From positions 1 through 27,726 of the forward strand of contig JBHIAT010000030.1 in NCBI GenBank assembly GCA_046758705.1: a DNA stretch of 27,726 bases, given 5' to 3'. How positions within the stretch are numbered: position 1 is the stretch's first letter; the number at the start of each line of letters is the position of its first letter. Made by a program: the position numbers and the translations under genes. This DNA is from Candidatus Bipolaricaulia bacterium. GTDB taxonomy: Bacteria > Bipolaricaulota > Bipolaricaulia > JBHIAT01. A model generated the notes under the pieces. That model did not search any database and was not told the origin of the DNA. It was given only the letters and a program-made list of their open reading frames with translations. Positions 1 through 27,726 of the stretch are shown in pieces.

Positions 1-31
1 GATGGGTTTCAAATTCAAGAGCAAAGCCCTT

Positions 32-78
32 GGGCTGTCTTACCACAGGGGTTGAACCCCCGAGGCTTGCGACAGCCC
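32..78. repeat. Nested inverted repeat (hairpin or MITE-like element) downstream of the SDR gene
   Basis: GGGCTGTC (32-39) pairs with GACAGCCC (71-78); inner GGGGTT-g-AACCCC palindrome. Confidence 0.5.
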
Positions 79-96
79 TAATTCTGTCAACTGTTC

Positions 97-837
97 CTAT
101 ATCCCCCAACCCCCGCTCAGGAGGATGTTAGCTCCGTTGACATAGCGCGCTTCGTCTGAAACTAGGAAGTTGACCACCTCGACCGCATCTTGGGTCGTCC
201 CGATGTAGCCGGCAGGAATGTACTTGACCATCTTTTCCAGCTCCTCCTCCGGGGCGCTGCCGGAGTTGATGAACCCGGGAGATATCGCGTTGACGGTGAT
301 CCCATGGGGGGCCAGCAGACGGGCCAGCGATCGGGTCAGGATAAGCACGCCGACCTTGGCGATGTAGTGGGCCGTCAGTTGGGGTTGGGCCACCTGCTGA
401 TCCGCCTTGGCCATGCTGAAGTTCACGATACGACCCCAGCCACGCTCCTTCATGCCCGGTGCGACGATGCGGCTGAGGTAAAAGATGGGATGGAGATTGT
501 TATCGAACATCGAGTTCCAACCTTCGACCGTCTCTTCTAAGAGATTCACCCGGTGATAGGGTCCGGCACAGTTGATCAGCGCGTCGATTCGTCCCCACTC
601 CTCCTCCACCTGGCGCACGAACTCTTCAGCGGCGATCGGATCTGAGACATCGCTCTGCACGGCCATGCCACGGCCACCTTGTTTTTCGATTGCTTCTCGG
701 GTCTCGGCGCCCTCCCGCGCACTCGTGCGGTAGCATACGGCGATCGACCAACCGCGCTCGGCCAGGGAAAGGGCGATCGAACGCCCGATCCCGCGCGCAC
801 CGCCTGTGATCAAAGCGACCCGGTCACTCTCAGGCAT
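97..837 (-). CDS. Short-chain dehydrogenase/reductase (FabG/pteridine reductase-like)
   Basis: TGGARGIG Rossmann motif, INCAG, GITVNAISPG, YVNG; SD GGAGGG upstream; catalytic motif reads HYIAK rather than YxxxK. Confidence 0.9.
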   Translation of the reverse strand: MPESDRVALITGGARGIGRSIALSLAERGWSIAVCYRTSAREGAETREAIEKQGGRGMAVQSDVSDPIAAEEFVRQVEEEWGRIDALINCAGPYHRVNLLEETVEGWNSMFDNNLHPIFYLSRIVAPGMKERGWGRIVNFSMAKADQQVAQPQLTAHYIAKVGVLILTRSLARLLAPHGITVNAISPGFINSGSAPEEELEKMVKYIPAGYIGTTQDAVEVVNFLVSDEARYVNGANILLSGGWGI

Positions 838-882
838 AATTCCCTCCTTCTCAATCTAGTAGGCAATTGTAAGCCATCACGG

Positions 883-1365
883 TCATCCAACAGGGGGCTG
901 CATCGTATAACCGCCATCGGTCTGGACGATATAAAGGGTCAGGTCGCGATACTCACCGTTGTAGAGCGCGACCTTCCCCCGGATGATGATTCCTCCCCAT
1001 TCTGTGGTTTCATATCCTGTGTAGCGAGTTGTTTCGATCGAATTGAGTTTGGAATACTCTGAACTGTCACCTTCCCGAGGGATCAGATGATTGTCCACAT
1101 ATCCTAAACCCAGACCGTCTGCGATATATTGTGGGGTTGATACGCCAATTTCACGCTGCACTCGAAAATTCTCTGGATCGAAGTAGGTCAACACGTCATT
1201 CCACCGATGTTCCTCGATCACCTTGGCTAACCGCAACAGAAAGACTTTCAATGGCTTGTCAACCTTGATGTCAAAGTCCACGGCCAAACCGGATATGGTG
1301 ATCCAGCTGATCATGCAGCTGATAAGGATCAGGTCCAGAAAGACGGGGACAATCCGAACTCTCAT
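883..1365 (-). CDS. Hypothetical protein with N-terminal hydrophobic/signal segment
   Basis: Clean ORF, hydrophobic N-terminus; GAAGGA SD spacing fits ATG at 1365 better than 1371. Confidence 0.65.
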   Translation of the reverse strand: MRVRIVPVFLDLILISCMISWITISGLAVDFDIKVDKPLKVFLLRLAKVIEEHRWNDVLTYFDPENFRVQREIGVSTPQYIADGLGLGYVDNHLIPREGDSSEYSKLNSIETTRYTGYETTEWGGIIIRGKVALYNGEYRDLTLYIVQTDGGYTMQPPVG

Positions 1366-1542
1366 TGACATTTCCTTCTCTTCCCTCCTGCATCAAATAC
1401 TGTAATGCGAAGGAACCGCACGCGCAAATCCATCTGTAAGCAACCCCACAGTAATCTACTACTTGATCCCTTAGCATGGGTGTGGAAAGAACTTATTGTT
1501 GTTTACCTAACTCAGTAAAGGGAGAAGAAAAGGAGGATGAGG

Positions 1543-1860
1543 ATGACAGCCAGCGTGAGTGTAAACGATCGGTCGCAGGATGACTTTGTGACGGCGATGA
1601 GCCAGGGGGATGAGCTAGAGGAACTGATGAAGATCCTCCTCGATCAAGGGATTCAGCTGTTCTCAGGAGCAAGCTTTGGAGCACTGTTCTTAGCAACAGG
1701 AGAGGATTTCAGATGTGAGGCATCGGTGAAGCTGGATTACGTGGGTATTCGTCTTCCTCAAACGGTCATTCTAGAGGCGTTCGATCTGGAGAGCGGGACG
1801 GTGATGGAACGAGGAGAGTTTCAAGCGCTCGTCGATCGAGTTGGTGATCAAATGGGCTAA
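1543..1860 (+). CDS. Hypothetical acidic protein
   Basis: AGGAGG at 1531-1536, 6 nt before ATG 1543; protein-like composition; no recognised motif. Confidence 0.6.
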   Translation: MTASVSVNDRSQDDFVTAMSQGDELEELMKILLDQGIQLFSGASFGALFLATGEDFRCEASVKLDYVGIRLPQTVILEAFDLESGTVMERGEFQALVDRVGDQMG

Positions 1861-2043
1861 AGATAAGCGCGATTTGGAGAGGACGGGTGTTGGCGGATCT
1901 ATCGTCCCTGAGCGTATGTCGGCGTCGACAGCAGGCCGACACCAACACGATTCTATTATGATCTTTACCTCATCCATGAGACACTAGGAACTATGGAATA
2001 GTTGATATATCAATTCTGAGTGTGAGAAGTCCGACAGCCTATC

Positions 2044-2087
2044 TGTGAGAAACATCACAGCATTCTACCCCTCTATACCCCTATAAT
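2044..2087 (+). promoter_or_regulatory. Crp/Fnr-family site (TGTGA-N6-TCACA) plus TATAAT -10, class II-like geometry, upstream of pspC
   Basis: TGTGA gaaaca TCACA at 2044-2059; TATAAT at 2082-2087; site centre about -41.5/-42.5 from the predicted start site. Confidence 0.6.
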
Positions 2088-2149
2088 TATGATAATCCTT
2101 ATAACTATGCGTGATAATCCTCAGGTTAATTTTTAGGGGTTGATCCGCT

Positions 2150-2359
2150 ATGGCAAGCACAAGGCGGCTGTACCGTTCCCGGGACAAGCGGATGATCGCC
2201 GGTGTGTGCGGTGGGCTCGCCGAGTACTTCGACCTAGACCCAGTGCTCGTCCGGGTCGCGTTTGTGATTCTAGCGGTCGCTGGCGGCGGTGGGGTGTTGG
2301 CCTACATCCTGCTCTGGATCTTCACCTCCCTAGGCCCCCGGACGGACCCAACCGGATGA
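2150..2359 (+). CDS. pspC: PspC domain membrane protein
   Basis: RLYRSRDKRMIAGVCGGLAEYFDLDPVLVR...LAYILLWI, classic PspC signature. Confidence 0.93.
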   Translation: MASTRRLYRSRDKRMIAGVCGGLAEYFDLDPVLVRVAFVILAVAGGGGVLAYILLWIFTSLGPRTDPTG

Positions 2360-2376
2360 TCAGGAGACTGAACCCC

Positions 2377-3249
2377 ATGGCGAAACCGATCATCGGCTTG
2401 GCTCTCGGAGGCGGCGGCGCCCGGGGCTTTGCTCACATCGGTGTGCTGCGTGTTCTACTAGAGCATGGAATTCCCATTGACTGTGTGGCAGGTACCAGCA
2501 TGGGAGCGGCCGTCGGTGGTGTGTTCGTCTGCGGACGCGACATAGAGGAGCTGGCGGAGGCGATCAAGGGGGTTGACCTCAAGGAGACGCTCAGTATCCC
2601 TGAGGGACCTACCAAGACCCTACGGCGGCTCCTCGGCTGGACGGTCTCCGAGTACCTGTTTCGGCGGGATTGGCGCTCCCCCCCATCCAAAGCGCAGGCA
2701 AACGCACACGCGATGTGCGAACTGTTCGCCCAATTCACCGGCGATACCCGGTTTGAGGATTTGCGTACCCCGTTCACCGCCGTCGCCGCCGACATTGACA
2801 CCGGTGAGCCGGTCTTCATCCAGGAAGGCCTGATCTGCTGTGCAATCGAGGCGAGCGCCACCGTCCCGATGGCCTACCACCCGGTGGAGCTTGGCGGACG
2901 GTATCTCGTCGACGGCGGCGTCGTCGACCTGGTGCCCATCGATGCCGTCATTGCGATGGGTGCCGATCGGGTCATCGCCATCGATGTCGGCACAGTCCCT
3001 CTCCACGAGGCGAGATCGACCCTGGATGTTTTGATACATACCGATCTCATGGCCCGCCGCCAACTGGTCCAACTTCATGAAGCGCTCGCCCGGGAGCGGC
3101 TGGGGGAGGAGCACGTGGTGATACTCCAACCGGACGTCCAGGGGATCGACTGGACGGCGTTCGATAACATCGACGAGTGCGTCATTGTCGGCGAGCAGGA
3201 GACCGAAAAGCACCTAGACCACATCCGAGTGACAGTTGGACAGACTTGA
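2377..3249 (+). CDS. Patatin-like phospholipase (RssA/NTE family)
   Basis: LALGGGGARG oxyanion loop, GTSMG nucleophile, DGG motif; AGGAG at 2362 supports start 2377 rather than 2140. Confidence 0.92.
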   Translation: MAKPIIGLALGGGGARGFAHIGVLRVLLEHGIPIDCVAGTSMGAAVGGVFVCGRDIEELAEAIKGVDLKETLSIPEGPTKTLRRLLGWTVSEYLFRRDWRSPPSKAQANAHAMCELFAQFTGDTRFEDLRTPFTAVAADIDTGEPVFIQEGLICCAIEASATVPMAYHPVELGGRYLVDGGVVDLVPIDAVIAMGADRVIAIDVGTVPLHEARSTLDVLIHTDLMARRQLVQLHEALARERLGEEHVVILQPDVQGIDWTAFDNIDECVIVGEQETEKHLDHIRVTVGQT

Positions 3250-3289
3250 AGTAGGATCTTCGTCGGTTCCCAGAGCCATCCATGACCCC

Positions 3290-4714
3290 TCACACATCGT
3301 GGTAGAGGTGGAACTCATAGGGGTGCGGGCGGATGCGGATCGGATCCACCTCGTTTTCACGCTTGTAGGCGATCCAGGTCTCGATCAGATCCTCGGTAAA
3401 CACATCGCCTTCTAACAGGAAGTCGTGGTCGGCCTCCAGCGCGTCGAGCACCGCGGAGAGGCTGCCGGGGACCATGCTGATACCGGTCGCCTCCTCTGGA
3501 CTCAGTTCGTAGATATCTACATCCAAGGGCGTGCCCGGATCGATCCGGTTGCGGATCCCGTCGAGCCCGGCCATCAACATCGCGGCGAACGCCAGATACG
3601 GACTGCATGAAGGATCCGGCGGTCGATATTCGATCCGCTTCGTCGCCGGGTTGGACGAATACATCGGGATGCGGACGCAAGCACTCCGGTTCCGTTGCGA
3701 GTAGGCGAGGTTGACCGGTGCCTCATAACCCGGCACCAATCGCCGATACGAGTTGGTCGTCGGCGCACAGAAGGCGAGCAACGCCGGCGAATGTTTCAGC
3801 AGTCCGCCAATGTAGTACAACGCCGTCTCGCTCAGCAGGGCGTAGCCATCCTGATCGTAGAACAGGTTCTGATCGCCTTTCCACAAGCTCTGGTGTGTGT
3901 GCATCCCTGAGCCGTTGTCCTCGAACAGTGGCTTGGGCATGAACGTGACCAGCCGACCGTACTTCGCCGCCGTGTTCTTGAGAATGTATTTGTAGATCAG
4001 TAGGTGATCAGCGCAACGCGTCAGTGTATCGTAGCGCATGTCGATCTCACCCTGGCCGGCGGTCGCCACCTCGTGGTGATGCATCTCAACCGGGATCCCG
4101 GCATCGATCATGCGGCGCATCGCCTCGGTGCGCAGATCGTGGAGGCTGTCAGCCGGGGGAACCGGCGAGTAGCCCTCGCCGTAGCGAGGCTTGTAGCCGA
4201 GATTGCTCACGCCATTGATCGCCCCATTCCCGGAGTTCCAGGCCCCCTCCTGGGAATCGATCGCATAGTAACCGCTGTACACGTTCTGATCGAACCGGAT
4301 CTCGTCAAAGACGAAGAACTCCGCCTCTGGACCCCAGTAGCTGACGTCGGCGATGCCCATCTGTTTCAAATAAGCTTCGGCCTTCTGAGCGATGTAGCGT
4401 GGGTCCCGCGAGTAATTCTCCAGGGTCAACGGATCCCGGACGTTGCAAAGTAAGGTCAAAGTCAATTCCTTGTAAAACGGATCGACAAACGCGGTCCCCG
4501 GATCGGGGATGAGCAGCATGTCACTCTCCTCGATTCCCTGGAACCCGCGAATGCTGGAGCCGTCGAAGCCGAGACCCGCTTCAAACAGGTCGCTGGCGAA
4601 CGATTCGATGGGCATTGCGAAGTGATGGAGGGAGCCCGGAAGATCGGCGAACTTCAGATCGACCACCCGAATCTCCTGCTCCCCACACAGGGCAAACAAC
4701 TCTTTGATGGTCAT
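3290..4714 (-). CDS. glnA: Glutamine synthetase type I (GSI-beta)
   Basis: [57 protein letters not shown] adenylylation-site-like Tyr; AGGAGG before ATG 4714. Confidence 0.98.
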
Positions 4715-4723
4715 GGTCACCTC

Positions 4724-5266
4724 CTAATTCGAACCGGAATCAGAACCAGATGCCTGGACCTCTGCAGGGAGGATTCCGAGATCCGGCTCGGAGATTTGCA
4801 GGATCTCCAAAGAGTCCAACCTATCGATCCTTTCCAACTCGATCAGATACTCACCCAGATAGGACCGCAATTTCAGCAGATCAGGGCTGGTGAACAGCGG
4901 ACCGTCCTGGTAACGAGCACACAGTTCGCCATTACGTTGGTATACCGAGATCCGTTCCCAGGTCCCGTCCTGTTGCAACACGAACAGGTAGCTGGGGAGC
5001 CGTCCGTACCTCAGCATCCCCGAGATCGTCCGTCCCATCTGTCTGGCAAGCGAGGACAGGTTGGGTGCCTCCAGGGGCCTGCCGATGACCGATGTCCGGT
5101 AACTTTCCTTAGCGAGCAGGCTTCCGTTATCCCCTGGCTTCCAATAGATCGGGATCTGCTGGATGTACTTCTCCCCGGTCACCTCCTTCAGATTCAGTTC
5201 AAAGTGATACCGGGGGGACCGGGAATCTCCTTGATAGTTCACGTTCCTCAGAATCTTGAGACTCAA
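4724..5266 (-). CDS. Hypothetical protein (180 aa) between amt and glnA
   Basis: TTG start overlaps amt TGA, with GGAGGTG SD; its stop overlaps the glnA SD; no PII motifs. Confidence 0.8.
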   Translation of the reverse strand: MSLKILRNVNYQGDSRSPRYHFELNLKEVTGEKYIQQIPIYWKPGDNGSLLAKESYRTSVIGRPLEAPNLSSLARQMGRTISGMLRYGRLPSYLFVLQQDGTWERISVYQRNGELCARYQDGPLFTSPDLLKLRSYLGEYLIELERIDRLDSLEILQISEPDLGILPAEVQASGSDSGSN

Positions 5267-6591
5267 CGCTGTTCACCTCCTAACCGCTCCTGCATCGGGA
5301 GCGGAAACTCGACCGCCTCCGGGAACTCCGGATAGGTCTCCAGACCGTGCTCTGACAGATCCAGACCGCCCAGCTCCTCCTCTTTAGAGACGCGCAACCC
5401 GACAGCCGCGTCGATGATCCAGAAAAGCACGAAGCCGGTCGCCAGCGCCCAGACGAGCACGGTGCCGGCACTGATCAGCTGAGCGAGCAGCTGATGGCCC
5501 TTGCCAGCGATCAGTCCGGTCACGCCGCCGTAGCTGCCGTCGGCGAAGATCCCGACGGCGATCAACCCCCACAGGCCGTTGACCCCATGAACTGCGCCTG
5601 CTCCCACCGGGTCGTCGATCTTCAGTTTCCACTCGATGAAGTGGGCGGCGGCCATGTAGATGATTCCGGCCACCAGCCCGATGACCAGGCTGGCCCACGG
5701 GGCGACGAACGCACACGGGGCGGTGATGCCCACCAGCCCGGCGAGCGCCCCGTTGCAGCCCTCCCCGATGCCCGGTTTCTGACCTCTGAGCAGTTGGACG
5801 GCGATCACGGCGACCGCCCCGGCCGATCCGGCTAGGAACGTGTTGGTCGCGATGATCGCGATCACCGGATCGGTTGCTGACAGCGTGCTGCCCGCGTTGA
5901 AACCGAACCAGCCGAAGAACAGCAGGAACGTCCCGGTGACGATGTAGGTGAGGTTGTGACCGGGAATGCGGTTCGGCGTCCCGTCGGAATTGTACTTGCC
6001 GATCCGCGGTCCCAACAGATATGCGGCCATCAATCCGACCAGGCCGCCCACCGCATGCACCACCCCGCTGCCGGCAAAGTCGACCGCCGCGATCTTCTCA
6101 CCTCCCGGGCCGACGGGCAGCTCGCTGAGCCAGCCGCCCCCCCAGACCCAGTGGCCGTAGATCGGGTAGATGAACGCGGTGATGACGACGGTGTAAACTA
6201 GATAGGCTCCGAACTTTAGGCGCTCAGAGACCATGCCAGCGACGATGGTGGCCGCGGTGGCGGCAAACATCATCTGGAAGATGAAATACATCGCGGTGGA
6301 CGGGTGGGCCGCCTCGCCAAGCAGCACAAAGCCGCTCGTGCCGAGAAACCGGTTGCCCGCCTCCAGCCCCGGCGCACCCCCGGAGCCCCCGAACATCAGC
6401 GCAAACCCCACCAACAGGAACACGAACGCCCCGATTGAGAAGTCCATGTAGCTTTTGGTGAGGTAGTTGGCGGTGTTTTTGACCCGCACCATCCCGGCGC
6501 CGAGCAGGGCAAACCCCGCCTGCATCAGGAAGACGAGAAATGCGGCAACCAATGTCCAGGCCATGTCGATGGATACCTGAAGCTGTTCCAC
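5263..6591 (-). CDS. amtB: Ammonium transporter
   Basis: FLMQAGFA, DFAGSGVVH and DDPVGAGAVH twin His, WFGFNAGS, C-terminal EEELGGLDLSEHG; GAGGTG SD 7 nt before GTG 6591 (6657 lies in the promoter). Confidence 0.97.
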   Translation of the reverse strand: MEQLQVSIDMAWTLVAAFLVFLMQAGFALLGAGMVRVKNTANYLTKSYMDFSIGAFVFLLVGFALMFGGSGGAPGLEAGNRFLGTSGFVLLGEAAHPSTAMYFIFQMMFAATAATIVAGMVSERLKFGAYLVYTVVITAFIYPIYGHWVWGGGWLSELPVGPGGEKIAAVDFAGSGVVHAVGGLVGLMAAYLLGPRIGKYNSDGTPNRIPGHNLTYIVTGTFLLFFGWFGFNAGSTLSATDPVIAIIATNTFLAGSAGAVAVIAVQLLRGQKPGIGEGCNGALAGLVGITAPCAFVAPWASLVIGLVAGIIYMAAAHFIEWKLKIDDPVGAGAVHGVNGLWGLIAVGIFADGSYGGVTGLIAGKGHQLLAQLISAGTVLVWALATGFVLFWIIDAAVGLRVSKEEELGGLDLSEHGLETYPEFPEAVEFPLPMQERLGGEQR

Positions 6592-6628
6592 AGTGAGACA
6601 CCTCTTCCTGGCAAACCAAATTGTGGTT

Positions 6629-6657
6629 ATTATATCATGGAATTGATCTTTTGTCAA
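6629..6657 (-). promoter_or_regulatory. Consensus sigma70 promoter of amt-orf-glnA
   Basis: TTGACA-17 nt-TATAAT with TG extended -10 on the minus strand. Confidence 0.85.
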
Positions 6658-6821
6658 GAGTTTTTCGCCAAAGATAATTTCATGTTCTCTTCAACTGGAT
6701 ATAAGAGTCTTTATGTATAATTCATTATCATATAAATAGACAATTGTATAAAAGCTGCTGGAAGATGAGATGAAACGAGGTGCACACCAAACTGTCAGGG
6801 TGAAATCGGGTTCCATCGCAT

Positions 6822-6850
6822 TTGACATCCTGTTAGAATTCGGGTAAACT
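6822..6850 (+). promoter_or_regulatory. Sigma70 promoter for tRNA-Leu-rapZ-gatA
   Basis: TTGACA-17 nt-TAAACT, 26 nt before the tRNA. Confidence 0.75.
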
Positions 6851-6876
6851 TGTGAACCTGGACCAAGACCAACCAG

Positions 6877-6968
6877 GCCGAGGTGGCGGAACTGGCAGAC
6901 GCGCATGGTTGAGGGCCATGTGGGCTATATAAATGCCCGTGCGGGTTCAAGTCCCGCCCTCGGCACCA
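6877..6968 (+). tRNA. tRNA-Leu(GAG)
   Basis: Acceptor GCCGAGG/CCTCGGC, anticodon stem CATGG/CCATG with loop TT-GAG-GG, long variable arm, GGTTCAAGTCC T-arm, encoded CCA. Confidence 0.97.
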
Positions 6969-7028
6969 ACGACCTGATACCCCACTTCTGTCGTTGAAAC
7001 AGATTCGGTCTTCTGTTAACCTCGAAGT

Positions 7029-7916
7029 ATGATGGTTGAGGCTGAGGATAAGCCGAAGTACCTTTATATCGTCACCGGAATGTCCGGGGCGGGGAAGACG
7101 ACCGCGATCCATTCGCTCGAGGATGTCGGTCTCTACTGCGTTGATAACCTGCCATCGAGCCTCCTTCCCGACTTGGCCGATCACTTTGAATCGCTGAAGG
7201 GTCGCTATAAGGGTCTGGCCATCTCGATCGATATGCGCTATCCGGAGAGTCTGGAGCATCTGGATGAGATGGGGAGGATCGCCAGGGACAAGAATTTCCA
7301 GCCTGAAGTGATCTTCTTAGACGCGGGCAATGAGATTCTTGTCAACCGGTTCAAGGAGACGAGAAGACGTCATCCTCTCGAACAAGACCACCCCCAGCTG
7401 ATCGAAGCGATCGAAGCCGAGCGGGATTATCTCAGAGCGATCAGGGGAAACGCCGATTACCTCATCGATACCTCGGACCTCTCCCTCAAGGAGCTTCGCT
7501 ACCGGATCTGGACTCAGGTATTGGGGCTCGAGCACGATGGTCAGGTCCCGGTCATCCTGACCTCCTTCGGTTATAAGTTCGGTATTCCGCTCGATGCGGC
7601 TATCATATACGATGTCCGTTTTCTTCCCAACCCCAACGATGTGGAGGAACTCCGACCGCTCAATGGAAATGACCCACAGGCTCGAGATTATATTTTGGAG
7701 CACAAGATCACTCGTGACTTTATCGACCGCTTCTTAGTGCTTCTTGAGATGAACCTTCCCCTTTACTTTGCCGAGGGGAAAACCTCCCTGCCGGTTGCGA
7801 TCGGTTGCACCGGTGGCAGGCACCGTTCGGTGGCGATCGCCAACGTACTGGCTGAGCGGCTGACGGCGGATGGATATGAGATTCGGGTGAGTCATCGGGA
7901 CATCGATAAGGAGTGA
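7029..7916 (+). CDS. rapZ: RNase adapter RapZ/YvcJ P-loop protein
   Basis: GMSGAGKT, VDNLP, SFGYKFG, DVRFLPNP, GCTGGRHRSV. Confidence 0.96.
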   Translation: MMVEAEDKPKYLYIVTGMSGAGKTTAIHSLEDVGLYCVDNLPSSLLPDLADHFESLKGRYKGLAISIDMRYPESLEHLDEMGRIARDKNFQPEVIFLDAGNEILVNRFKETRRRHPLEQDHPQLIEAIEAERDYLRAIRGNADYLIDTSDLSLKELRYRIWTQVLGLEHDGQVPVILTSFGYKFGIPLDAAIIYDVRFLPNPNDVEELRPLNGNDPQARDYILEHKITRDFIDRFLVLLEMNLPLYFAEGKTSLPVAIGCTGGRHRSVAIANVLAERLTADGYEIRVSHRDIDKE

Positions 7917-7928
7917 CAGTTCAAAACC

Positions 7929-9335
7929 TTGAAACTCAACGAGCAACCAATCCACAAACTGATCACCTTGCTCGATCGAGATGAGATCACATCGGTCGAT
8001 ATCATCAACGATCTCTATCACGCGATCGAGCACAAAGAGGATCAGGTAAAAGCCTATCTCAGCCTGGCGAGCCAGGACGAGCTAAACAGTCGAATCGACC
8101 CGGATCATTCCGGCCGGCTCCGCAACATCCCGATCGCCGTGAAGGATATTATCTCGACCGTCGACTTCATCACCACCTGCGGGTCCAAGTTTCTAAAGGA
8201 CTTCAGACCGATCTATGACGCGACCGCCATCCGCCGCTTGAAGGTCGAGGGGGCACTCATCATGGGGAAGACCAACCTCGATGAGTTCGCCATGGGGTCT
8301 TCCACCGAAAACTCGGCCTTCTTCGACACCCACAACCCCCACGATCTCGAACGGGTCCCTGGAGGATCCAGTGGGGGATCTACAGCGGCCGTCGCTGCCG
8401 GTGAGGCGATCTGCGCCCTGGGGACCGATACTGGTGGATCGATCCGGCTTCCAGCCGCTTTCTGTGGCGTCGTCGGCTTCAAACCGACCTATGGTCTCAT
8501 CTCCCGATTCGGCTTGGTGGCCTACGCCTCTTCTCTGGATCAGATCGGCCCGATCACCCGCGATGTTCAAGATGCGGCCATCCTATTGAACGTCATTGCC
8601 GGCCGCGATCTCCGTGACTCCACCTCGATCGACAGGAACACACGTGATTACACAGAGGGTCTGGGAGATGGGATCGAAGGCTGCATCATGGGTGTACCGA
8701 ACGAGTATCTGGAGGGACTCTCCGAAGAAGCACAGGCCAAGGTGAACACGTGGGTGTCCACCTTTAAGGATCTCGGCGCCGAAATCCGACAGGTCAGCCT
8801 CCCCCACACCGAATATGCGATCCCAACTTACTATCTCATCGCTTCCTCCGAGGCCAGCGCCAACTTGGCTCGCTTCGACGGCGTGCGCTATACCTCCCGA
8901 ACCAGCAACCGATCTGTCGATGAGATGTTCTCTGAAAGTCGTGATGCAGGATTTGGACCGGAGGTCAAGCGCCGCATCATGCTCGGGACTTATGCGCTCA
9001 GCGCCGGTTACTACGACCAGTTCTACGGAAAAGCCCAGAAGGTGCGGACACTCATCAAGCAGGATTTCGATGCGGTGTTCGGACAGGTCGATCTGCTGAT
9101 CGCTCCGGTCTCCCCCACCCCCGCCTTCAAGCTCGGTGAGAAGATCGATGACCCGTTGACGATGTACCTTTCCGATATCTATACTATCCCGGTCAACTTG
9201 GCTGGGATCCCGGCCATCTCCATCCCCGGCGGCCGTGTAAACGGTCTCCCCTTCGGCCTTCAAATCATCGGGGATCGTTTAATGGAGCGTCGGATCCTTC
9301 AAGCCGCCTACGCCTTCGAGCAGGCGACCCAATAG
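7929..9335 (+). CDS. gatA: Asp/Glu-tRNA amidotransferase subunit A
   Basis: IAVKD, GKTNLDEFAMGSSTENS, GGSSGGS, TDTGGSIR, EVKRRIMLGTYALSAGYYD. Confidence 0.97.
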   Translation: MKLNEQPIHKLITLLDRDEITSVDIINDLYHAIEHKEDQVKAYLSLASQDELNSRIDPDHSGRLRNIPIAVKDIISTVDFITTCGSKFLKDFRPIYDATAIRRLKVEGALIMGKTNLDEFAMGSSTENSAFFDTHNPHDLERVPGGSSGGSTAAVAAGEAICALGTDTGGSIRLPAAFCGVVGFKPTYGLISRFGLVAYASSLDQIGPITRDVQDAAILLNVIAGRDLRDSTSIDRNTRDYTEGLGDGIEGCIMGVPNEYLEGLSEEAQAKVNTWVSTFKDLGAEIRQVSLPHTEYAIPTYYLIASSEASANLARFDGVRYTSRTSNRSVDEMFSESRDAGFGPEVKRRIMLGTYALSAGYYDQFYGKAQKVRTLIKQDFDAVFGQVDLLIAPVSPTPAFKLGEKIDDPLTMYLSDIYTIPVNLAGIPAISIPGGRVNGLPFGLQIIGDRLMERRILQAAYAFEQATQ

Positions 9336-9352
9336 CTATAAGGAGGAAAAAC

Positions 9353-11578
9353 ATGAATCGCTGGTCCGGTCTTTTGACGCTGGCAACCCTATTGATGACG
9401 TTATCGATGACGTTGACGACGGCAGCCACTCTGACTCAGGAATCCATCCCCACAACCTATCAGGTACAAGCGGGAGATTCTCTGTGGAAGATCGCCGAGC
9501 AGTTCTATGGAGATGGAACCCAGTGGGCAGTGATCGCTGAGGCGAATGGGATCGATGTGGAAAACCCCAGAGGCCTGCGCGTCGGGGAGTTGTTAATCAT
9601 TCCGGAGAGACAGGAGGAAGTGAGGCAACCAGCCACCACTCCGCTTATCCCTCGCGAAGTTCTATTCGGCAACCCGGACAAGGTCTCAGCCCGGCTCAGC
9701 CCTGATGGGACCAGGATAAGCTACCTCGCCCCAGTAGACGGCGTGCTCAACGTCTGGGTGGGACCTGCCAATGATCCCACAGCGGCCGAACCGGTCACAG
9801 ACGATACCGGCCGCGGCATCCGCATATACGGCTGGACCTTCACCAACGAACACATCCTGTATCTCCAGGATAAGGAAGGCGACGAGAACTGGCGGGTCTA
9901 CAGCGTGAACCTGTCCACCGGTGAGACGATGGATCTCACCCCCGTGGAGGGCGTGCAGGCCCGCATCCAGGGGATTAGCCCCGAGTTTCCAGACGAGATC
10001 ATCATCGGGCTTAACGACCGTATCCCTCAGCTTCACGACCTTTACCGTGTCAACATCGACACCGGTGAGAGGACGCTCGTCCTGGAAAATGAGGGGTTCT
10101 TAGGTTTCGTCATCGATGATGATTACAACGTCCGCTTTGCAAGGCGTATCACGCCTGACGGCGGGAGCGAAATTCTCAGCCCGACCGACGAAGGTGGCTG
10201 GGAGCCGTTCGTGAAGATCGCGATGGAGGACACCCTGACGACATCCCCCATCGGGTTCGATAAGACGGGCAGGGTTCTCTACATGTTCGACAGCCGCGGC
10301 CGGGATACGGCTGCGCTGACCGCCATCGACCTGGATACCGGTGACCAAAGGACTATCGCTGAAGACCCACGGGCCGATCTGAGCGACGCGATGATCCATC
10401 CAACGGAAAAGAATGTTCAGGCGGTTGCTTTCACCTACGAACGTAAGCAATGGCAGATCTTGGATAATTCTATTGCACCTGATCTGGCCTTCTTACGTAC
10501 CGTTGCCGACGGCGACGTTGAGGTGGTCAGCCGCACCCGCGACGACCGACGCTGGATCGTCGCCTACCTGCTGGACAATGGCCCAGTGCGCTACTATCGC
10601 TACGACCGTGAGGAGAAGAAAGCACAGTTCCTGTTCACGAACCGAAAATCGCTGGAGGATCTGCCTCTGGCTCACATGCACCCTGTGGTCATCCAATCGC
10701 GTGATGGGCTGAACCTGGTGAGCTATTACACATTACCGGTATGGAATGACAGGGACGGCGACGCCCGACCCGATGATAAGCCCTTACCCATGGTACTGGT
10801 TGTCCACGGCGGCCCGTGGTCACGCGACAACTGGGGCTACAACGCTTTGCACCAGCTACTGGCCAACCGAGGGTACGCGGTGCTGAGCGTTAACTTCCGC
10901 GGGTCTACCGGATTCGGAAAGGGATTCATCAATGCCAGTAACAAGGAGTGGGGCGGTAAGATGCACGATGACCTGATCGATGCCGTCGATTGGACCATCC
11001 AGGAAGGGATCGCCAATCCCGATCAGGTGGCAATCATGGGCGGCAGCTACGGCGGATACGCCACCCTGTGGGGCATGACGAATACACCGGAGACGTTCGC
11101 CTGCGGGGTGGACGTTGTAGGCCCGTCGAATCTTGTGACGGTGTTTGAGTCGATCCCGCCGTACTGGCAGCCGCAGGTCGAGCTGTTTGCGACGCGCGTG
11201 GGCGACCACCGAACGGAGGAGGGCCGGGCGTTCCTGATTCGGCGCTCCCCGTTGACCTATGTCGATCGAATTGCGAGGCCGTTATTGATCGGTCAGGGAG
11301 CCAACGACCCGCGCGTTAAGCAGACCGAGTCCGACCAGATCGTCCAGGCGATGCAGGAGAAGAATGTCCCGGTGACATACGTGCTGTACCCGGACGAGGG
11401 ACACGGCTTCGCCCGTCCGGAGAACAACCTCGCGTTCTTCGCCGTCACTGAGGCGTTCCTCGCTGAGTGTCTGGGTGAGCGATATGAGCCCATTGGTGAT
11501 GACTTTGAGGGATCAAGCATCACCGTTCCCGCTGGAGCCGAGCAGATCCCCGGTTTGATGGAAGCTCTTTCTCGTTGA
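9353..11578 (+). CDS. Secreted LysM-domain S9 (prolyl oligopeptidase/acylaminoacyl peptidase) family protein
   Basis: Signal peptide; LysM (YQVQAGDSLWKIAEQFYGDG...LIIP); VHGGP, GGSYGG, NDPRV and DEGHGF triad motifs. Confidence 0.93.
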   Translation: MNRWSGLLTLATLLMTLSMTLTTAATLTQESIPTTYQVQAGDSLWKIAEQFYGDGTQWAVIAEANGIDVENPRGLRVGELLIIPERQEEVRQPATTPLIPREVLFGNPDKVSARLSPDGTRISYLAPVDGVLNVWVGPANDPTAAEPVTDDTGRGIRIYGWTFTNEHILYLQDKEGDENWRVYSVNLSTGETMDLTPVEGVQARIQGISPEFPDEIIIGLNDRIPQLHDLYRVNIDTGERTLVLENEGFLGFVIDDDYNVRFARRITPDGGSEILSPTDEGGWEPFVKIAMEDTLTTSPIGFDKTGRVLYMFDSRGRDTAALTAIDLDTGDQRTIAEDPRADLSDAMIHPTEKNVQAVAFTYERKQWQILDNSIAPDLAFLRTVADGDVEVVSRTRDDRRWIVAYLLDNGPVRYYRYDREEKKAQFLFTNRKSLEDLPLAHMHPVVIQSRDGLNLVSYYTLPVWNDRDGDARPDDKPLPMVLVVHGGPWSRDNWGYNALHQLLANRGYAVLSVNFRGSTGFGKGFINASNKEWGGKMHDDLIDAVDWTIQEGIANPDQVAIMGGSYGGYATLWGMTNTPETFACGVDVVGPSNLVTVFESIPPYWQPQVELFATRVGDHRTEEGRAFLIRRSPLTYVDRIARPLLIGQGANDPRVKQTESDQIVQAMQEKNVPVTYVLYPDEGHGFARPENNLAFFAVTEAFLAECLGERYEPIGDDFEGSSITVPAGAEQIPGLMEALSR

Positions 11579-11696
11579 TGCAGGATGTTGCACTCAGTCA
11601 CCGTAAACAGCCCTGACACCGGCTGCGATCAGTATGCCGACTGGTGGGATTGCGTTGCGCGGCAGCGTGACCGACGGCTTTGTCGACGACGACGGG

Positions 11697-12536
11697 TTAA
11701 CGGGCCGACTCGCCATAGACCTGGATCTCAACGGCTCCGGTGTTGCCGCCGCTGGTCTCGACCACCTCGAAGCGCAACCGCCGAGCGGTGAAGTCGGTGG
11801 CGAAGTAGTGGATGCCTGAGGCGTCTGCCAGCAAGAACGGACCGTGGGTGTCGCCACGGTCGGTCACCACGCGAAACGTGGAGATTTGCGCCGAACGCCC
11901 CATGGTGCGCGTCCAGAAACCGATGGCCGTGACGCGAGTCTCGCTGGGAAGCTCGATCTCGATCCAGGCGTCGCTCCCGTCGCCGTTTGAGGACCACTCC
12001 GTCCTCGGATCTCCGTCAATCGCGTGGTTGGCGCCGTAGGTACTATTGTTTCCCCGACCGCCGTAGTTGCTGCTCACCGCCACGACCTGTGCCCCCTGAC
12101 TGAGCAGGGCGAGGTTCTTGCCGGACGGCCGCTGCGGCGCGGGGGTCTCTGCCTTGGGTGTGCGGAACGTATAGTCTTGAGTGCTGTGATACAGGGTGCC
12201 GTCAGACCCCATGCCCCCGAACCGGAAGTGGTACTCGGTGTCCGGTTGCAGGCCGATCAGGACCGGGTGATGGTCCTGGTGGCCGCCTCCGGCCATATCG
12301 GAGTCAGTAGCCAGTTGACCGTAGGCAGTCGTCGTGCCATAGGCGACGGCACAGACAACCGGGATGTGGGTTTCCACCAGAACGGTCACCGAATGGGGCT
12401 GTAAATCGATTAACGTCGGCCCGCTGATCAGGATGTCTTCAAATGGCCGCACTCCCACCTGTGCTAGCGCTGACGTCGGAGACAGCATTCCCCCGAAGGC
12501 TGTCAGCAGCCCCACTAGCAAGATGGCAATCGTCAT
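11697..12536 (-). CDS. Exported protein with Fn3-like domain and C-terminal discoidin (F5/8 type C) domain
   Basis: Signal peptide ending ALA; V.YG...H...LIGLQPDTEYHFR Fn3-like motif; NLAL...AIDGDPRTEWSS...WIEIEL...AVEIQVYG discoidin motif. Confidence 0.82.
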   Translation of the reverse strand: MTIAILLVGLLTAFGGMLSPTSALAQVGVRPFEDILISGPTLIDLQPHSVTVLVETHIPVVCAVAYGTTTAYGQLATDSDMAGGGHQDHHPVLIGLQPDTEYHFRFGGMGSDGTLYHSTQDYTFRTPKAETPAPQRPSGKNLALLSQGAQVVAVSSNYGGRGNNSTYGANHAIDGDPRTEWSSNGDGSDAWIEIELPSETRVTAIGFWTRTMGRSAQISTFRVVTDRGDTHGPFLLADASGIHYFATDFTARRLRFEVVETSGGNTGAVEIQVYGESAR

Positions 12537-12649
12537 TCTACTTCCTCCTCCCCCCTGATCTTCTCAAGCGCCTCGGTGGCTGCCTGGCGCACGCGCCAGT
12601 CCGCATGTTGCAGATCTTCGATGAGTGCTTCAATCTCCTTCATCTTCAT
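12533..12649 (-). CDS. 38-aa single HEAT (PBS lyase-like) repeat microprotein, absent from the ORF track
   Basis: MKMKEIEALIEDLQHADWRVRQAATEALEKIRGEEEVE*; start overlaps aspS 3' end; stop forms ATGA overlap with the next gene. Confidence 0.65.
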   Translation of the reverse strand: MKMKEIEALIEDLQHADWRVRQAATEALEKIRGEEEVE

Positions 12650-14057
12650 CCCCAATCAGGCGCAGGTGCAACTCGCTGAGCTGCTCCTCCGTGACCGGAC
12701 CAGGAGCATCCATCACCGCTGTCTGGCCGGTGGCGCTCGTCGGAAATGGGACCACCTCCCGAATGCTCTTTTCACCCAGCAGCGTCATGAGAAACCGATC
12801 GGATGCCGCGATTCCGCCGTGAGGTGGGACGCCATATTGAAATGCCTCCAGCAGATGCCCGAACTTCTCCTCGATCTCCTCCTCGGTGTGTCCCAACGCT
12901 TTGAACACCTTGGCTAACACCGTCGGATCATGCGTTCGAATGCTGCCGCCGAAGATCTCATCACCGTTCAGGACCAAGTCGTACTGTTTCGCTCGGATCC
13001 TTAACAGATCCTCCAGTGATTCGGAGTCCAGGAGTTCGATCTGATCGTCACGGGGGGCGGTGAACGGATGGTGGGATGCACCCAACCGCTCATCCCCCTC
13101 CTTGTATTCGAATAACGGGAAGTCGACGATCCAGGCGTAGGCCAACCGTTCGAGATCGTTCGGATCGTCTCTGAGATCCGGATGATCATCCCCATACACG
13201 CTGACCACCTCATCGTAAGGGATCCTCGGGAACGGCTTCTCCTGAATCTTCTTCCCGATGACCTCCTCGCTCACGCCGATCACCAGCTCTTCAACCAGGC
13301 TCAGCACCTCCTCCTGGTCTACGAATGACATCTCCAGATCCAGTTGGGTGAACTCGAACAACCGGTCCTTTCGGATATCCTCATCACGGAAGCATCGGGC
13401 AAACTGGTAATACCGCTCCAGACCGGCCACCATCAGCAACTGTTTGTATTGCTGCGGCGATTGGGGCAACGCGTAGAACCGGCCGGGATAGTGACGGGAA
13501 GGCACCAGGAAGTCCCGAGCACCCTCCGGAGTCGATTTCGTCAGGATCGGAGTATCTATCTCGATAAATCCACGTTCATTGAGAAAATCCCGCACATATG
13601 TGTGATAACGATGGCGGATTTTCATGATCTCTCTCATTCGTGATCTACGAAGATCCAGATATCGGTACTTCGCCCGCAACATCTCTTCGATCTCGTAGCC
13701 GTCGCCATCGATCGAGAACGGCAGCGGGGCCGCCTTGATCAGCACCTCCAATCCCTCCGCCTGGACCTCCACCGTTCCGGAGATGATCTTCGGGTTAATC
13801 ATCCTTTCAGGCCTTCGCTTGACACTCCCGGTCACACGAATCACCCACTCCGGTTTGAGCAACTGAGCTCGTTCGTAGGCTTCGTTGCCGGGAACGAACA
13901 CGATCTGTATCAGGCCGTCTTTATCCCTCAGATCGATAAAGATGATCTTGCCGTGGTCCCGTCTCGCGTGGACCCAACCGGCCATCATCACCCGTTCATC
14001 GACCCGCGCGCTCACCTCGCTGGACAACACACGTTCCCGCCACTTCTGCTTCTCCAT
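12630..14057 (-). CDS. aspS: Aspartate-tRNA ligase, bacterial type, lacking GAD insertion, probably non-discriminating
   Basis: GWVHARRDHG, RYLDLRR, STPEGARDFLVPSR, LPQSPQQYKQLLM, FRDED, PPHGGIA; GAGGTG SD before ATG 14057; 475 aa. Confidence 0.96.
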   Translation of the reverse strand: MEKQKWRERVLSSEVSARVDERVMMAGWVHARRDHGKIIFIDLRDKDGLIQIVFVPGNEAYERAQLLKPEWVIRVTGSVKRRPERMINPKIISGTVEVQAEGLEVLIKAAPLPFSIDGDGYEIEEMLRAKYRYLDLRRSRMREIMKIRHRYHTYVRDFLNERGFIEIDTPILTKSTPEGARDFLVPSRHYPGRFYALPQSPQQYKQLLMVAGLERYYQFARCFRDEDIRKDRLFEFTQLDLEMSFVDQEEVLSLVEELVIGVSEEVIGKKIQEKPFPRIPYDEVVSVYGDDHPDLRDDPNDLERLAYAWIVDFPLFEYKEGDERLGASHHPFTAPRDDQIELLDSESLEDLLRIRAKQYDLVLNGDEIFGGSIRTHDPTVLAKVFKALGHTEEEIEEKFGHLLEAFQYGVPPHGGIAASDRFLMTLLGEKSIREVVPFPTSATGQTAVMDAPGPVTEEQLSELHLRLIGDEDEGD

Positions 14058-14076
14058 GACAGCACCTCTCACTCCT

Positions 14077-15159
14077 TCACTGAATTCTGAAAGGAGTCGG
14101 AACAAAGACGAGAATGAATAGGATGATGACAAACAGCGCCAATGTCCGGTAATGTCCTTCCAACGGGGTGATGTCGTTAAACGGGGTCGCATGGCGTTGG
14201 CCGAAAAAGAAGATCAACGCCGCCCACAGAAACCATCCGTTCCACAGGCGCAGACCGAGGCCGACGAGTGTCAAGATGATGACCCAATACAACGGCCGCG
14301 CCCGATTTCCCAACAGCGCGTAGACTGCATGGCCTCCGTCAAGCTGCCCGGCCGGGATCAGGTTCAGAGCTGTCACCAACAGCCCGACCCAACCGGCAAA
14401 CGCCACCGGATGCAGGAACACATCCTCCCCACCGCTCGGCAAGAACCGTCCGAAGATCCAGATCTTGAGCCCCGCGTACAACAGCGAGTTCCCTTCGATA
14501 AACGATATCCGATCTGGACTTGGCGGCGGAATGACATGCACTTCAGAGATTGACAATCCCAAGATCAGGATCGGGATAGCGAGGACCAGACCGGCTAGTG
14601 GACCGGCGGCGGCGATCGCCAGCAACTGGCGTCGGTCCTTCGGCGGACCCTGCATTCGGATGAATGCCCCCATAGTTCCCAACGCGAAGAACGGCATGGG
14701 AATGAAGTAAGGCAGACTGACGGGTACGTCGAAGCGTCTTGCGACCAGATAGTGCCCCATCTCGTGGGCTAACAGGATACTCAGCAAACTTAACGCGAAC
14801 TCCCAACCCTGGACTAAGAAGACCGAGATCAAGGTCGCTACAAACAGCGCTGCGGCCAACCATGGCCTCTCTCCACTTCTCGTCTGCGACAGCGTTCCTG
14901 GAATCGCCAGGATCGCTTCCTTCCCCCCGTCTTCGCGGAATAATGCCGTATAACCCAGCTCCCGGAACCGGGACGCAACCCGATCGTAGGCTCGGGATGC
15001 TTCGGTCAGAAACCGCCCACGCAACCGCACCACCCGTCTCCGCAACTGATCCGTGTCGAATTCCTGCTCGTGCACTTCGAACACGTCGATCACCGCGGCC
15101 CGCAGCTGGGCGACCATCTCAAAGCTCAACGGCTCACTGCTCTCAAAGTTTATCCCCAT
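14077..15159 (-). CDS. Site-2 protease (M50 family membrane zinc metalloprotease)
   Basis: HEMGH, AAAGPLAG, NLIPAGQLDGG; multiple TM segments. Confidence 0.93.
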   Translation of the reverse strand: MGINFESSEPLSFEMVAQLRAAVIDVFEVHEQEFDTDQLRRRVVRLRGRFLTEASRAYDRVASRFRELGYTALFREDGGKEAILAIPGTLSQTRSGERPWLAAALFVATLISVFLVQGWEFALSLLSILLAHEMGHYLVARRFDVPVSLPYFIPMPFFALGTMGAFIRMQGPPKDRRQLLAIAAAGPLAGLVLAIPILILGLSISEVHVIPPPSPDRISFIEGNSLLYAGLKIWIFGRFLPSGGEDVFLHPVAFAGWVGLLVTALNLIPAGQLDGGHAVYALLGNRARPLYWVIILTLVGLGLRLWNGWFLWAALIFFFGQRHATPFNDITPLEGHYRTLALFVIILFILVFVPTPFRIQ

Positions 15160-15168
15160 AATTCAGTA

Positions 15169-16164
15169 TCAATAGGCGAAGATCGCGATCAGGCCGAACG
15201 CCATCCCCAGGATCCAGAACCGGACCACAATCTGCGATTCGCTCCACTCGAAGTTCGGCAACAGATACGGATAGTCGACCCCTTCCGCTCGCTCGAAGTG
15301 GTGATGGAGCGGACTCACCTTGAAGACACGTTTTCCGAACAGCTTGTAGCTCATCACCTGAACGATCACCGACAGCGTCTCGACTACCAGAACTCCGCCC
15401 ACCACCAACAGCAGAAGTTCGGTACCCGTCAGGATCGCTAACGCTCCCACGAACCCGCCCAAAGCAAACGAGCCGGTATCCCCCAAGAACACCTGGGCCG
15501 GGTGGAAGTTAAACCACAGGAACCCAAGCAAGATCGAGACCATCACGATGATCGGCCCAAGCAGGTCGATCTCCCCTTGCAAGTAGACGAACATCGCATA
15601 GACCGACAGGATGATGATCGACGTTCCAGCCGCCAGCCCATCCAGCCCATCGGTCAGGTTCATGCCGTTGGTGGTGCTGAGCAACACCAGGATCACCAGG
15701 CCCAGGTACAGATAGGGAGACAGCACCAACTCCACATCCACGAACGGGACGAGGACCGGCCGACTCAGGAACAGATCTAGACGGAGCCCAAGGAAAAACA
15801 GGGCGGCGACTGCGATCTGGAGCACGAACTTCTGTCGTACCCCAAGCCCGAGCGACCGACCCCGTGACAGGCTCAGCAGATCGTCGACCAATCCGATCGC
15901 ACCATACCCCAGGGTTGCAAACAGGACCAACACAGATTTCAACGAAACACCGGCTGTATAGGAGCCCACGATCAGGACGACGAACACGAGTAGAACCACC
16001 GCTCCACCCATCGTCGGCGTTCCGCGCTTGTACTCATGGATCTTCGGTCCGTATTCACGGATATGCTGACCGAGATGTGCACGTCGCATCCACCGGATAA
16101 AATAGGGGATGAGCAGGACGGTCAGAATGAACCCCAGGCCCCCCAGGCCGAAATAAAGCCTGAT
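15169..16164 (-). CDS. mraY: Phospho-N-acetylmuramoyl-pentapeptide transferase; start inferred at ATC 16164
   Basis: KRGTPTMGG, GLVDD, NLTDGLDGL, FLGDTGS, PLHHHFE; first TM helix lies upstream of ATG 16089. Confidence 0.95.
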   Translation of the reverse strand: MRLYFGLGGLGFILTVLLIPYFIRWMRRAHLGQHIREYGPKIHEYKRGTPTMGGAVVLLVFVVLIVGSYTAGVSLKSVLVLFATLGYGAIGLVDDLLSLSRGRSLGLGVRQKFVLQIAVAALFFLGLRLDLFLSRPVLVPFVDVELVLSPYLYLGLVILVLLSTTNGMNLTDGLDGLAAGTSIIILSVYAMFVYLQGEIDLLGPIIVMVSILLGFLWFNFHPAQVFLGDTGSFALGGFVGALAILTGTELLLLVVGGVLVVETLSVIVQVMSYKLFGKRVFKVSPLHHHFERAEGVDYPYLLPNFEWSESQIVVRFWILGMAFGLIAIFAY

Positions 16165-16223
16165 CTTACCGTACCTCCCTCCTTCCAGGTTTCAGATATT
16201 CCTGATGCTATCCCCTCGTATCT

Positions 16224-18188
16224 CTATTCGACGAGGGTGGTTCCCGGCTTTGTCTCCTGAACCTGATCTGCTTCCGGCTTCTCCACTGGCTCCGGCTGCT
16301 GGATCGTGATCACCTGAGTCTCTTCGCCGAACAGCACGTAGCCGTCGATCTTTAGCTTCTGTATCGTCCCAGGTTGCAAACTATCGGGGTCTTCATCCCC
16401 TTCATCCCTGTTCTCATCGTCCTCGTCCTCGTCCTTGTCCTTGTCATCTTTGGAGAGCCCGATGAACTTGACCGTCAGCTGATCGTTGCTGTTGATTTCC
16501 TCGATCGCCTTAATGAGCTCTTCCAGGCTTTCGAACGTCTCCAGCTCCTCCTCCTCCTCATCGTTCTGGAACTGCTTGCCGCCGAATGCCTGGACGGTCA
16601 ACCGCGTGACGTCGGTATCCTCTGGGATTTTGAGTGTCCCTTCCTTGACCACGACCTCATCACGGTACGGCTTCAAAGCCACCTGGTAATTGACCAAATC
16701 TCCGGGGGCATAGGTCTCCCGATCGAACTCCAGGGAACGGATCTCCATCGCCTTGAGCTCGCTGCTCACCTCGATATCCACGTTGATCTCCCGCAGCTCG
16801 GGATCGTTGAACTCGTTGAACTCCAGGATATTGACCACCTGAGCGATCTGAATCGGGGCGGTGACCGCGATGTCACGGACGCTCAGGAAGACATCCCGTC
16901 GTTCCACGTCCCTCGGCAGACCGTCCCCCGATATCCGATAGCGCACCTCCAGCACCCCCGGTCCGATCCGGTTGAGGGTGGAATCGATCGTCTCCAGGGC
17001 AACTGACAATACCAGCAACGCGGCCAGGCGTTGCTCTTTGATCGTCTGAACCTCGAACTGCTGACTGGTGCTCAAGTCATCGTCGCTGATCGTGATTTGG
17101 ACCTGGACGCTCTCTGGTTCGACGCTGAGTGCACCGGCGATTCCCTGGAATCGGTCCTCCAAGATGGCTCCCAACGGCTCTCCAGCGATGCCCAGTTTGA
17201 ACGGAGCTTGAAGGCTGTTCACCGTGTCAGAGATGCGGGCCGTGGTGAGAAAGAAGTCGGAATCCCCGTTGAACAGGAAACTGTGACCGAAGGCCAGGAT
17301 CTTATCACTCTCCCGATAGGTCACCGTGCCGATCGCGGTGATGCTCACATCCCCATGGGTCAACTGGACCCCGAGCGGACTCCCCGGGACGATCTCTGTC
17401 GCATCGGAGTCGAAGCCTGTTGCACTTGCACTCGCCGACCCGATCCGATAGAAGCTGAGGTCGTAGCGGCCCAGCCCCTGTTCAAGATCGGTCGAGAAAC
17501 TCGGTGAGAAACCGGGCAAGCGGATCCCTGATCGCGCCTCTAACAGCTGAGGATCCATCTTCTGCACGCCGTCCAACCCCTCGATCAACAATTGCAGGGC
17601 GCGTTCACCAAGCCCGGCGACCGAGACAGGCGTGCTGATTTGCCTGAATCGGTTCTTGATGACATCGTTGCCGTGAAGATCTCCCGAATCGAGCCCTGTT
17701 GATTCTTGCCCTGGTTCCTGTTTCTCCGGTTCGCGATCCATCTCCACCTTATCTGCAACTGGCCCCAGCAGCTCCAGCATTACCTCAATCGGGGTGACCA
17801 GTCCGATCGGATCATCACTGTCGTCCCAGTTGGCGGCGCGACTGAGCGCACCGATCAACTTGCCGTCAATATAGACCGGGCTGCCGCTCATCCCTTGAGC
17901 AATCCCGCCGGCCCGATCGATGACATCGCCCCGAACCCGAACCACGATGAAGTCGTTCAACGTCTTGGGGTTATCCAGAATGTCGATGATCTCGACCTCA
18001 AACTCCTCGATGAGGTTCCCCTGAATGACCGTCTTGCCGATCCCCACCATTCCCGGTGTGAGCTGATCCATGAACAGAAACGCATTCCGTTTCCCTTCGA
18101 CAGCGAGCCCCGGCGTTGCGACAACGATCATCATCAGGAGAACGAGCAAGACCCCAAAGACTCTTTGTATAGGGTTAAGATTCCTCAT
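16224..18188 (-). CDS. Secreted SpoIVB-type peptidase S55 domain protein
   Basis: Signal peptide; GIAQGMSGSPVYIDGKLIGA; IGTVTY...AFGH; acidic C-terminal tracts. Confidence 0.9.
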   Translation of the reverse strand: MRNLNPIQRVFGVLLVLLMMIVVATPGLAVEGKRNAFLFMDQLTPGMVGIGKTVIQGNLIEEFEVEIIDILDNPKTLNDFIVVRVRGDVIDRAGGIAQGMSGSPVYIDGKLIGALSRAANWDDSDDPIGLVTPIEVMLELLGPVADKVEMDREPEKQEPGQESTGLDSGDLHGNDVIKNRFRQISTPVSVAGLGERALQLLIEGLDGVQKMDPQLLEARSGIRLPGFSPSFSTDLEQGLGRYDLSFYRIGSASASATGFDSDATEIVPGSPLGVQLTHGDVSITAIGTVTYRESDKILAFGHSFLFNGDSDFFLTTARISDTVNSLQAPFKLGIAGEPLGAILEDRFQGIAGALSVEPESVQVQITISDDDLSTSQQFEVQTIKEQRLAALLVLSVALETIDSTLNRIGPGVLEVRYRISGDGLPRDVERRDVFLSVRDIAVTAPIQIAQVVNILEFNEFNDPELREINVDIEVSSELKAMEIRSLEFDRETYAPGDLVNYQVALKPYRDEVVVKEGTLKIPEDTDVTRLTVQAFGGKQFQNDEEEEELETFESLEELIKAIEEINSNDQLTVKFIGLSKDDKDKDEDEDDENRDEGDEDPDSLQPGTIQKLKIDGYVLFGEETQVITIQQPEPVEKPEADQVQETKPGTTLVE

Positions 18189-19339
18189 TATCTTGCCTTC
18201 CTGATCTTCTCGACCTCGGCTACGATCATCTCAGCCCCGACCTCCATGCCTTCAACAGGCTGAATCCCTCTCTCTTGAAGCATTCGTCTCCCTTCTGCTT
18301 CGTTCGTACCGGTGAGTCGGACGACCAGCGGTTGCTCAGCTTTCAGCGCTTGGTTCGCCTCTATCAGGCCTTGGGCCACCGCATCGCCGCGGGTGATTCC
18401 CCCGAAGATATTGATGAACACGCCATCCACCTGCTCGTCTGAGATCACGATCTCCAGGGCTTCTCGCATCTGGGCGGCATCGGCCCCACCCCCGATGTCC
18501 AAGAAATTGGCCGGACGGCCGCCCTTCAGCTGTACCAGGTCGAGGGTTGCCATCACCAGGCCTGCCCCGTTTCCAATTATTCCGATATTTCCATCGAGTT
18601 TGACATATCCCAGGCCGACCTCCTCGGCGCGACGTTCCTCAGGGCTATGGTGCACAGCAGCGGACCGATACCGTTGAAGTTCCGGGTGTCGGTAGAGCGC
18701 ATCATCATCGACGATAAACTTCGCGTCGAGCGCGATCAGCCCGCCGTCCAGGCCGACCGCCAGCGGGTTGATCTCAACCAAGTTGGCCTCATACTGTATG
18801 AATGCGTGATAGAGTCGCTCTATGATATCCGCAAGCGGTTTGAATCGCTCCCGATCGATACCGGCACCAAGCAGTAGATTCCGGATTTGATAAGCATGGA
18901 TTCCTTCGAGCGGCTCCACATGGAACTTGAACACGGCCTCTGGATGCTGGACGGCGAGCTCTTCGATGTCGATCCCTCCCTCTGCGGAGAAGATCACCAC
19001 CGGTTTCCGGGTGGAGCGATCGAGCGTTATTCCCAGGTAGAGTTCATCCTGGATGCCGATCGCCTGTTCCACCAGAACCTCTTCAACCGGTACTCCTTTT
19101 AACATGCTCCCCAGAAGCTTCCTGGCATGTTCCTCCGCCGTCTCGGGTCCTTGGGCGAACTGGATCCCTCCTGCCTTACCCCGGCCTCCCACTACGACTT
19201 GCGCCTTGACGACCACCGGCGTGCCGTACGATCGGGCGATCCGCGCGACCTCCTCCGGTGAGTTCGCCACCTTCCCTTCCTGAACGGGTATCCCTGACGA
19301 AGCGAACAGCTCTTTTCCCTGATATTCCAACAGTCTCAT
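18188..19339 (-). CDS. sucC: Succinate-CoA ligase (ADP-forming) beta subunit
   Basis: MRLLEYQGK, KAQVVVGGRGKAGG, EINPL, GNGAGLVMATLD, ANFLDIGGGA, NIFGGI. Confidence 0.96.
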   Translation of the reverse strand: MRLLEYQGKELFASSGIPVQEGKVANSPEEVARIARSYGTPVVVKAQVVVGGRGKAGGIQFAQGPETAEEHARKLLGSMLKGVPVEEVLVEQAIGIQDELYLGITLDRSTRKPVVIFSAEGGIDIEELAVQHPEAVFKFHVEPLEGIHAYQIRNLLLGAGIDRERFKPLADIIERLYHAFIQYEANLVEINPLAVGLDGGLIALDAKFIVDDDALYRHPELQRYRSAAVHHSPEERRAEEVGLGYVKLDGNIGIIGNGAGLVMATLDLVQLKGGRPANFLDIGGGADAAQMREALEIVISDEQVDGVFINIFGGITRGDAVAQGLIEANQALKAEQPLVVRLTGTNEAEGRRMLQERGIQPVEGMEVGAEMIVAEVEKIRKAR

Positions 19340-19381
19340 CGCACTTTGTCCAACCTCTTTACTATTATTCCCAGCTCACGG

Positions 19382-19675
19382 TCATGGGGACGACCGCTCA
19401 TCGTCGTCTTGCCCCGCCTCGCGATCTTCATCCGGCATCGCACCTGCTGCCTCTGCTTCCCCTGACGCTGAGGTCACTTGGGACTCGACCTGGGGGAGAT
19501 CTTTGTCTATCTCAGACGTCGCCTCAAGTTCCTGTCCGAATTCATTCTTAGCCTTCTGAAACTCGCGGACCCCCCGTCCCAGGGATTGGGCGATCTTGGG
19601 AAGTCGATCTGCACCGAAGATAACTAGGGCGATGACCATGATAATCAGCAACTCAGGAACACCGATGCCAAACAT
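19382..19675 (-). CDS. tatA: Twin-arginine translocase TatA/E
   Basis: MFGIGVPELLIIMVIALVIFGADRLPKIAQSLGRGVREF. Confidence 0.95.
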   Translation of the reverse strand: MFGIGVPELLIIMVIALVIFGADRLPKIAQSLGRGVREFQKAKNEFGQELEATSEIDKDLPQVESQVTSASGEAEAAGAMPDEDREAGQDDDERSSP

Positions 19676-19738
19676 TACATTCCTTCACCTCCTGCCCTGC
19701 TAATGACATCTTGGCTGTAAGGCTCGTTCTACACTCTA

Positions 19739-19768
19739 AAGTTAGCAGAAACGGGCGGGCGACGTCAA
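19739..19768 (-). promoter_or_regulatory. Putative sigma70 promoter for the tatA-sucC run
   Basis: TTGACG-18 nt-TAACTT with TG extension. Confidence 0.45.
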
Positions 19769-19805
19769 GGCTCAACGGGGGATCGTGGAGCCGTTTGAGG
19801 TTCGA

Positions 19806-20333
19806 CTACCGTTCCTTCTCCAGCTCATGGACGCCATGACCCAACACCGGCAGAATCAATCGCTCCATGGCCAGCTCGACCGCGGCTTTAGATCCTGGAA
19901 GTGAGAACACCAGCATCCTCCCGATCGCTCCGGCGATTGCTCGGGACAAGATTGCGAACGGACCGATCTCCTCGTAGGAGAGCCATCTGAACAGTTCTCC
20001 GAACCCCGTCAGTTCTTTATCCAATAGGCTGCTCACCGTCTCATAGGTGACATCCCGCTTTGATAAACCGGTCCCCCCGTTCAAGATCGCGACCTGAACC
20101 TCCTGCTGATGAGTGAGCTGTTTCAGCAGATTGCGGATCTCATCGGCCTCGTCCGGGACAATCCGGTAATCGATCACCCGATGCCCCTCCGCTTCGAGCC
20201 TGTCTCGGATCAACCGGCCGCTGGCATCGGACGCTTCGTCTCGGGTATCGCTGACGGTGACCACCCAACAGTTGATTGACTCGACCTCCAGATACCCATG
20301 CTCATGTCGATGCTCATACTGATCGTCGCCGAT
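19806..20333 (-). CDS. moaB: Molybdenum cofactor biosynthesis MoaB/MogA family protein; start inferred at ATC 20333
   Basis: VTVSDTR, D.SG, NGGTGLSKRDVT, GFGELFR, SRA.AG, SLPGS; His-rich N-terminal extension upstream of 20264. Confidence 0.92.
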   Translation of the reverse strand: MGDDQYEHRHEHGYLEVESINCWVVTVSDTRDEASDASGRLIRDRLEAEGHRVIDYRIVPDEADEIRNLLKQLTHQQEVQVAILNGGTGLSKRDVTYETVSSLLDKELTGFGELFRWLSYEEIGPFAILSRAIAGAIGRMLVFSLPGSKAAVELAMERLILPVLGHGVHELEKER

Positions 20334-20435
20334 CTTCGCTCACCTCTCATCCTGATATCCAACGCCTCGATTCTGAACTCGATGGTAGCAGAATATGACG
20401 CTTTTTTCCAAGGCCTGACTGCGAGGCAAGCTGGT

Positions 20436-20464
20436 TTGACAAGCGATTGGAGAGTTGATAAAAT
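20436..20464 (+). promoter_or_regulatory. Sigma70 promoter for tRNA-Ile
   Basis: TTGACA-17 nt-TAAAAT with TG extension, 11 nt before the tRNA. Confidence 0.8.
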
Positions 20465-20475
20465 AATCGGGCGAT

Positions 20476-20550
20476 GGGTCTATAGCTCAGGGGAAGAGCG
20501 CACGCCTGATAAGCGTGAGGTCCCTGGTTCAAATCCAGGTAGGCCCACCA
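20476..20550 (+). tRNA. tRNA-Ile(GAT), intact copy (attL side of island)
   Basis: Acceptor GGGTCTA/TAGGCCC, anticodon arm CACGC-CT-GAT-AA-GCGTG, GGTTCAAATCC, encoded CCA. Confidence 0.97.
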
Positions 20551-20621
20551 GAGTGGTTGTTTTTTACTTCCTGACAGGTTTTCAGCAACTTCTCCCTTGA
20601 GCGCTTTGCCTCTCAAAATCC

Positions 20622-20843
20622 ATGCAAAATTGGCCCAGTAAAGCGCTCCCCTATAACCGGGAGAATCTGACCGATCCGACCCAGGACAATCTTACACTGG
20701 AGGAAGCCATCAAACACTTTCTTCTGATGGCTTGTGTTGACGGACGTGTCTACAGAACAATCGAACTCTACAACCAGATTTTTGACAACTATGTAGCGGT
20801 CGATCACAGTTCTATCCCCTCTCGCTCTGTCCCACATGGGTAA
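20622..20843 (+). pseudogene. Probable N-terminal remnant of a tyrosine recombinase/integrase
   Basis: LTLEEAIKHFLLMACVDGRVYRTIELY resembles the integrase SAM-like N-terminus (FL...GRSxxTIxxY); next to attL; no catalytic domain follows. Confidence 0.55.
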
Positions 20844-20847
20844 GGAA

Positions 20848-21129
20848 TCAGAGGGAGCTGGGGAGATCTTCATACGTCTCTGGACCCCTCTTGGGCCGCA
20901 CATGCAGCACCAGGATCATCTGATCCTCGTCATCCACGCGGTAGATAATCCGCCACCGGTTCAACCGGATACGGAAGCGCCCGGGCAAGCCTCGCAGCTC
21001 CTTCGTCTCTAATGGCCGGGGGTCATCAGCCAGAGCCTTTACCAGGCGCCGCGTCCGTTGCCGGTAATCGCCCGGCATCTTTCGCAGTGCTCGCCGTGCT
21101 TCGTCGGTGTATCTAATCCGGTAACGCAC
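20848..21129 (-). CDS. Type II TA toxin, RelE/ParE family
   Basis: YRIRYTDEARRALRKM...PRP...KELRG...FRIRLNRWRIIYRVDD...VLHV; overlaps the upstream antitoxin. Confidence 0.9.
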   Translation of the reverse strand: MRYRIRYTDEARRALRKMPGDYRQRTRRLVKALADDPRPLETKELRGLPGRFRIRLNRWRIIYRVDDEDQMILVLHVRPKRGPETYEDLPSSL

Positions 21130-21379
21130 CCTGGGATTCCAGTGCTTCGATCTCTTTCCACACTTCGTCGTGGGAGTAGGTGCGCTCTTCCCCGCTGGCT
21201 ATACGGGCTTCGATCTCCTGAACGGCCCGCACGTCTTCGGCTTCCTCCAGAGCTTCGGTGACGTACTCCTCCAGGGCGGCACGCACCACATCAGAAACGG
21301 TCTCCCCGCGCAACGCCGCTACGGCTTTGGCCCGGCGCCGCAGGTCCTCAGGGAGCTTGATCGTCAACCTAGCGGTCAT
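21113..21379 (-). CDS. Type II TA antitoxin, ribbon-helix-helix (CopG/RelB-like)
   Basis: RLTIKLPEDL...TVSDVVRAALEEY plus acidic C-terminus; TGGTATAAT extended -10 at 21425-21433. Confidence 0.88.
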   Translation of the reverse strand: MTARLTIKLPEDLRRRAKAVAALRGETVSDVVRAALEEYVTEALEEAEDVRAVQEIEARIASGEERTYSHDEVWKEIEALESQGALPD

Positions 21380-21555
21380 GTCATCTCATCCCCTCATGCA
21401 TAAAACATACTTCTGTATAGCTGTATTATACCACATAATTTGACTCTTGCCCAGGGCAGTGCTGGGATCAGCTCCCCTGGGGCTGGCGATTGAACAGGTC
21501 GCAGTTCATTAATCCTGTCCCTTTCCCCTTGGCTCTCTTAGAAGCTGCTGTCCCT

Positions 21556-21580
21556 TTGGTGTATCAGTTGGTGTATCAGT
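21556..21580. repeat. 12-bp tandem direct repeat
   Basis: TTGGTGTATCAG TTGGTGTATCAG T. Confidence 0.75.
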
Positions 21581-22001
21581 CGGGATCATCGTCTCGTTTC
21601 CGCACTTCGGGCAGACCTTAACCCGTCCGCTCGTCATGTGCCACAGTGAATAGATCAATCCCGGAACGATGTCAGCTAACTGACCGATGGAGGGAAGTCG
21701 GCTTTATTACCAGAGCCCCTTGATCTAGCGAGAGACCCTGTAATCGCCTCCGACGCGGGGGGCTAGGAGTTTATAAGAGAAAGGGGTGATTGACATTTAA
21801 GTTAGCCATCCCTGCCATCCGGGGGCTTATATTCTGCTGGTGGTTGTGGGAATCAACGGCTTAGTCATGCGGAACGATTGGGGGCGGGCCATAGGAGATC
21901 ACCGCCCCCGTGGTTTCTTCAGGAATTGCACGGTTGGATCGGGTTGGGGTATAAAAGATCGAAAGCCAGAGCTATCTTTAATAGCAATGGAGGTTGAGCT
22001 G

Positions 22002-23286
22002 ATGACGACTCGAGTTCAAACTATTGATAAAGCAGCGTCTCACTCGCTTGCCATCTTACAGTTCCTGCTACGCGATTATCATCCGCGCAACTTCACCATT
22101 TGCCTGTGGGACGGCAGCCAGTGGCCGGCCGAGATCGAGTGCCCTGATTTTACCTTGACTCTCAAGCATCCCGGTGCCTTGCGACGAATGCTCCAGAACA
22201 CCACCACCGATCTTTACCTGGGCGAGGCCTATATTTACGATGATTTCGATATCGAGGGGGATATCGAAGCGGTGTTCCCGGTAGCCGACTACTTAATGAG
22301 CCTCGACTGGCGTATTTCTACGCGCCTACGCCTGGGCTGGAAGTTGCTCCATCTGCCCAACAATCGGCCGCCCAGGAGCAATAAGCGGCAAGCCGCCACA
22401 CTGAGCGGAAAACCTCACTCGATAGAACGTGACCGGCAGGCCGTGACCTATCACTATGACATATCCAACGATTTCTACGCCCTGTGGCTCGACCAGTGCA
22501 TGGTTTATTCCTGCGCTTACTTTGCCACTGGTGACGAAGACCTCGACACCGCCCAGGTGCGAAAACTAGACTATCTCTGTCGCAAGATGCGACTGCGTCC
22601 CGGCGAGCGTCTACTCGACATTGGTTGCGGCTGGGGCGGTCTGGTTATGCACGCCGCCCAGCATTACGGTGTGGATGCCCTCGGCATTACCCTCAGCCGC
22701 CCCCAGGTCGAACTGGCCAACGAGCGTATTCGGCAGGCTGGGTTGAGCAACTACTGTCGGGTGGAGGTGAGTGACTACCGTGAGTTGGACGAGCCGGATG
22801 GTTTCGACAAGCTGGTCAGCGTGGGCATGTTTGAGCACGTGGGCGAAACGCTGCTGCCGATCTACTTCCAGCAAGCGTGGCGACTGTTGAAGCCTGGCGG
22901 AGCTTTCCTCAACCACCGACCCACTGCCCACAGGTTCCACCTTTACGGACCGTTACGTCTTTCCTGATGGCGAGTTGGTGCCCATCAACGTAACTCTGCG
23001 TCACGCCGAAGAATCAGGCTTTGAGGTGCACGACGTAGAGAGCCTGCGCGAGCACTATGCCCTCACCCTACGTCATTGGGTACGTAACCTGGAAGCTTGC
23101 CACGACCAGGTGCTGCAGGTGGTCAACGAGCCTACCTATGGTGTGTGGCGGCTATTTATGTCCGGCTCCGCCCATGGTTTCGCTGTGGGGCGGTTGAACC
23201 TCTACCAGGCCTTGCTGGTCAAACCTGACCGAGGCAACAGCGACCTGCCGCTGACCCGCGCCGACTGGTACACCCCCAGTCAATAA
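22002..23286 (+). pseudogene. cfa: Cyclopropane-fatty-acyl-phospholipid synthase, frameshifted near 22917
   Basis: YHYDISNDFY, MVYSCAYF, LLDIGCGWGG, SVGMFEHVG; after FLNH the conserved FTDRYVFPDGELVP continues in another frame. Confidence 0.88.
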
Positions 23287-23313
23287 CAGTCAAACCTGTT
23301 CATTCATTATCAC

Positions 23314-23348
23314 CAGGAACCCGGCGACCTCAAGCCATCGGGCTCCTG
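23314..23348. terminator. Hairpin between convergent cfa and NTF2 genes
   Basis: CAGGAACCCG ... CGGGCTCCTG imperfect stem; no clear U tract. Confidence 0.35.
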
Positions 23349-23387
23349 ACCTATCTCATGAATCTGATCCGGTCTTGTCCGGCCCCC

Positions 23388-23882
23388 CTATGGCTCGGGA
23401 AGCACTGAGGCGTGATCGTGGACGATCAACCACTTCCCTTCAATCTTCTGCAAGACCATTGTAAATCTCCCGGAGAACCCTTCTCCTGGTCCCTCTGGGA
23501 TTTGGAGATTATAAACAAAGTGTCCGGTCAAGATCACCACATCGTCTCCGAGCAACGTGAGTTGTGGTTGTCTAGGAGAGAGGGAGACACTCCCTGGGGG
23601 AAGCTGGGCAAAGAAACCAAGGGTTGCCTTCCAGAACTCCCCTATCTGGCTCCAGCCATCCAGACGAAAGGGCTCGATATCGGAAAAGGCGGTTGCCTCC
23701 TCGGACTGCCACCACAGGGAGGCAAACAGCTCGAAATCCCCGGTATTGAAAGCCTGGATAAATTGTTGTGCGACAGCCAGCACTTCATCCCCCACTGTGT
23801 CTGCAAGGGTCACAGGTGTCACCGAAAACCAAAACCCCAAGGCGATGGTGAACACCAGCCCCCATGTAATTCGCTTCCTCAT
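23388..23882 (-). CDS. Secreted NTF2-like/SnoaL-like (YybH/DUF4440-type) protein, copy A
   Basis: Signal peptide ending TLA; AFNTGD, GWSQI, GRFTMVLQKIEGKWLIVHDHAS; AAGGAGGT SD. Confidence 0.88.
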   Translation of the reverse strand: MRKRITWGLVFTIALGFWFSVTPVTLADTVGDEVLAVAQQFIQAFNTGDFELFASLWWQSEEATAFSDIEPFRLDGWSQIGEFWKATLGFFAQLPPGSVSLSPRQPQLTLLGDDVVILTGHFVYNLQIPEGPGEGFSGRFTMVLQKIEGKWLIVHDHASVLPEP

Positions 23883-23943
23883 CTTTGTTACCTCCTTCTG
23901 GTTTTAAACAAGGCGCTATCGCGCTTCCTAATCCGATCCGGTC

Positions 23944-24447
23944 TTATCCAGGTGGTTCAGGAAGCACTGAGATGTGCAAGTGAACGATCAACCACTTCCC
24001 TTCAATCTTCTGGTAGACTCCCGTAGCCCTCCCAGCGGCCGTTTCCTGTGGCCCCCCTGGGATCTGGAGAGAAAAAACCCAGTGATCGGTAAAGATCGCC
24101 ACATCGTCTCCGAGCAACGTGACCCGTGGTTGTCTAAAAGAGAGGGAGACACTCCCTGGGGGAAGTTGAGCAAAGAAATTAAGTACTGATCCATAGAACT
24201 CCCCTACCTGGCTCCAGCCATCTTGCCGGAAGGGCTCTTCCCCATAAAAGTGGGTTATCTCCTCGGACTGCCACCACAGAGAGGCCATCAACTCGAAATC
24301 CCCGGTATTGAAGGCCTGCCCATATTGTTGTGCGACAGCCAGCACTTCATCCTCCATCGTGTCTGCAAGGGTCACAGGTGTCACCGAAAACCAAAACCCC
24401 AAGGCGATGGCGAACACCAACCCCCATGCAATTCGCTTCCTGTACAT
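23944..24447 (-). CDS. Secreted NTF2-like/SnoaL-like protein, copy B
   Basis: Colinear with copy A, about 77% aa identity by manual alignment; AAGGAGG SD. Confidence 0.88.
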   Translation of the reverse strand: MYRKRIAWGLVFAIALGFWFSVTPVTLADTMEDEVLAVAQQYGQAFNTGDFELMASLWWQSEEITHFYGEEPFRQDGWSQVGEFYGSVLNFFAQLPPGSVSLSFRQPRVTLLGDDVAIFTDHWVFSLQIPGGPQETAAGRATGVYQKIEGKWLIVHLHISVLPEPPG

Positions 24448-25134
24448 CTTGACTCCCTCCTTTAAGTCTGATTTTCAGGCTCTGGGAACCCGCGTAAGGG
24501 TTTCCTCAGGTTTTCTCGTACGATCACCTCCCTTTTATTGTGCGGATCGTTAAACCCGTTCCAAGATGAAGCCGTGGATTTGGAGAATTTACCAATGTGA
24601 GAGAGAAACTTGCAGAAGATGAGCTATACACCGCCATCCACCTTCACCCCCACCTCATTGACAGAATAGCTCAATCGGCAGATTTAGGTTTTCATAGAGG
24701 AGCTATTCAGCTAGTAATTATGATTATTGATCCTATTTCTCACTTCCTCTTAATAATCCTGATCTTTTACGGTTGTATTGTATCATAAGTTATCATAATA
24801 TACAATCGGCCAACTGACCGACAAGGGAAATCGGCCCTATTACTTGGTCACAGGAGACGGATGACATTCTCGTCATGAATCAGGTGATTCTGGGGTCAAT
24901 ATTTGGTCTGCTCAACTGTTCATTTAAGGGTGTGGTCATGGGGAGATTCAGGACATCCCCTTGACAGATATTTTATCAAGCTGATATTCTTGGTTATGCG
25001 AAGGAGGTGGCCGGGGAGTAAGGGGCACTTTCGGAGAAATTACGGGAGATAGAACATCCTTGAATCCCGCTTCCACACAGTACTTTGATTAAACTATGAT
25101 GTTCTTGCACTTATAGCGCTGGCGAAGTGGTGTA

Positions 25135-25548
25135 CTATCGTGACCAGTCTTCGATCGTTAGATCACTTACCTGAGAGAAATCCCGGACGTTACGGGTCAC
25201 CACCGTCGCTCCTGCCGTCAAGGTGATGGCCGCGATGCGTAGATCGTTCGTACCCAAGCGACGATATATCCTTCACATTTGCTCGTACTCTTGAGCTGCT
25301 TGGTCGTCGAAGTCAAGCAAATTCGCATCACAGAGAAATTCGAGGGATCGCCGCAAACCTGCGTAGGCCCATACGTAGCGTTGCACCGGCTGCTTGCGCT
25401 TCAGCAAGGGGAGCCATCCATCCAGAAGTTCCTGGGCTGTGACAAGTGTCACCCAGATTTCGGTGGGCGAATGCACAGCCAAGCGACGGATCACTTCCGC
25501 ATGACCTTGCAGGAGGAGCGAGACATGGTCTGTGTCCAGAATGTACAT
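25135..25548 (-). pseudogene. vapC: VapC/PIN toxin interrupted by one in-frame TGA (25273-25275)
   Basis: MYILDTD...E...; after TGA the same frame gives [45 protein letters not shown]. Confidence 0.9.
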
Positions 25549-25585
25549 GCGTGTTTCCTATACTATGCCTGAGGAATATAGCATG

Positions 25586-25882
25586 CTATTCTTTTGTCCG
25601 ACCCTGGCGTTGAGCTTCACGCTCTTCCTCGATCATCGCTTTTACTTCCGCCCAGAGTGGATTAGATGCCAAGATGCCAGCATGGCGTAGGTAAGGGTTA
25701 TTTTCCCTGCTTCCATTGCTTAACCACTGATGGAGAGCGAAGCGGCTAAAGCGCCATCGGCGGGCGATCTTCTGGGCAGGCACCTCTCCACGGGAAGCGG
25801 CCTCCCGCAATGCTCTGGGGGAAATCTCCAGGAGTTCAGCGGCTTCTTCTAGTGTTAGAATCTCTTTGCTCATATCTCCCAT
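25586..25882 (-). CDS. Excisionase-like (HTH_17) DNA-binding protein with C-terminal tail; probable antitoxin of the vapC
   Basis: ILTLEEAAELLEIS...GEVPAQKIARRWRF; promoter position implies start at 25882 or 25873, not 26032. Confidence 0.8.
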   Translation of the reverse strand: MGDMSKEILTLEEAAELLEISPRALREAASRGEVPAQKIARRWRFSRFALHQWLSNGSRENNPYLRHAGILASNPLWAEVKAMIEEEREAQRQGRTKE

Positions 25883-25891
25883 CTTGTTCAC

Positions 25892-25920
25892 ATTATAGGT
25901 CGTTGAAAGGTAATTATCAA
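25892..25920 (-). promoter_or_regulatory. Sigma70 promoter of the HTH-vapC module
   Basis: TTGATA-17 nt-TATAAT. Confidence 0.65.
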
Positions 25921-26226
25921 GAGTTGAGTTGCACTCGAAAAGCGTTTTCTGGAAAAGACTCTTCGGATGGGAGAAGGTCGAAACCGCAAGGAAAGTATAG
26001 AGTACCAAGCACAAAAATTCGGTATTATCCATCTAAGGAGTACACCCGCTCCCAAAGCAGGCGTACTTCATTCGCTCGGTAGTTCTCTTCTCCTTGACAA
26101 TCATCTCATCAACTTGATACCCTGGGCTATGCCAAGGGGGTGAGACGAGACAGTAAAGCGCTCTTTGGGAGAAATAAGGGAAGATCAAAAATACCCTCAA
26201 AGCCAGTTCTCACCTGAAAAAGGTCG

Positions 26227-26294
26227 TAGCTCAAGGGAAGAGCGCACGCCTGATAAGCGTGAGGTCCCTGGTTCAAATCCAGGTAGGCCCACCA
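26227..26294 (+). repeat. tRNA-Ile fragment (nt 8 to CCA); attR-like direct repeat
   Basis: Identical to 20483-20550 except 26234 A vs 20490 G; upstream AAGGTCG cannot form the acceptor stem. Confidence 0.9.
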
Positions 26295-26331
26295 ACTCCA
26301 CCCTCCAACCGTATAAGGAAAAGGAAGATCT

Positions 26332-26880
26332 TTGCCCGAGCGCACCTGCGTCGGCTGTCGCAAGACGAAGGAGAAGGCCGAACTGATCCGGCTTGTCTGC
26401 CCTGAGGATCGGCCGATCGTCGATCTGGAGGCGAAGCTGCCGGGACGGGGCGCCTACGTTTGTCCCGAGCGATCGTGTGTCGAGCGCGGTGCGAATGTGA
26501 AGAGATTGAGCCGGGCGTTTCGCAAGCCTGTATCTATGCCGGGTGGCGCTTCCTCCCTACGGGAAGATATTCTCACGGCCCTCAAAAAGCGGATCCTCTC
26601 ACTCCTCGGCCGGGCCCGGCGGGCCGGAAAGGTGGTCTCTGGGTGGAACAACCTCAAAAGCCGACTGAACGAACTGCAGTTAATCCTGGTTGCGGAAGAC
26701 GCCTCCAACCACGTCTGGGAGCGATTCGGCCGCTTAGAAGATGCCTTCAGGCTCTTCACTAAACAAGAGCTCGGGGCAGCCATTGGGAAACCACCCCGCA
26801 GTGCCGTGGGTGTGACCGATTCGGGGTTGTCCGCCCGGATCGGGGAGGCGGCCCGCCGCTACGCCAGTGTAACCGGTTGA
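26332..26880 (+). CDS. YlxR (DUF448/RnpM)-L7Ae (YlxQ-like) fusion RNA-binding protein
   Basis: PERTCVGCR...LIRLV...GRGAYVC, then LSLLGRARRAGKVVSG...VAEDAS...ELGAAIGK. Confidence 0.88.
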   Translation: MPERTCVGCRKTKEKAELIRLVCPEDRPIVDLEAKLPGRGAYVCPERSCVERGANVKRLSRAFRKPVSMPGGASSLREDILTALKKRILSLLGRARRAGKVVSGWNNLKSRLNELQLILVAEDASNHVWERFGRLEDAFRLFTKQELGAAIGKPPRSAVGVTDSGLSARIGEAARRYASVTG

Positions 26881-26932
26881 TCGCTTGATGTACACCATGC
26901 TGGTTTATTGACAGCTTTTAACACGCTCAAAA

Positions 26933-27367
26933 TTTCTGGTCCTAAACCGTACGCGATTTGGGAACGCAGTCTTTGCTGTTGGAACAGATGAGCGTAGTGC
27001 GCTGTCTCGAGGGGTCTCTCCTCAGCGGGTCCGAATAGCGGCGTTTATCATCTGTGGTTTTCTAGCGGCGTTCGCTGGGATTAGCACGGTGTCTGATATG
27101 AATACGGGTTCAACGACGTTGGGTGAGCGCCTGGAACTTGAAAGCATAGCTGGATCTGTCATTGGTGGCACATCGCTTCTTGGTGGGGTCGGTTCGGTTT
27201 TTGGGGCGGTTTTGGGCGCACTTATGCTCTCCTTCATCAGGAGCGGGTTGATCTTGGCGGGTGCTCCGCCGTACTGGTTTGTAAGCTTTGTGGGGGTCGT
27301 CCTCATCGAGGCGGTCTTGTTCAATACGAAGGTGAGAGAACAATTGCTGCAGAGGATAGAGAGGTAA
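26933..27367 (+). pseudogene. 5'-truncated sugar ABC transporter permease (RbsC-like), C-terminal half
   Basis: In frame from 26933: FLVLNRTRFGNAVFAVG.DERSA..RGV...ELESIAGSVIGGTSLLGGVGSVFGAVLG; in-frame stop at 26909, no N-terminal half. Confidence 0.8.
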
Positions 27368-27377
27368 AGGTAAAGGA

Positions 27378-27726
27378 ATGAACAATAATCAAGAGCCATT
27401 GGTGAGGATGGTGGGCATAGAGAAAAAGTTTGGCTTTGTTCATGCCCTAAAAGGAGTGAACTTTAAGGCATATCCTGGTGAAGTCGTCGGTTTGGTCGGT
27501 GATAACGGTGCGGGCAAGTCCACCCTGATGAGAATTCTTACGGGGATATATCAACCCAATCAGGGAGATATATACTACCGCGGACAGAAAGTTTCCATTG
27601 AAACACCCAAAGATGCTAGAAATTTGGGCATTGAGGTGGTGCATCAGGGCTTCGGACTGTTAGACTCGATGTCGGTTGCAAGAAACATATTTCTAGGTGC
27701 AGAACCTGTTAAAAGAATTGGACCTC
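27378..27726 (+). CDS. Sugar ABC transporter ATP-binding protein (runs off window)
   Basis: MNNNQEPLVRMVGIEKKFGFVHALKGV...GLVGDNGAGKSTL Walker A...GIEVVHQ. Confidence 0.92.
   Translation, partial: MNNNQEPLVRMVGIEKKFGFVHALKGVNFKAYPGEVVGLVGDNGAGKSTLMRILTGIYQPNQGDIYYRGQKVSIETPKDARNLGIEVVHQGFGLLDSMSVARNIFLGAEPVKRIGP

Follow-up and report, generated by a model that had tools for sequence, protein, structure and literature searches.

In the reading frame of moaB on the minus strand of this DNA, the first canonical initiation codon, a GTG, lies inside a conserved strand of the encoded protein. This raises the question of which codon is used to initiate the translation of moaB. The window, i.e., the whole 27,726-nt stretch of DNA that was analysed, is contig C30 of a 3.70-Mb metagenome-assembled genome (MAG; 319 contigs, 57% G+C, 93.9% complete, 4.7% contaminated, depth about 10x) of an uncultured vent bacterium. 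The features of the locus are as follows.

19806–20333, minus strand: predicted moaB coding sequence read from an ATC, 175 amino acids plus the stop codon at 19806–19808.
20331–20333, minus strand: proposed ATC start codon of moaB, 6 nt after GAGGTGA.
20340–20346, minus strand: extended Shine-Dalgarno (SD) sequence GAGGTGA of moaB, a 7-nt match to the SD consensus.
20342–20340, minus strand: in-frame TGA inside GAGGTGA, which closes the moaB frame upstream.
20262–20264, minus strand: GTG, the first canonical codon of moaB, within the conserved CWVVTVSD strand.
20274–20289, minus strand: alternative site of moaB, consisting of GGAGG (20289–20285), 8 nt and a second ATC (20276–20274).

After the TGA, the moaB frame reads GCG AAG ATC (20333) GGC GAC GAT CAG TAT GAG CAT CGA CAT GAG CAT ... 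TGT TGG GTG (20264), and neither ATG, GTG nor TTG occurs in it between the TGA at 20342–20340 and GTG 20264. The ATC at 20333 is the sole codon upstream of a conserved His that differs from ATG by a third-position mismatch; the adjoining AAG has a middle-position mismatch. Its spacing is 7 nt from GAGGTG and 9 nt in the GGAGG register, and the latter value is inside the range observed for the ATG starts of this genome (about 4–10, with a peak at 7). For GTG 20264, no SD sequence was found at a working distance, the GGAGG being located 20 nt upstream. In a preliminary description of the locus, the GTG had been placed inside the first conserved strand, the ATC 7 nt after GAGGTG, and an in-frame TGA over the SD sequence, and our reading of the minus strand agrees with it. 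The same description had likened the AAG-ATC context to the aagATG starts at 23882, 24447, and 25882. These contexts are real, but AAG is merely common before starts (29 of 594 SD-led ATG starts). The leader of moaB, 23 codons from the ATC to the GTG, is coding-like by codon usage, with a score of 6.9, or about 0.30 per codon, versus a genome coding mean of 0.23. In the database, this moaB is entered as a 123-aa protein that begins at an internal GTG picked by the gene caller, in place of 175 aa. A frameshift into the moaB frame from the ATG at 20350 was rejected, there being no slippery site and only a poor SD sequence for this ATG; as for the out-of-frame ATGs located downstream of it, these would abolish the His motif.

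In a promoter scan, moaB had no sigma-70-like site. On the plus strand of the window, at 20436–20464, there is a near-consensus promoter (TTGACA, 17 nt, and TAAAAT with TG; 11 of 12 matches), just upstream of tRNA-Ile(GAU) (20476–20550, plus strand) and divergent from moaB. On the minus strand, the segment 20613–21129 contains a small gene for a ParE-type toxin (PF05016), which overlaps a 96-aa open reading frame without a family; the two probably constitute a type II toxin-antitoxin pair.

The 175-aa product showed scores of 108.1 bits with Pfam MoCF_biosynth (PF00994; cut-off, 26.6; residues 24–166) and 110.8 bits with NCBIfam TIGR00177 (cut-off, 85.35). Since its score with the equivalog model TIGR02667, which represents proteobacterial MoaB, was under the cut-off (155 versus 222.4 bits), the product is assigned to the MoaB/MogA family and not to this equivalog. 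In an alignment of 26 sequences, the GGTG motif (G86, G87, T88, and G89) and 32 further columns were invariant. The homologues examined were 25 proteins from a collection of 5.8 billion proteins, the nearest database MoaB being 65% identical, and 11 from closer relatives of the same class; a metagenome scan with MoaB gave no relative. In both sets, the homologues begin 10 to 25 residues ahead of the conserved first-strand Cys, and a conserved His is present in most of them (at least 70%) approximately 10 residues before this Cys; this His corresponds to His15 of the ATC-started protein. The short His-containing N-terminal extension that had previously been ascribed to MoaB proteins was thus observed in the 25 database homologues and in the 11 class relatives. 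A start at GTG 20264 would delete the conserved His and half of the first β-strand. Position 4 of the TIGR02667 profile, a model with which the protein scores below the cut-off, aligns at residue 19, upstream of the GTG (residue 24), and the Pfam domain begins exactly at the GTG residue. Therefore, the case for the extension rests on the alignments, in which the homology extends upstream of the first canonical codon.

Initiation at the second ATC (20276) would give a 156-aa MoaB with two residues ahead of the conserved Cys and without the His extension, and the start would still be non-canonical. This ATC is preceded by a perfect GGAGG at a spacing of 8, inside the optimum of ATG starts; however, the GGAGG belongs to Leu-Glu-Val codons and may have arisen by chance. 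One database homologue is annotated with just 5 residues before the Cys, whereas the stretch of 19 codons from one ATC to the other scores as coding and the shorter product would lack the His conserved in at least 70% of the homologues. Use of the second ATC is considered unlikely. On the basis of the sequence, moaB probably initiates at ATC 20333, and it is highly probable that one or other of the two ATCs is used, i.e., that initiation is non-canonical.

A similar arrangement was found at mraY, the second case in the window.

15169–16164, minus strand: mraY read from ATC 16164, 331 amino acids plus the stop codon.
16174–16184, minus strand: SD sequence of mraY, AAGGAGGGAGG, in which GGAGG (16178–16174) is followed by 9 nt and the ATC.

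The product scored 274.8 bits with TIGR00445, the mraY equivalog (cut-off, 192). Position 1 of this model aligns at residue 15, and the first canonical ATG (16089) corresponds to residue 26, past the first membrane helix. The claim that mraY is a second case was therefore borne out, as an SD-spaced ATC is present and no canonical start is available upstream of the conserved N-terminal sequence. This is the only clear copy of mraY in the MAG, the other match being a weak paralogue (E = 4.5e-11). For comparison, 40 relatives, all from the same class, were used, and the best loci were read for each gene in 29 relatives apiece (for moaB, in the 11 closer relatives). In all 29 relatives, mraY has a canonical codon (ATG, GTG, or TTG) upstream of the first membrane helix.

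In total, eight well-supported SD-led ATC or ATT starts were found in the MAG. The ATC starts are those of moaB, mraY, infC, yggS, and a gene for an MGMT-endonuclease V fusion, and the ATT starts are those of rpsT, yebC, and rng. In addition, there are three ATA candidates, which encode exported or membrane proteins, one of them a MauG-like di-haem peroxidase.

G000:C15:9496: ATT start of rpsT.
G000:C20 6811–8052, minus strand: rng (RNase G/E family), ATT start.
C31:15032–16177: ATA candidate.
C43:15520–17445: ATA candidate.
C21:3466–4377, minus strand: ATA candidate.

At rpsT, GAGGTGAT is followed by 6 nt and ATT CCC AAT ATC AAG, which corresponds to the family N-terminus Met-Pro-Asn-Ile-Lys, and positions 2–83 of the NCBIfam S20 model align to residues 2–83. 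The ATT of yebC stands at Met1 of the N-terminus M-[AS]-GHSKW. At infC, TAAGGAGG is followed by 9 nt and the ATC, and positions 3–164 of the model align to residues 3–166. For yggS and rng, full-length models begin well upstream of the first canonical codons. The SD matches of moaB, rpsT, and infC are 7 to 9 nt long. The genes that parallel moaB in this genome are each present in a single copy (one match in their own genome). As regards the three ATA candidates, the signal peptide or membrane anchor would be complete only from the SD-spaced ATA (15032, 15520, and 4377, respectively). Four other genes were rejected as cases of this kind by sequence reading or NCBIfam models: glmM begins at TTG, hisH probably begins at TTG, and both dnaK and the gene at C5:6452–7783 begin at ATG.

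Genome-wide scans were performed on 3171 genes called with a codon-usage model, the leader being defined as the stretch between the upstream stop codon and the first canonical codon. Two crude tests showed no enrichment of SD sequences before ATC codons in leaders (8 of 310 versus a background of 3.2%, and 17 of 553 versus 3.5%). These tests are weak because only about ten true sites would be present among some 500 ATC leader codons. A coding-like leader of at least 10 codons was found in 63 of 3025 genes, and 60 of these, i.e., all except the three with the lowest scores, were taken into a Pfam scan. For 13 of the 60, a Pfam domain begins ahead of the first canonical codon. Four of the 13 have an SD-spaced ATC or ATT (yggS, yebC, rpsT, and the MGMT-endonuclease V gene); a frameshift in a CGCGCGCG run accounts for one (Meth_synt_2, contig C38); five resemble fragments or remnants of mobile elements (GH114 at a contig end, TnpB, DUF234, PIN, and MFS); and three are without explanation (resolvase, DUF4384, and DUF1349).

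Two of the loci seen in the course of these scans deserve description in their own right. The Meth_synt_2 (MetE-like) gene at G000:C38:4916–5989 is split by a one-base frame change in the CGCGCGCG run, and shortly before it the other frame contains an ATG with a GGAGG SD sequence; the frame change reflects either a slip in the sequencing or a genuine frameshift. In a serine recombinase gene at G000:C196:2429–3307, the resolvase domain begins 48 codons upstream of the first canonical start, and no SD-spaced near-cognate codon was found there. Possibly, it is a mobile-element gene that has decayed or is initiated in an unusual way.

In a formal test, leader codons with an SD match of at least 5 nt at a spacing of 5 to 11 were examined for a coding-like stretch down to the first canonical codon. 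Such a stretch follows 15 of 41 ATH codons (ATC, ATT, or ATA) but only 94 of the 1074 remaining codons (Fisher p = 2e-6). When the neighbours of the ATH hits were dropped, the value for the other codons was 76 of 1022 (p = 3e-7). The excess of ATH over other codons is significant and amounts to approximately 11 sites; by codon, the proportions were 8 of 17 for ATC, 6 of 16 for ATA, and 1 of 8 for ATT. SD-led ATH starts are thus those of about a dozen of roughly 3000 genes (approximately 0.3–0.4%). In the preliminary description, a genome-wide scan for SD-led ATC had been proposed and routine AUC initiation had been suggested. The scan did yield the eight ATC and ATT starts, the three ATA candidates, and the ATH excess, but no enrichment of ATC in the crude tests, and initiation of this kind is not routine.

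The start codons of these genes were then compared with those in the class. At the SD-spaced site of infC, only ATC, ATT, or ATA was found in 27 of the 29 relatives, and the remaining two were ambiguous. The start of rpsT was ATT in 23, ATA in 4, ATC in 1, and ATG in 1 of the 29 relatives, i.e., ATH in 28, almost always approximately 6 nt behind a GAGGTGA-type motif. For rng, an SD-spaced ATH was present in at least 11 of the 29, and ATG in 7, mostly of one family. On the other hand, yebC starts with ATG in 28 relatives and with GTG in 1. The yebC motif was also found at 74 of 80 metagenomic loci, where the start was ATG in 67, GTG in 4, TTG in 3, and ATH in none; nothing closer than 61% identity was obtained in this metagenome scan with YebC. 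All 11 closer relatives use ATG, TTG, or GTG at moaB, so the ATC is not conserved there. At yggS, a canonical codon was found upstream of the aligned part at every locus, and several of these alignments begin too far inside the protein to fix the start. The predicted ATH starts of infC, rpsT, and often rng are therefore a class trait, whereas the putative ATC and ATT starts of moaB, mraY, yebC, and yggS are changes in this lineage, because the relatives use canonical starts at these genes. Of the lineage-wide AUC initiation suggested earlier, the part that concerns infC, rpsT, and often rng stands, with ATH in place of AUC alone, but ATH at moaB, mraY, yebC, and yggS was seen only in this genome. 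A pattern scan (SD, 6 nt, ATN, and Pro-Asn-Ile/Met codons) found three S20-like sequences among 80 of 108 stretches; all three begin with ATG, and the scan is uninformative on rpsT outside the class. A literature search found no report of a class-wide non-AUG start of rpsT.

The canonical starts of the relatives could also mean that the moaB start was simply lost by a change of ATG to ATC, so that the gene is decaying or gives only a truncated product from GTG 20264 or from the internal GTG (123 aa). moaB is not essential, and the database entry corresponds to the 123-aa call. However, the frame is intact over 175 codons with all of the invariant residues of the family, and GTG 20264 has no SD sequence and would cut the first β-strand. 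Moreover, mraY, rpsT, and infC, none of which can be dead, have the same layout in their sole copies. Logan contigs were available from four runs, all belonging to one hydrothermal-vent study. The fourth sample contains a strain approximately 96–98% identical to the MAG, with no listed change at the ATC of moaB or mraY; its contig for 20134–20550 has one unlisted difference, the position of which is not placeable. The changes in this strain include a Gly-to-Ala substitution at 16139 and a Val-to-Ile substitution at 20261 in moaB, and the conservative nature of the latter argues against decay. Loss of the moaB start is accordingly regarded as quite improbable.

In order to examine the initiation machinery, IF3, 16S rRNA, and the tRNA(CAU) genes were inspected. 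IF3 departs from the 85% consensus of 29 relatives at just three columns, none of them striking: the linker has one additional residue, a Lys is replaced by Arg, and, near the end, a Pro by Ser. A near-cognate start of infC is the arrangement known from AUU autoregulation in E. coli. The ATC at infC would be useful only if IF3 discriminates in this organism. The 3' tail of 16S rRNA (anti-SD) is the usual GATCACCTCCTTTCT, and the GGATTAGATACCC, GGAATCG, and TGTACACACCGCCCGTC stretches are kept. The 16S rRNA matches the P-site motifs at 785–797 (A790), 1337–1343 (G1338/A1339/U1341), and 1391–1407 (C1400), in E. coli numbering. It departs from the motifs at one base (1344) in 1337–1353, at one base in 907–926, and at three in the helix-31 stretch. 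The helix-31 loop variant also occurs in four relatives and is therefore not specific to this genome; several other loop variants are found among the relatives. Most class genomes depart from GATGCAACGCG, the E. coli-type helix-31 loop, the commonest forms being GATGGTAAGCG (7 genomes) and GATGATAAGCG (5 genomes, this one among them). As this loop contacts the P-site tRNA, one may speculate that it bears on the tolerance of ATH in the class.

Four tRNA(CAU) genes were found, namely a canonical initiator (contig C194), an elongator, a tRNA-Ile2 type, and an extra initiator-like gene.

G000:C109:10792–10866: extra initiator-like tRNA(CAU) gene.

When compared with the initiator pattern (C1xA72, A11:U24, and three G-C pairs), the C109 tRNA has the C1xA72 mismatch, U11:A24, and an anticodon stem of A-U/G-C/C-G, i.e., one of the three G-C pairs. 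A search for this type of tRNA gave a match in 30 of the 40 relatives, and all 11 loci that were extracted are canonical initiators; no counterpart of the C109 tRNA was seen among the 41 genomes compared. The neighbours of the gene gave no clue to its origin, and it may be foreign, the contamination of the MAG being 4.7%. No initiator-like tRNA with a GAU anticodon was found in the genome, and the sole tRNA-Ile(GAU), beside moaB, is ordinary.

These components bear on the proposal that start-codon discrimination is relaxed in the lineage through an altered IF3, initiator tRNA, or 16S P site, so that AUC or AUH initiation is routine. At least four lineage-specific ATH starts where the relatives are canonical, the significant ATH excess, and the extra C109 tRNA, which keeps C1xA72 with one of the three stem G-C pairs, would agree with it. 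However, only approximately 0.3–0.4% of the genes are involved, IF3 is ordinary and its gene keeps the ATC start, and the anti-SD tail and the stretches at 790, 1338–1341, and 1400 match the usual motifs. In addition, four relatives have the same helix-31 variant, the genome contains a canonical initiator tRNA, and the C109 tRNA may be of foreign origin. Apart from the C109 tRNA, no sign of altered fidelity factors was seen among those checked. The relaxed IF3 or initiator discrimination offered in the preliminary description was thus not supported, and we regard it as improbable.

An assembly or sequencing error that conceals a true ATG is conceivable, given that the MAG has a depth of about 10x and that three of the four runs may be the assembly source, but it is most improbable, as the Logan contigs from three samples (depth about 9–11) showed 0 differences over 15900–20520 with both ATCs reproduced, and such errors would need to have struck the start codons of eight or more genes, spread over seven contigs, and to have yielded both C and T.

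The initiation proposed for moaB can be compared with known systems. In E. coli, the AUU starts of infC and pcnB are held down by IF3. They are near-cognate AUH codons behind an SD sequence, and infC of this genome uses ATC likewise. According to one study, these two are the only confirmed non-canonical starts in E. coli; AUA, AUC, AUU, and CUG gave 1–2% of the AUG level with a first plasmid and 0.02–3% with other constructs, and GFP started with AUC carried an N-terminal Met (bioRxiv 10.1101/063800). Unlike these two genes, moaB would have AUC at a cofactor-biosynthesis gene, and about a dozen genes are involved here. In S. aureus, a recent report describes four AUU or AUA starts (infC, ccpN, cvfC1, and citZ), all with an extended SD sequence and at approximately 10% of the AUG level (bioRxiv 10.1101/2025.06.19.660503). 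These are weak AUH starts behind an extended SD sequence, which the 7- to 9-nt SD sequences of moaB, rpsT, and infC resemble. Unlike the moaB ATC, which was found computationally and is not conserved in class relatives, the S. aureus starts are conserved in related species and were mapped with ribosome profiling and reporters. In Streptomyces, a GTC start of sigR is reported to be repressed by IF3 (PMC5472188). It is likewise a non-canonical start that serves as an IF3-sensitive control point, but with another codon and at a regulator gene. SD-led ATH use in the present genome exceeds that of the two quoted model species, E. coli and S. aureus, at well under 1% of genes. Judged by its sequence, the moaB site fits the SD-led near-cognate kind in every feature save conservation among relatives.

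If moaB initiates at ATC 20333, the 30S subunit would be positioned by the 7-nt pairing of GAGGUGA with the ...UCACCUC tail of 16S rRNA, and this pairing would put AUC in the P site at a spacing that is also used for the AUG starts of this genome. The ordinary initiator tRNA (anticodon CAU) would read AUC with a third-position mismatch, so that the protein would begin with (f)Met. Initiation at AUC would be weak and held down by IF3, and it would thereby constitute a built-in attenuator. For moaB, mraY, yebC, and yggS, point changes of ATG to ATH are the simplest origin, and such changes may have been tolerated because of the strong SD sequence. A broader and doubtful, though possible, reading is that the lineage widened the class-wide IF3-sensitive AUH set (infC, rpsT, and rng) to mraY, yebC, yggS, moaB, and several exported proteins, possibly through a machinery that accepts AUH better, the candidate cause being the C109 tRNA(CAU). 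If this were true, free IF3 would jointly tune the translation of genes for a ribosomal protein, for an RNase, and for the synthesis of the cell wall and of a cofactor.

Gene callers truncate genes with ATH starts, as is evident from the moaB entry (123 versus 175 aa), and mraY would lose its first membrane helix in this way. MAGs of this class therefore need start calling that takes ATH into account, at least for infC, rpsT, and rng. The genes described here also provide a list with which to test, outside model organisms, the way in which expression is set by the identity of the start codon and by extended SD pairing. Two findings deserve attention above the others, namely the near-fixed ATH of rpsT across the class and the unusual initiator-like tRNA. 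Since ATH is almost fixed at rpsT (28 of 29 relatives) and frequent at rng, these results suggest that, in this class, components of the ribosome and of RNA decay have a conserved control point in the form of weak, IF3-sensitive starts.

Follow-up and report, generated by a model that had tools for sequence, protein, structure and literature searches.

The window, meaning the whole 27,726-nucleotide stretch of DNA analyzed here, contains two adjacent minus-strand genes, A and B, that arose by tandem duplication and encode NTF2-fold proteins. With moderate confidence, we interpret them as copies of a gene for an exported protein in which the cavity of B was reshaped by selection, likely giving it a different ligand specificity. 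According to this model, this lineage would have acquired a tandem second copy of a 562-bp unit carrying a signal-peptide-bearing SnoaL_3/CaMKII-hub-like gene, on a 5.7-kb islet whose integration site is a tRNA-Ile gene. In both copies, strong purifying selection would have preserved the fold together with the convex face of the sheet, which may form oligomers, and residues of the concave cavity would have changed at a higher rate than silent sites, chiefly in B. In the predicted B cavity, large-to-small replacements on strand 3 would be offset by small-to-large replacements on strands 1, 2, and 4, and the acidic residue would have shifted from position 156 (in A) to position 120 (in B), with A preserving the cavity of its orthologs. 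Ordinary mutation and directional selection with compensatory packing would suffice for these changes, with neither a targeted mutator nor cassette exchange, and the likely outcome would be two exported binding or catalytic modules that share one scaffold and differ in the ligand they accept.

Tandem genes with signal-peptide-like leaders

Gene A (23388..23882, minus strand) encodes a 164-amino-acid SnoaL_3/CaMKII_AD-like NTF2 protein with a signal-peptide-like N-terminus, as judged from its open reading frame, Pfam, AF2, and Foldseek, while gene B (23944..24447, minus strand) encodes a 167-amino-acid tandem paralog, recognized by its open reading frame, Pfam, and AF2, whose cavity is probably remodeled. 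The 61-nt spacer between B and A (23883..23943, minus strand) bears the GGAGG ribosome-binding site of A, as seen in an alignment of both units. By alignment and repeat search, the duplicated unit runs from the ribosome-binding site to ~30 nt beyond the stop codon with a spacing of 562 nt, and its 3′ flank is marked by a 20-nt repeat (23361..23380, second copy at 23930-23949; 90% identical, no strand assigned). A and B were the only two copies in their own assembly, and weak matches to A were present in 2 of 40 genomes from class-level relatives. The lysyl-tRNA synthetase gene, used as a taxonomic marker, matched only assorted MAGs, at 46-58% identity. Scanning the region for promoters and terminators gave nothing that exceeded shuffled expectation, and no RNA datasets containing the A/B sequence were listed.

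When translated, codons 1-27 of A (23802..23882, minus strand) read as a basic n-region followed by a hydrophobic core and the residues TLA-DT; the counterpart in B occupies 24364-24447 (minus strand). These features suggest that both proteins carry an N-terminal export signal, with cleavage probably occurring between TLA and DT, and they match the proposal of export made in a first-pass annotation of this DNA, judging in both cases from sequence alone. The N-terminal helix of A (residues 3-19) had lower pLDDT than the rest of its AF2 model. Across codons 2-28, A and B had a pN of 0.033 and a pS of 0.048, compared with a pS of about 0.27-0.29 elsewhere, and a similar leader, encoded by the same leader DNA, is present on unrelated genes of the same genome. 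Because the signal-peptide codons are so alike and the leader DNA recurs on other genes, some homogenization of the 5′ ends is plausible.

The pair is carried on a tRNA-flanked islet

An intact tRNA-Ile(GAU) gene (20476..20550, plus strand) forms the left end of the islet, being called by ARAGORN and scoring 70.9 bits against the Rfam tRNA model. At the right end lies a 68-nt direct repeat of tRNA-Ile positions 20483-20550 (26227..26294, plus strand), which is 99% identical at a spacing of 5744 nt. The right-end repeat scored 48.4 bits against the Rfam tRNA model (26222-26291) and was not called by ARAGORN; its 5′ acceptor strand is unconserved. The two copies bound an insert that holds A and B, as expected from the earlier suggestion that the pair is carried on an island.

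Pfam, NCBIfam, and open reading frame analyses of the islet body (20551..26226, no strand assigned) identified a ParE/RelE-like toxin gene (20848-21129), a frameshifted cyclopropane-fatty-acid synthase (21840-22967 and 22975-23286, matching CfaB profile positions 89-269 and 302-393), a split VapC/PIN gene (25273-25548 and 25135-25257, with VapC profile positions 93-130 on the second piece), and an excisionase-family HTH gene (25586-26032; NCBIfam score 36.6 bits against a cut-off of 28.8). No integrase family was matched by the open reading frames of the window in Pfam or NCBIfam. Since the cyclopropane-fatty-acid synthase and VapC genes are both frameshifted, the islet looks decayed. No contig joined across an empty form of the islet site in the Logan contigs of four runs.

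This genomic setting bears on whether A and B could be exported protein binders, that is, inhibitors or immunity proteins acting against secreted effectors, with a variable surface that tracks a protein partner. The islet location of the pair and the fast evolution of the family are both compatible with such a role, as are the tandem arrays of 2-4 same-strand copies found at 18 of the 159 loci with a family match, the mobile-element and toxin-antitoxin genes near homologs, and the phage-type integrase at 3 of 16 scanned loci (L018, L039, and L086). However, a secreted-toxin gene was found neither beside A/B nor in the 16 scanned homolog loci and, in contrast with polymorphic-toxin immunity arrays, the pair has only cytoplasmic toxin-antitoxin genes nearby. 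PADLOC, whose library holds anti-phage defense rather than toxin-immunity families, returned no match for A or B. Furthermore, the variable residues are mostly hydrophobic and are predicted to map inside the cone rather than to the exposed surface. Taken together, these observations make a protein-binding role very doubtful.

Variable residues map to a predicted cavity of the NTF2 fold

Both proteins matched SnoaL_3 (PF13474; 51.6 bits for A and 53.9 bits for B, cut-off 22) and CaMKII_AD (PF08332; 39.2 and 51.9 bits, respectively, cut-off 22.1) in Pfam. Their AF2 models (pLDDT 93.4 for A and 94.8 for B) have the same secondary structure, in which helices 26-47, 50-55, and 76-92 combine with four long strands into an alpha+beta cone. 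The best Foldseek match of the A model was 3h51, with CaMKII hubs and other NTF2-like structures also recovered (E about 1e-10, TM 0.6-0.85), and CaMKII hubs topped a profile search of the PDB (E about 5e-16). The NTF2/SnoaL assignment of the first-pass annotation is thus upheld by profile, model, and fold matches.

A and B align without gaps over 163 residues, 125 of which are identical (BLASTP). Among the corresponding codons, 38 are replaced and 16 differ only silently, the DNA differs at 87 of 489 aligned bases, and the longest identical runs measure 52, 29, 29, 27, and 24 nt. Single-base differences account for 12 of the replaced codons, two-base differences for 19, and three-base differences for 7, such that 26 of 38 differ at 2-3 bases. 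The earlier hand counts of replacements, silent differences, and long identical runs agree with these values, and the multi-base examples it listed (GAT/TTG, ATG/GGA, TTG/TAC, GCC/CAC, and ATC/GGG) were all found. The alternating placement it described was also recovered: 15 pairs of replacements lay two codons apart (i and i+2), where 8.55 were expected (p=0.0048 from 20,000 permutations), and pairs of directly neighboring codons showed no enrichment (11 against 8.6 expected, p=0.20).

We then related the variable positions to the ligand-binding cavity of the CaMKII hub. According to extracts from PMC11400628, hub ligand contacts comprise Tyr369, His395, Trp403, Arg433, Thr435, Arg453, Arg469, and Ser474, and these align to F53, I80 (or G81), L88, F122, Y124, M142, A158, and E163 of A. 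For the contacts named in those extracts, 5-6 of the 8 equivalents differ between A and B, compared with a background of 38/163 (p=0.002-0.003 for 6/8; for 5/8, about 0.02 by hand calculation). On the strands, 13 of 25 cavity-face positions vary as opposed to 5 of 26 on the opposite face (p=0.020), for face sets that were fixed after the A/B pattern had been seen and oriented from 22-25%-identity alignments and hairpin registers rather than from coordinates. As the first-pass annotation had supposed, the variable residues most likely line an internal cavity, an orientation that we infer from these alignments.

Predicted cavity codons changed faster than silent sites

Codons with at least two differences numbered 26, compared with 12.8 expected even under the assumption that every one of the 163 codons evolved neutrally at the divergence of four-fold sites, 11/64 (p=4e-4), and triple-hit codons numbered 7 compared with 0.83 expected (p=2e-5). 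Neutral change would not yield so many multi-base codons. In pairwise site-class models, M2a was favored over M1a (2dlnL=36.5), with an omega of about 19 on 24% of codons and 0.07 elsewhere. Allowing double and triple hits reduced the difference to 2dlnL=8.28 (p=0.016), with an omega of about 10 on 27% of codons, and the multi-hit null required the double-hit rate to equal the single transversion rate. For the cavity set, again in a test on two sequences only, pN was 0.388 and the overall pS 0.229 (ratio 2.0, p=0.022). The nonsynonymous excess anticipated in the first-pass annotation is therefore present, albeit weakened in the codon models when multiple hits are allowed. In contrast, the whole-gene dN/dS between A and B was 0.67, a value below 1 that counts against positive selection.

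Comparison with the wider family gave a more graded picture. Family ortholog pairs at similar dS had dN/dS values of 0.5-0.7, with multiple hits in 17-58% of replaced codons, and A/B is the extreme of this multi-hit comparison (27/39) rather than a separate class. Across 18 independent relatives, the cavity face accumulated 93.3 nonsynonymous and 22.7 synonymous changes (dN/dS 1.06), whereas the opposite face accumulated 17.0 and 34.0 (dN/dS 0.14; Mann-Whitney between faces, p=0.0003). Family-wide entropy was 3.06 bits at the positions that vary between A and B and 2.47 bits at the others.

Such values could also arise if function were unchanged and the cavity had undergone relaxed or compensatory repacking, with concave residues merely filling hydrophobic space and drifting nearly neutrally, and with one change forcing changes in its neighbors so that multi-base bursts result. 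The cavity-face dN/dS in the relatives is neutral rather than clearly above 1, the entropy is higher where A and B vary, the ortholog pairs reach a similar dN/dS, and the 13 of 25 replaced cavity codons lie near the ~10 expected under neutrality by a rough hand estimate. The side chains of the 13 cavity residues also add up to nearly the same volume in the two copies (~1916 vs 1935 cubic angstroms, an approximate hand sum), as would be seen equally with neutral compensatory repacking and with a new ligand shape. However, the excess of cavity pN over pS between A and B and the site-class omega of 10-19 argue against repacking, and the retention of the A cavity at 9 of 13 sites in orthologs only 64% identical does not resemble drift. 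Neutral buried residues beneath the most-conserved outer face would also be unusual. We therefore regard repacking with unchanged function as unlikely, and selection on the B cavity as the better account.

B appears to be the remodeled copy

From position 30 onward, A but not B matches the ortholog P0006 at 14 sites, while B but not A matches it at 6, an asymmetry that by itself falls short of significance (p=0.115). At the 13 variable sites of the cavity face, however, P0006 is matched by A at 9 and by B at 1 (p=0.0036). A second ortholog, P0156, likewise retains A-type cavity residues; one of these two orthologs is 64% identical to A, and the other is close to that ortholog. Since the A-type cavity is kept in both orthologs, B is the remodeled copy and A the conservative one. 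A search of 5.8 billion proteins found no B-type ortholog, the nearest relative of B being A and the next P0006 at 60%.

The maximum-likelihood protein tree nevertheless grouped A with P0006 and left B outside (99/85; 90/84 in a second tree), which would fit an older duplication and counts against a recent one. We accordingly considered whether A and B are old paralogs that split before A and P0006 diverged, with conversion homogenizing the framework and selection guarding type-specific cavity residues. The low signal-peptide pS and the leader DNA shared with other genes would suit this history, as would the tandem arrays with old, conserved paralog types in other branches of the family. Against it, unambiguous synapomorphies number 2 for A+B and 2 for A+P0006, an A+B clade was not rejected by the AU test (p=0.115), and a fast-evolving B is expected to drift toward the base of the tree. 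B-type orthologs, as noted, were missing from the protein search.

The silent sites also argue against an old split. Silent changes affected 6 of 43 conserved codons adjoining a replaced codon and 10 of 82 non-adjoining ones, and only 1 of the 11 conserved codons sandwiched between replaced codons carried a silent change, with 10/11 identical in DNA, such that conversion tracts would need to skip single codons. Silent divergence between A and B is uniform and recent, with no patches of old divergence. Overall, an ancient split masked by conversion seems improbable. Mosaic gene conversion was rejected for want of a silent excess beside replaced codons, and the framework conversion raised in the first-pass annotation is supported by no more than a hint, in the signal-peptide codons.

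Relation to known protein families

A and B share with the CaMKII hub (PF08332) and its bacterial stand-alone homolog 3h51 a Pfam match, their best PDB sequence and fold matches, and the GD, GW, and GKW..H.H.S motifs. Cone and internal cavity are likewise common to both; the hub uses this cavity to bind small carboxylates, according to extracts from PMC11400628. The hub is attached to a kinase and assembles into 12-14-mer rings; A and B have no kinase domain, stand alone, and bear a putative signal peptide. In addition, the three conserved cavity arginines of the hub named in those extracts (Arg433, Arg453, and Arg469) correspond to F/W122, M/G142, and A/I158 in A/B, none of them arginine.

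SnoaL_3 is the top Pfam family of both proteins, and their Atlas neighbors bear SnoaL_3 and DUF4440, placing them close to the SnoaL_3/DUF4440/SgcJ-EcaC group. Extracts from PMC3924330 describe a small-molecule pocket as common to the NTF2-like superfamily and count secreted, lipid-anchored, and presumably ligand-sensing proteins among its members. However, A (28.8 bits) and B (33.8 bits) fall below the NCBIfam cut-off of 33.95 for SgcJ/EcaC (TIGR02246), and neither has a conserved polar cavity residue pointing to catalysis. A has an Asp at position 156 and B one at position 120, but neither P0006 nor P0156 shares it. The literature found reported no ligand for a secreted SnoaL_3/CaMKII-hub-like member.

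The pattern looks like asymmetric neofunctionalization rather than a hypervariable repertoire. As in classical neofunctionalization of tandem duplicates, one copy keeps its binding residues, the other changes fast, and the framework is under purifying selection; in contrast with the classical cases, the scaffold here is a bacterial, putatively exported NTF2 protein on a small tRNA-flanked islet, and the signal comes from two sequences only. A and B constitute a natural experiment in which fold and outer face are shared and about a dozen cavity residues were swapped within a brief span of evolution. Provided that the cavity does bind ligands, comparing the two could show which residues determine specificity in the SnoaL_3/CaMKII-hub-like family. 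The NTF2 scaffold has already been used by protein designers for building pockets.

Proteins normally conserve their binding pockets more than any other part, which makes a cavity that evolves almost neutrally next to a near-frozen opposite face of structural and biochemical interest. We speculate, with considerable reservation, that A/B is one case of a widespread class of exported, often tandem, island-borne NTF2 "variable-cavity" proteins, in which the scaffold and a probably oligomer-forming outer face stay constant and no part evolves faster than the cavity. If such a class exists, it would represent the bacterial equivalent of odorant-binding or lipocalin-type repertoires, selected to capture or neutralize local small molecules. 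Tandem arrays together with inverted conservation (a variable cavity and a constant outer face) were unreported for this subfamily in the literature found, which came from a partly off-family search.

Variation at the locus

The constant scaffold with variable codons in a ligand-binding region is shared with the targets of diversity-generating retroelements (DGRs), so we asked whether a DGR or other codon-directed mutator could have rewritten the cavity codons. The proportion of replaced codons that differ at 2-3 bases (69-70%) is the family maximum, and the framework DNA between them is unchanged, as such a mutator might produce. Unlike DGR targets, however, A and B show no adenine-specific pattern, the base in A at differing sites being A at 24, C at 19, G at 23, and T at 21. 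No RVT_1 match was found in their own assembly, which is 93.9% complete, and none in the window; blastn against the assembly turned up no additional partial copy that could act as a template for the variable region. The stability of the A-type cavity across orthologs also speaks against continual rewriting. With no reverse transcriptase, template repeat, or adenine pattern, a targeted mutator is close to refuted and scarcely credible; the first-pass annotation had likewise considered a classical DGR not indicated. The A/B pattern is not a new diversification mechanism.

Contigs from three runs bridged the A-B junction with zero differing letters and showed no variants over A/B; these are Logan contigs, drawn from four runs of one hydrothermal-vent metagenome study that possibly includes the source sample, and rare variants are lost from them. 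With only two copies in the assembly, an A-type cavity kept in P0006 and P0156, and no variants in these contigs, the description of the pocket as hypervariable and of the pair as part of a repertoire did not hold up, and the data indicate one-sided remodeling of B rather than continuing randomization. The fourth run contained a low-depth relative with a joint from 23450 to 24107 (depth 2.9, side 32).

Tandem paralogues A and B share an NTF2 fold close to the CaMKII hub

Genes A (23388..23882, minus strand, an ORF of 164 aa) and B (23944..24447, minus strand, 167 aa) lie 61 nt apart, and their products align without gaps with 125/163 identities. The duplicated unit spans 562 nt, from the GGAGG ribosome-binding site to ~30 nt beyond the stop codon, with a 20-nt repeat marking the end of each copy. 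The NTF2 fold proposed in the first-pass annotation was borne out by Pfam scores above cut-off for SnoaL_3 (51.6 bits for A and 53.9 bits for B; cut-off 22) and CaMKII_AD (39.2 and 51.9 bits; cut-off 22.1), and by confident AlphaFold models built from a 98-sequence alignment (pLDDT 93.4 for A and 94.8 for B). Both models contain helices at residues 26-47, 50-55, and 76-92 and strands at 99-110, 115-127, 133-147, and 150-160, with an extra N-terminal helix at lower confidence. The top Foldseek matches were the bacterial CaMKII-association-like structure 3h51 and CaMKII hub domains (E ~1e-10), and a PDB profile search concurred. A and B belong to the NTF2-like superfamily, with SnoaL_3 and the hub domain of CaMKII as their nearest relatives. 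They lack the cavity arginines and kinase context of the hub. According to PMC3924330, small-molecule binding in a shared pocket is a tendency of NTF2-like domains, which include secreted and lipid-anchored forms.

By its sequence, the N-terminus of A and B resembles a cleavable signal peptide, in which basic residues precede a hydrophobic core and a TLA|DT site. This leader (23802-23882 and 24364-24467) is also present on three unrelated exported proteins encoded elsewhere in the genome (C81:1822-1938, C121:2176-2281, and C152:8252-8311). The resemblance extends in part to the DNA (72-90% identity), and the C152 match extends into the 5' untranslated bases. Of the proteins sharing it, one has 191 aa and is of unknown family, one is a HEAT-repeat protein beside a BTAD/AAA regulator, and one is cupredoxin-like.

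Replaced codons are enriched for multiple hits

On recount, all codon-difference figures of the first-pass annotation were correct, with 38 codons replaced between A and B and 16 differing silently only. The replaced codons differ by one base in 12 cases, two bases in 19, and three bases in 7. Codons with at least two differences numbered 26, compared with 12.8 under whole-gene neutrality (p = 4e-4), and triple-hit codons 7 compared with 0.83 expected. The reported alternation was also recovered, there being 15 i,i+2 replaced pairs against 8.55 expected (p = 0.0048).

Nei-Gojobori estimates for the whole gene were dS 0.27 and dN 0.18 (ratio 0.67). A site-class codon model fitted to the A/B pair alone favoured M2a over M1a (2dlnL = 36.5), assigning omega ~19 to 24% of codons and 0.07 to the remainder. 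Since multi-nucleotide mutations can mimic this signal, we added double- and triple-hit rates to the model. The 2dlnL then fell to 8.28 (p = 0.016), 27% of codons were assigned omega ~10, and the multi-hit null requires a double-hit rate equal to the single transversion rate.

For comparison, 24 other family pairs at dS 0.20-0.31, drawn from few clades and hence non-independent, had dN/dS of 0.23-0.71 and a multi-hit share of replaced codons of 0.17-0.58. A/B (0.70; multi-hit 27/39) sit at the extreme of the range without forming a separate class, and the family as a whole is fast-evolving. Some family pairs from other organisms, L054/L087 and L049/L087, approached or exceeded a whole-gene dN/dS of 1 (1.03 at dS 0.33; 0.75 at dS 0.51).

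Replacements concentrate on the probable cavity face

Residues of A and B were placed on the cavity through homology to the CaMKII hub. PMC11400628 names Tyr369, His395, Trp403, Arg433, Thr435, Arg453, Arg469, and Ser474 as ligand contacts in the CaMKII-alpha hub cavity; we anchored the numbering by the C-terminal Ser474-Val475 and by mutated positions named in PDB titles. Profile and pairwise alignments gave F53, I80 (pairwise, G81), L88, F122, Y124, M142, A158, and E163 as the equivalents in A of these named contacts. Five to six of the eight differ between A and B, against a background of 38/163 (p = 0.002-0.003 for 6/8 and, by hand calculation, ~0.02 for 5/8).

Carrying this register along the model hairpins assigned 25 strand positions to the cavity face and 26 to the opposite face, of which 13 and 5, respectively, are variable (p = 0.020). 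The cavity set had a pN of 0.388 relative to an overall pS of 0.229 (ratio 2.0, p = 0.022), and the opposite face a ratio of 0.55. Both sets were chosen with the A/B pattern already known, which makes an independent test important. Among 18 metagenomic relatives that form a clade of their own, the cavity face carried 93.3 nonsynonymous and 22.7 synonymous changes (dN/dS 1.06), compared with 17.0 and 34.0 on the opposite face (dN/dS 0.14; Mann-Whitney p = 0.0003). Positions differing between A and B were also more changeable in this clade (dN/dS 0.58 versus 0.33, p = 0.0013) and had higher entropy among 96 family members (3.06 versus 2.47 bits, p = 3e-5). The original observation is confirmed, and the suggested pocket-facing orientation is supported by this indirect mapping to the named hub contacts. 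Positive selection, as first proposed, is favoured by M2a and weakens to p = 0.016 under multiple hits; selection acting on the A/B cavity is likely, with few sequences behind the claim.

B is the remodelled copy

An exhaustive search identified an orthologue, P0006, as a third close relative (64% identical to A); a second, P0156, is 88% identical to P0006. With B as query, no protein was nearer to B than A, and P0006 came next at 60%. From position 30 onward, A matches P0006 against B at 14 sites and B matches P0006 against A at 6, an asymmetry that on its own gives p = 0.115; all three differ at 16 sites, A and B agree against P0006 at 25, and all are the same at 74. Of the 13 variable cavity-face sites, 9 have the P0006 residue in A and 1 has it in B (p = 0.0036), and the A-type residues are also kept in P0156. 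A thus retains an ancestral cavity, one conserved in these far more diverged orthologues, and B is the remodelled copy.

The changes in B run from large to small on strand 3 (F136A, F140A, and M142G) and from small to large elsewhere (P103F, L118F, G120D, F122W, D156L, and A158I). They offset each other in a hand sum of residue volumes, in which the total shifts by ~1%. The acidic cavity residue moves from position 156 in A to 120 in B.

In the maximum-likelihood protein tree, A groups with P0006 to the exclusion of B (99/85; 90/84 in a second tree), which would suit an older A/B duplication. An A+B clade was not rejected by the AU test (p = 0.115), unambiguous synapomorphies stood at 2 for A+B versus 2 for A+P0006, and a fast-evolving B is expected to be drawn towards the base of the tree. 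When one member of a tandem pair diverges rapidly at its binding residues, the pattern is classical neofunctionalisation; the subfamily's inverted conservation pattern combined with its arrays is less usual, and literature searches bearing only partly on the family found nothing on it.

Gene conversion, mutator, and population variation

Among conserved codons flanked on both sides by replaced ones, 10/11 are DNA-identical. Silent changes were equally common beside replaced codons (6/43) and elsewhere (10/82), and the silent sites argue against a framework homogenised by conversion between old paralogues. Low pS in the signal-peptide codons 2-28 (0.048, versus ~0.27-0.29 in the remaining codons) points to some 5' homogenisation, no more than a hint of the framework conversion first suggested.

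The assembly of this genome (3.7 Mb in 319 contigs; 93.9% complete) contains just two full-length copies, A and B. A targeted mutator was rejected: neither an RVT_1 profile match nor a template-like fragment of the A/B variable region was found across this assembly, and the changes at A/B differing sites are, as first noted, not adenine-specific. Contigs from three runs of one hydrothermal-vent study, possibly including the source sample, span the A-B junction with zero differing letters over A/B, rare variants being invisible in contigs. With two copies and no such differences, "hypervariable repertoire" was an overstatement. In a fourth sample (run X4), a low-depth contig (2.9) joins an A-like 3' end (23450) to B-like sequence from 24107; the joint skips 656 nt, and the contig may come from a single-copy or differently variable relative.

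A and B are carried on an apparently decaying islet

The proposed island carriage holds, in that A and B are enclosed by tRNA-Ile(GAU) (20476-20550) and a 68-nt repeat of it (26227-26294; 99% identical, without the 5' acceptor strand) spaced 5744 nt apart. Between the tRNA-Ile copies are also a ParE/RelE-like gene and a cyclopropane-fatty-acid synthase gene frameshifted into two frames (21840-22967 and 22975-23286), whose split sequence is identical in public-run contigs. A VapC/PIN toxin gene is broken into N-terminal (25273-25548) and C-terminal (25135-25257) ORFs in different frames. Upstream of it lies an excisionase-family HTH gene (25586-26032), which has a further, weak match to MAD1 of the MADS defence system; no integrase was found among the islet genes. 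A and B are intact cargo on a decaying insert. Just downstream of A, a ~48-nt stretch (23311-23359) has counterparts, 83-87% identical, on at least six other contigs of the assembly (C16, C201, C229, C162, C78, and C23) and is probably a small dispersed repeat; public-run contigs break there.

Arrays and neighbours in the wider family

The exhaustive search returned 404 proteins at E <=1e-3, 40 at <=1e-10, and 2 at <=1e-30. Same-strand arrays of 2-4 copies occurred in 18/159 fetched loci with a family hit, a set that includes mutual duplicates and many contigs of merely 1-3 kb. Array members in other branches are old, conserved types. In the sister clade, one copy of the two is apparently a lipoprotein, judging from a lipobox-like LAAC motif at its N-terminus.

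Across 16 longer homologue loci (49 ORFs scanned), no conserved metabolic neighbour was found; 3 carry a phage-type integrase, and several carry toxin-antitoxin genes or large LuxR/BTAD-type regulators. A muconolactone-isomerase-like two-domain protein (L039:2551-3234) is encoded directly upstream of a three-gene array, and large AAA/TPR/LuxR or BTAD regulators lie upstream of other arrays, at L010, L023, and L048. Such upstream genes may hint at regulated operons.
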